Origin: a virus
DNA: 64,000 nucleotides
Direction: 5' to 3' (one strand)
IMG/VR virus record: IMGVR_UViG_3300045988_142892
Shown here: piece by piece, positions 1 to 64,000 of the stretch
Layout: each line of letters begins with the position of its first letter
How positions within the stretch are numbered: position 1 is the stretch's first letter
The notes under the pieces: generated by a model
Databases searched by the model: none
What the model was told of the DNA's origin: nothing
What the model saw: the letters and a program-made list of their open reading frames with translations, nothing else
Made by a program: the position numbers and the translations under genes

Positions 1-7266: not shown

Positions 7267-7466
7267 TACGGCCGTCGCCAAAATGGTAAGGCACAGGACT
7301 TTCTCAAAATCAGTTAAATGAGTTATATAATATGACGGGGTTAAGTAGTATTATATAAGTTCTGTTAGTAGGCTTCCGGTTCTATAAAACCGAGAATGTT
7401 GGTGCAAGTCCAACTTTTGAGCCCTGACTCCTGCATCTGCTGGTTCGAGTCCAGCCGGCCGTGCCA
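7267..7466 (+). tRNA. tRNA gene with about 124 nt of intervening sequence in the anticodon loop (Gln(TTG) the most likely reading)
   Basis: 5' half: acceptor acggccg, D-arm gcc-aaaatggtaa-ggc, anticodon-stem 5' cagga (7293-7297). 3' half: anticodon-stem 3' tcctg (7429-7433), variable catct, T-arm gctgg-ttcgagt-ccagc, acceptor cggccgt (perfect 7-bp pairing), G, CCA. The insert itself holds tRNA-like hairpins (gttgg-tgcaagt-ccaac; cggtt-ctataaa-aaccg). Confidence 0.55.
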
Positions 7467-7608
7467 CCAGAGTTCTGCTAAGTTATATATTTAATTAAGA
7501 ATTTGCTACTCTGAAAGAATATATAATGAATAAAAAATTGGGTCTAAATAACGCAGATAATCCGCTCTGGACCATAAATTCAATTTAAGGAGAAAAATTA
7601 TGATTTGT

Positions 7609-7718
7609 CGCACTAAAGAGCATTATGAAAATCGCATTGCGAAGTTGTATTCCCATAGTGAAGTTATGAATCAGCGCCTCATTAATAAGATGAAGCGAAA
7701 ACTCCGTAAGTTGAATTA
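7609..7718 (+). CDS. Small basic peptide (36 aa), hypothetical
   Basis: Strong RBS taaggagaaaaattatg; MICRTKEHYENRIAKLYSHSEVMNQRLINKMKRKLRKLN. Confidence 0.35.
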
Positions 7719-7728
7719 AGGAGTTTAT

Positions 7729-7800
7729 TGAGGGGTAGCATAGCGGCAAATGCGCTGGTCTCTAAAACCAGATAAGTGGGATCGACACCCACCCCCTCCG
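7729..7800 (+). tRNA. Amber suppressor tRNA (anticodon CTA, reads UAG)
   Basis: Acceptor tgagggg/cccctcc (pair 1:72 is U-C); D-arm gcat-agcggcaa-atgc; perfect anticodon stem ctggt/accag with loop ctCTAaa (anticodon 7762-7764); T-arm gtggg-atcgaca-cccac; no CCA encoded. Consistent with the many in-frame TAGs in conserved domains. Confidence 0.7.
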
Positions 7801-8034
7801 CGGTGCTAAAAACAAAACCTCCTCGTGGTAGCACTGGGTAATGCTAATTTGTTTATAAAGGTAATAAAGGCAATATGTATAAAAGTCATTGATAAGTCCT
7901 TTTATACGATAGGAAGTAGGATTAGAAGCGTCCATCTTTTAAAGAGCGAAATGCGGCGATCGGGTATTTCCTTGGTCCAGTAGACACACTATCGGAGGTT
8001 GTGGGTTAACCTAATTAAAACCCTCAAAATAAAA

Positions 8035-8397
8035 ATGTTTGATATTTATTTAAATTATTGCGAAGAAATTTTTGGTGGTTCTCATAAGTTTACCAAAAAT
8101 GGCCTTGGTTATGATGTTTTAAATATTCATAATAATCGAGATAATTTTAAAATTATACTTGCGGATAAAGTGCGGTTTGGAGAATATACTTTATTTCATC
8201 GTGCTTATGGAGCTAGACTTGATGGTTCTTATGAGTGGCATGTCCAATTAAAATCTAAATATTTAGATTTTCTAATTTATTGTGCTTTCGCGCATGATTT
8301 TAATAAATATAATAACATTCCTTATAATCGAGAAGATTATTGGCGTTTTATTAAAGATTATAAGAAATATATTTCGGAGATTAACGTGATAAGGTAG
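8035..8397 (+). CDS. Hypothetical protein; start uncertain; 3' end overlaps the tRNA-Tyr gene
   Basis: ORF MFDIYLNYCEEIFGG...; its stop codon TAG lies inside the D-loop of the tRNA-Tyr gene. Confidence 0.35.
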   Translation: MFDIYLNYCEEIFGGSHKFTKNGLGYDVLNIHNNRDNFKIILADKVRFGEYTLFHRAYGARLDGSYEWHVQLKSKYLDFLIYCAFAHDFNKYNNIPYNREDYWRFIKDYKKYISEINVIR

Positions 8398-8464
8398 ACA
8401 CCCCGGTCTGTAAAACCGGTGCGCTTAGTCGCTCGAGTGGGTTCGATTCCCTCATCTCCGACCA
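8375..8464 (+). tRNA. tRNA-Tyr(GTA), type II
   Basis: Acceptor cggagat/atctccg; anticodon arm ccggt-ctGTAaa-accgg; long variable arm tgcgcttagtcgctc; T-loop ttcgatt; CCA encoded. Confidence 0.7.
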
Positions 8465-8983
8465 AAGTATTTGGCAGTATACTTTATAGTAATCGCAAAA
8501 ACTGCTTATCGTACCTGAGTAAGTGGCAAGGTCGTAGATGGCGACGGCGTTGTTTATTTAAAACGATAGGTTTCTTTTCCTAACAGGCTGAAGAAAAGAC
8601 GTTAACCACAACGAAAGAGTGATTAAGAATAGGTAAGGAATATTTATATTAAAGGTGATTTGGCACTATTGTTAATTTTAATGTTGATCGGTGCGGAATA
8701 AGTAAGATTTCCTATTTAAATCTAACCAAATTGAATACTGAAAACAAACCGAGGAAATGCTCTTAAATGGAGTTTGATTGTTCTTTGATGGTGGAAGGAA
8801 GCGTAAGGCAACCTGCGGGTTAGCGTTTGCGGAGTAAAAGAACATGATGACAAAATTTAAGAGCATTTTTGTTTGCTTAAATAAGAGCAGTTAATGTGGC
8901 TTGACCGGCATCAAGCGCAAGGACCGAAAACCGCAATTTAAAATGCTTTTAGAAATTTTTAAGATAAAAAAGGAGGAAATTAA
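8465..8983 (+). ncRNA. ORF-free region of about 520 nt directly after the tRNA array; candidate large structured ncRNA
   Basis: No ORF of 60 aa or more on either strand, no promoter copy inside, several GC-rich imperfect inverted repeats (ggcgacggcg; gcaacctgcgggttagcgtttgcgg; cttgaccggcatcaagcgcaagg); ends at the RBS of the gene starting at 8984. Confidence 0.25.
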
Positions 8984-10506
8984 ATGTCATATTTTAATGC
9001 TAGTTTGGACTGTGAAAATGGTACAATATATTGCTCTGGATCAGTAGATCCTCCTGTCATTACATCAATAGAACTTTATATTCGTATTAAAATAAATGGT
9101 ATAGACTCTGGTTATATTTATGTTGGAAGCGGTTCAAACAGAATACGTTTTAATGAAGAGATTCCAAATTATGATCATGTTAACTTTGATAGTTATAATG
9201 ATTATGAATTAATAGTATTAGATGGTGATTTATATGAATTAGGTGCTTATACTCCTTGCACTGGTTCTTTTTATGCTTCATCATCGGGAGGAGGAGGAGG
9301 AGGCGGTGGATCGGGCGGAACTGATCCAATGTACGCTTGTTATGATGTTACAACTGGAAATTATATAAACGGTTGGACGCAAGGTAGTTTTGGTATGACC
9401 GCTCCCTCTTATGGTAGTAGTTATACTTATTTAGGATATTGCCCTGGTAATTCAGAATAGGAATGTTTAAATTATTATACTAATAATGGCACTACATGGA
9501 GTCAAGATTCTACTTATATAGTAGGAGATTGTAGTTATGTTATATTTTTTTATAGACAAAATTTATCTTATGCTTATATAACTTATTATTATAATGGAGG
9601 ATCTGGTAGTTATAATAATGGAGCTCAAAATGCTTTTTCAAGTACAACTCAACCTTGGAACATATATTTAGATACTCCTTCGCGCTCTGGATATAATTTT
9701 TTAGGATGGACAACAGACAATTCATCAGCTTATGTGAGTAGTCCTATACAAGCATATAATGGTTCAACTTATACATTATATGCTATGTGGTAGCGAATTT
9801 ATTATTATACCTATATAACCTATCACTATAATGGAGGATCTGGTAGTTATAGTGATGGATAGCAAGTAAGTTATTCAAGTGTCAATTCTAGTCGAACTAT
9901 TACTTTAGATACTCCAACAAGAGCAAATTATACTTTTTTAGGTTGGGGAACCAGTTCTTCTTCTGCTGATATTGGCACACAACTATAGGTGTCATCTACA
10001 AGCACTGTATATAAAACTTTATACGCAATTTGGCGTAGAAATACAATTATTGTAACTTATAATGCAAATGGAGGTTCTGGTGGACCCGGATCATAGACTG
10101 TTAATACCAATTCTTCTTTTAATATAAATGGATCTAATTTTCCAACAAAGTCTAATTATATTTTTAAAGGATGGTCTACATCGTCTTCAGCAAAAACTGC
10201 AACTTATAAAAAAGGAGCAACACCTTCAATTTCTACTGGTACATCTAATATAACTTATTATGCAGTTTGGTGGCCTGTATTTACTTGGAAAGATTATTCC
10301 AGAAGTGAAGCAAATACTTTCGCAGGATATATAAATACTTATCTAAGTAAATCAATCTCTTCTATTGATGACACAAATCCTCTGCGGTTAGTTATTTGGT
10401 TTAATGCAATAGCTACGGCATTAAACAATAATACTAGACTTGCATCAGGAGACGCAAGTTTTAAAGCACAATTAGATACTCTATTAACTGCATATAATAA
10501 TTATTA
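8984..10506 (+). CDS. Listeria-Bacteroides repeat (Flg_new-type) protein, probable virion or cell-surface adhesin; reads through 5 in-frame TAGs
   Basis: About four repeats of the pattern YNGGSGSY..G.Q....S......L.TP.R..Y.FLGW.T.......Y...Y.LYA.W; Gly-rich tract SSSGGGGGGGGSGG; TAGs at 9458, 9791, 9860, 9986 and 10094 all in frame; stop TAA at 10504; RBS aaaaaggaggaaattaaatg. Confidence 0.6.
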
Positions 10507-10513
10507 AAATTAA

Positions 10514-10542
10514 TTGGCCTACTGAGAATTTCAGTAGGCCAA
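10514..10542 (+). terminator. Rho-independent terminator
   Basis: ttggcctactgagaatttcagtaggccaa followed by tttttt. Confidence 0.6.
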
Positions 10543-10611
10543 TTTTTTATATTCATAAAGAATATTTTTTTATATTATTTAGAATGATGTAATAAAAGAG
10601 GAGGCAATAAG

Positions 10612-10884
10612 ATGTATACTTTAACACATCAAAATGGTAAAGTTAATTATGGATTAAAAAAATTCATAGTTGATTCTGTTGAAGATATTGAAAAAATTCC
10701 AACAATTTCATTGCTCCCTGGCAGTACTGCTTTTATTCCTAAATCATCAAAATTATATATTTATCAAGATAATAATACTTGGGTTGAACAAAAATCCAAT
10801 AGTAATAATGGTAGTAGTGGCGGAAGCTCCGAACCTTCTAATCCTGATAATACATATGTTTGGGATGGCGGTAGTATTGATTAA
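10612..10884 (+). CDS. Hypothetical protein (90 aa)
   Basis: RBS aaaagaggaggcaataagatg. Confidence 0.45.
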   Translation: MYTLTHQNGKVNYGLKKFIVDSVEDIEKIPTISLLPGSTAFIPKSSKLYIYQDNNTWVEQKSNSNNGSSGGSSEPSNPDNTYVWDGGSID

Positions 10885-10898
10885 GGAGGTGCGTTTAG

Positions 10899-12152
10899 TT
10901 GGCTGATGTTTATATGAAATCAAAATTTTATTTTAAACGCGGAAAGGCAGCTTCTTGGGCTGAAAAAAATGTACTCTTAGGCCCTGGTGAGCCTGGGTTT
11001 GAAATAGATACTGGTAGATTGAAAGTTGGCGATGGTATTCGCACTTGGAATGATCTTCCTTACCTTACAGAAAATGAAATAAAAAACGGAATAAATGATG
11101 TTGCTTATTTTATTGGATAGAAAGAATCTTTACCAGAAGATCCAAATACTAAAGAAGGTACAATGTGTTTAGTCGGTGAAGATTTTTATATTTATGATGG
11201 AAAAGAATGGAGAGAATTAAAAAGCAAATCTTCTCAAGGAACTATTGAAGTTATAAAAATAAAAGGTGAAGATCAAGAATCTTCTTCTGCTGATGAAGTA
11301 GAAATTAATGGAACAAAATATTCCACTATTGAAGAAGCTATTCAAAATACCACTAATAATGATACAATAATTTTGTAGAAAACAGTCAAAAATATTAACA
11401 TTCCAGAAGGAAAAAATATTAATATTGATTTAAATAATATCAACATCTTAAATAACGAAGACAATCCAGTTAAAATTAATAATAACGCTTCTCTAATTAT
11501 TTCGGGAGAAGGATGCGTTGAATGTAATAAACATGGTAAAGCATCTATTGAAAATAATGGAAATACAACTATTATAAATGGTGAATATAAGCGTTCTATT
11601 GATGAAAAAGGTAATGGATATTACGTAATAGTAAACCATGGCGAAATGTCTATTTATGATGGAATATTTTCTTCTCCTGGTGGATTATCTAGTATGATTG
11701 AAAATGGATATTATGATTATCTTTCTCAATACCATTTAGGCGAGTCTGCGGAATATCCTAAATTAATTATTAATGGTGGTACTTTTATTAATACTTATAC
11801 TACTATTAAAAATGATGATGCTGGTATTTGTGAAATTAATGGTGGTAATTTTTATGGTATGCTTTATAACGTTGGTAAAAGTTTAACTATAAATGATGGT
11901 TATTTCTATACTAATGATGGCTATGAAATTATTCAATGTAAAAAAAATAATGATGATATTAATGCTGGTATTTTAACTATTAATGGAGGAATTTTTGAAA
12001 CTACTTGCGATAAAATTCTTTCTAGTATAAATAATGCCGAAATTATTATTAAAGGTGGAAAATTTAATAAACCTCTACCCGAAGAATTTATTGCTTCTGG
12101 ATATAAACAAAAATTAGTAGATGGTTATTATAATATAATAAAGGAGGGATAA
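10899..12152 (+). CDS. Tail fibre protein (paralogue 1) with beta-helix-like repeats; reads through 2 in-frame TAGs
   Basis: Conserved N-terminal fibre motif KRGKAASWAEKNVLLGPGEPGFEIDTGRLKVGDGIRTWNDLPYL; track ORFs 10899, 11163 and 11646 share one frame; TAGs at 11118 and 11376; INGGTF / INGGNF / INGGIF repeats. Confidence 0.6.
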
Positions 12153-12153
12153 T

Positions 12154-12498
12154 ATGGCGTTTAATGTTATCTATGCAGATAAAAATAAAATTAAATCCAG
12201 CATTAAACAAGGTATTATTCCAAAAGAAAGCCTAATTTTAACAACTGATGAAAATCAATCAGAGGCTTATTATTATGATGATGTTGGTAAATTAAAATAT
12301 ATTACTAAAAAAACATCATTTAGTTCTTTACTGGAAGCTCGCATTTGGGTTGCTAAATACGACTATGAAGGTGAGATTATTTCAGTTTATGAAAATAATA
12401 AGTGGGTTCCCTATATTGTTGGTAAAAATCAAGTTATTACCGCTATTCAATACGGTCAAGATGATGATTATACTCTCATTAATGGTGGAAACGCTTAA
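12154..12498 (+). CDS. Hypothetical tail-fibre-associated protein (114 aa)
   Basis: Sits within the fibre cassette; C-terminal LINGGNA, the same tail motif as the C-terminus of the 13784-16870 fibre. Confidence 0.45.
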   Translation: MAFNVIYADKNKIKSSIKQGIIPKESLILTTDENQSEAYYYDDVGKLKYITKKTSFSSLLEARIWVAKYDYEGEIISVYENNKWVPYIVGKNQVITAIQYGQDDDYTLINGGNA

Positions 12499-12528
12499 TA
12501 TAAAAAAAAATAGGAGGATAATATATTT

Positions 12529-13767
12529 ATGGCTAGTAAGACCTTAAATACTCGCATCCAAATTCGCAATGACCTCGCGGCGACCTGGACTGAAAAAAAT
12601 CCTGTGCTCCTTAAAGGTGAAATGGGTGTCGAGACTGATACTCGTAAAATTAAAATTGGCGATGGCTTAAGTAAGTGGTCTGCTCTTGGTTATTCTGGGG
12701 CAGATGTTGCTGATATTGAAAAAGTTATTGCCGACAATCGTGATACTACCTATTCTTTAGAACCAGTTGCTGATCAAACTGATGCTCAAGCTCTTGGTAC
12801 AATTGAGTCTCCTAAAGATGGTGACACTGCCATTATTAAGCGTGTTATTTCTGGCGACAAAGCTTCTTATACCGCTTATGTTTATGATGGCACTTGGAAA
12901 GCAATGGATGGCAACTATAATGCTAATAATGTTTACTTTGATAAAGATTTGACTTATACGGCTAATATTGGCGTTAAGACTGTTCCCGATTCTGGCTCCG
13001 GCACTATTGCAGCTGCTGGTAAGAATGTTCAACAAGTTTTTGCTGATATTCTTGCTAAAGAAGAGAATCCTGTCACTACTCAACCTAGTGCTTCTATGAG
13101 CTCTTCTAATATTGGAGCTTATGAGGCAGGTACTGATGTAACTATTCAATACAGTATTTCTACCAATCCTGGTTCTTATACTTATGGACCTAATCCAACA
13201 GGTGTTACTTTCTCTGGTCATAAGGCTACTTTTAATGGTGAAACAGTTACTGGTGCTTCTGGAACCTTTACATCTGTTAAAGTTACTGATTCTACTAATT
13301 TAAGTATTAGTGGTTCTGTTGATTATTCTAACGGTGAAATTCCTGTGACCAATTTAGGTAATAACTATACTTCTGGTCAGATTAAGACCGGTACCAAGAC
13401 TCTTTCTAAGGGTACTTTGACTGGTTATCGTAACTGGTTCTATGGTTATAAAGCTGGCGGCGCTACTATTGATGTTTCTGCACTTGATTCTGCTAAGATT
13501 CGTGCTTTAAAGGCACAAAATGGTAGTTTCCCTGCTACTCTTAGTACAAACAAAATGCAACAGATGTTCTTTGCCATTCCAAAAGGCAGAAAAACTGAAG
13601 TGTCTGTTGCTAATAATGTTAATGGTGCTCCTTGTACTGTTACTAAAGTAACTGATGTTATGGTTGAAGGTGCTAATGGCTTTACTGCTGTTGCCTATGA
13701 TGTCTGGTATGTTAATAATGCAGCTGCTGACGGTGGCGCAAATACATATAAGATTACTGTTAAGTAA
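12529..13767 (+). CDS. Tail fibre protein (paralogue 2)
   Basis: N-terminal ATWTEKNPVLLKGEMGVETDTRKIKIGDGLSKWSALGY; Ser/Thr/Gly-rich beta-rich remainder; RBS aataggaggataatatatttatg. Confidence 0.65.
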   Translation: MASKTLNTRIQIRNDLAATWTEKNPVLLKGEMGVETDTRKIKIGDGLSKWSALGYSGADVADIEKVIADNRDTTYSLEPVADQTDAQALGTIESPKDGDTAIIKRVISGDKASYTAYVYDGTWKAMDGNYNANNVYFDKDLTYTANIGVKTVPDSGSGTIAAAGKNVQQVFADILAKEENPVTTQPSASMSSSNIGAYEAGTDVTIQYSISTNPGSYTYGPNPTGVTFSGHKATFNGETVTGASGTFTSVKVTDSTNLSISGSVDYSNGEIPVTNLGNNYTSGQIKTGTKTLSKGTLTGYRNWFYGYKAGGATIDVSALDSAKIRALKAQNGSFPATLSTNKMQQMFFAIPKGRKTEVSVANNVNGAPCTVTKVTDVMVEGANGFTAVAYDVWYVNNAAADGGANTYKITVK

Positions 13768-13783
13768 GGAGGATATATAATAT

Positions 13784-16700
13784 ATGACTCGCGAAGAATT
13801 TTTTGCCGCTAAAAATAAAGGCGCTTTATGGGATGTTGGCGTAAGTATTAACCGCACTAACCCACTGCCCCTTGATAAGAATGCGGTTTTTGATACTTAT
13901 GAAAATGCCCTTACTTATGCTAAAGGTGTTTTAGCTTATCCTGGTCAGTTTATCGCTGTCGTTGGCGAAGACGCGGTTACCGGTTATTTAATCACTGTTG
14001 CAGGTGGTGAAGGAGCTACTCTTGTTAAGCTCGCTCAAACTTCTGGTTCTGGTGATGTTAACGAGCAATTAAATGCTTTATCTACTAAAGTTAATAATAT
14101 CGTTAATGAAATTGGTAAAGCCTCTACAGATGGCTCCGATGCTACTGGTCTTTATAAACTTATTGAAGCTAATAAAAATGCTATTACTGTTTTAAATGGT
14201 ACTGTTCAGACAGAGGGTTCAGTCAAGAAAACTGTTTCTGATGAAATTGCTAAAGTTATTGGCAAAGCGCCTGAGACTTTTGATACTTTACAAGAAATTG
14301 CTACTTGGATTGAAACTCATGGTACACAAGCTACTGGAATGCAGACTGCTATTAGCAAACTTGAAACTATTCTTGAAGGTATTGGTGGCGAAGGAGAAAA
14401 GGCTACTGTAGTTGCTTATGTTACCGATGCTATTAATGCATTAAAGAATGGTGATATTAAAACTGCTTAGGATAATTTAGCAGCTCTTACCACACGTGTA
14501 GATGGACATGATACTAAGCTCGGTGAACTTGAAACTGCGATTGCTGGGGTAAAGGCTACTGCGGATGCAGCTGTTGTTGCTAACGCTAGTATCACTGGTG
14601 GAACAGCTACTAAAGTTACTTTTGATAGTAAGGGCTTAATTACTGGTAGTAGTTCTTTAGTTGCGGAAGATATTCCAAATATTGCTATCAGTTAGGTTGA
14701 TAACCTTTCTAGTGAGTTAAGCAAGAAACAAAATAATCTTGCTATTAGCGATAAATATAGTGAAACTACTTCTAAGATTGCTTCTATGAAGGATATTACT
14801 GATGCTTCTAATGCAATTCTTGGTGATTCTGCCACTGATACTGAAGCTTCTAATACTCTGGCTGGTCTTAAGAAGTATGCTGATAAAAAAGCTTCTGACG
14901 CTGAGTCTAATGCTAAAGCCGATACAAAGAGTAAAACCGATGCTCTTGATGCTCGTTTAAAGAGCGTTGAAGATGCTGTTGGTTCTACTGGTAGTGTTTC
15001 TGAAGCTATTAAAGCTGCTAAGGAAGAAGCTATTAATGCCGCTGCTACTGACGCTACAACTAAAGTTAATGCTGCTAAAACTGATATCCTTGGTGCAGAA
15101 GGTTATACTCATACTGTAAAGGATGCTTATGAATTAGCTGATGGTAAGACTACTATGGCTGAGGTTGAAGCCAAGGATTATGCTACCAAGAGTTATGTTG
15201 ATACTCAAGATGGCGTACTCAAAGGCACTGTTGCTGACCAAGATACCGAAGTTACCATTTATGGTGCTCGTAAGTTAGCTCAGAAAGGCATTGATGACGC
15301 AGCTGCTGCTAAAACTGCCGCTGATAATTACAATACTGCTTTAACTAATACTATCAGTACTGTTAAGAGCGATTTACTTGGCTCTACTGAAGATGATAGC
15401 ACTAAAGAAACCATTCGTGGCGCACGTAAGTATTCTGAAGCTAAAGCTAATGCTGTCCTTGGTACTGCTCAAGATACTGCTTCTGAAAAGACAGTTTATG
15501 GTGCATTCGCCGCAGCTAAAGCCGCACAGGACAAGGCTAATGCCAATGAAACGGCTATTGGTTCTGATACTACTACTGGTTCAGTAAAGGGTCGTATCAA
15601 AACTTTAGAAACCACTTCTGCTAGCTATGGCGCTCGTATTACTAAGAACGAATCCGATATTGCCTCTCTCGTTGGTAATATGTCTGGCGTCTTCCATTTC
15701 AAGGGCGCAGCAACTAAAACTGGTACTGAACTTTATGTAAGTGGCGCTCAAGTAGTTGAAAAAGCAGTTGGTGACGTTTATACCGTTGGCGAGGAAGAAT
15801 ACGCTTGGTCTGGATCTGCCTGGATTATGCTTGGTATTACTACCGATCTTTCTAACTATTATGATAAGAGCGCAATTGATAAAAAGATTGCAGGCTTCTC
15901 TGGGGCTTTCCACTTCAAGGGTGTTGCTAATCAATTCGATAATGTTGGTGCTCCTATTGTTTCTAATCCTGCTGAAGGTGACGTTTGGCTTGATAATGAT
16001 AATGCACAATGGGCTTGGAATGGCGAGAAATGGATTAAACTTGGTTTCTTAACTGATCTTACTGGTTATGCTACCACTGCTGAAGTTGATGCTAAAATTG
16101 AAGGTGCTCTTCAAGGACTTTATACTTTTAAGGGTGAAATTGAATCTCTTGATAATGTTGTTAGTCCAACCCGTGGCGACGTTTATGTCGTTCCTCAAAA
16201 AGATGGCTCTAAAAAGCAATATGCCTATTCTGGTGATGGCAACTGGGTAGAAATCTCTACTAATGTCGATTTAAGTGCTTATGCTTTAACTACTGCGGTT
16301 GATGAAAAGATCCGTGTTGCCAAGAATCAAGCAAATAATCTTGCTACTGAGCTTTCCGCCACTGCTGAAACTAATGCTAAAGCTTATACTGACACTCAGC
16401 TTGATACTCTTAAGGGTGGTTCTACTAAGACCATTAAAGAAATTCAAACTGTTGCTGAAAGTGCTCAAACTCAGGCTGGTACTAATGCTAACGCAATTAC
16501 TGCAATTAATACTTCTCTCACTGAGACTGGAACTGTTGGTAGAAAGATAAAAGCTAATGCGGATGCTATTAGAGCTATCCAAGAGGCAGATTATGCAAGA
16601 ATTACTTCTGAGAAAATCGCCCAGTGGGATGCTGCTCAACCTAATGTAATTGAAAAGATTCAAGTTAATGGCACTGAAATCGCAATTAGTGAAAAGACTG

Positions 16701-16870
16701 TTAATATTCCTCTTGCTACCGCAGCTCGCGCAGGTTTAATTATTAGCTCTGATGCTGAAAATGCTATTAGCGTTTCTGATACTGGTGTAGCTACTGTTAA
16801 TAATATAAATGTTAATAAATTAGTTCAAACCGCTGGTGATGAACTTATTCTTAACGGTGGAAATGCTTAA
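13784..16870 (+). CDS. Large tail fibre protein (about 1028 aa); reads through 2 in-frame TAGs
   Basis: Track ORFs 13784-14470 and 14786-16870 share one frame; TAGs at 14468 and 14693; long Ala/Thr-rich coiled-coil-like repeats (DTLQEIATWIETHG; repeated GAFHFKG...GDVW modules). Confidence 0.6.
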
Positions 16871-16888
16871 TTAAATAAATAATAAATA

Positions 16889-16913
16889 AAGAGGGGATTT
16901 ATTTCCCCTCTTT
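16889..16913 (+). terminator. Rho-independent terminator
   Basis: agaggggatttatttcccctcttt followed by a T-rich run. Confidence 0.65.
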
Positions 16914-16956
16914 ATTTCATATATATAGATATTTTTAAATATGGAGGTTCTTAAAA

Positions 16957-18300
16957 ATGGCTAATACAGCATTTAATACTCGTATTAAATTAAAGTATGA
17001 TACTCTGGCCAATTGGACTACTAATGAAGCAAAAGTTTTATTAGCTGGTGAAGTTGGTCTTTGTTATGTGCCTTCTGTAACTTCTGGAACTACTACAACT
17101 GCCCCTACTATCTTATTTAAAGTCGGTGATGGCGAAACAGCTTGGGGAAGATTACCTTGGGGTTCCGGTCTTGCTGCGGACGTTTATGATTGGGCTAAAA
17201 CTCCCACAAAACCATCTTATGATTATAGTGAGATTAAAAATACTCCCACTATGACTGTAGATACTAATACTACTTATAAATTAGTTCAAGATGGTACTAA
17301 TAATCATAAATTTACTTTACAAAGTAAAGAAAAGAATAGTGAAAATTGGATTCCAGTATCTACTATTACTATTCCAGATAATAACAATAACCAAACTATT
17401 ACCGTTGGGTCTACTTCCTTTGGGGCAGATGATGCTGTAAAGTTAGTGGCTGGTGATGGAATTACTATTACTCCTGATTCAACTGGGAAGACAATTACAA
17501 TTACTGCTAGTAAAGTTGCTAATGCAACTCATGCCGATAATGCGACTAATGCTACAAGCGCTGGTAAAGTAGCTAACGCTTTAACTCTTCAGGTTGGTGG
17601 TACTACTAAAGCTACATTTGATGGTTCTTCTGCGAAAACCTTTAATATTACTGCAGGAGATCTTGGTCTTAGCTCTGCGATGCATTTTGTTGGTGCTGCT
17701 ACTGTTGCTATTACCGAAGATTCTAAAGTTGATCCGGAAATCACTGGTTATACTTTTGCTAATGCTCAAAAAGGTGACGTAGTTCTTTATAACCATTTAG
17801 AATTTGTATGGGACGGCACTAAGTGGGAAAAACTTGGTGATGATAGCTCTTATGCTTTAAAGACTATCACTGCTACTGCTACTGATGATGACGTAGTAGT
17901 TTTAACCGGTACTTCTGGTTCTAATGGCGTCACTTTTGATGCCAAACATGCTAAGAAAGGTCCAACAGGTGGCGCAACTAAGGGCGCAACCGCAAATGTA
18001 AGTGTTTCTGGTTATGGCGCTTCTGGATCCATTAAAGTTCCAAAAGTCGTAGTTGATGAATATGGTCATACTACTGGTTTAACTGAACAAACATTAACTA
18101 TTACGATGCCAAATCAGCAAACTCTTCCTGTCGCTGGAAGTGTTGCTCCTAAAAATCTTGGAACAGCTACAGTTGGTACTTCTGCTAAATATGCTCGTGA
18201 AGACCACGTTCATAAGATGCCCACCTTAGATGAAATTAGTGTTAATACTAATGCTAATTATGTCATTTTTGACTGCGGAAGTTCTACGGTAAATATTTAA
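16957..18300 (+). CDS. Tail fibre protein (paralogue 4)
   Basis: N-terminal LANWTTNEAKVLLAGEVGL...KVGDGETAWGRLPW; RBS aatatggaggttcttaaaaatg. Confidence 0.65.
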   Translation: MANTAFNTRIKLKYDTLANWTTNEAKVLLAGEVGLCYVPSVTSGTTTTAPTILFKVGDGETAWGRLPWGSGLAADVYDWAKTPTKPSYDYSEIKNTPTMTVDTNTTYKLVQDGTNNHKFTLQSKEKNSENWIPVSTITIPDNNNNQTITVGSTSFGADDAVKLVAGDGITITPDSTGKTITITASKVANATHADNATNATSAGKVANALTLQVGGTTKATFDGSSAKTFNITAGDLGLSSAMHFVGAATVAITEDSKVDPEITGYTFANAQKGDVVLYNHLEFVWDGTKWEKLGDDSSYALKTITATATDDDVVVLTGTSGSNGVTFDAKHAKKGPTGGATKGATANVSVSGYGASGSIKVPKVVVDEYGHTTGLTEQTLTITMPNQQTLPVAGSVAPKNLGTATVGTSAKYAREDHVHKMPTLDEISVNTNANYVIFDCGSSTVNI

Positions 18301-18302
18301 TT

Positions 18303-18330
18303 AAAGGCTCTCTTAATTGAGAGCCTTTTT
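18303..18330 (+). terminator. Rho-independent terminator
   Basis: aaaggctctcttaattgagagccttttt. Confidence 0.65.
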
Positions 18331-18542
18331 CTTTTTGGACTAAAATATGCAATTATATTATTTAAAATTTTAATATATTTTAGAAAATAATAAGTTTGAA
18401 ATTGATAACTTATTTTGAATATATATATTTTACTCTTTTGGAAATAGATGATTGAGAAAGATATAAAATTATGGGGATAAATATCTTTATATCTATTTTT
18501 AAAGATATTTATCCCCATAATTTTATTTAAGGAGAAAATATA

Positions 18543-19811
18543 ATGGCAAATAAAACATTTCAAGGCCGTATTGTTCAAAAGCACGATACAGAAGCAAATT
18601 GGGAAAAAGCAACTAATTTCATTCCTTTAAAAGGCGAAATTATTGTTTATGATGATTTAAATAAAATAAAAATAGGTGATGGAAGTACTAAAGTAGGAGA
18701 CCTTGCTTTTACTAATGATTTAGACACTTTAGCTGCAATAGCTAAAACAGGTAGTTATAGTGATTTAAAAAATAAACCAACTATTCCATCTGTTGGAAAT
18801 GGTACATTAACTATTCAAAAGAATGGCACATCAGCTGGAACTTTTACAGCAAATGCCACTACTGATAAAACCATTAATATTATAGTACCTACAAAAGTTA
18901 GTGAATTAACTGATGATGTTGTAAAGGGAAAATATTTACCTCTCACTGGCGGCACTATGACGGGAAAACTGACAGTTCCGCAGGTTGAGACTGGCGATGG
19001 CAATTCAAATTTTTTCCAGTGCAGAAAATTCCGTGGCGAAGGGAACGCAGATACTTATTATCATGCCATTGATTTTGGATACAAAAACCATGACCAGGTT
19101 GATTTCCATGAGTACGGAGGAAAATGGAATTTTTACAAAAACCAGTCCGGGAAAGTTAACGAAGGCGTTTTGTGCGGCAGTATCACCAGCAACGGCTGGG
19201 AAGGACGCGCAAAACTCAAAAGCGGTTCCACTATGGTTACTTCCCAATTGACCGAAAACAGCGATGCCATTGCCACAACTGCATTTGTCCACGGGCTTGT
19301 TGATAATGTTAAGCATTATTCAGCATCCAATCCACCTCCTTATCCAGTTACAAGCGTAAATGGGAAAACAGGTGCAGTTCAATTAACAACTGCTGATATT
19401 GACCTTGATTCCAGTATTATGTTTTTAAATAAAACAAATACTATGACGGCTAATGGCAAAATTACTATGGATAGTTCATATACGCCAGGCGCTGATGGAG
19501 ATATTGCGACAAAAAAATATGTAGATAATTCTACACCAGCAACATTTACCGCTTCTAAGGCTGGTACAGTACCCGCTTCAGGAGGCGGAACCACGAAATA
19601 TCTACGAGCAGATGGTACTTGGACTACTATAGATAAAACACCAGTAATAGGTACAAATACTAATTGTGCTATTTATATTGGGACAACGGCTCCTGCTTCA
19701 GGTACCACTCCACTTCTTTGGATTGACACTACTTCTTCAACTGGATTTCTTAAATATAGAAGTTCTAACACCAGTGCTTGGACTGCCGTTCCTGTCGCTT
19801 GGACTGAATAA
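18543..19811 (+). CDS. Tail fibre protein (paralogue 5)
   Basis: N-terminal EANWEKATNFIPLKGEIIVYDDLNKIKIGDGSTKVGDLAF; RBS taaggagaaaatataatg. Confidence 0.65.
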   Translation: MANKTFQGRIVQKHDTEANWEKATNFIPLKGEIIVYDDLNKIKIGDGSTKVGDLAFTNDLDTLAAIAKTGSYSDLKNKPTIPSVGNGTLTIQKNGTSAGTFTANATTDKTINIIVPTKVSELTDDVVKGKYLPLTGGTMTGKLTVPQVETGDGNSNFFQCRKFRGEGNADTYYHAIDFGYKNHDQVDFHEYGGKWNFYKNQSGKVNEGVLCGSITSNGWEGRAKLKSGSTMVTSQLTENSDAIATTAFVHGLVDNVKHYSASNPPPYPVTSVNGKTGAVQLTTADIDLDSSIMFLNKTNTMTANGKITMDSSYTPGADGDIATKKYVDNSTPATFTASKAGTVPASGGGTTKYLRADGTWTTIDKTPVIGTNTNCAIYIGTTAPASGTTPLLWIDTTSSTGFLKYRSSNTSAWTAVPVAWTE

Positions 19812-19825
19812 GGAATAGATCTATT

Positions 19826-20269
19826 ATGGAACATCGCATTAAAATTTTTTTCTTTTTAGATCAAGAAGATTTTGGGGATAAGCGTAATTGTTCTTTAACG
19901 AGTATAACATCTATTTGTTATACTCGTTTCAGAAATCCTTCTGAAAAAGAAATCTATAATATAGTTGAATCTATTGGAAAAAAATATTGTTATAATGATA
20001 AGCGAGGAACTAATCCTTTACTTATTAAAAATATTTTTAATAAATCTTTAGAATATTTTTCTAAACAAAAATGTCAAACTCATTCAAATTATTTAAAAGA
20101 ATTTGGATATAATTTTACTACAATTAAAAATTTAATTGACATGAATAAACCTGTTATTCTATCTTTCTGGAAATGTGAAAAATATTCTAATCATACAATT
20201 ACAATAATTGGATATAATGATAAAACACAAGATTTGATAATTGCGGATAATTGGTCCAAAAGACCATAG
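19826..20269 (+). CDS. Papain-like (C39-like) cysteine peptidase domain protein
   Basis: Candidate catalytic Cys in NCSLTSI and His in SNHTITIIGYND; 147 aa. Confidence 0.4.
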   Translation: MEHRIKIFFFLDQEDFGDKRNCSLTSITSICYTRFRNPSEKEIYNIVESIGKKYCYNDKRGTNPLLIKNIFNKSLEYFSKQKCQTHSNYLKEFGYNFTTIKNLIDMNKPVILSFWKCEKYSNHTITIIGYNDKTQDLIIADNWSKRP

Positions 20270-20327
20270 AAAATCAATTATAAAAATATCTCAACGATTT
20301 CCTCAATAAACTACTTTTAAAAATTTT

Positions 20328-20356
20328 TTGACATTTTTAAAAAAATAATATATAAT
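20328..20356 (+). promoter_or_regulatory. Conserved phage promoter, sigma70-like
   Basis: ttgaca at 20328-20333, 17-nt spacer, tataat at 20351-20356, then the tagaaagttgagagagaaag leader. Confidence 0.55.
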
Positions 20357-20490
20357 ATATATAGAAAGTTGAGAGAGAAAGATTTCAAAAAGTTTTTTCT
20401 CTTATACTTTTTCTTTCGGCAACGAACTCTTTAATTGATAAGTTAAAGAGATTGGGAGAAAGAACGCGGGAACTGCGTTAGTGCCGATAT

Positions 20491-20566
20491 GCTGGAGTAG
20501 CTCAGCAGGTAGAGCGCTTCACTTGTAATGAAGATGTCGCGGGTTCGATTCCTGTCTCCAGCTCCA
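20491..20566 (+). tRNA. tRNA-Thr(TGT)
   Basis: Acceptor gctggag/ctccagc; anticodon stem cttca/tgaag with loop ctTGTaa; T-loop ttcgatt; CCA encoded. Confidence 0.7.
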
Positions 20567-20609
20567 TTAATCAAAAAGATTAAAATAAATGTGTAAAAGG
20601 TGTAAAATT

Positions 20610-20960
20610 ATGAATTATTCTCTGGACAAGTATAAGTTTTATGAGTACAATGACCCCAAGGGTAAGAAGACTGTGAGCGCGGTTTCTACGTATGCCGGTC
20701 GGACAGTCAAGGGCTATGCTAAGTGTGATCCTCGTGATAGCTTTAATGTTGAAAATGGCAAGAAGCTCGCGGCCGCGCGTTGTAATGCGAAGGTTTCCGC
20801 AAAGCGTATGAAGCGCGCTGAGTATAAGATGAAGGAAGCTCAGGCTCTTCTTGATCAGGCTCAGGCTCATTACGACAAGATGGTGAATTATTTCAACGAT
20901 GCTTCTCGTGATAAGTCTTTTGCCGAGAATGAGGTAAATTGCCTCCTTAGGGAGATGTAA
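20610..20960 (+). CDS. Hypothetical protein, member of a paralogous family (see 43557-43994)
   Basis: Shared motif GYAKCDPRDSFNVENGKKLAAARC, compared with GIAKCHPDDMDMANEKTGCNYAYKRA in the 43557 protein; RBS aaaaggtgtaaaattatg. Confidence 0.5.
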   Translation: MNYSLDKYKFYEYNDPKGKKTVSAVSTYAGRTVKGYAKCDPRDSFNVENGKKLAAARCNAKVSAKRMKRAEYKMKEAQALLDQAQAHYDKMVNYFNDASRDKSFAENEVNCLLREM

Positions 20961-20964
20961 TAAA

Positions 20965-20987
20965 TAAGGAGAAGATTTTCTTCTCCT
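20965..20987 (+). terminator. Rho-independent terminator
   Basis: aaggagaagattttcttctcctt followed by tatttgg. Confidence 0.6.
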
Positions 20988-20993
20988 TTATTT

Positions 20994-21088
20994 GGTAGGG
21001 TGCCGAAGTGGACATAACGGCCTAGACTTGAAATCTTGTGTGCCGGCTTTGAACCGGCCCGTGGGTTCGAATCCCACCCCTACCGCCA
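20994..21088 (+). tRNA. tRNA-Ser(TGA), type II
   Basis: Acceptor ggtaggg/ccctacc; anticodon stem ctaga/tcttg with loop ctTGAaa; long variable arm gccggctttgaaccggc; T-arm gtggg-ttcgaat-cccac; CCA encoded. Confidence 0.7.
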
Positions 21089-21091
21089 TAT

Positions 21092-21185
21092 GCGGTCGTG
21101 CGATAATTGGTAGTCGGCTCGCCTGGAAAGCGAGTGTCGGCGTTCATAGCGTCGATTGTAGGTTCGAGTCCTACCGACCGCGCCA
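21092..21185 (+). tRNA. tRNA-Ser(GGA), type II
   Basis: Acceptor gcggtcg/cgaccgc; anticodon arm ctcgc-ctGGAaa-gcgag; long variable arm; T-arm gtagg-ttcgagt-cctac; CCA encoded. Confidence 0.7.
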
Positions 21186-21210
21186 ACTAATTTAATAAGG
21201 AGGATATTAT

Positions 21211-21501
21211 ATGAAATCTAATTCTCGCGCTTATAATCGTGATGTTTCCAAAAGAAAAGCATTGAGAAAGCGTAGAATCACCAAAGAAGTGTATGGTTAT
21301 CTTACTCATCCTTATTATGATAATCTCCATCAATTTAGTAAAAATAAAATCCATTGTTCATGTCCTATGTGCTCAGTCAAAAGTAAGAATAGAGGAAGAA
21401 GACGCAAAAAAGCGTGGTATTCTCCTACTTATAATTGGAAGATCGCGGATTTGCGTAAATTCAATAAGATGGACATGAGCTGTGAGGACGCGGGCGTGTA
21501 A
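21211..21501 (+). CDS. Small basic Cys/His-containing protein (96 aa), hypothetical
   Basis: RBS ttaataaggaggatattatatg; Lys/Arg-rich. Confidence 0.5.
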   Translation: MKSNSRAYNRDVSKRKALRKRRITKEVYGYLTHPYYDNLHQFSKNKIHCSCPMCSVKSKNRGRRRKKAWYSPTYNWKIADLRKFNKMDMSCEDAGV

Positions 21502-21519
21502 AGTAAAAATACTTTACAC
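21495..21519 (+). terminator. Rho-independent terminator
   Basis: gtgtaaagtaaaaatactttacac. Confidence 0.6.
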
Positions 21520-21536
21520 CAATTTCCGCAATTTTT

Positions 21537-21565
21537 TTGACATTTTTAAAAATTTAATATATAAT
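21537..21565 (+). promoter_or_regulatory. Conserved phage promoter, sigma70-like
   Basis: ttgaca at 21537-21542, 17-nt spacer, tataat at 21560-21565. Confidence 0.55.
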
Positions 21566-21576
21566 ATATATAGAAA

Positions 21577-21726
21577 ATGAAAAAGAAAAAAAGAAAAATG
21601 CGACCACAACCACCTTGGTATTTTTATTTTGATACTGATAATTGTTATCGTTGTAAAAATAAAAATGGTTGCGGTGGTTGTAAATTTTTAAAAAGGTATA
21701 TTTATACCAAACAAAAGAAAATTTGA
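21577..21726 (+). CDS. Small Cys-rich peptide (49 aa), hypothetical
   Basis: MKKKKRKMRPQPPWYFYFDTDNCYRCKNKNGCGGCKFLKRY...; CxxC...CxxC pattern; follows a promoter copy; shorter than the track's length cut-off. Confidence 0.3.
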   Translation: MKKKKRKMRPQPPWYFYFDTDNCYRCKNKNGCGGCKFLKRYIYTKQKKI

Positions 21727-21751
21727 CATTTTATAAAAAATATTATATAAT
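21722..21751 (+). promoter_or_regulatory. Conserved phage promoter, sigma70-like
   Basis: ttgaca at 21722-21727, 18-nt spacer, tataat at 21746-21751. Confidence 0.5.
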
Positions 21752-21943
21752 ATTTATATAAAATGAAGAAAGACCTTATCAGCAAATATAAGAATAAAAT
21801 TTTTACCAAACTTTAAGGATGTTATTTGAGGTCTTGTAAATATTATTTAAAGCCCGCGAGAGAAAAAATAGACGGGCTGAGCATCAGTAATTCTGGTTGG
21901 AACTTGAAGAGGAAGTTGTTGGCTGACATTAAAGCTGATATCT

Positions 21944-22035
21944 GCGGGGGTAGCCGAATGGCACAGGCATCGGACTTAAAATCCGCCGGCGCGATCACAT
22001 CAAACTTGGGGGTTCAAATCCCCTCTCCCGCACCA
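21944..22035 (+). tRNA. tRNA-Leu(TAA), type II
   Basis: Acceptor gcggggg/ctcccgc; anticodon stem tcgga/tccgc with loop ctTAAaa; long variable arm; T-loop ttcaaat; CCA encoded. Confidence 0.65.
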
Positions 22036-22365
22036 TTAAATAATAATAGCTAACGGCAGTTGCCTCTAATGAAAATTAGATAGACGGGTCGGGGTTGACA
22101 TAGACAGGTCAACAGGTAGTACAGCAGTAGGTAACAAATCTGCAAGTCGAAATAAGTTGGGAAAACCAAATGATACGGCTTAGTCCTTCGTAAGAAGTTG
22201 AAGAGAGATTTTAGGTAAAAGATAACAACTTTTAACTGCTCTTCGTAATTGACCATGAAACCGGGTCATAGCTACCATATTATTATTTAAGTTAATCTAA
22301 AAGGAGTGAGTCCAATGGGTTCTCGAATGGCCATCTTTTAACATCTTTTAAAGGAGGTTAAAAGA
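22036..22365 (+). ncRNA. ORF-free region of about 330 nt after tRNA-Leu; candidate structured RNA
   Basis: No ORF; hairpins gttgacatagacaggtcaac and gaccatgaaaccgggtcat; ends at an RBS aaaggaggttaaaagaatg. Confidence 0.2.
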
Positions 22366-22677
22366 ATGAGTAGAAGTAGAAAAAAGACACCTTATAGTGG
22401 CGATCGCAAAGACCGCGGATATAAGAGATACGCAAATAAAAAAGTTCGTCAAAAATTAAAAAATTCTGAAGAAATTTATAATTACAAAGAGTATAAAAAA
22501 CTTTTTTGTTCTTATAATATTTGCGATTATTATACCATAGAAGGTGATTTTGAAACTTTTTATAAAAATGAAATTTCACGTTGGTATCGTTGGCAAGTAT
22601 ATCCTTATTTAAGTTATGAATTTCCTACTCGTGAAAAAGCATATCAAGATTATATGCGATATTACATTAGGAAATAA
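22366..22677 (+). CDS. Small basic protein (103 aa), hypothetical
   Basis: RBS aaaggaggttaaaagaatg; Lys/Arg/Tyr-rich. Confidence 0.5.
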   Translation: MSRSRKKTPYSGDRKDRGYKRYANKKVRQKLKNSEEIYNYKEYKKLFCSYNICDYYTIEGDFETFYKNEISRWYRWQVYPYLSYEFPTREKAYQDYMRYYIRK

Positions 22678-22682
22678 GAAAA

Positions 22683-22712
22683 TTTGACATTTTTAAAAAT
22701 TTAATATATAAT
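22683..22712 (+). promoter_or_regulatory. Conserved phage promoter, sigma70-like
   Basis: ttgaca at 22683-22688, 18-nt spacer, tataat at 22707-22712. Confidence 0.5.
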
Positions 22713-22801
22713 AAATATATAAAACGTACAAAATTTTTTTCAATTCTTATTCTCTTTATTGATTGTTTAGCATTTTCAACAATATAAAGAAAATGCTTAC
22801 G

Positions 22802-22877
22802 CAGGATTGGTGTTAGCGGCTAGCATTCCGGTCTTCCAAACCGGCGGGGCCAGTTCGAATCTGGTATCTTGCTCCAT
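22802..22877 (+). tRNA. tRNA-Gly(TCC)
   Basis: Acceptor gcaggat/atcttgc; anticodon arm ccggt-ctTCCaa-accgg; T-arm gccag-ttcgaat-ctggt; CCA encoded. Confidence 0.65.
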
Positions 22878-23258
22878 AGTTATTAATTTGGTCTATGATA
22901 AATCGCGATGCCTGATTAATTAACTACATAGAGCCATACAGCAAATTCTTTTTACTGGGTTTCCAGTGCTATTAACTTATTTTAAGTTTCTACTAAAAAG
23001 GATTGATGTAAAATCAAATGCTTGTAGGTCTATGAGTATGATATAATAAGTAATATAAATGGTTTGGCTCTAGAATTTAAAGCCGTTTATATGAAAATTA
23101 TATTAGAAAATAGACGATTTGCTCTCTTTGGAGGATTGTTTGAAAAAACTAAAAAATTAAGAGAGCAGGTTAGATTATAAATAACTATTAAAGACGCATC
23201 CAGCAACAGATCTTTTATGTTGGTAATGAAATTTAAAAAGAAGCGCGTCTTGTTTTAC

Positions 23259-23333
23259 GCGGTTGTAGCTCAGTGGTAGAGCAGTAGCCTTTTAAGCTAT
23301 TGGCCGAGGGTTCAAGTCCCTCCAACCGCACCA
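23259..23333 (+). tRNA. tRNA-Lys(TTT)
   Basis: Acceptor gcggttg/caaccgc; anticodon stem gtagc/gctat with loop ctTTTaa; T-arm gaggg-ttcaagt-ccctc; CCA encoded. Confidence 0.7.
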
Positions 23334-23434
23334 CGTAGATATCAATCTACAAAGTTAGGCTTAACTTGAAAATATTTTATGAATCCAGCAGAAAAGAAAG
23401 TTTCTGTTGGATAAAAGCATTAGGAGGCTTTAAA

Positions 23435-23731
23435 ATGAAATTTTATTCAGAACTAACAAAGGATTTTTATGAAAGTGAAGATGCCTGTAAGCAGGCTGAA
23501 AGTAAGTTCAACAAAGAGCTTGCTGAAAAGGAAGCTAAGGAGAAGGCTTTGAAGGCTGAGCGTAAGCAGCGTGCCGAAGAGGTTAACGATGCATACAAGG
23601 CTATTAAAGAAGCTGAAAAGCATTACTGCGAACTCCGTGATCAGTTTGTAAAAGATTATGGTAGTTTCCATATGACATTTACTGATACTGGTAGTTTCTT
23701 CTTCGATCCTTTCAGATTTACTATTCTGTAA
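23435..23731 (+). CDS. Hypothetical coiled-coil protein (98 aa)
   Basis: RBS ttaggaggctttaaaatg; Lys/Glu-rich helix. Confidence 0.45.
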   Translation: MKFYSELTKDFYESEDACKQAESKFNKELAEKEAKEKALKAERKQRAEEVNDAYKAIKEAEKHYCELRDQFVKDYGSFHMTFTDTGSFFFDPFRFTIL

Positions 23732-23732
23732 T

Positions 23733-23784
23733 GAAATGCGCCGTTTCCCGTTTAACCGATCTTTTAGACGGGAAACGGCGCATT
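23733..23784 (+). terminator. Rho-independent terminator with a long stem
   Basis: aatgcgccgtttcccgtttaaccgatcttttagacgggaaacggcgcatt followed by ttcttc. Confidence 0.65.
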
Positions 23785-23796
23785 TTCTTCATATCT

Positions 23797-23873
23797 GGGC
23801 CTTTAGCTTAGTTGGTTAGAACAGCCAGCTCATAACCGGCCGGTCCCGGGTTCGAGTCCCCGAAGGCCCACCA
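23797..23873 (+). tRNA. tRNA(CAT), third Met/Ile2-type gene
   Basis: Acceptor gggcctt/aaggccc; anticodon loop ctCATaa; T-arm ccggg-ttcgagt-ccccg; CCA encoded. Confidence 0.65.
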
Positions 23874-23885
23874 ATAAAAAATTTT

Positions 23886-23914
23886 TTGATTTTTTCAAAA
23901 AAATATATTATAAT
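23886..23914 (+). promoter_or_regulatory. Conserved phage promoter, sigma70-like
   Basis: ttgatt at 23886-23891, 17-nt spacer, tataat at 23909-23914. Confidence 0.5.
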
Positions 23915-23947
23915 ATTTATATCAAATGAAAAAGGAGAAAAAAAATT

Positions 23948-24763
23948 ATGCCTTCTAATTCTCGTGCTGAAAATCAGTATTATGGTAAGTATCGTGAGTG
24001 TTGTGTTGTTGCTCATCTGAACAACACTGAGGTTGAATATCATGAGAACTTTGTTTTCACAACGGAAGAGAAGACTCTCCTTTCCAGTGAAGCAAAGCTC
24101 ATTGCCGATTTCCTTGGTGATCATACCGCAACCTATCTCGGCAATCACACTGCTAATGAATCTGGCGATATCCTTTTGGACAATGGTGAAGTTGTTGAAA
24201 TTAAAACTGTAAGTGCTGGTTCTGGTACTTATTTCAATACTTCCATTTATTATTTTGATAAATTCGGTTTTAATTTTAAGGACTACATGGAATCTTGTGG
24301 TTTATATGATGCACTGGAGAAAAACTTTGGAGATATTGTTAAGATTAACCGTAAAACTAAATCTCCTGTAAGCCAGCCCAATTCTTCCTTGATCCGGCAT
24401 AATTACGAAGAGTTATACAAGGAAACTATTGTTCCTGTTGATACAGCGATGCGAATGAAATTTACTCAGGATATTGCTGATTTCTTTGCTAATAATCCTG
24501 ACCGAGTTTATGAATTTATTACTGATATGCTGGAAAAAAACAGCTCTACCAGTAAGAAAACTAGTCCTGATCGTCTAATTGTTCTTAACTATAATAAGAA
24601 CAAAGTTAGAGAAATTGACCTTAAGAATTTTAAGGATAATATTTCTACTCACATTCGAGCAACAGAAAAGGGCCTGGTCGTTGGTAATGTGCGTGTTGCT
24701 TTTAGCTGGCAGAATGGCGTAGGTTTGAATAATCCTACAATTAGAGCATTTTTGGAGGATTAA
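23948..24763 (+). CDS. Putative PD-(D/E)xK-type restriction-endonuclease-like protein
   Basis: Candidate catalytic motif GDILLDNGEVVEIK (D...E.K); directly upstream of a DNA methyltransferase. Confidence 0.4.
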   Translation: MPSNSRAENQYYGKYRECCVVAHLNNTEVEYHENFVFTTEEKTLLSSEAKLIADFLGDHTATYLGNHTANESGDILLDNGEVVEIKTVSAGSGTYFNTSIYYFDKFGFNFKDYMESCGLYDALEKNFGDIVKINRKTKSPVSQPNSSLIRHNYEELYKETIVPVDTAMRMKFTQDIADFFANNPDRVYEFITDMLEKNSSTSKKTSPDRLIVLNYNKNKVREIDLKNFKDNISTHIRATEKGLVVGNVRVAFSWQNGVGLNNPTIRAFLED

Positions 24764-24764
24764 T

Positions 24765-25616
24765 ATGGGTTTAGACAAATTTTATACATAGGACCATGTA
24801 GCAAGACATTGTTTTGAATTTTTACATTAGAAATTAAATATAGCCGATTCGGCTATTTATCTTGAACCAAGTGCCGGAGCAGGTTCATTTATTAATCTGT
24901 TAAATCATTATGTAGCTTTAGATATTGCTCCAGAGGATGATCGAATTACACAGTAGGATTACCTAGTTTATGAAACAGATAGAACTAATTTTATCACAAT
25001 TGGTAATCCACCTTTTGGTTCTCGATCTAAGTTAGCAATTGATTTTTTCAATAAGGCTGCGACTATGTCTGATGTAATTGCTTTTATTGTTCCTGTTTCA
25101 TTTATGAAATGGAGTGTACAGAAAAATTTAAGTTCTAATTTCGCACTTCATAGTTATACTTATTTGGAGCCTGAATCTTTCTCCTCTAATGGAGAGCCTT
25201 ATAGTGTACGCACTGTATTTCAGATTTGGGTTAAAAAAGGCAGTCAATATGATAATGGAGTTAATCTTCGTCTAACAAGGCAGCCCCCTATTTCCCATCC
25301 CGACTTTGAAATTTGGCAGTATAATGCTACTCCAGAAGCAGTAAAGTATGTGGAAGAGGATTGGAAATATGCCACATATCGTCAAGGTTATCACGATTAT
25401 AATCAAATCTTTACCCGCGATGATTATGATCATATTAAAGAAAAAATGACAGGAACTAAGAAACAGCAATTTTTCTTTATTAAACCTTTATCTGCTGAAG
25501 CAGAAAAATTAATTTTGACTATGGATTTTAATGCTTTAGCTGAAAGAAATACTGCTACTCCTGGGTTCGGTAAGGGCGATTTTGTTAGTTATTATACTGA
25601 ATTAAAGGAGAATTAA
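24765..25616 (+). CDS. N6-adenine DNA methyltransferase; reads through 3 in-frame TAGs
   Basis: Motif I LEPSAGAGSF and motif IV GNPPFGS; the ATG at 24765 shares a frame with track ORF 25065-25616; TAGs at 24786, 24837 and 24951. Confidence 0.65.
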
Positions 25617-25617
25617 A

Positions 25618-26625
25618 ATGGATATTCCTCTATCAACTTATAGCTTTAAAAATGTTGGATATAATTTAGAATCAATTTTATTATTTTATCAATCTAATAG
25701 AATTGATACAGATCTAGATTGTCAACGAGGCTACGTTTGGACTTCTGAACAAAAACAACAATTAATTGATACTTTAATTAATCGAGAAAGAATTCCAGAA
25801 TTTCATGTAATTAAAGAGGCGGATGAAGCAATTTTTCATTTCGCTGATGGAAAACAAAGAATTACTACAATTCTTAATTTTTTATCTGGTAAGTTATCCT
25901 GGGAAAAAAGTCAAGCTGATTCTAAATTTAAGGAATTATTTGGTAAAGACAATAAACTTTTCTTTTCTGATCTTCCTGAAAATTTTTAGAATATGATTTT
26001 AGATACAGAGTTACAATTTGCTTGTTATAGTAATATGACTCCAGCTTCTACTACAAAATTATTTAGAAAATTAAATAGTGGAACTGCTCTTGGTGAATTT
26101 CAAAAAGGACTCGCTGAAAATATTACTATTAAGTAGTATTTTTTAAATACATTAATGGATCATCCTGTAATTCAAAAGATTTTTTCTACTTCTAAAATAG
26201 AAAAAGGAAATGCTGAACAAGCTTTAATCAGATTAATGATTTTAATGAAAAATTTGGATGATAATATTAATATTGAATGTGATTTAACTCCTCCAAATTT
26301 AAAAAATTACTATCTTAATCTTGAGGGAGCATCTGAAGAAGAATCTTATCAGTGGATTTAGATTTTAGATATTTATCAGAAAAAGATTAAAAAGTATCTT
26401 GATTGGCTAAATACTTATACTAATTTAAATTTAAGCACTCGATCTGATTATGTTTTTTTATTTAGTACATTTTTTACTTATAAAAATAATGGCGATGAAG
26501 AATATTTAAAAATGCTTTTTGAAACTCTTAATGGAATAAGCGCTGGCTCTATAGTTGGATCTGGTTCTGATTACAGCAAAACAAATGTTAAAAAGTATTT
26601 AGAATATATTTCTAATTTAGCTTAA
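25618..26625 (+). CDS. DUF262 (ParB-like / GmrSD N-terminal nuclease domain) protein; reads through 3 in-frame TAGs
   Basis: QRGYVWTSEQKQQLIDTL...FADGKQRITTI matches the DUF262 DGQQR signature; track ORFs 25618 and 26155 share one frame; TAGs at 25987, 26134 and 26359; stop TAA at 26623. Confidence 0.55.
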
Positions 26626-26639
26626 AATAAAGATCTTAA

Positions 26640-43556: not shown

Positions 43557-43994
43557 TTGAAAAAAGAACCTTTATTTAGTTATAATCCTGAATCAGGCGA
43601 AGCTTCTTGTTTAATTGAAGGCAAAGATGGTAATATTATTTATGGTATCGCTAAATGTCATCCTGATGATATGGATATGGCAAATGAAAAAACTGGATGT
43701 AATTATGCTTATAAACGAGCTTATATTAAAGTTTTACAAGCATACAAAAAAGAATTAAAAATTCAACTTGGAGCTTTAAATCAATTATATTATTCAATGA
43801 ATAGAAGCAAATATTTTAATCCTAAATCTTATGAAAATAAAATGCTTCAAAGACAAATTCGCCAAAAGCAAGACGACATTAGTTATGTAAATGACTCTAT
43901 TAAAAATGCTAAAGACGAATTAAATTATATCATAAAAGAAAAAGATAAATTTTACCAGAGTGTTCGTAAACATCGTAATGAGGCCAAGAATTAA
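43557..43994 (+). CDS. Hypothetical protein, paralogue of the 20610-20960 protein
   Basis: Shared GIAKCHPDDMDMANEKTGCNYAYKRA core. Confidence 0.5.
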   Translation: MKKEPLFSYNPESGEASCLIEGKDGNIIYGIAKCHPDDMDMANEKTGCNYAYKRAYIKVLQAYKKELKIQLGALNQLYYSMNRSKYFNPKSYENKMLQRQIRQKQDDISYVNDSIKNAKDELNYIIKEKDKFYQSVRKHRNEAKN

Positions 43995-44285
43995 AAATAA
44001 AAGTATATAAATTTTTATAAATGTTAAGAGGTAAAATCTTCAAATCCCTAATGAAAGGGTGAATATTTATTTTAACATTTATATTCGGAATAATATTTAT
44101 CGCATTTTTATACCCAATAGGAGATGGTTTAGTTAGTTTATTGACAACTTTTCTCGAATTGGTAAAGGGAAAATTAACTCTAAAAATAGCAGAGTATAAT
44201 TCCCAAATCGAAAAATTAGCAACCGATGCAAAGACTTCAGTCCACGCAGTAGGATTTGCTATACCAAACATAGAAGAGGAAGAAG

Positions 44286-45548
44286 ATGATGAGTACGAAG
44301 ATGTATAAATTTTATGATACTTGTAGTTTGCTGATGGCGGTTGATACATTTCTCCAAGAGGAAGAATATACACCAGTTATATCTTCTGTTACTTTAAAAG
44401 AATTAGAAAATATAAAAACATCCTCAAATAAAGATGCTGATGTTAAATATTCAGCTCGTAAAGTATTACATAAATTAAATGAAAATCCTAATAATTATAT
44501 TATCCAATTATTTAAATTAGACGGATTAAAAATAATTGAAGATTCTAACCTTCCAATTACTGATGATAGCAAAATTTTATCTACGGCAATTGAATTTAAA
44601 TTAGCCCATCCAAATACTATATTTATCACTAATGATTTATCATTAAAAGCAATGGCAAATCTTTTTTTTGACAAAGATCATATCCAAAGCATAGATGAAG
44701 AATTAATTGATGAGTATAAGGGATATGTAGAAATTACAATGTCAAATGCGGAAATGGCTGATTTCTATTCTAACCAATATGAAAATATTTATAATTTACA
44801 TATTAATGAATATTTAATTATAAAAGATAAAGATAATAATATCGTTGATAAAGTATGTTATACTGGTGATGGTTATCGTCCTATTTCATTTGGTAATTTT
44901 GATTCCGCTCAATTTGGAAAAGTAAAACCTATGAAAGATGACCCTTATCAAGCTTTATTTGCAGATAGTCTTATTAATAATACTATTACTATGGTTCGTG
45001 GCCCTGCGGGTTCAGGTAAAACTTATTTAAGTTTAGCCTTTTTAATGAATCAATTTGAACGTGGACGCATTGATAGAATCATTGTATTTTGTAATACAAT
45101 TGCCACTAAAAATTCTGCAAAATTAGGTTTTTATCCTGGCACCAGAGATGAAAAATTACTTGATAGCCAAATTGGCAATCTTTTAATTAGTAAATTTGGT
45201 GGTCGCTTAGCCGTTGAGCGCATGATTGAAAATGAACAATTAGTTCTTTTACCATTAAGTGATATCCGTGGTTATGATACTACTGGAATGAAAGCTGGTA
45301 TTTATATTTCTGAAGCACAAAATATGGATATTTCGCTTATGAAATTGACTTTACAACGTATCGGTGAAGATGGTATTTGTATCATTGATGGCGATGATAA
45401 AACTCAAGTTGATGATATTGCTTTTGCTGGGGCCAATAACGGTATGCGTCGTGCTTCTAAAGTATTTAGAGGATCAGATATATATGGCGAAATTGAATTA
45501 AAACAAATTCATCGTTCTAAAATTGCTGCACTAGCTGAACATATGTAA
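44286..45548 (+). CDS. PhoH-like ATPase with N-terminal PIN domain (YlaK/PhoH2-type)
   Basis: Walker A TMVRGPAGSGKTYLSLAF; N-terminal PIN-like region; 420 aa. Confidence 0.65.
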   Translation: MMSTKMYKFYDTCSLLMAVDTFLQEEEYTPVISSVTLKELENIKTSSNKDADVKYSARKVLHKLNENPNNYIIQLFKLDGLKIIEDSNLPITDDSKILSTAIEFKLAHPNTIFITNDLSLKAMANLFFDKDHIQSIDEELIDEYKGYVEITMSNAEMADFYSNQYENIYNLHINEYLIIKDKDNNIVDKVCYTGDGYRPISFGNFDSAQFGKVKPMKDDPYQALFADSLINNTITMVRGPAGSGKTYLSLAFLMNQFERGRIDRIIVFCNTIATKNSAKLGFYPGTRDEKLLDSQIGNLLISKFGGRLAVERMIENEQLVLLPLSDIRGYDTTGMKAGIYISEAQNMDISLMKLTLQRIGEDGICIIDGDDKTQVDDIAFAGANNGMRRASKVFRGSDIYGEIELKQIHRSKIAALAEHM

Positions 45549-45552
45549 TTAT

Positions 45553-45584
45553 AAGAAAGAGAAGATTTACTTCTTCTCTTTCTT
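45553..45584 (+). terminator. Rho-independent terminator
   Basis: aagaaagagaagatttacttcttctctttctt. Confidence 0.65.
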
Positions 45585-45610
45585 TTTTATTTTATAGAAA
45601 GGAGGATAAT

Positions 45611-46912
45611 ATGACTAATATTGAAATAGCTTGGAATTATTTGTATAAACAAATAAAAAATCCTTATGGGACGGCCGGACTAATGGGAAACTTAAAAGCT
45701 GAATCAAATTTTAATCCAAAAAATCTTCAAAACAGTTTTGAAAAGACACTTGGATTAAATGATGAATAGTATACAAAACAAGTCGATAATGGTAAATATA
45801 CTAATTTTATTTATGACAAAGCTGGATATGGTTTAGCTCAATGGACCTATTGGAGTCTTAAAAAACAATTATATGATTTTACAAAAAAGAAAAATACTTC
45901 AATAGGAAATTTAAATACGCAACTTGAATTTTTAATTTATCAACTTTCTACATATTATCCTACCGTTTGGAATACTTTAATAAATTGTAAAGATATATAG
46001 ACTGCTTCAAATATAGTTTTAACATAGTTTGAACGACCAAAAGATTAGAGTTTAAAAATTCAATAGTAGAGATTATATTATGGAGTTGAAATATATGATC
46101 AATTTATAGGAAAAGGTGAAGATATGAAAATTGTAGATAATTTAACAACATCTAATTATCAAAAAGGTAATAATAGAAAAATAAAATATATTGTAATACA
46201 TTATTTCGGTTCTTTAGGAACAGCAAAAAATATTAGTAATTATTTCAAAAACCCTGCCGCTAAATCATCAGCTCATTATTGTGTTGATGAAAAAGATATT
46301 ATTTATCGTAGTGTTAAAGATGAAGATATCGCTTGGCACTGTGGCACCAGAAAAGGATATAAACATCCTGAGTGTAGAAATGCTAATTCCATTGGAATTG
46401 AAGTAAGACCTTGTAAAATAAATAAATCTAATATTGTAGCCAGTGATACTGATTGGTATTTTGATCCAAAAGCATTAGAAAATACAATACAATTAGTAAA
46501 ACAATTAATGTAGAAATATAATATACCTGCGGACCACGTTATTCGCCACTATGATGTAACTGGTAAATTATGTCCTCGTCCGTTGTGCGGAACTGACATG
46601 AATAGTTATTATAGAACAAGTGGCGATTACCAATGGTAGTTATTTAAACAAAAAATTGGTAATAATATAAATATTAATGAGGAGGATGAAGATATGACTT
46701 AGGATAAATTTAATGAGATGATGGAAGTTTATTTAAATCAACAAGCCGAAAAAAATGCAAGTTCTTGGTCTGAAAAGGAAAGAACTTGGGCTGAAAATAA
46801 AGGATACATTAAAGGCGATAGTTTAAATCGTAAGATGTATAAAAAATTTATGACTCGTGAAGAAATGATTGTAGTTCTTTATAGAATTATGAAAGATAAA
46901 GGGTTGGTGTAA
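45611..46912 (+). CDS. Multidomain endolysin: phage-lysozyme-2-like domain plus amidase_2 (N-acetylmuramoyl-L-alanine amidase) plus C-terminal domain; reads through about 9 in-frame TAGs
   Basis: One frame is open from ATG 45611 to TAA 46910 if TAG is read as sense. N-terminal YGTAGLMGNLKAESNFNP...FERP is lysozyme-like; IVIHYFGS...AHYCVDE...IRHYDVTGKLCPRP is amidase_2. TAGs at 45767, 45998, 46025, 46046, 46064, 46067, 46511, 46637 and 46700. Confidence 0.55.
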
Positions 46913-46913
46913 T

Positions 46914-47309
46914 ATGAAACAAAAAAGAGAATTTTCTAAAACTCTGTTAATTCAAGAGTCTGCCTTAATTTGGATTTCAACATTAGCATATATTGTTTTA
47001 GCATTTTATTGTATTTATAATGGATATATGGGTTCTTTACCCTGGCTTACCGCAAGCGCAAGTCTTCCTTGGGCGGCATATGGCGTGAGCCAAGTATATT
47101 ATTATAAAAAATCAATGGCTGAAAATACTAAAGATGGCGTTAAATATGCTTCAGTTATGAAAGAGCTTGATGAAGCTTATAATAATTATAAAAAAGAATT
47201 AAATAATACACCAACAGTAGATAATACTGAAACCACTTCTATGAGTTATTATACCGAAGACGATTATAGCGATAATAGTGATCCTATAAATACTGATTAT
47301 GGTATTTAA
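46914..47309 (+). CDS. Holin candidate (two-TM membrane protein)
   Basis: Two hydrophobic helices (LIWISTLAYIVLAFYCIY; LPWLTASASLPWAAYGV) and an acidic C-terminus; directly downstream of the endolysin. Confidence 0.45.
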   Translation: MKQKREFSKTLLIQESALIWISTLAYIVLAFYCIYNGYMGSLPWLTASASLPWAAYGVSQVYYYKKSMAENTKDGVKYASVMKELDEAYNNYKKELNNTPTVDNTETTSMSYYTEDDYSDNSDPINTDYGI

Positions 47310-47326
47310 TATAAAATTGGATAGTA

Positions 47327-47355
47327 TATTTTATATACTATCCAATTTTTTTATT
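47327..47355 (+). terminator. Rho-independent terminator
   Basis: ttggatagtatattttatatactatccaa followed by ttttttt. Confidence 0.65.
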
Positions 47356-47448
47356 TATATCTCTGGGCGTTTCTCTTAAATATATTATACAAAAAATTTT
47401 TTATCTCTGTCAAGTTTTATTTAAATCGGCATTTTAGGCCACGATTTT

Positions 47449-47477
47449 TTGACTTTCCAAAATATTTTTGTTATAAT
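47449..47477 (+). promoter_or_regulatory. Conserved phage promoter, sigma70-like
   Basis: ttgact at 47449-47454, 17-nt spacer, tataat at 47472-47477. Confidence 0.55.
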
Positions 47478-47498
47478 ATATTTATAAAATAAAGAAAT

Positions 47499-48128
47499 AT
47501 GTTATTGGAGAAAAATATGAGTAATTATATTAATCATTTAAATACTGTTTTGACACATAAAAAATATGTATTTAAATATTGTAAAATGGCTGGTATTCCT
47601 TGGCGCGGTATTAAGCATGATTTATCCAAGTTTACTCCCATTGAGTTCATTGAATCCGCTCACTATTGGACCGGTAATCGTTCTCCAATTGATAATTGTA
47701 AAGATATTAATGGATTTAGTAAAGCATGGCAACATCATAAAGGCCACAATACTCATCATTGGGAGTATTGGATTGATGATATTAAAGATGGTGGAGTAGG
47801 CCATCCAAAAGCACTATTAATGCCTTATGAAGATACCGTTGAACTTCTTTGTGATTATTTGGGTGCGGGAGCCGCCTATATGAAAGACAAATTTAATGCG
47901 GAAAGCGAATTAAATTGGTGGCTTAAAAAGCGTGAAGAAGTCTTGATGCACCCAGTTGTTAAATCTTTTGTTAATGTAATTTTTCTTAGATGGAAAAATG
48001 GAACTCCTATTGAAGAATTACTTAATAAAAAATATTTAAAGAAATTATATGATGATTTAGTTTATGATTATAAATTAAATCAAATTATTCCTAAAGTTAA
48101 GGAGGAATCTAATGGCAACGACAATTAA
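47499..48128 (+). CDS. HD-domain-like phosphohydrolase, hypothetical
   Basis: GIKHDLSKF (HD...K) and HHKGHNTHHWEYW His-rich metal-binding-like motifs. Confidence 0.4.
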   Translation: MLLEKNMSNYINHLNTVLTHKKYVFKYCKMAGIPWRGIKHDLSKFTPIEFIESAHYWTGNRSPIDNCKDINGFSKAWQHHKGHNTHHWEYWIDDIKDGGVGHPKALLMPYEDTVELLCDYLGAGAAYMKDKFNAESELNWWLKKREEVLMHPVVKSFVNVIFLRWKNGTPIEELLNKKYLKKLYDDLVYDYKLNQIIPKVKEESNGNDN

Positions 48129-50022
48129 TTTAGATTCTTATGGAGTAAAAGATATTAAAACTCTTGAAGGTATAGAAGCAATTCGTCTTAGACCAGGTAT
48201 GTATATTGGTTCTACTGGACCGGATGGAGTTAAACATATTACTCTTGAAATTATTTCAAATGCGGTTGATGAATATTTAAATGGTCATTGTACCCGTTGT
48301 GATATTTCAGTATCTAAAGATGGTTATGTTGAAATCCGCGATAATGGACGTGGTGTTCCTTTTGGAAAAGCTAAAGACGGTAGTGAAACATTAGTAAATA
48401 TTTATACTAAACTTCATACCGGTGCAAAATTTGATAGCAACGGAAAAACTGGATATAATACATCTGGTGGTATGAACGGCGTTGGCGCTAAAGCCACTAA
48501 CGCTCTTTCTCGTTATTTTCAAGTAGCATCTTTCCGCGATGGCAAACACGCTGTTGCGTCTTTTGAAAAAGGAAAATTAAAAGATTATCAAGAAGAAAAA
48601 TGGGCTGGTAAAGAGACCGGAACTTGGGTTAAATTTTTGCCAGATGAAAGTATTTTTAAAGAAGGTATTCTTCTTGATTATGATGCTTTAAGAAAACAAA
48701 TTCAAGAATTAGCTTATCTTTCTCCTGGCATGGTATTTCATTTTACTTATCTTGATAAACCAGAAGAAGAGATTACTTCAAAAAATGGTATTCTTGATTA
48801 TATTAAAGATTTAAATAGTAATAAAACTTCTCTTACTTCAATTTTTTATACTGAAAATATTGAAGATAGAATTGGTGTAAAAATTGCTATGGAGTATAAC
48901 GATACTTATAGCGATACTTATAAACTTTATACTAATTCAATTCCTAATAGTGGTGGAACGCATCTGACCGGTTTTAGAACAGCACTTACTACTTCTATTA
49001 ATGAATACGCTCGTGATAAAGGTCTTTTGAAAGAAAAAGACGCTAATATCACTGGTGAAGAACTTAAAGAAGGATTAAGTCTTGTTCTTTCATTTATTAT
49101 GCCTGATCCAGTTTTCTCCGGTCAAACTAAAGATGTTTTATCCAGTAGTGAAGCAAGAACTATTGTTCAACGCCTTGTCTCAAAAGATTTAAAAATTTGG
49201 CTCGACAATAATCCAAAAGATGCTAAAGCTATTGTAGACAAGGCAATGTTAGCGCGTGCGGCCCGTGAAAAAGCGAAAAAGGCTAAAGAAACCGTTCGTA
49301 AAGTTGATACGAAGAAAAGAACTATTTTACCTGGCACATTAAGCGATGCTAATAGTAAAAATAGAAGTGAATGTGAAATTTTTATTGTTGAAGGTCGTTC
49401 TGCGGAAGGTCCCACTAAGGAAGCTCGTAACCGCAATACGCAAGCAGTTTTACCCGTAAGAGGTAAAATTCTTAATACTTTAAAAACAGATTTGCATAAA
49501 GCATTAGGAAATAAAGAAATTAGTGCGATGATTGATGCTTTTGGTCTTGAAGTTAAAGATGGTAAAGTAATTGTAGATGAATCTAAATTACGTTATGGCA
49601 AGATTATTATTACAGCGGATGCCGATGTTGATGGTAGCCATATTCGTATTTTATTTCTTACATTTATTTGGAAGTTTGCACCTGAATTAATTGAAAAAGG
49701 TTATATTTACGCTGCGGTTCCACCTCTTTATAAAGCGACTTGGGGCACAAATATTAAATATCTTAAAGATGACGCTGCCCTTGAAGCATTCAGAAAAACT
49801 ATGAATCGATCTTTTGAGTTGGGTCGAATGAAGGGTCTTGGAGAAATGGATACTCATGAAATGGAATTGGTTATGAATCCAGAAACTCGCACCTTAAAAC
49901 AGATTACAATGGACGATATGAATCTCGTCAATAAAACATTTATGGATTTAATGGGCGAATCAGTTGGCCCTCGTAAATCTTTCATTGAGTTAAATGCAGA
50001 AAGGGCCAATATTGATGTATAA
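48112..50022 (+). CDS. DNA topoisomerase II ATPase subunit (GyrB/ParE-like)
   Basis: GHKL N-box EIISNAVDEYLNG, the GG..GVGA box, and a TOPRIM region EIFIVEGRSAEG...ITADADVDGSHI; 636 aa. Confidence 0.8.
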   Translation: MATTINLDSYGVKDIKTLEGIEAIRLRPGMYIGSTGPDGVKHITLEIISNAVDEYLNGHCTRCDISVSKDGYVEIRDNGRGVPFGKAKDGSETLVNIYTKLHTGAKFDSNGKTGYNTSGGMNGVGAKATNALSRYFQVASFRDGKHAVASFEKGKLKDYQEEKWAGKETGTWVKFLPDESIFKEGILLDYDALRKQIQELAYLSPGMVFHFTYLDKPEEEITSKNGILDYIKDLNSNKTSLTSIFYTENIEDRIGVKIAMEYNDTYSDTYKLYTNSIPNSGGTHLTGFRTALTTSINEYARDKGLLKEKDANITGEELKEGLSLVLSFIMPDPVFSGQTKDVLSSSEARTIVQRLVSKDLKIWLDNNPKDAKAIVDKAMLARAAREKAKKAKETVRKVDTKKRTILPGTLSDANSKNRSECEIFIVEGRSAEGPTKEARNRNTQAVLPVRGKILNTLKTDLHKALGNKEISAMIDAFGLEVKDGKVIVDESKLRYGKIIITADADVDGSHIRILFLTFIWKFAPELIEKGYIYAAVPPLYKATWGTNIKYLKDDAALEAFRKTMNRSFELGRMKGLGEMDTHEMELVMNPETRTLKQITMDDMNLVNKTFMDLMGESVGPRKSFIELNAERANIDV

Positions 50023-50305
50023 AACTGATAAGGAATATGTAAGTAATTATAAAGGAACACCTATTGAAATAATTCCTATTCGTAAAGATGACATTATTTT
50101 AGCTCATGTTAATAAAGATATTGATATAATTACTTGTAGAGACCTCCACGAACAATTACAAAAGTTATTTCCAGATAATAAAGTAAATATTATTAACGAT
50201 TATTTTATTGATAAAATTACTATTTTTACTAATAGCTCTTTTAATATTGATTGTGGAGAAAATGAATTCTTAGGGAGGCCATCACATGATTGCGATTTAT
50301 ACTGA
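50015..50305 (+). CDS. Hypothetical protein
   Basis: ATG 50015 overlaps the gyrB-like stop; ends at the RNase H start. Confidence 0.35.
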   Translation: MYKTDKEYVSNYKGTPIEIIPIRKDDIILAHVNKDIDIITCRDLHEQLQKLFPDNKVNIINDYFIDKITIFTNSSFNIDCGENEFLGRPSHDCDLY

Positions 50306-50810
50306 TGGATCTTGTCGTGGAAACGGTAAAATAAATAATAGCGGTGGTTATGGGTTTGTTGTTGTTGAATATGATAGCAATCCTGAGAATGGTATTGTAA
50401 TTGATGCTTATCAATTAAATGCTTTTGAAGATACTACCAATAACCGTGAAGAAATAAAAGCTATTCTTCATGTATTAAAAAAATATGGTAAACGTGATAA
50501 TGGAGAATGGACTAATGATATCCCTATTGTATATAGTGATTCAGCCTATTGTGTAAATACTTTTACTAATTGGATGTATGGATGGGAGCGTAATAATTGG
50601 ATTAAATCCAATAAAAAAGCTCCAGAAAATCTTGATTTAATTAAAGATTATTATGAAACAGAAAAAGAAGTCAAAATTGATTTAAGAAAAATTTCCGGGC
50701 ATGATGGCCATTTGTGGAATGAGTTAGCAGATGGTCTTGCTACTGGAAAAATTACAGCTGAGGAGGTCCTTAAAAAATATGGGAGAGATTCTAAAAACTC
50801 CAATAGTTAA
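50286..50810 (+). CDS. RNase H
   Basis: N-terminal IAIYTDGSCRGNG (the D..DGS catalytic Asp region) and a C-terminal H...D motif; 174 aa. Confidence 0.7.
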   Translation: MIAIYTDGSCRGNGKINNSGGYGFVVVEYDSNPENGIVIDAYQLNAFEDTTNNREEIKAILHVLKKYGKRDNGEWTNDIPIVYSDSAYCVNTFTNWMYGWERNNWIKSNKKAPENLDLIKDYYETEKEVKIDLRKISGHDGHLWNELADGLATGKITAEEVLKKYGRDSKNSNS

Positions 50811-53154
50811 TGAAGTGGAGCAATCCTTCCTGGATTACTCTTTAAGTGTAATAACTGATAGAGCAATTCCATCCGCAGAAGATGGATTGAAACCAGTTGC
50901 AAGACGTATTCTTTATGATATGTTTGATAAAGGATACTTTAATAATAAAAAGTTTGTTAAGTGCGCTCAGCCAGTTGGTGATGCTATGGGTCGTTTTCAC
51001 CCTCATGGCGATAGCTCTATTTATGGAGCTTTATGTATTTTAAGCCAACCTTGGACAATGCGTTATCCATTAATTTCATTCCATGGCAATAATGGTAGTC
51101 GTGATGGTGGAGAACCAGCAGCATATCGTTATACTGAATGTAAGTTATCTAAAATTGGCGAAGAAATGCTTGCTGACATTAAAAAGAATACTTGCGATTG
51201 GCAATTAGCTTATACTGATGTTGAAAATGAACCAGTGTATTTGCCGGGCCGAATTCCGCACCTTCTTGTAAATGGCACTACTGGTATTGCAGTTGCTATG
51301 GCTTGTTCTTTTGCTCCACATAATTTAACTGAAATTATGGATGCAATTATTTACACTTTACGCAATAGTGAGTGTAAAGTTGAAGATTTACTTCAATTTG
51401 TTCAAGGTCCTGATTTTCCTACTGGTGGAACTGTTATCAATAAAGATGAATTAAAAACTGCTTATTTAACTGGTAAAGGTCGAGCTCGTATGAGAGCGGA
51501 CTATGTAATTGAGCATGAAAAAACACATGATTTAATTGTATTTACTACAATTCCTTATAAAGTTTCAAAAGATACTCTTTGTGAAGATATTGATAAACTT
51601 TGTGAAGAGGGTAAATTAAATGGTATTGTTGCCATTAGAGATGAGAGCACGAAAGATGGAGTACGTTTTGTAATTGAACTTGATAAGGGCGTTAGTGCTC
51701 AACCTATCATTTCTAAACTTTATAAGTTATCTCGTCTTGAAGAAACGTATAGTTTTAATCAGGTTGCTCTTGTTAATAAGAAACCAAAACTTTTAAATCT
51801 TAAACAGCTTATTGAAATTTATATTAGTCATCAAAAAGATGTCTTATTAAGAAAAACAAAATATGAATATGATAAAGCACAAGCGCGTATCCATATTTTA
51901 AATGGTATTCTTAAAGCTCTTGAAGATATTGATAATGTAATTGCTCTTATTAAAAAGAGTGAAAGTGCGGCAGCTGCGCGCCAAGCTTTGATGACTCAGT
52001 ATAACTTGGATGAAGACCAGGCTAAGGCAATTCTTGATATTAAATTAAGTAGACTGGCTCGTTTAGAAAAAGTTGAGATCCAAGAGGAAAGAGATAATTT
52101 AATTAAGGAGAGCGAGCGTTTAGCTTTAATTCTTAAAGACCCTACTGATGAACTTGAAAAGATTTTCATTACTATTAAAAATACTTATGGTGATGCACGT
52201 ATTACTAAAATTATTCAAGCTCCAGTAGAAAAAGAAGATAAAGAAATTGAATATGTTGAACCTGAGAAATGTGTTGTTGTAATGACTGAGGGCGGAACAA
52301 TTAAGCGTATTCCAACAACTTCTTATCGCACGCAAAAGAAAAATGGTAAAGGTATTAAATCTCAAGAAGATATTACCTCTTGTGTTTTAAGAACTAATAC
52401 CATTGATTCTCTAATGATTTTCTCAAATAAAGGTGTAATGTATCGTCTTTTAGTTGACAATATTCCAGTAGGAACAAATAGTTCACAAGGCCAATCTATT
52501 AAGAGTCTTGTAAATATGGCTCCTGATGAAAGTCCTGAGACAATGTATTCAATTTATAGAGATACTGATGCCAAATATGTATTATTTACTACTAAGAATG
52601 GACTTGTAAAGAAAACCGCTTTGGAAGAGTATATTAATACAAAGAAAAAGACTGGTATTGTCGCAATTAGCTTGCGCGAAGGTGATAGTTTGGCATCTGT
52701 ATGTTTAATTAAAGATGAGCCTATTGTATTAACAACTAAAAATGGTATGGGAATTAAATTTAATTCTACAGACATTACCGCGACCTCTCGTGCTACTGCT
52801 GGAGTTAAAGGTATTAATCTTAACGAAGGCGATGAAGTAATTTCTACTATGCCAATTCGACATGATACTGATTCTATAGCAGTATTTAGTGAAAATGGCT
52901 TAGGAAAGAAATTATCTTTAAATGAATTGACTTTACAAAAACGTGGTGGTAAAGGACTTAATATATATAAAACGAGTGGGTCTACCGGCCCATTGACCGC
53001 AACTGCGTTAATTGCTGATGAAGATAATCTACTTATTACTGGGGATAAAGCATCTATTTGCATTTCCGCGAAAGATATTCCTGCTCTTGGGCGTATTTCT
53101 ATTGGTAATCAGATTATTAAGTCTAGTAAGATTAAGTCAGTAACTAAGGTATAA
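50779..53154 (+). CDS. DNA topoisomerase II DNA breakage-reunion subunit (GyrA/ParC-like)
   Basis: RAIPSAEDGLKPVARRILYDM; active-site region EPAAYRYTE; RBS gaggaggtccttaaaaaatatg at 50779. Confidence 0.8.
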   Translation: MGEILKTPIVNEVEQSFLDYSLSVITDRAIPSAEDGLKPVARRILYDMFDKGYFNNKKFVKCAQPVGDAMGRFHPHGDSSIYGALCILSQPWTMRYPLISFHGNNGSRDGGEPAAYRYTECKLSKIGEEMLADIKKNTCDWQLAYTDVENEPVYLPGRIPHLLVNGTTGIAVAMACSFAPHNLTEIMDAIIYTLRNSECKVEDLLQFVQGPDFPTGGTVINKDELKTAYLTGKGRARMRADYVIEHEKTHDLIVFTTIPYKVSKDTLCEDIDKLCEEGKLNGIVAIRDESTKDGVRFVIELDKGVSAQPIISKLYKLSRLEETYSFNQVALVNKKPKLLNLKQLIEIYISHQKDVLLRKTKYEYDKAQARIHILNGILKALEDIDNVIALIKKSESAAAARQALMTQYNLDEDQAKAILDIKLSRLARLEKVEIQEERDNLIKESERLALILKDPTDELEKIFITIKNTYGDARITKIIQAPVEKEDKEIEYVEPEKCVVVMTEGGTIKRIPTTSYRTQKKNGKGIKSQEDITSCVLRTNTIDSLMIFSNKGVMYRLLVDNIPVGTNSSQGQSIKSLVNMAPDESPETMYSIYRDTDAKYVLFTTKNGLVKKTALEEYINTKKKTGIVAISLREGDSLASVCLIKDEPIVLTTKNGMGIKFNSTDITATSRATAGVKGINLNEGDEVISTMPIRHDTDSIAVFSENGLGKKLSLNELTLQKRGGKGLNIYKTSGSTGPLTATALIADEDNLLITGDKASICISAKDIPALGRISIGNQIIKSSKIKSVTKV

Positions 53155-53187
53155 AATCTCATAAAGGAGGATACAATCCTCCTTTAC

Positions 53188-53216
53188 TTGATTTTTTTAA
53201 AAAATTTTTCTATAAT
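53188..53216 (+). promoter_or_regulatory. Conserved phage promoter, sigma70-like
   Basis: ttgatt at 53188-53193, 17-nt spacer, tataat at 53211-53216. Confidence 0.5.
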
Positions 53217-53245
53217 ATATTTAAAGATAGGACGGAAATAAATCA

Positions 53246-54364
53246 ATGAGTTTCTCTAAAGAATTGCTTGATAAGTATGCTCCAGAAGCAGATTGTATCC
53301 AAGCGATGAAAATTTGGAAATTGCCCGATGGTAAAGAGAGTTTTTTCCCCGTTGTTTGTAATAGCGGTGAATATTTTGCTGAATTGAAAAAAGATGGATA
53401 TTGGTATCAGTATGAAAAGACAGAACATTATGATTATTTATTTAGTCGTAATGTAAGTGCAAATACTGGTATTTTAACTGAAAAGTTAGCAAATGTCCCT
53501 CATATTCATGAAGCACTCAAAGATTTACCTTCCGGCACTATTTTAATAGGTGAAATTTATTATCCAGGTAAGACTTCTAAAGATGTGACTAAAATTATGG
53601 GATGTTTAGCCCCTGAAGCGATTAAACGTCAGCAGTCCAGTGGATTAATCCATTATTATTTGCATGATGTTATTAAATATAATGGAATTAATATTCAAAA
53701 TGAGGGTGCTTGGACACGTTATCAGGTATTAAAAGCCATTTGGGATAAATTTAATTTAAGTCAATATTCTTATATGGAACTTGCAGATGCAGTTCTTGAT
53801 AATATTCAAGAGTTTACTGCGGCCGCTCTTGCTGCGGGTGAAGAAGGCGCAGTTTTGAAGAAAAAAGATGCTCCATATATTCCAGATAAACGACCGGCAT
53901 GGTCTTCTATTAAAATTAAAAAGATGGATTATGTTGATTGTATTTGCATTGGATTTGAAGATGCAACTAAATATTATGATGGTAAAGAAATCACGACTTG
54001 GCCTTATTGGGAAAAAGTTTTAGATGATGGTACTACTATTCAGTTGCATGTTTGCCAATATGGTGATACTGATTGGCAACCAATTACCAAAGGCTATTAT
54101 TATGGATGGAAGACATCTATGAAGTTAGGCGCCTATGATGATAAAGGAAATCTTATTGAAATCGGAACGGTATCCTCTGGATTAACTGATGAACTTAAAG
54201 AAGCTTTTGCTAAGGAACCTGAAAAATACCTTAACCAAGTAGTTTCTATACAGTGCATGGAAAAAAATAGCAAAGATCACACTTTAAGACATGGATTTTT
54301 TAAAGGATTCCGCGATGATAAGAACATTACCGACTGCACTTTGGCGGAATGTTTTGACAAATAA
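53246..54364 (+). CDS. ATP-dependent DNA ligase
   Basis: Motif I ELKKDGYW (KxDG); 372 aa with adenylation and OB-like regions. Confidence 0.7.
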   Translation: MSFSKELLDKYAPEADCIQAMKIWKLPDGKESFFPVVCNSGEYFAELKKDGYWYQYEKTEHYDYLFSRNVSANTGILTEKLANVPHIHEALKDLPSGTILIGEIYYPGKTSKDVTKIMGCLAPEAIKRQQSSGLIHYYLHDVIKYNGINIQNEGAWTRYQVLKAIWDKFNLSQYSYMELADAVLDNIQEFTAAALAAGEEGAVLKKKDAPYIPDKRPAWSSIKIKKMDYVDCICIGFEDATKYYDGKEITTWPYWEKVLDDGTTIQLHVCQYGDTDWQPITKGYYYGWKTSMKLGAYDDKGNLIEIGTVSSGLTDELKEAFAKEPEKYLNQVVSIQCMEKNSKDHTLRHGFFKGFRDDKNITDCTLAECFDK

Positions 54365-54415
54365 AAAAATTTTTTGTAAAATAGACTTGTAAAAATTAAG
54401 GAAGAAAATTTTTAA

Positions 54416-64000: not shown

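What the first reader, a model, noticed from the sequence alone, without database searches (positions are those of the whole stretch)
7729..7800. Amber (TAG) stop-codon reassignment with a phage-encoded tRNA(CUA) in the tRNA array
At least 13 genes stay in one frame across 1-9 internal TAG codons, and the TAGs fall inside recognisable conserved domains:
- the DnaB N-terminal domain (60055, 60163);
- the N6-adenine methyltransferase between motif I and motif IV (24786, 24837, 24951);
- the Listeria-Bacteroides repeats (9458, 9791, 9860, 9986, 10094);
- the amidase_2/lysozyme endolysin (nine TAGs);
- the DUF262 protein, RecJ-like DHH protein, tail fibres and GIY-YIG protein.
TAA and TGA end all of these frames.

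A tRNA at 7729-7800 has a perfect anticodon arm ctggt-ctCTAaa-accag, i.e. anticodon CUA, which reads UAG. So the standard-code ORF track fragments late genes, and the phage supplies its own amber-reading tRNA (genetic code 15-like; Gln is the usual identity in such phages, but that is an assumption here).
Basis: seen in the sequence. Interest (0 to 1): 0.8.

Follow-up and report, generated by a model that had tools for sequence, protein, structure and literature searches.

The report
Amber-to-glutamine phage with ribozyme-tailed suppressor tRNA
This gut phage reads the stop codon TAG as glutamine, using its own suppressor tRNA that is trimmed by a small self-cleaving ribozyme; this is a real and well-supported example of a phenomenon already described in other gut phages.

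Summary
The finding is confirmed. ARAGORN and Rfam both call a tRNA with anticodon CUA at 7729-7800. Thirteen + strand genes carry 39 in-frame TAGs and no in-frame TAA or TGA. Pfam domains and end-to-end homologues span those TAGs.

Codon alignments to about 100 related loci make Gln the best fit in 2000 of 2000 bootstraps. Relatives' in-frame TAGs fall 12-fold more often than expected on window Gln codons. Two methyltransferase TAGs sit in columns that are Gln in 119/120 and 120/120 homologues.

New here:
- A minimal HDV-like 'theta' ribozyme (7802-7854) directly follows the tRNA, which encodes no CCA.
- Near-identical relatives carry three unrelated tRNA(CUA) bodies in this one slot, ahead of the same ribozyme. 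All three share an open 1:72 pair, G2-C71, G10 and G73.
- TAG also occurs in replication and DNA-modification genes, not only late genes. It is absent from an RNA end-repair block and from the gyrase, DNA ligase, AAA_24 and PhoH genes.
- The phage family, with contigs up to about 200 kb, mixes code-15 and standard-code members.

All the main elements are already published (Borges 2021 preprint; Peters 2022; Kienbeck 2024), so this is a new member of a known kind. The window contains no release factor or aminoacyl-tRNA synthetase gene.

The parts
7729..7801 (+). Amber suppressor tRNA(CUA), 'type A' body. It has a U1.C72 mismatch, G2-C71, G10, anticodon loop CUCUAAA, an A54 T-loop, G73 and C74. 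No CCA is encoded.
   Evidence: ARAGORN; Rfam tRNA 52.3 bits; sequence.
7802..7854 (+). Minimal HDV-like 'theta' ribozyme. Its predicted cleavage site lies between C7801 and G7802, so it would cut the tRNA's 3' trailer. Layout: GGTGCT|AA|AAACAAA|ACC|T|CC|TCGT|GGT|AGCACT|GG|GTAATG|CTAA|TTTGTTT.
   Evidence: Rfam RF02682 27.7 bits over the full model, below the gathering score of 44. It fits the published Theta-rz layout segment by segment. P1 and P2 stay fully paired in four distinct copies with unrelated helix sequences. The same ribozyme sits behind all three tRNA(CUA) bodies in relatives.
45611..46912 (+). Endolysin (Phage_lysozyme2 + Amidase_2) with 9 in-frame TAGs. It is the most heavily recoded gene in the window: 36% of its Gln-type codons are TAG.
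8984..10507 (+). Fibre-like protein with Listeria-Bacteroides repeats and 5 in-frame TAGs.
24765..25616 (+). N6-adenine methyltransferase-like gene with 3 in-frame TAGs (24789, 24828, 24954). The first and third align to invariant Gln in homologues.
25618..26625 (+). DUF262/GmrSD_N protein with 3 in-frame TAGs.
59989..61521 (+). DnaB-like replicative helicase with 2 in-frame TAGs (60055, 60163).
55037..56050 (+). GIY-YIG domain protein with 4 in-frame TAGs.
63263..64000 (+). DHH/RecJ-like protein, cut by the window end. It has in-frame TAGs at 63470 and 63740 and a third at 63998, the last codon of the window.
5047..5904 (+). NAGPA + SPOR cell-wall protein with 2 in-frame TAGs.
13784..16870 (+). 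1028-aa fibre-like protein with 2 in-frame TAGs.
32676..41684 (+). TAG-free set of RNA end-processing genes: a Pol-beta-type nucleotidyltransferase (32676), metallophosphoesterases (33676, 39137, 41124), an RNA ligase weakly similar to the DRB0094 family (35173) and a polynucleotide kinase (40615). These are candidate enzymes for healing the 2',3'-cyclic phosphate left by the ribozyme and completing the CCA end. That role is inferred, not shown.
   Evidence: No TAG in the block 26898-43371, P = 2.5e-5. Kienbeck et al. report the same gene classes enriched in theta-ribozyme phages.
751..806 (+). Second, variant HDV-like element directly after tRNA-Glu(CUC), which also encodes no CCA. L3 reads TC instead of CC, and P1.1 is reduced to one pair.
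7268..7466 (+). Interrupted tRNA just upstream of the suppressor, with a 123-nt insert in the anticodon loop. The mature anticodon is UUG (Gln) or UUC (Glu), depending on a 1-nt choice of junction.
   Evidence: ARAGORN -i; conserved with its insert in all ten close relatives.

Best explanation
The window comes from a large AT-rich phage of the human gut; related contigs reach about 200 kb and its replication genes resemble those of Firmicutes phages. The phage uses genetic code 15, in which TAG encodes Gln, for a subset of its genes.

Proposed mechanism, step by step:
1. The phage encodes a tRNA with anticodon CUA inside its tRNA array.
2. The tRNA is made as a precursor. Its 3' trailer is an HDV-like theta ribozyme that cuts itself off after C74, leaving ...G73-C74 with a 2',3'-cyclic phosphate.
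3. That end is healed and extended to CCA, either by host enzymes or by the phage's own TAG-free phosphoesterase, kinase and nucleotidyltransferase genes.
4. The host glutamine-charging system loads the tRNA with Gln. This would be GlnRS, or non-discriminating GluRS followed by GatCAB.
5. The charged tRNA then outcompetes host RF1 at UAG.

Genes needed before the suppressor is active contain no TAG. The endolysin, fibres and several replication and DNA-modification genes need the suppressor to be made full-length.

Shown here: the tRNA, the ribozyme fold, the in-frame TAGs, the Gln meaning and the gene-by-gene partition of TAG. Inferred: the order of processing steps, which enzymes act, and any role in timing.
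For: tRNA(CUA).

Continuity of ORFs across TAG.

Gln identity:
- At the 37 window TAG columns where relatives have a sense codon, log-likelihoods are Q -90.2, E -119.6 and K -121.4. Q wins 2000 of 2000 column bootstraps.
- At 193 window positions where a relative has an in-frame TAG, the window residue is Gln 62 times. That is 32% against a 2.7% background, 12-fold enrichment, p = 3e-48.
- TAG exchanges mainly with CAA, which is two mutations away, so this is not simple mutational proximity.
- Methyltransferase TAGs at 24789 and 24954 align to Q in 119/120 and 120/120 homologues. The three homologues I checked translate correctly under code 11.

tRNA identity: G73, G2-C71, G10, U35, A37 and a non-G1-C72 first pair match the bacterial Gln set. 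The tRNA fails the Glu, Trp and Tyr sets as tabulated by Giege and Eriani 2023, and its G73 is incompatible with the A73 of the bacterial Tyr and Leu sets in that table.

Ribozyme.

Link between suppressor and recoding: all 11 recoded genomes examined have a tRNA(CUA) in the same slot. Standard-code relatives L108 and L109 have tRNA-Gln(UUG) and no suppressor. Standard-code relatives use TAG as a real stop at 16 of 165 orthologous gene ends, against 4 of 452 in recoded ones.

Partition of TAG: none among 132 Gln-type codons in the block 26898-43371 (P = 2.5e-5). None among 94 in the gyrase, DNA ligase, AAA_24, PhoH and four other TAG-free genes of the 44-63 kb region (P = 5e-4).

Literature: Borges et al. 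and Kienbeck et al. describe the same system.
Against: There is no direct protein evidence for the inserted residue. Glu is the second-best fit, and some TAG columns favour Glu in relatives (59976, 63740), so partial Glu insertion cannot be excluded.

The ribozyme scores below Rfam's gathering threshold, and its P1 has 6 pairs against 7 in the published example.

The nucleotidyltransferase cannot be shown to be a CCA-adding enzyme.

TAG in DnaB and other replication genes does not fit a simple 'late genes only' timing model. The TAG-free status of some genes could partly reflect their different base composition (GC 42-46%, preference for CAG) rather than selection on timing.

The host, and therefore its route for charging Gln, is unknown.
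Confidence: 0.9

Rival explanations
1. TAG is read as a sense codon, but as another amino acid, or as a mixture. Glu could be inserted through a non-discriminating GluRS if GatCAB does not amidate this tRNA. Trp, Tyr or Ser could be inserted depending on the tRNA body. The 90-nt type B body in near-identical relatives has a long variable arm like Ser, Leu and Tyr tRNAs.
For: Glu is the second-best fit, and 10 of 37 TAG columns have Glu as the commonest residue in relatives. In L015 two TAGs replace GAA/GAG. Type B has a long variable arm and G73, which resembles Ser identity. Kienbeck et al. predicted non-Gln isotypes (Trp, Ile, Tyr) for about 30% of ribozyme-linked suppressors.
Against: Gln beats Glu by about 29 log-likelihood units and wins every bootstrap; Ser, Tyr and Trp are far behind. 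Invariant-Gln columns in the methyltransferase carry TAG. Phages carrying type A and type B share TAG at Gln-conserved columns, and a type B phage has a new TAG at 55829, where all 51 other relatives have CAA or CAG. The Glu identity pairs G1-C72 and U2-A71 are absent, A73 (required for Tyr and Leu) is absent, and C35 (required for Trp) is absent.
Confidence: 0.07
2. The in-frame TAGs are true stops. The genes would then be pseudogenes, split genes or assembly errors, and the tRNA(CUA) would be a non-functional relic.
For: None beyond the standard-code ORF track looking fragmented.
Against: Only TAG interrupts frames, never TAA or TGA. Pfam domains and full-length homologues span the TAGs. The same TAGs are kept across independent assemblies and across relatives down to about 70% identity, and they exchange with CAA/CAG. 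Essential genes such as DnaB and the endolysin would be broken. The suppressor slot is occupied in all 11 recoded genomes examined.
Confidence: 0.01
3. TAG encodes pyrrolysine, as ARAGORN's 'tRNA-Pyl' label suggests.
For: Only the ARAGORN label.
Against: The label is assigned to any CUA anticodon. From established knowledge of tRNA-Pyl, it has a shortened D loop without G18-G19 and a 3-nt variable loop; this tRNA has a normal D loop with G18-G19 and a 4-nt variable loop. Pfam scans of the ORFs of 100 aa or more found no PylS or PylBCD genes. The TAG columns match Gln, not Lys.
Confidence: 0.005

Closest known systems
Code-15 (TAG to Gln) recoded gut phages: crAss-like, Lak, and the large 'gemstone' clades of Borges et al. 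(bioRxiv 10.1101/2021.08.26.457843; published in Nat Microbiol 2022, from my own knowledge). Metaproteomic validation for crAss-like phages is in Peters et al. 2022 (PMC9523058).
   Same: Low-GC genome, phage-encoded tRNA(CUA), and in-frame TAG concentrated in lysis and structural genes with variable use in replication genes. Relatives within one clade use either code 11 or code 15. Most such phages carry no release factor or synthetase gene.
   Different: No near-identical genome is in the annotated phage collection. The replication genes resemble those of Firmicutes phages rather than the Bacteroidota phages studied experimentally. I could not assign the window to a named clade.
Theta ribozymes: minimal HDV-like ribozymes 3' of phage tRNAs (Kienbeck et al. 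2024, PMC10879173).
   Same: The cleavage site lies within 1 nt of the tRNA end and the tRNA encodes no CCA. The domain order is the same, with the conserved ACC-T-CC-NCGT-GGT, GG and CTAA elements. The element is linked to a suppressor tRNA in a code-15 phage. An RNA ligase of the DRB0094 type and a nucleotidyltransferase are encoded in the same genome.
   Different: P1 has 6 pairs rather than the 7 of Theta-rz0001, and the sequence was not found in the truncated copy of their tables that I could search. Here one ribozyme allele sits behind three unrelated tRNA(CUA) bodies in near-identical phages. A second copy after tRNA-Glu(CUC) belongs to a variant class with a weakened P1.1.
E. coli amber suppressors charged by GlnRS: supE, and tRNA-Trp and tRNA-fMet amber derivatives that become Gln acceptors (Giege and Eriani 2023, PMC9976931).
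   Same: A CUA anticodon (U35) combined with G73, G2-C71, G10 and a weak or open 1:72 pair is the combination that directs Gln charging.
   Different: Here the 1:72 pair is an outright mismatch (U.C, U.U or C.U) rather than U1-A72. The 3-70 pair is not G-C and position 38 is A rather than U. The host synthetase is unknown.

Membership tests
Genetic code 15 phage (TAG = Gln) | In-frame TAG inside genes whose reading frame continues, with TAA or TGA as the real stops | tested here: met
   39 TAGs in 13 genes. Pfam domains and homologues span them. Gene ends are 60 TAA and 16 TGA.
Genetic code 15 phage (TAG = Gln) | The TAG positions correspond to Gln in homologues | tested here: met
   Q is the best fit in 2000 of 2000 bootstraps. 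The reverse test gives 12-fold Q enrichment, p = 3e-48. Invariant-Q columns in the methyltransferase carry TAG.
Genetic code 15 phage (TAG = Gln) | A phage-encoded suppressor tRNA with anticodon CUA | tested here: met
   ARAGORN and Rfam. Present in all 11 recoded genomes examined and absent from the arrays of standard-code relatives L108 and L109.
Genetic code 15 phage (TAG = Gln) | Gln is actually inserted at UAG during infection | not testable with these tools
   This needs proteomics. It has been shown only for two crAss-like phages, by Peters et al. 2022 (abstract).
Theta / minimal HDV-like ribozyme | Nested double-pseudoknot layout P1-J1/2-P2-P3-L3-P3'-P1'-P1.1-L4-J4/2-P2', with G1 at the cleavage site | tested here: met
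   Every segment can be placed against Theta-rz0001. P1 has 6 of 6 pairs including the G1.U wobble, P2 has 7 of 7, P3 has 3 of 3 and P1.1 has 2 of 2.
Theta / minimal HDV-like ribozyme | Catalytic cytosine at the first position of J4/2 | tested here: met
   A CTAA junction is present at the expected place in all copies.
Theta / minimal HDV-like ribozyme | Cleavage site within +/-5 nt of a tRNA 3' end (tRNA-associated class) | tested here: met
   G1 is at 7802, which is 2 nt after the discriminator G73 (7800) and 1 nt after the end ARAGORN calls.
Theta / minimal HDV-like ribozyme | Reaches a curated covariance-model threshold | tested here: not met
   The nearest Rfam model, RF02682, gives 27.7 bits against a gathering score of 44 (E = 0.006 in the 901-nt search, and E = 0.19 in the 27.5-kb search). 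Rfam has no theta-specific model, and the RNArobo descriptor is available only as an image.
Theta / minimal HDV-like ribozyme | Self-scission activity | not testable with these tools
   This needs an in vitro transcription and cleavage assay.
tRNA-Gln identity (bacterial set: G73, U1-A72, G2-C71, G3-C70, G10, U34/U35/G36, A37, U38) | Acceptor-end and core determinants | tested here: inconclusive
   Met: G73, G2-C71, G10, U35, A37 and U1. Not met: 72 is C so the first pair is open, 3-70 is A-U, 36 is A (unavoidable in an amber suppressor) and 38 is A. The Glu, Trp and Tyr sets fit worse.
tRNA-Pyl | Compact D loop without G18-G19, a 3-nt variable loop, and pylS/pylBCD genes | tested here: not met
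   The D loop AGCGGCAA contains GG and the variable loop has 4 nt. No Pyl genes appear among the scanned ORFs.

The most novel reading that the evidence does not exclude
The suppressor slot may be a swappable cassette. In phages whose flanking genes are 95-99% identical, three unrelated tRNA(CUA) bodies occupy the same site in front of one unchanged theta ribozyme: 73 nt, 90 nt with a long variable arm, and 72 nt. All three have converged on the same acceptor-end signature of an open 1:72 pair, G2-C71, G10 and G73.

The most novel reading is that the ribozyme acts as a fixed 'docking' 3' module behind which any tRNA body can be exchanged. Selection would then repeatedly reshape foreign tRNAs into Gln-accepting suppressors. 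Alternatively, the different alleles could be tuned to different hosts' charging systems, so that the suppressor allele acts as a host-range determinant.
Probability: 0.2. Interest if true: 0.6.

Novelty: new member of a known kind. Interest (0 to 1): 0.35.

Why it matters
For annotation it matters a great deal. Standard-code gene calling truncates or splits 13 genes in this window, including the endolysin, the fibres and DnaB, so this genome and its relatives should be called with table 15.

For biology it adds a clean example outside the Bacteroidota phages studied experimentally. It shows that the suppressor tRNA, its theta ribozyme and a TAG-free set of RNA end-processing genes travel together. 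The codon-level evidence for Gln is unusually strong, because the family contains both recoded and standard-code members. The allele swapping at the suppressor slot gives a natural set of three different tRNA scaffolds that appear to do the same job. That set could be useful for testing which features make an efficient Gln amber suppressor.

Tried and rejected
- Megablast of 40-64 kb against the annotated phage collection found no match, so there is no annotated close relative to mine.
- Exact-pattern scans for the suppressor tRNA core and for the neighbouring tRNA-Tyr recovered only the same close relatives. I could not fetch the suppressor slot in the more distant recoded lineages.
- The combined 'CUA loop + ribozyme core' scan recovered all ten recoded close relatives whose suppressor region I had examined. 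It recovered none of the six long standard-code contigs, but it also missed the distant recoded contigs. The family-wide link between suppressor and recoding therefore remains incomplete.
- The ARAGORN 'tRNA-SeC(tca)' calls in L098 and L100 are false positives inside a fibre gene, with a mismatched acceptor stem. There is no evidence of TGA recoding.
- In-frame TAGs at 43440, 43527, 43533, 50271 and in a few small ORFs lie upstream of the likely true starts. I excluded them.
- Promoter and terminator scans around the tRNA were at chance level.
- PDB sequence searches for the nucleotidyltransferase and the RNA ligase gave nothing usable.
- None of the three suppressor bodies is clearly derived from any other tRNA in the arrays, so their ancestry is unresolved.
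- The exact ribozyme sequence was not in the stored copy of the Kienbeck tables, but those files are truncated.
- The idea that TAG specifically replaced CAG is only weakly supported. The low CAG use in TAG genes is largely explained by their low GC3.

Full report
**1.

ARAGORN finds 21 tRNAs on the + strand, 22 when intron search is switched on. One of them, at 7729-7801, has anticodon cta. The Rfam tRNA model scores 7729-7800 at 52.3 bits against a gathering score of 29. ARAGORN's 'Pyl' label is just its name for any CUA anticodon.

All long ORFs lie on the + strand. When TAG is read as sense, 13 convincing genes carry 39 internal TAGs, and every complete ORF ends in TAA (60) or TGA (16). 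Pfam domains run straight across TAG positions in NAGPA, GmrSD_N, Phage_lysozyme2, Amidase_2, DnaB-N and DHH. The DnaB-like ORF aligns over aa 4-508 with standard-code helicases of Enterococcus and Bacillus phages. The endolysin, with nine TAGs, has full-length homologues of 434-445 aa.

In frames aligned to relatives there are on average 7.4 TAG but only 0.25 TAA/TGA per locus. The same TAGs appear in four independent assemblies from other human gut samples. The methyltransferase ones are 3-9 nt off; the true positions are 24789, 24828 and 24954.

**2. Which amino acid TAG encodes**

I tested it in three ways, using about 100 related loci fetched from IMG/VR and other assemblies.

(a) For the 37 window TAG columns where relatives have a sense codon, I compared the residue profile with the substitution profile of each of the 20 amino acids in the same alignments. 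Log-likelihoods are Gln -90.2, Glu -119.6 and Lys -121.4. Gln wins 2000 of 2000 bootstraps over columns.

(b) In the reverse direction, there are 193 window positions where some relative has an in-frame TAG. The window residue is Gln at 62 of them. That is 32% against a background of 2.7%, a 12-fold enrichment with p = 3e-48. For relatives at 70% identity or more, 23 of 30 such positions are CAA or CAG. The usual partner is CAA, two mutations away from TAG, so this is not mere mutational neighbourhood.

(c) Two of the three methyltransferase TAGs lie in columns that are Gln in 119/120 and 120/120 homologues; the family motif is F-Y-T-Q. Three of those homologues, checked at the DNA level, translate correctly under the standard code, so their Gln residues are real CAA or CAG.

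Glu is the runner-up, and a minor share of Glu insertion cannot be excluded without proteomics.

**3. The tRNA is part of a larger unit**

The tRNA encodes no CCA, unlike nearly all the other tRNAs in the arrays. Directly after G73-C74 comes a 53-nt element at 7802-7854. It matches the Rfam HDV-like ribozyme model RF02682 over its full length at 27.7 bits, below the gathering score of 44.

The element fits the 'theta ribozyme' layout of Kienbeck et al. 2024 segment by segment. The window reads GGTGCT|AA|AAACAAA|ACC|T|CC|TCGT|GGT|AGCACT|GG|GTAATG|CTAA|TTTGTTT. [quoted passage not shown] P1, with the G1.U wobble typical of HDV ribozymes, and P2 are fully paired in four distinct copies with unrelated helix sequences. 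The ACC...GGT, GG and CTAA core is constant.

Cleavage 5' of G7802 would release the tRNA ending in G73-C74 with a cyclic phosphate.

That paper reports that these ribozymes sit within 1 nt of phage tRNA ends and that only 4.5% of the partner tRNAs encode CCA. A fifth of the partners are amber suppressors, and 96% of phages with such a pair are predicted to use code 15. Such phages are also enriched for a DRB0094-type RNA ligase and a tRNA nucleotidyltransferase. The window has an RNA ligase with weak DRB0094 similarity, a polynucleotide kinase, three metallophosphoesterases and a Pol-beta-type nucleotidyltransferase. Their role in healing the cleaved tRNA end is my inference. I could not show that the nucleotidyltransferase is a CCA-adding enzyme.

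A second, variant copy of the ribozyme follows tRNA-Glu(CUC) at 751-806.

**4. Three tRNA bodies in one slot**

Ten close relatives, whose neighbouring NAGPA gene is 95-98% identical, all have a tRNA(CUA) between tRNA-Val and tRNA-Tyr. The body differs between them:
- Type A, 73 nt: the window and two relatives.
- Type B, 90 nt with a long variable arm: seven relatives.
- Type C, 72 nt: one relative.

The ribozyme behind them is the same apart from one base.

All three bodies share a mismatched 1:72 pair (U.C, U.U or C.U), G2-C71, G10, G73 and the loop CUCUAAA. According to the identity table in Giege and Eriani 2023, G73, G2-C71, G10, U35, A37 and a U1 weak first pair belong to the bacterial Gln set. 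The same review notes that amber suppressors derived from tRNA-Trp and tRNA-fMet become Gln acceptors. The Glu, Trp and Tyr sets are not met, and G73 is incompatible with the A73 of the Tyr and Leu sets.

Phages with type A and type B share TAG at the same codons, including Gln-conserved columns. One type B phage has a new TAG at 55829, where all 51 other relatives have CAA or CAG. Both bodies therefore most likely deliver Gln.

A wider scan found about eight distinct ribozyme-linked tRNA(CUA) bodies in other phages. Nearly all have U1 and a weak or open first pair, and one is a second long-arm example. None of the three bodies is clearly derived from another tRNA in the arrays.

**5. Where TAG is used**

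TAG makes up 7.7% of Gln-type codons overall, but it is very unevenly spread.
- High use: 36% in the endolysin and in the repeat-containing fibre, and 19-29% in NAGPA, a second fibre, the methyltransferase, DUF262, GIY-YIG and two unknown genes.
- Lower use: 11-15% in DnaB and the DHH protein.
- No use: the whole block 26898-43371, which holds a DUF2828 RNA-binding protein, an MVP homologue, the RNA-repair genes and an SPFH protein (P = 2.5e-5). TAG is also absent from GyrA, GyrB, DNA ligase, AAA_24, PhoH and three neighbouring TAG-free genes (P = 5e-4).

So the 'late genes only' picture is too simple here. That agrees with Borges et al., who found variable recoding of replication genes.

TAG genes have the lowest GC3, 0.13-0.25. 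Five of the TAG-free genes are compositionally distinct, with GC of 42-46% and a preference for CAG and AAG. Composition, and not only expression timing, may therefore contribute to the partition.

**6. The family mixes codes**

Of 88 related loci, 32 have no in-frame TAG over roughly 1200-3400 aligned codons. Those loci use TAG as a genuine stop at 16 of 165 orthologous gene ends, against 4 of 452 in recoded loci.

On a DnaB neighbour-joining tree, recoded lineages with up to about 12 TAG per 1000 codons are interleaved with TAG-free ones. This is a single-gene tree without support values. Standard-code relatives L108 and L109 have a canonical tRNA-Gln(UUG) in the array and no suppressor. This matches the statement by Borges et al. 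that recoding arises repeatedly among close relatives.

**7. What is missing**

Pfam scans of essentially all ORFs of 100 aa or more found no release factor, glutaminyl-tRNA synthetase or amidotransferase in the window. The rest of the genome was not available; related contigs reach about 200 kb.

**8. Verdict**

It is a new member of a well-described class: code-15 gut phages with a theta-ribozyme-tailed suppressor tRNA. The part I could not find in the literature I searched is the exchange of unrelated, convergently shaped tRNA(CUA) bodies in front of one ribozyme in near-identical phages. That is a modest but testable lead.

Noticed in passing
window 7268-7466 (+): An interrupted tRNA with a 123-nt insert in the anticodon loop, closed by a CTCAAAA/TTTTGAG stem. 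Shifting the junction by one base gives anticodon UUC (Glu) or UUG (Gln). Otherwise the window has two tRNA-Glu and no tRNA-Gln. The insert is too short for a typical group I intron, has no Rfam match, and contains tRNA-like arms of its own. It is conserved with the insert in all ten close relatives. L099 and the standard-code L108/L109 have an ordinary tRNA-Gln(UUG) in that part of the array.
   Followed up: partly
window 751-806 (+); also L107 about 2960-3012: A second HDV-like element directly after tRNA-Glu(CUC), which also lacks an encoded CCA. It belongs to a variant class (L3 'TC', with 'GT' in place of the P1.1 'GG'). The same class follows tRNA-Ser(UGA) in a standard-code relative, so these ribozymes are not restricted to suppressors or to recoded genomes.
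   Followed up: partly
window 28542-31040 and 26898-28424 (+): An 832-aa homologue of the eukaryotic Major Vault Protein (PDB MVP chains, E about 1e-17 over residues 317-762; Pfam MVP_shoulder and Vault_3). It sits next to a DUF2828/DUF7788 'RNA-binding protein'. Both genes are TAG-free, have higher GC (42-44%) and use only CAG for Gln. Phage MVPs have been reported (bioRxiv 10.1101/2023.11.10.566534), and homologues occur in huge phages LR756500-LR756503.
   Followed up: partly
window 22049-22177 (+): A RAGATH-33 RNA (RF03102, 126.8 bits, above the gathering score) lies 14 nt downstream of tRNA-Leu(UAA) (21944-22035). Its function is unknown.
   Followed up: no
window 2292-2342 (+): A sub-threshold match to the type-P1 twister ribozyme (41.1 bits against a gathering score of 67.2, E = 6e-6 in the 27.5-kb search), just upstream of the ORF at 2347-2583.
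   Followed up: no
window 20610-20960, 26898-31040, 35173-36552, 41986-43371: Five genes form a distinct compositional class: GC 42-46%, GC3 0.39-0.52, with CAG and AAG strongly preferred over CAA and AAA. The rest of the window has about 30-35% GC. This suggests either recent acquisition or different expression constraints.
   Followed up: partly
window 32676-41684 (+): A dense cluster of RNA-repair and ADP-ribose-related genes: a nucleotidyltransferase, three metallophosphoesterases, an RNA ligase, a macro/DarG-like domain protein, NADAR, an HslV-like peptidase and a polynucleotide kinase. Besides tRNA end healing, it could counter host tRNA-cleaving or ADP-ribosylating defences.
   Followed up: partly
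window 12529-13767 and 18543-19811 (+); L108 18710-19936: Two fibre-like proteins begin with the Mtd_N (major tropism determinant) domain. A relative encodes a reverse transcriptase (RVT_1) nearby, which hints at a diversity-generating retroelement in this family. No reverse transcriptase was seen in the window.
   Followed up: no
window 1215-1290 and 6602-6676 (+): Rfam calls an extra tRNA at 1215-1290 (39.1 bits) that ARAGORN misses, and a weak tRNA-like match at 6602-6676 (25.4 bits, below threshold). Fragments resembling tRNA T arms also follow tRNA-Val at about 7019-7050.
   Followed up: no
L009-L088 (DnaB region of relatives): Within one phage family, recoded and standard-code lineages are interleaved on the DnaB tree. 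Some nearly identical DnaB groups contain both kinds of member (for example the L036 group, with 4.1, 3.5 and 0.0 TAG per 1000 codons).
   Followed up: partly

Follow-up and report, generated by a model that had tools for sequence, protein, structure and literature searches.

In bacteria and phages, large RNAs that adopt complex folds are rare, and GOLLD, ROOL, OLE, raiA and HEARO are among the handful of known classes; recent cryo-EM studies showed that several large RNA classes form RNA-only cages. The tRNA cluster of phage T4 encodes the stable non-tRNA RNAs C and D (also called species 1 and 2), which are about 120–140 nt long, are matured from the tRNA precursor by tRNA-processing enzymes and have an unknown function. 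GOLLD is a large, elaborately folded, homo-oligomeric RNA of phages and prophages that is found near tRNA islands and whose 5′-3′ linker sometimes contains tRNAs (PMC12286853). ROOL, a pseudoknotted RNA of ~580 nt, is also found in phages and prophages, often near tRNA islands, and forms an RNA-only cage with no known protein partner (PMC12286853). Moreover, tRNA-associated theta (HDV-like) ribozymes are known in gut phages (PMC10879173).

The RNA described here was identified in a 64,000-nt stretch of viral DNA, hereafter called the window, and in relatives that form the clades W (that of the window), L and M. It is larger than initially flagged: the flagged interval, 8465–8983, contains module B (~8505–8965), and a module A is found upstream. 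Similar to GOLLD, the RNA is set beside tRNA genes, in the window with a suppressor tRNA (tRNA-Sup) upstream and tRNA-Tyr between modules A and B; such a setting is shared with GOLLD and is insufficient for membership in that class. Also similar to GOLLD, it is a two-part RNA, of which a palindromic loop is a candidate for mediating self-association. Different from GOLLD, which is more than 800 nt long, the phage RNA is about 600 nt, and in clade M its modules, separated by 2.7 kb of DNA that includes ORFs, would be separate molecules. The RNA resembles ROOL in size, pseudoknots and genomic setting; however, shared motifs are not in evidence, and its distribution is far narrower, comprising only recoded phages of the human gut. 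Like the RNAs C and D of T4, it would be a stable RNA inside a phage tRNA cluster, but it is several times larger and pseudoknotted. The kind of RNA is familiar, GOLLD/ROOL-like, and the fold is new.

The initial annotation had suggested a ROOL-, GOLLD- or HEARO-like class. Searches against Rfam 15 contradicted this assignment, as no family matched even at E ≤ 10; the limits were E ≤ 10 for the interval and for a contiguous element from clade L (L042), E ≤ 2 for the window and E ≤ 1 for the clade-M locus. The covariance models of GOLLD (RF01998) and ROOL (RF03087) were unmatched on all four of these sequences, and a search at Rfam gathering scores gave no hit to them either. No Rfam match was found for HEARO/IscB omega-RNA and other transposon guide RNAs, and the ORFs beside the interval encode a 120-aa protein without a family and a Flg_new repeat protein, not an IscB/TnpB-type nuclease. 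RNase P RNA, tmRNA, SRP RNA and 6S RNA were also without Rfam match, the contiguous clade-L element included, and no tmRNA was found by ARAGORN. Models of self-cleaving ribozymes (HDV-like/theta, twister, hammerhead and others) did not match within 8465–8983, nor did those of riboswitches, T-boxes and ribosomal-protein leaders match the interval or the window. A similarity to RAGATH-33 at 8877–8968 (E = 0.67) was not reproduced in clade L and was treated as chance. Finally, full-text searches of the literature returned no description of the RNA, although large automated catalogues of human-microbiome motifs might hold it unnamed.

The flagged interval lies, as initially described, between tRNA-Tyr (8375–8464, ARAGORN) on its 5′ side and the ATG at 8984 on its 3′ side. 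It had also been described as free of ORFs of at least 60 aa on either strand. This is correct for the plus strand with the standard, TAG-sense and TGA-sense codes, and incorrect for the minus strand, on which a 62-aa ORF is found at 8678–8866. With TAG as stop, the latter was full-length in only one relative; four other clade-W relatives had no ORF whatever at this position, where the clade-L sequence is unrelated, and the ORF was rejected as a gene because it is unconserved among relatives. Of the alternative codes considered (TAG-, TGA- and TAA-sense), only TAA-sense gave ORFs of >100 aa in the interval, which is implausible. A small peptide encoded by the invariant core was rejected from reading the sequence, given that a start codon is absent and that clade L carries a stop in that frame.

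Other features noted initially were also recovered. The interval lacks the phage promoter motif TTGAY-17-TATAAT and has only the partial copy AATATTTATAT at 8639. The patchy GC-richness is modest, at 0.32–0.45 compared with about 0.22–0.32 in nearby coding sequence, and the imperfect inverted repeats are accompanied by a perfect 14-bp pair at 8755–8768/8855–8868. The remark that coding density is near-total elsewhere was overstated: the longest other ORF-free stretch, at 7019–7728 (710 nt), exceeds the flagged interval, and further ones are found at 21502–21825, 22054–22365 and 22877–23258. The single-sequence folding energy is mildly unusual relative to shuffles (z = −2.0 for the plus strand and −2.8 for the minus strand), and since it is only ~2–3 SD below the shuffles, the original observation alone was not decisive. 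There is no GC-skew switch at the interval and no repeat of 30 nt or more from it elsewhere in the 64-kb window. A DGR template repeat, considered because of the downstream fibre genes with Mtd_N domains, was rejected on the latter ground. The ORF-free interval is real, and the plus-strand RNA in it is conserved and structured.

The window comes from a large phage genome, with related contigs of 160–200 kb. Its genes are all on the plus strand, and its 22 tRNA genes comprise 21 found by ARAGORN and an extra one called by Rfam at 1215–1290. Many genes contain in-frame TAG; when TAG is read as sense, the total length of ORFs of at least 100 aa rises from 15,742 to 19,342 aa. The promoter copy nearest to the RNA on its upstream side (Table 1) probably marks the start of an operon. 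Between this copy and 10550, the phage promoter motif is absent, and a simple scan gave only weak consensus matches. Downstream of the promoter copy follow, in order, tRNA-Val, tRNA-Sup, module A, an ORF, tRNA-Tyr and module B.

A candidate HDV-like ribozyme fills the stretch between tRNA-Sup, whose 3′ end it abuts, and module A. Its match to RF02682 had E = 0.0076 in a 1.1-kb search and 0.44 window-wide, and it is absent in L042. The position agrees with the tRNA-adjacent setting of theta ribozymes in the same kind of phage (PMC10879173). Theta ribozymes are about 55–75 nt long, and the candidate is an element separate from the interval, which itself has no HDV-like match; it is regarded as context and outside the RNA family proper. 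By eye, a sequence resembling the candidate also follows tRNA-Sup ahead of module B in clade M. Other Rfam matches of small-ribozyme type in the window are a sub-threshold twister-P1-like match at 2292–2342 and a RAGATH-33 match at 22049–22177. The 120-aa ORF between the modules, which had no Pfam or PHROG match, is missing from L009 and L116, and its homologs are all close. Gene 8984–10507, initially called the first virion gene, is at most a putative virion gene: Flg_new repeats are the sole match of its product, and the gene is missing in some relatives.

Table 1. Features of the tRNA operon and of RNA modules A and B in the window.
Feature	Position	Strand	Description
Promoter copy	6677–6705	+	TTGATT-17-TATAAT; nearest upstream copy; alignment of five promoter copies
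Suppressor tRNA (tRNA-Sup)	7729–7801	+	anticodon CUA; ARAGORN; Rfam tRNA 52.3 bits
Candidate HDV-like (theta) self-cleaving ribozyme	7802–7856	+	RF02682, 27.7 bits; gathering score 44
Module A, four-way junction	7857–8012	+	closing stem CGAUAG/CUAUCG, 7907–7912/7989–7994
Module A, three hairpins	7913–7939; 7948–7970; 7973–7988	+	part of four-way junction
Module A, loop of hairpin 2	7955–7963	+	9 nt, GGCGAUCGG; two purines, 6-nt palindrome, third flanking base
Optional ORF, 120 aa	8035–8397	+	between modules A and B; overlaps tRNA-Tyr start
tRNA-Tyr(GUA)	8375–8464	+	ARAGORN, Rfam; between modules A and B in clade W
Leader hairpin, clade-specific	8466–8487	+	AAAGUAU[UUGGCAGU]AUACUUU
Long hairpin, 5′ edge of module B	8506–8573	+	CUUAUCGU...ACGAUAGG
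Helix H-a	8572–8595	+	UUCUUU 8572–8577/GAAGAA 8590–8595; inner CCU/AGG
Helix H-b	8606–8622	+	CCAC/GUGA, conserved ACGAAA loop
PK2 5′ strand, proposed	8628–8633	+	AAUAGG; complementary to core hairpin loop CCUAUU 8711–8716
Hairpin H-c	8655–8666	+	GUG[AUUUGG]CAC; loop is PK1 5′ strand
Core domain	8688–8753	+	closing helix UCGG/CCGA; AGUA/UACU; near-invariant block 8701–8753
Core hairpin	8705–8723	+	AGAUUU[CCUAUUU]AAAUCU
PK1 3′ strand	8726–8731	+	CCAAAU
Domain 3, long hairpin arm	8744–8875	+	P0 (CAAAC/GUUUG), P1, P2, internal loop, tip hairpin
Domain 3, conserved internal loop	8787–8791/8831–8836	+	GAUGG/GGAGUA
Domain 3, loop of tip hairpin	8814–8817	+	UNCG
Domain 4, 3′ part of module B	8876–8965	+	motifs UCCG.CCG ... 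CAA.CGCA ... CCG.AAA
Intrinsic terminator	10515–10548	+	TTGGCCTACTGA-loop-TCAGTAGGCCAA + T-run

Relatives were collected by using a conserved ATPase, a fibre protein and a 90-aa protein as anchors, by exact-pattern scans of viral, metagenome and genome collections and by looking up homologous proteins in public assemblies. The family comprises about 40 distinct sequences in three diverged clades and a partial fourth, all of which come from human-gut metagenomes or viromes. The identities within clade W were 88–97% across the interval. Clade L (L042, L074, L083 and L087) is about 60% identical to clade W, the short contigs L037–L039 carry intermediate sequences, and clade M (L118, L119 and L125–L132) was found solely by covariance models. 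Among distant relatives, an nhmmer sequence profile reached clade L alone, whereas clade M and L011 needed the covariance models. L011 is a partial copy at the end of a contig; the contig stops there, and no further IMG/VR contig that would extend it matched. Within clade W, the interval is overall not better conserved than its flanks (for L008, 88% versus about 89%). The family is narrow, and much of the covariation stems from a few deep branches, not from many independent events.

Beyond these clades, no match was found by blastn of the interval against 50,697 GenBank phage records, and megablast of the first 25 kb of the window against GenBank phage records matched tRNA genes only. One scan of genome contigs for the invariant core in host genomes returned one contig that is of phage origin despite its binning as a 'Mollicutes' MAG, and otherwise only two 20-mers attributable to chance. 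The relatives with the 90-aa gene (L106–L112), in which tRNA-Gln is ~260 nt upstream of the gene, had no match to the models of the two modules (R1 and R2, described below) in 4 kb upstream, where tRNAs are present. Some clearly recoded relatives also had no RNA match within 10 kb on either side of the fibre-gene match. For short loci, a crude ratio of ORF lengths proved too noisy to relate the presence of the RNA to TAG recoding.

The arrangement of the two modules varied among the clades. In clade L, the modules are adjacent, with no tRNA between them, and form a contiguous element of ~670 nt that directly abuts tRNA-Sup on its 5′ side and is closed by an intrinsic terminator. The first 150 nt of this element match 7862–8012 of the window, and its last 400 nt match 8572–8960. 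In the window, the gap between the modules is filled by the optional 120-aa ORF, tRNA-Tyr and a short leader specific to the clade. The clade-M module A is found between tRNA-Ser and tRNA-Ala, with module B 2.7 kb downstream of it, past tRNA-Gln and tRNA-Sup. No consistent pairing between modules A and B was found.

Module B of clades L and M ends with a terminator hairpin and a U-run, and in two members of clade W, L002 and L081, a terminator equivalent to that at 10515–10548 is directly 3′ of module B. In most clade-W genomes, including the window, module B is followed by gene 8984–10507 without a terminator between them. At the same position, relatives carry a gene with at least three unrelated N-termini or no gene at all. 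Given that a terminator directly follows module B in clades L and M and in L002 and L081, gene 8984–10507 is a later insertion, i.e., a cassette placed between the RNA and its terminator, and its link to module B is accidental.

Compensatory changes were found in domain 3, module A, the 5′ region of module B and the pseudoknot PK1. The initial proposal of a large structured ncRNA beside a tRNA array was thus borne out: the RNA is conserved in relatives, its helices and a pseudoknot are kept by compensatory changes, and no TAG-code ORF spans the interval. Module B, ~400–460 nt long, is composed of a 5′ region with three helices, a near-invariant core, a hairpin arm of ~130 nt (domain 3) and a 3′ region (domain 4).

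In domain 3, the 5′ strand of the arm has the same length, exactly 33 nt, in clades W and L. In a hand alignment, 48 pairs were 92.7% paired over all cells, and 16 of them were changed on both sides, compared with 1–3 in slid controls. The covariance model R1, which was built for domain 3 from clade-W sequences alone, detected clade L (E = 1e-8 to 1e-11), clade M (1e-9 to 4e-13) and L011 (about 1e-7). The L011 match of 41.6 bits is only moderately secure, because with R1 the arm reaches about 40 bits on its reverse strand as well. In the R1 alignment, 96.9% of cells were paired over 44 pairs, 31 of which were changed on both sides, with 6–11 such pairs in slid controls; none of 500 shuffles reached any of five measures. 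These domain 3 alignments were hand-made or fitted to the model. The ratio of G-U to A-C cells was 106:1 in the hand alignment, and UNCG and GAAA loops are present in the plus-strand fold. Thus, the folded molecule is the plus-strand transcript. Domain 4 contains conserved blocks shared among W, L and M, and no helix consistent across these clades was found in it.

A clade-specific leader occupies the first ~40 nt of the interval, and its hairpin shows a U-A to C-G change in L008, L009, L038, L086 and L092. At its 5′ edge, module B carries a long hairpin, the least well supported helix, which has the same fold in clade-W variants, with paired changes in L038 and L009; a hairpin of similar size is found at the equivalent place in clade L. 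In the 5′ region of module B, 98.1% of cells were paired over 27 pairs, with seven double changes. Between clades, 2 of the 6 pairs of H-a changed on both sides. One pair of H-b cycles through C-A, U-A and C-G, and two more changed on both sides. The stem of H-c covaries as GUG/CAC, GAU/AUC and GAC/GUC and, in clade M, as GCG/CGC and GGUG/CACC. Two helices proposed in the variable region, GGCAC/GUGCC and GAUG/CAUC, were judged to be unconserved between clades, and the small H-c hairpin was kept instead.

Within the 53-nt block at 8701–8753, W and L differ by 4 substitutions, against an expectation of about 20, while the rest is ~60% identical. The closing helix of the core in clade M is UUGCGC/GCGUAA, with the variant UUAUGC/GCAUAA, instead of UCGG/CCGA. 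The complementarity of the H-c loop to a core strand, PK1, is kept in three sequence versions: AUUUGG:CCAAAU in W, GUUUGG:CCAAAC in L and GGACAA:UUGUCC in M. One of the four W–L substitutions, the U to C change in CCAAAU, is matched by an A to G change in the H-c loop. A second pseudoknot, PK2, is plausible from the complementarity of its strands. Both are invariant in W and L, so that covariation cannot apply, and both are kept in M despite a replaced hairpin stem. The core helices, like PK2, are invariant and beyond the reach of covariation. The core is proposed to be the hub for the two pseudoknots.

Module A was aligned by plain MAFFT, an alignment not fitted to the structure. Over its 39 pairs, 99.5% of cells were paired and 9 pairs were changed on both sides, which none of 500 shuffles equaled. 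With R2, the model of module A, clade L was detected at 171 bits, and clade M scored 78.5 bits (E = 5e-14). The stem under the 9-nt palindromic loop covaries, and the palindrome itself differs by clade, being CGAUCG in W and the intermediates, UCGCGA in L, GCGCGC in L119 and GCGCGU in L118, the last of which is self-complementary via G-U pairs. The third flanking base is a purine in W, L and the intermediates and U in two clade-M sequences. Because the hexamer is unable to pair inside a 9-nt loop, the conserved property would be self-complementarity between molecules, and the loop is a candidate kissing-loop site of self-association. The dimerisation initiation site of HIV-1 is also a 9-nt loop with a central 6-nt palindrome, two 5′ purines and one 3′ base, and the clade-M hexamer GCGCGC is identical to the hexamer of HIV-1 subtype B. 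The two are alike in loop format alone, with no homology. The idea of oligomerisation rests on one loop.

We consider it probable that the interval encodes module B of an apparently undescribed family of structured, trans-acting plus-strand ncRNAs located in a phage tRNA operon. The family belongs to large human-gut phages that recode TAG, and modules A and B would be transcribed from the tRNA promoter as part of the phage tRNA operon. As the modules have tRNAs and, in some places, an HDV-like ribozyme candidate as neighbors, tRNA-processing nucleases would free discrete stable RNAs, and the candidate at 7802–7856 may contribute to their release. In the presumed ancestral layout, the operon terminator closes module B. 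The most likely mode of action of modules A and B is in trans, by way of their folds, and not that of a leader of the downstream gene. Self-association into a larger RNA assembly, as for GOLLD, ROOL and OLE, is the favored mechanism, given that the loop of module A is built like a retroviral dimerisation loop. A role in tRNA handling, translation or recoding would be a guess from context. One possible but doubtful elaboration is that a bipartite, ornate RNA, freed by tRNA-processing enzymes, self-assembles and acts on translation when the phage turns to TAG-recoded expression of its late genes, or that the RNA represents a new ribozyme class. The palindromic kissing loop of A and the pseudoknotted core of B would then drive the assembly of a particle that, for example, holds or presents the suppressor tRNA or engages ribosomes or the release factor.

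The context of module B in the window would also fit a cis-acting leader of a late or virion operon: it runs unbroken into the Shine-Dalgarno sequence and the ATG of gene 8984, as in most of clade W, with neither terminator nor promoter between them, and the homology among relatives ends exactly at this ATG. As a long 5′ UTR for this gene and those after it, the RNA would control read-through by antitermination or attenuation, translation or stability. However, the terminators right after module B in L, M, L002 and L081 and the changeable neighbor gene make this main function unlikely. Moreover, module A of clade M is far from module B, between two tRNAs, and riboswitch, T-box and leader families were all unmatched. 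Module B may still serve secondarily as the 5′ UTR of gene 8984–10507 in the window and in most clade-W genomes. A ribozyme of a new kind, self-cleaving or tRNA-processing, by which the tRNA array of the phage is matured, would account for a near-invariant pseudoknotted core of ribozyme-like character, for the constant location among tRNAs and for the company of the ribozyme-type matches at 7802–7856, 2292–2342 and 22049–22177 in the same genome. Such a catalytic RNA is quite unlikely, as RNase P, group I/II introns and the self-cleaving classes were unmatched at E ≤ 10, a conserved cleavage-site context was not identified, and L106–L112 carry tRNAs yet have no R1 or R2 module in the 4 kb upstream.

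Finally, the interval could be a DNA-level element, such as an origin, a packaging site or a recombination hotspot, or a non-functional spacer that is similar among relatives by recent ancestry. The clade-W interval is indeed no better conserved than its flanks and lies at a mosaic boundary, and its hairpins are strand-symmetric in DNA, with the reverse strand scoring about 40 bits. The G-U excess, by which the pairing works only in the plus-strand transcript, argues against both possibilities, as do the pseudoknot and many helices, which stay complementary at ~60% identity or after full replacement, the scarcity of changes in the core and the absence of a GC-skew switch. An element of this type is therefore very improbable, and a structured trans-acting RNA remains the preferred explanation.

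Each class of large RNA has so far opened new biology. The assets of this candidate are clear covariation, a natural split into two modules and an invariant pseudoknotted core, and the dimerisation-type loop of module A provides a direct experimental handle. Its placement by a suppressor tRNA in recoding phages could connect tRNA biology and code switching with the large RNAs of phages, a link that is an open question for GOLLD and ROOL, too. Moreover, the locus shows phage tRNA operons as landing pads for ribozymes, ORFs and ncRNAs.

The Flg_new-repeat gene at 8984-10507 lacks its own promoter and is interrupted by TAG codons in frame. It is an inserted cassette, with the RNA on its 5' side and the terminator of the operon (10515-10548) on its 3' side. 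In the clade W relatives L002 and L081 this gene is missing entirely, and in relatives unrelated sequence takes the place of ~300 nt at its start. The 120-aa ORF upstream of module B matched no family and, among 5.8 billion proteins, had only close homologues; it was absent from L009 and L116. Downstream of the terminator, a conserved 90-aa protein gene (MYxLTH...DNTYxWDGG) was the constant neighbour in all clades and served well as a synteny anchor, followed by Mtd_N-domain fibre-like genes. Moreover, the window carries strongly conserved sigma-70-type promoter copies in two related sets, with the layout TTGAC/T, 17 nt, TATAAT and then either ATATATAGAAAG or ATATTTATATAAG.

Features in the window and in related phage contigs
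Feature	Sequence	Coordinates	Strand	Score	Remark
Promoter copies, one set	window	~362, ~3885, ~5915, 6677-6705, ~20325
Promoter copies, other set	window	21750, 23913, 38165, 40183, 56806, 59399
Twister-P1 ribozyme match	window	2292-2342	+	41.1 bits, E = 1.4e-5	sub-threshold
Twister-P1 ribozyme match	L119 (clade M)	339-398		43.1 bits	sub-threshold
ORF-free stretch	window	7019-7728			710 nt; between tRNA-Val and tRNA-Sup
HDV-like ribozyme candidate (RF02682)	window	7802-7856	+	27.7 bits	under gathering score
120-aa ORF	window	8035-8397			overlaps first 23 nt of tRNA-Tyr
90-aa protein gene	window	10612-10884
90-aa protein gene	L042 (clade L)	8090-8359
Further ORF-free gaps	window	21502-21825, 22877-23258
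RAGATH-33 RNA	window	22049-22177	+	126.8 bits	full-score
Domain-3-like hairpin	L011	14558-14753			52 nt 3' of L011 tRNA-Tyr

The longest ORF-free stretch listed belongs to the same operon as the interval flagged in the initial annotation (8465-8983) and exceeds it in length. It had no match in Rfam, and nothing in L009 matched its 7282-7571 portion. The first base of the HDV-like candidate directly follows the suppressor tRNA (tRNA-Sup), a placement after a tRNA that matches the position reported for the 'theta' ribozymes of gut phages (PMC10879173). By-eye reading found a sequence resembling this candidate after tRNA-Sup in clade M (L119 ~3413-3462); the candidate was absent from clade L. In addition, the 3' end of the twister-P1 match of L119 was 3 nt upstream of tRNA-Ser, and the RAGATH-33 RNA was found 13 nt downstream of tRNA-Leu (21944-22035), within a second tRNA cluster.

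L011 is a more distant phage, with an ATPase identity of 52%, in which no core region was found 5' of the hairpin resembling domain 3, the long hairpin arm of module B; the contig stops at the hairpin. Finally, L116 (CAMELE010000001.1) is a clade W phage genome of 163,874 bp that was deposited in an 'uncultured Mollicutes bacterium' MAG, a labelling that reflects either mis-binning or a hint of the host.

Follow-up and report, generated by a model that had tools for sequence, protein, structure and literature searches.

We propose that two adjacent genes of a large, tRNA-rich, gut-type phage probably form a type IIP restriction-modification module, a predicted endonuclease with its cognate N6-adenine methyltransferase, that spares the phage's own methylated DNA, and that the DUF262 gene immediately behind them is a separate element. 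The genes lie in a 64,000-nt stretch of viral DNA (IMGVR_UViG_3300045988_142892; hereafter the window), and we refer to them as A (23948-24763), B (24765-25616) and C (25618-26625).

Gene layout and transcription

The three open reading frames were found next to one another on the plus strand, as a preliminary description of this DNA had placed them. They are tightly packed and flanked by two tRNA genes, with the following features:

23736..23783, plus strand: strong terminator-like hairpin (20-bp stem, then a T run) that closes the upstream unit, just 5' of tRNA-Met
23797..23873, plus strand: tRNA-Met (CAT), left border of the slot holding A, B and C
23886..23914, plus strand: sigma-70-like promoter (TTGATT-17-TATAAT), directly 5' of A
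23948..24763, plus strand: A, 271 aa, protein with a PD-(D/E)xK core and putatively a type IIP restriction endonuclease, no in-frame TAG
24765..25616, plus strand: B, putative type II N6-adenine DNA methyltransferase with gamma-type motif order, 283 aa, assigned from profile matches and motifs
25618..26625, plus strand: C, ParB/DUF262 NTPase-type domain followed by an all-helical C-terminal domain, 335 aa, no nuclease domain
26640..26668, plus strand: next promoter, of the same class as that at 23886-23914, at the end of the A-B-C transcription unit
26776..26852, plus strand: tRNA-Cys (GCA), right border of the slot

A single base separates A from B (TAAtATG) and B from C (TAAaATG), and an AGGAG-type ribosome-binding site lies ahead of each gene. 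Given these one-base gaps, and given that one promoter stands 5' of A and the next one 3' of C, we predict that the three genes are one operon transcribed from the promoter at 23886-23914. Promoters of this class occur in about 20 copies on the plus strand of the window, and the extended motif has 23 matches where 1.0 is expected.

The slot that holds A, B and C among the tRNA genes is variable. A nucleotide search of positions 23000-28500 against 50,697 cultured-phage records returned no match. We considered whether the genome might physically end just 5' of A, making A its first gene, as five contigs begin about 400 nt 5' of A, and rejected this. All five break within a 14-15 nt tandem repeat, which is an ordinary assembly break, and we therefore claim no terminus.

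Gene A encodes a putative monomeric restriction endonuclease

The candidate catalytic residues of A are E17 (23996-23998), D74 (24167-24169), E84 (24197-24199) and K86 (24203-24205), all of which are invariant across 36 homologues with identities down to 46%. In an AlphaFold2 model of the protein (pLDDT 90, pTM 0.84), D74 begins a strand, E84-x-K86 lies on the next strand and E17 is located within helix 1. The model has a two-sheet fold, in which a catalytic sheet is accompanied by a second, C-terminal sheet with a conserved loop joining its last two strands, and its best structural matches are the monomeric restriction enzymes HinP1I and MspI. Structure prediction had been named beforehand as the check on the description of A as PD-(D/E)xK nuclease-like, and with a predicted nuclease fold and an invariant core that description holds. 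The motif given for it, D..EVK, is present as D74...E84-I-K86, although the wording of the triplet needs correction, the conserved form being E-I/L-K.

HinP1I, MspI and HhaI have been described as one class of monomeric enzymes, in which a catalytic sheet is paired with a sheet for recognition (PMC7026639). R.HinP1I (G^CGC, PDB 1ynm) and R.MspI (C^CGG, PDB 1sa3) are similar in length to A (241-262 aa, compared with 271 aa) and, like A, carry an N-terminal helix followed by consecutive strands that hold a PD-(D/E)xK-type active site. HinP1I uses the loop that links strands 9 and 10 as a recognition loop; the conserved loop of the A model also joins the last two strands, and its invariant sequence, WQNGxGLNNPTIR, is the probable DNA-recognition element of A. 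In contrast to these structural likenesses, A has no detectable sequence similarity to either enzyme (aligned identity 11-15%), and the motif lysine, which is replaced by N in MspI according to a review, is retained in A as part of a canonical E-x-K. From its model we place A, as a putative small PD-(D/E)xK endonuclease, in the structural class of MspI and HinP1I, and by analogy with these enzymes it probably works as a monomer, nicking the two strands in turn at a short palindromic site.

Neither the single sequence of A nor a profile built from it matched an entry in Pfam, NCBIfam, PHROGs, PADLOC or the PDB sequences; a match to Symplekin_C fell below the cut-off and was dismissed. A protein search with A against the 50,697 cultured-phage records gave no match, and a search of a viral structure library returned only uncharacterised proteins and no relationship to a chlorovirus enzyme. 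The family is thus unnamed in any of the family libraries searched (Pfam, NCBIfam, PHROGs and PADLOC), and it is small, with 181 cluster representatives among 1.84 billion proteins. If active, A would represent a new restriction enzyme family, probably recognising a short adenine-containing site, with its cognate methylase at hand.

Gene B encodes a predicted N6-adenine methyltransferase linked to A

The motifs of B are, in order:

residues 6-9: FYT(Q)
residues 34-42 (24864-24890): motif I, EPSAGAGSF
residues 81-84 (25005-25016): motif IV, NPPF

About 200 residues after NPPF make up the C-terminal target-recognition region. EPSAGAGSF and NPPF are invariant among homologues of B, and the protein matches the PADLOC MTase_II model PDLC03274 over its full length (E 5e-56) as well as phrog_799, a DNA methyltransferase family. 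Its best match among solved structures is M.TaqI (TCGA), to which the family profile aligns over motifs I and IV, although weakly (E 0.04). M.TaqI and other gamma-class enzymes share the motif order of B, in which an FYT(Q/P)-type motif at the N terminus precedes LEPxxGxGxF as motif I, NPPF/Y as motif IV and a C-terminal target-recognition domain; M.TaqI is much longer, at 421 aa compared with 283 aa. From these motifs and profile matches we classify B as a predicted type II N6-adenine-type DNA methyltransferase, in agreement with the preliminary description, which had pointed to SAGAGSF and NPPF. Since the partners of R.HinP1I and R.MspI are C5-cytosine methyltransferases whereas B is of the N6-adenine type, a site shared by A and B would have to contain adenine.

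Searches of Pfam and NCBIfam with B returned no match, an EndoS_Ig-like hit below the cut-off being dismissed, and its best annotated relatives share at most 38% identity and carry generic labels. Neither these searches nor a cluster look-up yielded a close, named homologue whose site is known. Among the annotations listed for its matches in cultured phages, DNA methyltransferase or N6-adenine methyltransferase is common. Relatives of B in a Helicobacter phage and in Mycoplasmopsis adjoin a different PD..ExK protein, which points to a role for this methyltransferase family in restriction-modification pairs. We asked whether these neighbours are relatives of A; a test with the A profile was negative, and they belong to a separate PD..ExK family.

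A and B are linked across lineages and constitute a conserved unit. In 34 of 39 fetched loci that carry A, with A identities of 27-82%, B lies 3' of A at a distance of 4-25 nt, and this adjacency persists in loci where A is only 27-47% identical to that of the window. The surroundings of the pair differ between lineages, with an endolysin gene in L003 compared with tRNA genes and a DUF2828 gene in the window; the relatives are drawn from ENA assemblies, ERZ27287399 and ERZ15609836 among them. Of the five exceptions, three have B at another place on the same contig, and on some contigs about 80 kb separate the two genes. The A and B domains also occur fused in frame, in a single database protein. 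The C-terminal loop of A is strictly conserved and B is well conserved, which would fit one fixed specificity shared by the two proteins.

TAG is predicted to be read as glutamine

Translation of B and C is predicted to depend on a suppressor tRNA. The features concerned are:

7729..7801, plus strand: suppressor tRNA, anticodon CUA
24789-24791, 24828-24830 and 24954-24956: in-frame TAG at codons 9, 22 and 64 of B
25987-25989, 26134-26136 and 26359-26361: in-frame TAG at codons 124, 173 and 248 of C

With three in-frame TAG codons in each, B and C both need read-through, as had been recognised earlier. Five of these six positions are glutamine in close homologues, and codons 9 and 64 of B fall on a conserved Q. 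Of the 57 long open reading frames in the window as a whole, 19 contain in-frame TAG, and long-ORF coverage rises from 0.56 to 0.71 once TAG is read as sense. The tRNA-CUA carries a U1-C72 mismatch, G73, U35 and A37, which we take to be glutamine identity elements. From the presence of this tRNA, the glutamines at five of six homologous positions and the gain in coverage, we conclude that TAG is predicted to encode glutamine in this phage (genetic code 15). Gene callers set to the standard code would break B and C into pieces and would then overlook the methylase beside A, which would look like a hypothetical protein on its own.

Gene C encodes a separable DUF262 protein

In the protein encoded by C, a ParB/DUF262 NTPase-type domain (residues ~9-195) is followed by an all-helical C-terminal domain (residues ~198-335). 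Its motifs are:

residues 36-41: QRgyVW
residues 77-81 (25846-25860): DGKQR, within DGKQRITT (residues 77-84)
residues 149-155: FRKLNsG

These correspond to the QRxxxW, DG(Q/K)QR and F..LN.G motifs of the type IV DUF262-DUF1524 proteins GmrSD, BrxU and SspE, with which C shares the DUF262 fold. C matches Pfam GmrSD_N with 57.5 bits (cut-off 33.2), over residues 34-191 only, and the best structural matches of C, modelled on a 98% identical stand-in (P0241), are BrxU and SspE, which have 560-590 aa compared with 335 aa in C. Those proteins carry a DUF1524 His-Me finger nuclease; C has no Pfam match to DUF1524, its C-terminal 140 residues are all-helical, and the sole nearly invariant residue of its last 70 is G316. 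Thus the DUF262/GmrSD_N half of the earlier GmrSD/DUF262-like assignment stands and the DUF1524 half is absent. As C lacks that nuclease half it is neither a complete GmrSD nor, in its present form, a restriction enzyme, and the suggested attack on modified DNA, if assigned to C alone, is unsupported.

The best PADLOC match of C is NsnA (E 7e-18). In the Menshen system NsnA, a DUF262 domain with a helical DNA-binding domain, is encoded beside NsnB (an ABC ATPase) and NsnC (an effector) (PMC12065111). C resembles NsnA and DndB in this plan of DUF262 plus helical domain without a nuclease (PMC12065111), and the most likely activity of C is NTP-dependent DNA binding or sensing. C differs from NsnA and DndB in being phage-encoded and in its company: no NsnB, NsnC or dnd gene lies beside it, its neighbours being B and a DUF2828 gene, and its relatives are free-standing insertions, some of them fused to GIY-YIG.

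The preliminary description had treated A, B and C as a functional trio; what we found is a conserved pair with a separable third gene, C being missing from most A-B loci. In L056 a homologue of C stands alone between RecJ-like and PolC genes, and in L058 a GIY-YIG-fused homologue lies between gyrB and gyrA, in both cases in unrelated phage surroundings with neither A nor B nearby. Between L054 and the window, identity is 82% for A and 81% for B but only 45% for C, which indicates that C has a separate history. These distributions indicate that C is separable from A-B and belongs to a family of stand-alone accessory genes that moves from one phage genome to another. More speculatively, the DUF262-only gene C and its relatives fused to GIY-YIG, which lie between essential phage genes, may constitute a novel class of mobile genes, free-standing and of homing type.

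A proposed restriction-modification module and the timing of its parts

We consider it likely that A and B together act as a phage-borne type IIP restriction-modification module, with C standing apart. A, as the predicted monomeric endonuclease for a short palindromic site, would be paired with B as the cognate N6-adenine methyltransferase that marks this site on phage DNA. Virion DNA would enter the cell already methylated and hence immune to A, which would cut whatever DNA of the infected cell is unmethylated, be it the chromosome of the host or the DNA of rival phages and plasmids. B would then re-methylate newly replicated phage DNA. The window is depleted in several palindromes (observed/expected: CTAG 0.39, TGCA 0.52, GTAC 0.56); we did not use this depletion as a clue to the site and do not tie it to A, since phage DNA would be self-methylated.

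The balance of A to B would decide between self-protection and attack. B carries three TAG codons and A none, so B would depend on the glutamine-inserting tRNA-CUA and would be expected to be made later, or in smaller amount, than A. The absence of TAG from A in the window was rejected as evidence, because A has only four glutamine codons there, about 0.5 TAG is expected, and zero is not significant; only the comparison across lineages carries weight. Across 21 lineages, TAG accounts for 0 of 185 glutamine codons in A and 17 of 270 in B, a contrast that our own hypergeometric estimate from these counts places at a chance probability of roughly 1e-3 to 1e-4, although the lineages share ancestry and the background estimate includes spurious ORFs, both of which affect the comparison. 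The TAG codons of B reflect about 13 independent gains, and the one at codon 9, present in five lineages, is old.

It had been suggested that B and C can be expressed only once the amber-reading tRNA is available. The dependence on TAG decoding stands; a strict switch is weakened, because the suppressor tRNA region has the same promoter class as the A-B-C operon, which makes a clean temporal gate unlikely. TAG-bearing genes of the window are also scattered, grouping neither into a late block nor by gene class. Instead of switching translation on, TAG may reduce or postpone it.

A tentative and rather doubtful extension is that amber codons built into the reading frame delay or attenuate translation and thereby turn round the order that is usual in restriction-modification operons. 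If so, A, which is free of TAG in every lineage, would be translated by the unmodified host machinery, and synthesis of B would be tied to the suppressor tRNA and to its competition with release factor 1. The methylation already present on incoming phage DNA would keep it safe, cutting of host DNA would precede any protection of it, and the methylase would arrive in time for phage replication. Chloroviruses package restriction enzymes and not methyltransferases, and degrade host DNA within 5 minutes of infection (PMC7019647). Their pairs (CviAII and CviQI, for example) resemble A-B, as we propose it to act, in having adjacent virus-encoded restriction enzyme and methyltransferase genes, short sites, methylated viral DNA and a nuclease that acts ahead of the methylase. 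They differ in that the host is a eukaryotic alga and in that the nuclease gains its advantage from virion packaging, not from codon usage; an amber delay, if true, would be the translational counterpart of that packaging.

Recoding has been proposed as a way of holding back harmful proteins, a homing endonuclease among them, up to a late stage of infection (Borges et al., bioRxiv 10.1101/2021.08.26.457843). The gut phages of that study are like the window in reading TAG as glutamine through a phage suppressor tRNA and in having in-frame stops in some genes only. In the window, by contrast, the recoded gene is the one for the protective methyltransferase and the unrecoded gene the one for the potentially harmful nuclease, both in one operon, an arrangement absent from that paper. 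A TAG-free A and a TAG-bearing B in one operon thus offer a concrete test case for recoding as a regulator of timing or dosage. Complete restriction-modification pairs are rarely described in large, tRNA-rich, code-15 phages, and such pairs bear on host takeover by these phages and on competition among them.

Alternative explanations

One alternative, which we think unlikely, is that A, B and C are a single three-part system in which C acts as a modification-state sensor or regulator with nuclease A, as a type IV-like partner or a DndB-like regulator of the A-B pair. The shared promoter and one-base gaps would fit such a system, as would the order A-B-C-D, which recurs in four lineages (the window, L006, L053 and L054/L055), with C only 45-54% identical; in GmrSD and SspE it is the DUF262 domain that senses modified DNA, and the two-domain plan is shared by DndB (PMC12065111). 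Against this stand the majority of A-B loci, which lack C, the homologues of C in L056 and L058 with neither partner nearby, and the low identity of C in L054 beside a well-conserved A and B. It is still less probable, in our judgement, that B is an orphan anti-restriction methyltransferase shielding phage DNA from host enzymes and A an unrelated nuclease of recombination, repair or homing that is not cognate to B. Orphan methyltransferases are common in phages, many of the cultured-phage matches of B with a listed annotation are labelled as a DNA or N6-adenine methyltransferase, A matches no named restriction enzyme family in sequence, and some contigs hold the two genes about 80 kb apart. 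However, A and B remain tightly adjacent down to 27% identity of A and in varied neighbourhoods, a fusion of the two exists, the best structural matches of A are type IIP restriction enzymes and not recombination or repair nucleases, and the conservation of the A loop and of B fits a single specificity.

A cognate A-B pair, which is the reading that we prefer, might also be kept for reasons other than the breakdown of host DNA. It is possible, although we do not think it probable, that the pair persists as a selfish, addictive or competition module (through superinfection exclusion or post-segregational killing) and that the TAG contrast is a by-product of composition and ancestry. A-B occurs in varied genomic neighbourhoods and moves as a unit, and in the window the slot that it occupies among tRNA genes is variable; glutamine codons are few in A, and TAG use in the window is patchy and unrelated to gene class. 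This explanation is at odds with the cross-lineage contrast in TAG between A and B and with the repeated gains of TAG in B, which chance would rarely produce, and with the precedent of the chloroviruses, whose virus-encoded restriction enzymes break down host DNA and do not account for mutual exclusion (PMC7019647).

Organization of the gene block

When genes at 23948-26625 were called with only TAA and TGA as stops, we obtained three tightly packed genes: A (putative PD-(D/E)xK nuclease), B (methyltransferase) and C (DUF262-type). One base separates each stop from the next start, and every gene has an AGGAG-like ribosome-binding site.

Features of the A-B-C block
23736-23783: 20-bp terminator hairpin that ends the upstream unit
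23797-23873: tRNA-Met, left border
23886-23914: sigma-70-like promoter TTGATT-17-TATAAT, immediately 5' of A
23948-24763, + strand: gene A, 271 aa, no in-frame TAG
24765-25616, + strand: gene B, 283 aa, in-frame TAG at codons 9, 22 and 64
25618-26625, + strand: gene C, 335 aa, in-frame TAG at codons 124, 173 and 248
26640-26668: next promoter of the same class, immediately 3' of C
26776-26852: tRNA-Cys, right border

From this arrangement, A-B-C appears to be transcribed as a single unit. All coding in the window is on the + strand, G+C is ~33%, and ARAGORN detected 21 tRNA genes, one of which (7729-7801) has the anticodon CUA. An extra tRNA at 1215-1290 (+; 39.1 bits), not in the ARAGORN output, was found with Rfam. 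As 23 matches to an extended promoter motif were counted across the window where 1.0 was expected, almost exclusively on the + strand, we conclude that the motif is a real promoter class (consensus TTGA(T/C)(T/A)TTTT-N13-TATAAT), with ~20 sites (for example 354, 3884, 5914, 6677, 20328, 21537, 21723, 22684, 23886, 26640, 28475, 31096, 34749, 38138, 39076, 40156, 53188 and 56779). Its presence 5' of tRNA clusters as well as protein genes suggests that much of this region is driven by a host-type RNA polymerase. MAG bins hint weakly at a host in Clostridia, and the promoters and ribosome-binding sites are of a kind that would fit such a host.

TAG is read as glutamine

We conclude that TAG encodes glutamine in the window, as in code 15. 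In an alignment of 17 sequences, codons 9 and 64 of gene B fall at positions where at least 90% have glutamine (for codon 9, the glutamine of the N-terminal FYTQ motif), and codon 22 is at a variable position; P0241, a protein 98% identical to C, has glutamine at 3/3 of the TAG positions of C. Taking TAG as sense raised long-ORF coverage of the window from 0.56 to 0.71, with in-frame TAG in 19 of 57 long ORFs (54 of 16,446 codons). The tRNA-CUA adopts a cloverleaf fold and carries a U1-C72 mismatch, G73, U35 and A37, features that we take to resemble glutamine identity elements.

Gene A is a putative restriction enzyme

Gene A had no match in Pfam, NCBIfam, PHROGs or PADLOC, none among PDB sequences with either a single-sequence or a profile query, and no protein match in 50,697 phage records. 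A word-indexed search recovered 144 unnamed homologues, many from contigs of 110-194 kb, and the family is small, since an exhaustive profile search of 1.84 billion proteins yielded only 181 cluster representatives. E17, D74, E84 and K86 do not vary among 36 sequences of 46% identity or more, and neither do W254, N256, G257, G259, L260 and N262, together with P263 and R266, in a C-terminal loop (WQNGxGLNNPTIR).

A confident AlphaFold2 model built on the 36-sequence alignment (pLDDT 90.1, pTM 0.84) places E17 in the first helix, D74 at a strand start and E84-x-K86 in the following strand, which in the model is the classical PD-(D/E)xK active-site layout. With this arrangement in place, the possibility that structure prediction would reveal no nuclease fold falls away, and the nuclease-like character claimed for A in the preliminary description is confirmed at the level of the predicted fold. 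HinP1I, MspI and HhaI form a structural class of monomeric enzymes with a catalytic sheet and a recognition sheet, and the HinP1I recognition loop sits between strands 9 and 10 (PMC7026639; PMC4081073). In the model of A, the final two strands of the second sheet flank the invariant loop, whose position we read as equivalent to that of the HinP1I loop. By its model, A is of the same structural kind as MspI and HinP1I, but it is no sequence-level member of any named family. In one homologue (P0117, 279 aa), the first ~60 residues are replaced by an XRE-type helix-turn-helix (HTH_19, E 5.5e-12), which recalls restriction-modification controller proteins; the source is a single short contig, and a chimera is possible.

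Gene B is a predicted N6-adenine methyltransferase

For gene B, PADLOC gave a full-length match to the type II methyltransferase model PDLC03274 (E 5e-56) and matches to three more MTase_II models. B also matched the DNA methyltransferase family phrog_799, and had no match in Pfam or NCBIfam. The best solved relative of the family profile was M.TaqI, a weak match (E 0.04) that brings motif I (LEPxxGxGxF) and motif IV (GNPPF/YG) into register. Its motifs run FYTQ, EPSAGAGSF, NPPF, followed by ~200 residues; such an order is that of the gamma class, and a motif IV of the form NPPF is of the adenine-N6 type. B is accordingly annotated as a predicted gamma-type N6-adenine methyltransferase, in agreement with the activity first assigned to it.

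Two distant relatives of B, in Helicobacter phage Pt11470_1 (38% identity) and Mycoplasmopsis cynos (33%), adjoin a PD..ExK protein with a canonical YPDFLV...EIKFS motif (4363-5094 of locus L027 and 2708-3496 of L028, respectively). These neighbors, annotated only as hypothetical, are homologous to each other and not to A, and are probably an unrecognized restriction enzyme family. As the nuclease neighbors differ, the B family appears from gene content to act in restriction-modification pairs with different nucleases as partners.

In several relatives a second methyltransferase, a paralog of B with a catalytic N-terminal half 37-43% identical and a different C-terminal half, follows shortly after B (L001, 10231-11049; L003, ~9641-10435; L011 and L014, ~7686-8141; L053, 9037-9810); no second B-type copy was found in the 64-kb window. 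B also contains, in the stretch from TAG codon 22 to TAG codon 64, a perfect 7-bp palindromic hairpin (24840-24856, ATAGCCGATTCGGCTAT), flagged as terminator-like on both strands by a scan. It could add polarity when ribosomes halt at the upstream TAGs, or be due to chance.

Genes A and B form a predicted cognate pair

Related loci were fetched through homologues of A, B and C from encoding contigs, species-representative genomes and IMG/VR, and their genes were placed by tblastn. In 34 of the 39 fetched loci with A, 4-25 nt separate A from the start of B; identity to the genes of the window is 27-82% for A and 55-86% for B. The surroundings also differ: the pair comes after a CHAP/SH3 endolysin gene in L003-L005, and in the window, L001, L006, L053 and L054 it is surrounded by tRNA genes, with a DUF2828 gene downstream. 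One library representative (P0386, 566 aa) is an uninterrupted fusion of an A-type domain (3-273) and a PDLC03274-type methyltransferase (275-563). The protein sequence has no visible break at the junction (…PTIRAFLDEKLLNKGVDQFYT…), but the fusion may reflect a read-through gene call. Cognate pairs are usually recognized in genomes by adjacency that persists across divergence and context, and by fusion; because both are seen here, A and B appear to be one unit.

A stands alone near the contig start in five loci (L007, L018-L020 and L025), and three of these five contigs carry B as well, at a distance of ~80 kb (L046, L049 and L050). All five contigs start ~400 nt upstream of the A homologue, within a tandem repeat of a 14-15 nt unit (AGAAAAAAAAGTATT; positions 1-500). 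These starts probably reflect an assembly break at the repeat, the alternative being a real genome end.

Species-representative genomes gave only three matches, all short MAG contigs (3.3-13.6 kb), and one of these, L006, has the phage synteny A-B-C-D (D being the next gene downstream); a bacterial reservoir of the pair is therefore without support among these genomes. In the features that could be checked, the predicted proteins fit a type II restriction-modification system, and we propose that A-B is an unannotated, putative restriction enzyme family with its methylase in a large code-15 phage.

In such a system, A would cut a short adenine-containing palindrome in unmethylated DNA and B would methylate the same site, so that methylated virion DNA would be immune and the host chromosome or competing DNA would be the target. 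The closest functional precedent is in chloroviruses, which have adjacent restriction enzyme and methyltransferase genes used for host-DNA degradation and package the restriction enzymes, not the methyltransferases, in virions (PMC7019647).

Gene C is a separable accessory gene

Gene C matched Pfam GmrSD_N (PF03235) at residues 34-191 (57.5 bits, cut-off 33.2), with no match to DUF1524 in Pfam. Its PADLOC matches (NsnA, E 7e-18; PD-T4-2_A; one REase_II model) cover the N-terminal half only. The residues invariant in 36 homologues (Q36, R37, V40, W41; D77-G-K-Q-R81; F149, L152, N153, G155, L158; H182) make up the three DUF262 motifs, and the C-terminal 140 residues are poorly conserved. In a model built on P0241 (pLDDT 91), the N-terminal domain is alpha/beta and the C-terminal domain all-helical. 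C is thus predicted to have a ParB/DUF262 NTPase-type domain but no His-Me nuclease, whereas GmrSD, BrxU and SspE are restriction enzymes by virtue of that nuclease. Of the original label, GmrSD/DUF262-like, the DUF262 part holds, and membership of GmrSD fails because the DUF1524 domain is missing. NsnA and DndB have been described with the same two-domain plan (PMC12065111); the Menshen partners are absent beside C.

The order A-B-C-D occurs in the window, L006, L053 and L054/L055, and most A-B loci have no C. Identity between L054 and the window is 82% for A and 81% for B, and only 45% for C. In a 137-kb phage (L056), a lone C homologue is flanked by a RecJ-like and a PolC gene. In L058 (5001-6326; also P0298-P0303), a C-related protein of 441 aa with an N-terminal GIY-YIG domain fused to DUF262 has its gene flanked by gyrB-like and gyrA-like topoisomerase genes, and resembles a homing-type endonuclease that is free-standing and carries a DUF262 module. 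We infer that such placement, between essential genes and with the gene present in some relatives and missing from others, is typical of free-standing mobile endonuclease genes. Given its absence from most A-B loci, its own identity level and its lone or fused occurrence elsewhere, C is a separable accessory gene in a variable slot and no obligate third component, and the restriction-modification-like trio of the preliminary description is better read as a conserved pair plus a separable gene.

TAG codons are confined to the methyltransferase of the pair

Over 21 lineages, TAG accounts for 0 of 185 glutamine codons in A and 17 of 270 in B. The window, L001, L006, L010 and L054 share a TAG at codon 9 of B, and the remaining TAGs are at scattered positions, which implies ~13 independent gains. 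If TAGs were random among the glutamine codons of A and B, the chance of all falling in B would be ~1e-3 to 1e-4 by our own hypergeometric estimate, which is to be read with the shared ancestry of the lineages, the glutamine-poor composition of A and background rates inflated by spurious ORFs in mind; within the window alone, the absence of TAG from A is not statistically significant.

Expression of the TAG-containing genes had been claimed to await the amber-reading tRNA. The dependence itself stands for B, which without read-through ends after 8 residues and whose longest internal restart lacks motifs I and IV. A strict switch is less likely: since the suppressor tRNA region shares its promoter class with the A-B-C operon, TAG would more plausibly lower or delay B than switch it on. 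Recoding has been proposed as a translational timer, homing endonuclease included (bioRxiv 10.1101/2021.08.26.457843); here, in contrast, the recoded partner would be the protective one, B. It is a possible though rather doubtful reading, and no finding, that stop-codon recoding sets the balance between restriction enzyme and methylase.

Other features of the region

A RAGATH-33 RNA (22049-22177, +; 126.8 bits, gathering score 120.4) lies directly 3' of tRNA-Leu (21944-22035) within the tRNA-rich region. Gene D (26889-28424, +), kept downstream of A-B(-C) in several relatives, encodes a DUF2828/DUF7788 protein with a DTSGS motif (phrog_850, 'RNA-binding protein', E 5e-133), and an RNA ligase gene (phrog_968, 35173-36552) lies 7 kb beyond it. 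Together with the many tRNA genes, these may serve RNA or tRNA maintenance. Across the whole window, CTAG, TGCA and GTAC are rarer than expected (observed/expected 0.39, 0.52 and 0.56; z -5 to -7), which may reflect avoidance of host restriction sites.

Follow-up and report, generated by a model that had tools for sequence, protein, structure and literature searches.

The stretch of viral DNA analysed here (IMG/VR record IMGVR_UViG_3300045988_142892; 64,000 nt, hereafter the window) carries on its plus strand a gene putatively encoding an endolysin, which opens with an ATG at 45611 and which only read-through of TAG keeps open as far as a TAA at 46910-46912. A preliminary description had recognized this 1.3-kb frame as open only under TAG read-through, a reading that our analysis bears out. 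The five TAGs that it listed, starting at 45998, 46025, 46046, 46064 and 46067 and including a tandem pair at 46064-46069, are placed exactly, but they are not the full set: the frame contains nine in-frame TAGs, the others lying at 45767, 46511, 46637 and 46700. No TAA or TGA precedes the final TAA and there are no frameshifts, in the window or in more than 20 related contigs. The locus comprises the following features.

45553..45584, plus strand: terminator-like hairpin with a T-run, in which TTTTATTTTA comes after a stem of 13 pairs (matched to a consensus only)
45600..45605, plus strand: Shine-Dalgarno motif AGGAGG, read from the sequence, 5 nt ahead of the endolysin ATG
45611..46912, plus strand: endolysin coding sequence, 433 codons plus TAA, with nine TAG codons read as glutamine
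45617..46105, plus strand: Phage_lysozyme2 domain (PF18013), aa 3-165, E = 1.7e-27, holding TAG codons 53, 130, 139, 146, 152 and 153
45767..45769, plus strand: first in-frame TAG of the endolysin, codon 53, a position that is glutamine in 51% of homologues
45998..46069, plus strand: five-TAG cluster (codons 130, 139, 146, 152 and 153), with the tandem TAG-TAG at its end
46113..46126, plus strand: linker 1, with a Shine-Dalgarno-like AAGGTGA and then an in-frame ATG (codon 172), candidate start of an amidase plus C-terminal-domain isoform
46172..46582, plus strand: Amidase_2 domain (PF01510), aa 188-324, E = 3.9e-26
46511..46513, plus strand: TAG codon 301, inside Amidase_2
46637..46639, plus strand: TAG codon 343, which is CAA in relatives L026 and L005
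46679..46696, plus strand: linker 2, with GAGGAGGA, 7 nt and an in-frame ATG (codon 362), candidate start of a free C-terminal domain
46694..46909, plus strand: C-terminal domain of about 72 aa, weakly SLH-like, presumed to bind the cell wall
46700..46702, plus strand: TAG codon 364, the third codon of the C-terminal domain
46914..47309, plus strand: TAG-free 131-aa gene, a putative holin by position only, starting 1 nt past the endolysin stop
47313..47349, plus strand: terminator-like hairpin closing the pair formed by the endolysin and the 131-aa gene

The first hairpin follows an upstream PIN/PhoH gene and lies just before the endolysin ribosome-binding site. Hydropathy analysis gives the 131-aa product a hydrophobic N-terminal segment (approximately aa 12-43) and an acidic tail; its gene is kept downstream of the endolysin in relatives L001 and L005, and searches of Pfam and PHROG returned no family match for it. 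Promoter-like sites were no more numerous in a promoter scan than in shuffled sequence.

Pfam places the lysozyme-like and amidase domains in one and the same frame, with no TAA or TGA between them, in agreement with the preliminary description. The PF18013 match scores 96.8 bits (cut-off 28.2) and covers profile positions 2-140 of 140, spanning the TAG cluster from end to end, while the PF01510 match scores 92.4 bits (cut-off 26). The protein encoded at 45611-46912 also matches PHROG endolysin families, and its amidase region resembles the PlyL and XlyA amidases by sequence (E ~3e-10; 1yb0 and 3hmb). The C-terminal domain probably binds the cell wall, though this assignment is weak, as are the matches behind it: PDB entry 6cwc at E = 0.021 and Pfam SLH at E = 0.04 in one of 12 members.

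An AlphaFold model was made of P0001, a homologue 96% identical to the window protein that stands in for it here. The model is confident for the lysozyme domain only; the amidase and C-terminal parts have pLDDT below 60 and were left uninterpreted. Codons 130 and 139 fall in a modelled helix at 129-141 and codons 152-153 in one at 148-165 (pLDDT 88-97), and confidence in the lysozyme part falls only at residues 168-171. The lysozyme domain of phi29 gp13 (3csr) aligns with residues 1-165 over approximately 167 columns (TM 0.68 on target), suggesting a fold shared with that enzyme (3csr/3csq). The Pfam match, the P0001 model and the gp13 alignment thus agree in putting the TAG cluster inside the lysozyme domain (aa 3-165), where the model makes it part of the last two helices, and not at the domain linker where it had been placed before. 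In phi29, gp13 is a tail-tip enzyme that joins its lysozyme domain to an M23 peptidase. The window protein instead joins such a domain to an amidase and a small SLH-like module, in an endolysin setting with a putative holin next to it.

Once local richness in glutamine codons is allowed for, the clustering of TAGs is only modestly unusual: random reassignment of the TAGs to the gene's 25 Gln-type codons gives P = 0.013 for five of them within 24 codons. With codons 151-153 reading Q-Q-Q, a TAG-TAG pair is nothing out of the ordinary (P = 0.31). The bases following the nine TAGs are T, A, T, A, T, A, A, T and G in order, and no bias was found among them.

A frame of 433 codons free of TAA and TGA is expected by chance with P ~1e-12 at the out-of-frame stop rate of the window, and nine stops in the frame that are all TAG with P ~5e-8. 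Comparison with relatives suggests what these codons encode. In a set of more than 20 related contigs, TAGs of the endolysin are gained and lost solely by exchange with CAA or CAG. Among 15 IMG/VR contigs at 91-97% nucleotide identity, TAG is polymorphic at codons 139, 153, 294, 343, 364 and 378; codons 294 and 364 vary three ways among TAG, CAG and CAA, and in L023 codons 139 and 153 are both CAA and the tandem pair is lost. More distant recoded relatives carry TAG at other glutamine positions, including the family-invariant Q104 in L006, and orthologues hold 2 to 10 TAGs at positions that turn over between lineages. In 115 homologues, the glutamine share is 97% at codon 146, 51% at codon 53 and 41% at codon 364, against a background of 3.5%. 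Public gene calls of P0001-P0003 already render TAG as Q.

The same homologues bear on whether the domains belong to one protein. Lysozyme and amidase occur in one polypeptide in more than 100 database homologues. Five standard-code homologues (L007, L008, L011, L029 and L030), approximately 52% identical to the window endolysin, have the three domains in the same order with no TAG and translate under code 11, consistent with the multidomain endolysin that the preliminary description had offered as one possibility. It had also raised the question of whether homologues are fused or split; in nine same-order homologues read at the DNA level, the lysozyme domain is in no case followed by a TAA or TGA. 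On these comparative grounds, we show that TAG is a glutamine codon in this phage lineage and that the fusion of lysozyme, amidase and C-terminal domain is genuine. Because the window also has a CTA tRNA and recoded genes elsewhere, alongside TAG exchange with CAA and CAG, glutamine in homologues and standard-code fusions, we consider it very likely that the locus is a single three-domain endolysin gene of a large gut phage reading TAG as glutamine (genetic code 15). The host is probably a member of the Bacillota. Related contigs reach 197 kb, and a megablast search of positions 40000-64000 against INPHARED phages gave no match. Recoding of TAG to glutamine in phage genes is of a known kind, demonstrated by proteomics in crAss-like phages (PMC9523058).

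Alternatively, nine premature stops under the standard code could mark a decaying pseudogene, or TAG could encode pyrrolysine, given that ARAGORN labels the cognate tRNA "Pyl". Both ideas are hardly credible. All nine stops are TAG and the frame has no frameshifts; furthermore, the protein is 92-96% conserved across more than 15 contigs from different samples. As for pyrrolysine, TAG aligns with glutamine and exchanges only with CAA and CAG, the ARAGORN label reflects nothing but the anticodon of an otherwise ordinary cloverleaf with a GG D-loop, and the 26 ORFs scanned gave no Pfam match suggesting pyl genes.

The suppressor tRNA of the code-15 reading lies far upstream of the endolysin and adjoins a second RNA element.

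7729..7801, plus strand: suppressor tRNA, anticodon CTA (Rfam tRNA 52.3 bits; ARAGORN label "Pyl")
7802..7856, plus strand: minimal HDV-like (theta-type) candidate ribozyme (RF02682 at 27.7 bits, against a gathering score of 44)

This tRNA has a U1.C72 mismatch, G73 and C74 and lacks an encoded CCA. It belongs to a set of 21 tRNAs found by ARAGORN plus one more found by Rfam (1215-1290, anticodon CAT); the search also gave a weak match at 6602-6676, and no tRNA-Gln was found within the window. Identity to the other window tRNAs and to the tRNA-Gln(TTG) of a relative is 50-60% throughout and hence uninformative about ancestry. A 90-nt variant of the CTA tRNA occurs in contig IMGVR_UViG_3300045988_126226. 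We infer the glutamine identity of the CTA tRNA from the codon comparisons together with acceptor features that are general background. The adjoining RF02682 match has E = 5e-4 on a 76-nt stretch, and all of its helices pair: P1 with 6 bp (starting G.U), P1.1 with 2 bp, P2 with 7 bp and P3 with 3 bp. A C at 7844 would be the J4/2 cytosine of the nested double-pseudoknot core. The site predicted for cleavage, 5' of G7802, adjoins the tRNA's 3' end at 7801, and three related contigs have identical ribozyme copies after their suppressor tRNAs. Theta ribozymes are known to adjoin suppressor tRNAs in phages (Kienbeck et al. 2024, PMC10879173). The arrangement at 7729-7856 has the same layout, with a CUA tRNA followed by an HDV-like core, a predicted cleavage site at the tRNA 3' end, no CCA and a gut-phage setting, but here the ribozyme is predicted from a sub-threshold match to a related Rfam family.

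Together, these elements suggest how the endolysin could be made. Lacking an encoded CCA, the suppressor tRNA would be freed at its 3' end by the HDV-like self-cleaving ribozyme and, once abundant, would out-compete host release factor 1. Any active endolysin would require all nine TAGs to be read, so full-length yield would scale roughly as p^9, p being the efficiency of suppression at each codon: 0.2% for p = 0.5 and 39% for p = 0.9, compared with 25% and 81% for the two-TAG DnaB gene of the window. Under the standard code of the host, no active endolysin would be translated, and a stop at any TAG would leave an inactive fragment instead of a lysozyme-only enzyme.

The last point conflicts with the proposal in the preliminary description that read-through efficiency sets the ratio of a functional lysozyme-only product, ending at a leaky stop in the cluster, to the full-length enzyme. 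The absence of TAA and TGA between the domains and the mildly non-random grouping of the five TAGs are compatible with such a device, yet we regard it as highly improbable. The first TAG, codon 53, precedes the cluster, and termination there therefore gives a 52-aa peptide, while three further TAGs lie downstream. A stop within the cluster would truncate the fold, removing two helices and the invariant residues A132, V136, L137, E141, P143, R154 and Y162. Moreover, TAG positions vary among orthologues, the cluster is absent from L005, L006 and L009, the tandem pair is missing from L023, and standard-code relatives make only the fusion. Qbeta A1 and MuLV gag-pol likewise decode an in-frame stop to make a long product. 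However, each of those systems relies on host tRNAs and a single leaky stop, conserved and placed where two domains meet, and its short product is functional. The endolysin, by contrast, has a dedicated suppressor tRNA and nine TAGs that are not conserved and fall within domains, and its short products are not expected to be functional.

Shorter isoforms, if any exist, would most likely arise by internal initiation at codons 172 and 362 and not by termination. The codon-172 site has a Shine-Dalgarno-like motif with ATG, GTG or TTG in 9 of 10 homologues, and one standard-code ORF begins there. The codon-362 site has GGAGGA with ATG or GTG in all 10 homologues, standard-code ones included, and the GAG-GAG of linker 2 is kept although GAA makes up 82% of genome use. 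The conservation of such sites at both domain boundaries suggests nested isoforms made by internal initiation. Endolysins with in-frame internal starts include CTP1L, CD27L, Lys170, LysIME-EF1 and phi2638A (PMC4777826, PMC9430671, PMC7098653, PMC12203907). The codon-362 site is like those of CTP1L and Lys170, where a Shine-Dalgarno motif and start lie at the C-terminal binding domain, and the codon-172 site is like that of phi2638A, where they lie between two catalytic domains. In contrast to these known cases, the short products of the window endolysin are predicted from DNA sequence only, and their frames also hold TAGs 301, 343 and 364. Two nested starts in one endolysin are our present reading and not a described case.

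The same start sites could instead belong to three separate same-frame genes, for the lysozyme, amidase and binding domain, which would each have a ribosome-binding site and be separated by TAGs acting as real stops; standard-code ORF calling does cut the region into fragments, of 52, 129 and 64 aa. This arrangement is very unlikely: TAGs would interrupt every one of the supposed genes, either within the Pfam domain or at the third codon (53, 130-153, 301, 343 and 364), neither boundary has a TAG, and the start sites occur equally in standard-code homologues whose continuous frame is called as one protein.

The code-15 reading extends beyond the endolysin: the window as a whole has 37 TAGs in approximately 12 of its 50 curated genes, and around a dozen genes besides the endolysin have TAG as a sense codon. 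All of these genes can end in TAA (42) or TGA (8), though in those at 59466-59999 and 19826-20320 a TAG 6 and 16 codons before the TAA, respectively, is possibly a real stop. In-frame TAGs lie within the stretches that Pfam assigns to NAGPA (in a NAGPA/SPOR gene), Flg_new repeats, GmrSD_N and DnaB, and TAG-bearing genes also include a GIY-YIG nuclease. The alignment of DnaB to phage helicases of the standard code runs through both of its TAGs and covers residues 4-508. Nowhere in the window are TAGs denser than in the endolysin (2.1 per 100 codons versus 0.19 elsewhere; Poisson P = 2.5e-7), and TAG makes up 9 of its 25 glutamine codons versus 28 of 416 elsewhere (Fisher P = 6e-5).

Code-15 gut phages, including crAss-like and Lak phages and the Jade, Sapphire and Agate clades of large phages that infect Firmicutes (Borges et al.), have in-frame TAG as glutamine, a suppressor tRNA(CUA) and a large tRNA set in common with the window. 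They also resemble it in having recoded genes spread over several modules, variable TAG use in replication genes and a heavily recoded lysis enzyme, and the reported genome range of Sapphire and Jade includes the size of up to 197 kb reached by the window's relatives. There are differences as well. No "code-change module" is evident in the window: a six-frame scan for the release-factor motif GGQ found none, and none of the 26 ORFs searched against Pfam had a tRNA-synthetase-like match. Furthermore, the endolysin lies among TAG-free genes of replication and nucleotide metabolism and not beside structural genes.

The TAG density of the endolysin fits the published hypothesis that recoding gates lysis. 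Coupling of lysis-enzyme synthesis to suppressor-tRNA supply is a reasonable general idea already in print (Borges et al., bioRxiv 10.1101/2021.08.26.457843; Kienbeck et al., PMC10879173), and lysis genes of two other phage lineages are reported to be biased toward recoded stops (Borges et al.). Applied here, the Borges et al. model would make the TAGs a selected lock or timer, with many TAGs giving switch-like enzyme synthesis and lysis capacity only after the code switch. The extreme TAG density, the finding that the endolysin is the only curated gene with a TAG between 26.9 and 55.0 kb (a surrounding 28 kb), the retention of at least two TAGs in every recoded orthologue examined, the published bias and the ninth- versus second-power arithmetic for endolysin and DnaB all argue for selection. 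On the other hand, orthologue TAG counts vary five-fold at unconserved positions, and a repeat protein at 8984-10507 has the same TAG share as the endolysin (5 of 14 glutamine codons). TAGs also occur in the replicative helicase (DnaB), the GIY-YIG nuclease and the GmrSD-like gene; suppression must hence be active already, either ahead of replication or in its course. The adjoining putative holin is TAG-free. In canonical systems, it is the holin and not the endolysin that sets lysis time, and endolysin in the cytoplasm does no harm before the holin fires. We view a selected lock as possible but doubtful.

Alternatively, the TAGs may have no function: given a suppressor, changes from CAG or CAA to TAG would be near-neutral in AT-rich, weakly expressed genes and would be purged only from genes expressed highly or before suppression is established. 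TAG is restricted to genes of low GC3 (0.13-0.22), which otherwise use CAA, and high-GC3 genes, which use CAG almost exclusively, have none. The three-way polymorphism at codons 294 and 364 and the turnover of TAG positions between lineages are likewise consistent with neutrality. However, equally AT-rich, CAA-rich genes have no TAG, including PhoH (13 CAA), a replication-module gene at 61708-62811 that looks primase-like by eye and has no Pfam match (13), and AAA_24 (12); the distribution of TAG over genes is thus strongly over-dispersed. The endolysin, moreover, is the extreme of the window and bears TAGs in four recoded lineages. We give this neutral explanation close to, but short of, an even chance.

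The conserved starts and the TAGs could also act together as two layers of control, in which nested isoforms from codons 172 and 362 combine with a TAG load concentrated in the lysozyme domain and the code switch sets both whether the enzyme is produced and which isoforms appear. In L005 and L009, all TAGs lie upstream of the start equivalent to codon 172. We consider this combination unlikely; if true, the standard code would suffice in L005 and L009 for translating an amidase plus binding-domain isoform, and only the lysozyme-bearing full-length form would need the suppressor. Likewise, the number of TAGs per gene (two in DnaB, nine in the endolysin) could then amount to a graded delay line as suppressor tRNA accumulates.

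The value of these findings lies mainly in annotation: the standard code makes the whole phage look badly fragmented, whereas code 15 yields a normal, well-conserved enzyme. The conserved internal starts and the cassette of suppressor tRNA and candidate ribozyme are useful leads, both phenomena having been described already. The window also offers a clean example of a large Bacillota-type phage whose TAG load is heaviest in one lysis enzyme surrounded by TAG-free genes, and this contrast makes the endolysin a convenient candidate for an experimental test of whether recoding gates lysis.

Read with the standard code, the endolysin region of this phage breaks up into pieces of 52, 129 and 64 aa, with no ORF of at least 40 aa on the opposite strand. 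With TAG translated, it becomes a single long frame.

Features of the endolysin gene
45600-45605 (+): AGGAGG motif upstream of the start codon, by sequence
45611 to 46910-46912 (+): endolysin frame from ATG to TAA; 433 codons, no internal TAA or TGA, nine TAGs
Codons 53, 130, 139, 146, 152, 153, 301, 343 and 364 (+): TAG codons, by sequence, starting in the same order at nucleotides 45767, 45998, 46025, 46046, 46064, 46067, 46511, 46637 and 46700

The preliminary description gave the five TAG positions between codons 130 and 153 exactly, including the tandem TAG-TAG, but missed four further in-frame TAGs. Given the out-of-frame stop frequencies of the window, 433 codons in a row would lack TAA and TGA with P ~1e-12; for all nine stops to be TAG, P is ~5e-8. 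The local cluster stands out less: six codons from 130 to 153 are of Gln type, and when the nine TAGs were shuffled among the gene's 25 Gln-type codons, at least five TAGs in 24 codons had P = 0.013 and an adjacent TAG-TAG pair P = 0.31.

Close relatives identify the amino acid. The public protein database already contains this endolysin with Q at the TAGs (P0001, P0002 and P0003; 96%, 73% and 68% identical), and the contigs of these proteins do not yield them under code 11, the standard bacterial code. The gene is also present in 15 IMG/VR contigs of up to 197 kb, with nucleotide identities of 91-97%, and every TAG difference among them is an exchange with CAA or CAG (codons 139, 153, 294, 343, 364 and 378), with all three codons found at two of these six sites. 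More distant recoded relatives have four, ten, two and two TAGs (L005, L006, L009 and L031, respectively), mostly at positions other than those in the window, and some have TAG where the window has CAA, the family-invariant Q104 included. Across 115 homologues, the Gln share is 97% at codon 146, 51% at codon 53, 41% at codon 364 and 20% at codon 139, relative to a background of 3.5%; the other TAG sites in the endolysin are variable polar positions.

TAG use is not special to the endolysin gene: about a dozen of the ~50 window genes together contain 37 in-frame TAGs, some of which fall inside Pfam matches to NAGPA, Flg_new repeats, GmrSD_N and the DnaB N-terminal domain. The alignment of the DnaB-like helicase (59989-61521) to standard-code helicases from phages of Enterococcus, Bacillus and Staphylococcus spans residues 4-508 and takes in both of its TAGs (residues 23 and 59), so a replication gene is also dependent on the suppressor. 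A second cell-wall-related gene, encoding a NAGPA phosphodiester glycosidase with a SPOR domain (5047-5904), likewise has two in-frame TAGs. In two frames a TAG shortly precedes TAA: by six codons in 59466-59999, just ahead of the DnaB start, and by 16 codons in 19826-20320, directly after the end of a Peptidase_C39_2 match. Both TAGs may be true stops, with the TAA as a back-up. In the run of tail-fibre-like genes at 8984-19811, one product is, by Pfam, a Listeria-Bacteroides repeat protein and another has a major-tropism-determinant N-terminal domain; three more genes have N-termini that resemble Mtd_N by eye only. TAG use in the run is uneven: three genes contain five, two and two, and those recognized by eye contain none.

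The 22 tRNAs detected by ARAGORN and Rfam within the first 27 kb include one with anticodon CTA (7729-7801). ARAGORN's pyrrolysine label ('Pyl') for this tRNA is based only on the anticodon, and the cloverleaf is ordinary. This suppressor carries a U1.C72 mismatch and G73 and, unlike 17 of the 22 window tRNAs, has no encoded CCA. Glutamine identity would be favoured by its weak 1:72 pair, G73 and CUA anticodon. A candidate ribozyme adjoins the tRNA.

7802-7856: candidate minimal HDV-like (theta-type) ribozyme, by Rfam and helix pairing, its first base directly after the suppressor tRNA

Its helices pair as expected (P1, of 6 bp with a G.U first pair; P1.1; P2, of 7 bp; and P3), and its J4/2 cytosine is at 7844. 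The match to Rfam HDV-F-prausnitzii, at 27.7 bits, is under the gathering score of 44. Kienbeck et al. (PMC10879173) described this arrangement of tRNA-Sup and theta ribozyme. The endolysin gene needs nine UAG-to-Gln decodings, and the phage supplies the CUA tRNA.

An identical 55-nt copy of the candidate ribozyme follows three different CTA tRNAs in close relatives (L032 5830-5974 (-), L033 1319-1455 and L034 1688-1841), all three with a mismatched 1:72 pair, G73 and C74. One of them is 90 nt, with a long variable region and an anticodon arm identical to that of the neighbouring tRNA-Tyr except for G34->C34. No tRNA-Gln was found in the window by ARAGORN or Rfam; L032 has a tRNA-Gln(TTG) adjoining its suppressor. 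Rfam also matched a tRNA with anticodon CAT missed by ARAGORN (1215-1290 (+), 39 bits), a weak tRNA-like sequence between tRNA-Pro and tRNA-Val (6602-6676 (+), 25 bits), a RAGATH-33 RNA over the gathering score within the tRNA-rich region (22049-22177 (+), 126.8 bits) and a sub-threshold twister-P1 between small ORFs and tRNA-Ser (2292-2342 (+), 41 bits versus a gathering score of 67, E = 6e-6).

That this is one multidomain endolysin, as had been proposed, is supported by TAG-free standard-code homologues with the same lysozyme-amidase-C-terminal order in one polypeptide: P0005 (L007, L008), P0004 (L011), P0018 (L029) and P0006 (L030), with 42-54% identity over 97-100% of the query. Among the best 120 homologue matches, all contain Amidase_2, and all but six have Phage_lysozyme2 in the same protein. 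No TAA or TGA follows the lysozyme domain in any same-order homologue whose DNA was read, which therefore supports a single gene.

The TAG cluster had been placed at the domain linker, where read-through would set the ratio of lysozyme-only to full-length enzyme; the placement is wrong, and the ratio device is not supported. Phage_lysozyme2 (PF18013) matches aa 3-165 (profile positions 2-140 of 140) and Amidase_2 (PF01510) aa 188-324. In an AlphaFold2 model of P0001, residues 1-165 are confident (pLDDT 88-97), confidence falls at residues 168-171, and the lysozyme domain ends with helices at 129-141 and 148-165; in Foldseek, this part matches the phi29 gp13 lysozyme domain (3csr, 159 residues) along ~167 aligned columns (TM 0.68 on target). 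The cluster therefore lies inside the last two lysozyme helices, in a segment with family-invariant A132, V136, L137, E141, P143, R154 and Y162, and the true linker is at roughly aa 166-172. A ribosome without suppressor would halt at codon 53; a halt at codons 130-153 would leave a lysozyme lacking two helices and seven invariant residues; and three more TAGs lie beyond. L005, L006 and L009 lack the cluster, and L023 has one TAG in place of the tandem pair. The homologues compared have no conserved stop at the domain boundary, which a two-isoform read-through device requires.

Both domain boundaries carry candidate internal start sites.

46113-46126 (+): first-linker Shine-Dalgarno (SD)-like motif and ATG, codon 172
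46679-46696 (+): second-boundary SD (46679-46686) and ATG (46694), opening the ~72-aa C-terminal domain

We compared these sites in the window, L005, L006, L007, L009, L011, L023, L029, L030 and L031. At the C-terminal domain start, all ten homologues compared at the DNA level, five standard-code ones (47-51% GC) among them, have GGAGGA 7-9 nt 5' of an in-frame ATG or GTG, and nine of ten have the first-linker SD-like motif with ATG, GTG or TTG. In L009, Val replaces Met at the C-terminal domain start, its GTG codon still being a start codon. The GAG-GAG pair is kept at the second-boundary SD although the genome of the window uses GAA 82% of the time. The two sites suggest nested isoforms (amidase plus binding domain, and binding domain alone) made by internal initiation, which would be a likelier source of short products, if such exist. 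These sequence-predicted sites match those of the internal-start endolysins CTP1L, Lys170, LysIME-EF1 and phi2638A (PMC4777826, PMC9430671, PMC7098653, PMC12203907). The C-terminal domain (46694-46909) matches no Pfam family above threshold and weakly resembles a single S-layer-homology (SLH) module (PDB 6cwc, E = 0.021; Pfam SLH, E = 0.04 in one of 12 members). SLH modules normally act in threes, so extra free copies of the domain would, speculatively, have a rationale.

If p is the per-codon suppression efficiency, full-length endolysin yield would scale as roughly p^9 (0.2% at p = 0.5 and 39% at p = 0.9), and that of the two-TAG helicase would be 25% and 81%. With nine TAGs there would thus be no active endolysin under host decoding, and a steep rise once suppression became efficient. 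A selected lock or timer is a rather doubtful explanation of this load. TAG makes up 9/25 Gln-type codons in the endolysin versus 28/416 elsewhere (Fisher P = 6e-5; per-codon Poisson P = 2.5e-7), and the endolysin is the sole TAG-bearing curated gene between 26.9 and 55.0 kb, where TAG-free genes include PIN/PhoH, the downstream 131-aa gene, DUF5662, GyrB, GyrA and ligase. Borges et al. (bioRxiv 10.1101/2021.08.26.457843) reported the same kind of bias for a lysis amidase and a spanin in crAss-like phages, and suggested that it serves to time lysis. However, suppression is also required by the helicase and several nuclease-type genes, which rules out a purely late switch; the 131-aa gene, a putative holin, has no TAG, orthologues range from two to 10 TAGs, and a repeat protein has an equal TAG share (5/14). 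Tolerated drift is a plausible, if still uncertain, alternative, as TAG is confined to low-GC3, CAA-using genes and is not found in a high-GC3 class.

26895-28424, 28542-31040, 41986-43371 and 54708-54977: high-GC3 class genes, by codon usage

This class (GC3 0.39-0.48; 59 CAG versus one CAA, Lys mostly AAG) comprises a DUF2828/DUF7788 protein, a major-vault-protein-like protein (MVP shoulder and vault repeat), an SPFH/flotillin and a small basic protein, whereas the remaining window genes have GC3 of 0.13-0.25 and use CAA for Gln. The pattern fits drift with purifying selection in highly expressed genes.

The phage has no close relative among deposited phage genomes and is well represented in metagenomes. 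Its host is probably a member of the Bacillota, judging from helicase and endolysin relatives, and in size its relatives are compatible with the large recoded clades infecting Firmicutes that Borges et al. described. The more exciting interpretation in the preliminary description is not supported, and the regulatory idea that survives, linking recoding and lysis, is already in the literature. The observation itself is real and useful for correct annotation: the endolysin has a common fused lysozyme-amidase-C-terminal architecture and is a code-15 (TAG read as Gln) recoded phage gene of an already known kind, with a phage suppressor tRNA and an adjacent predicted HDV-like ribozyme.
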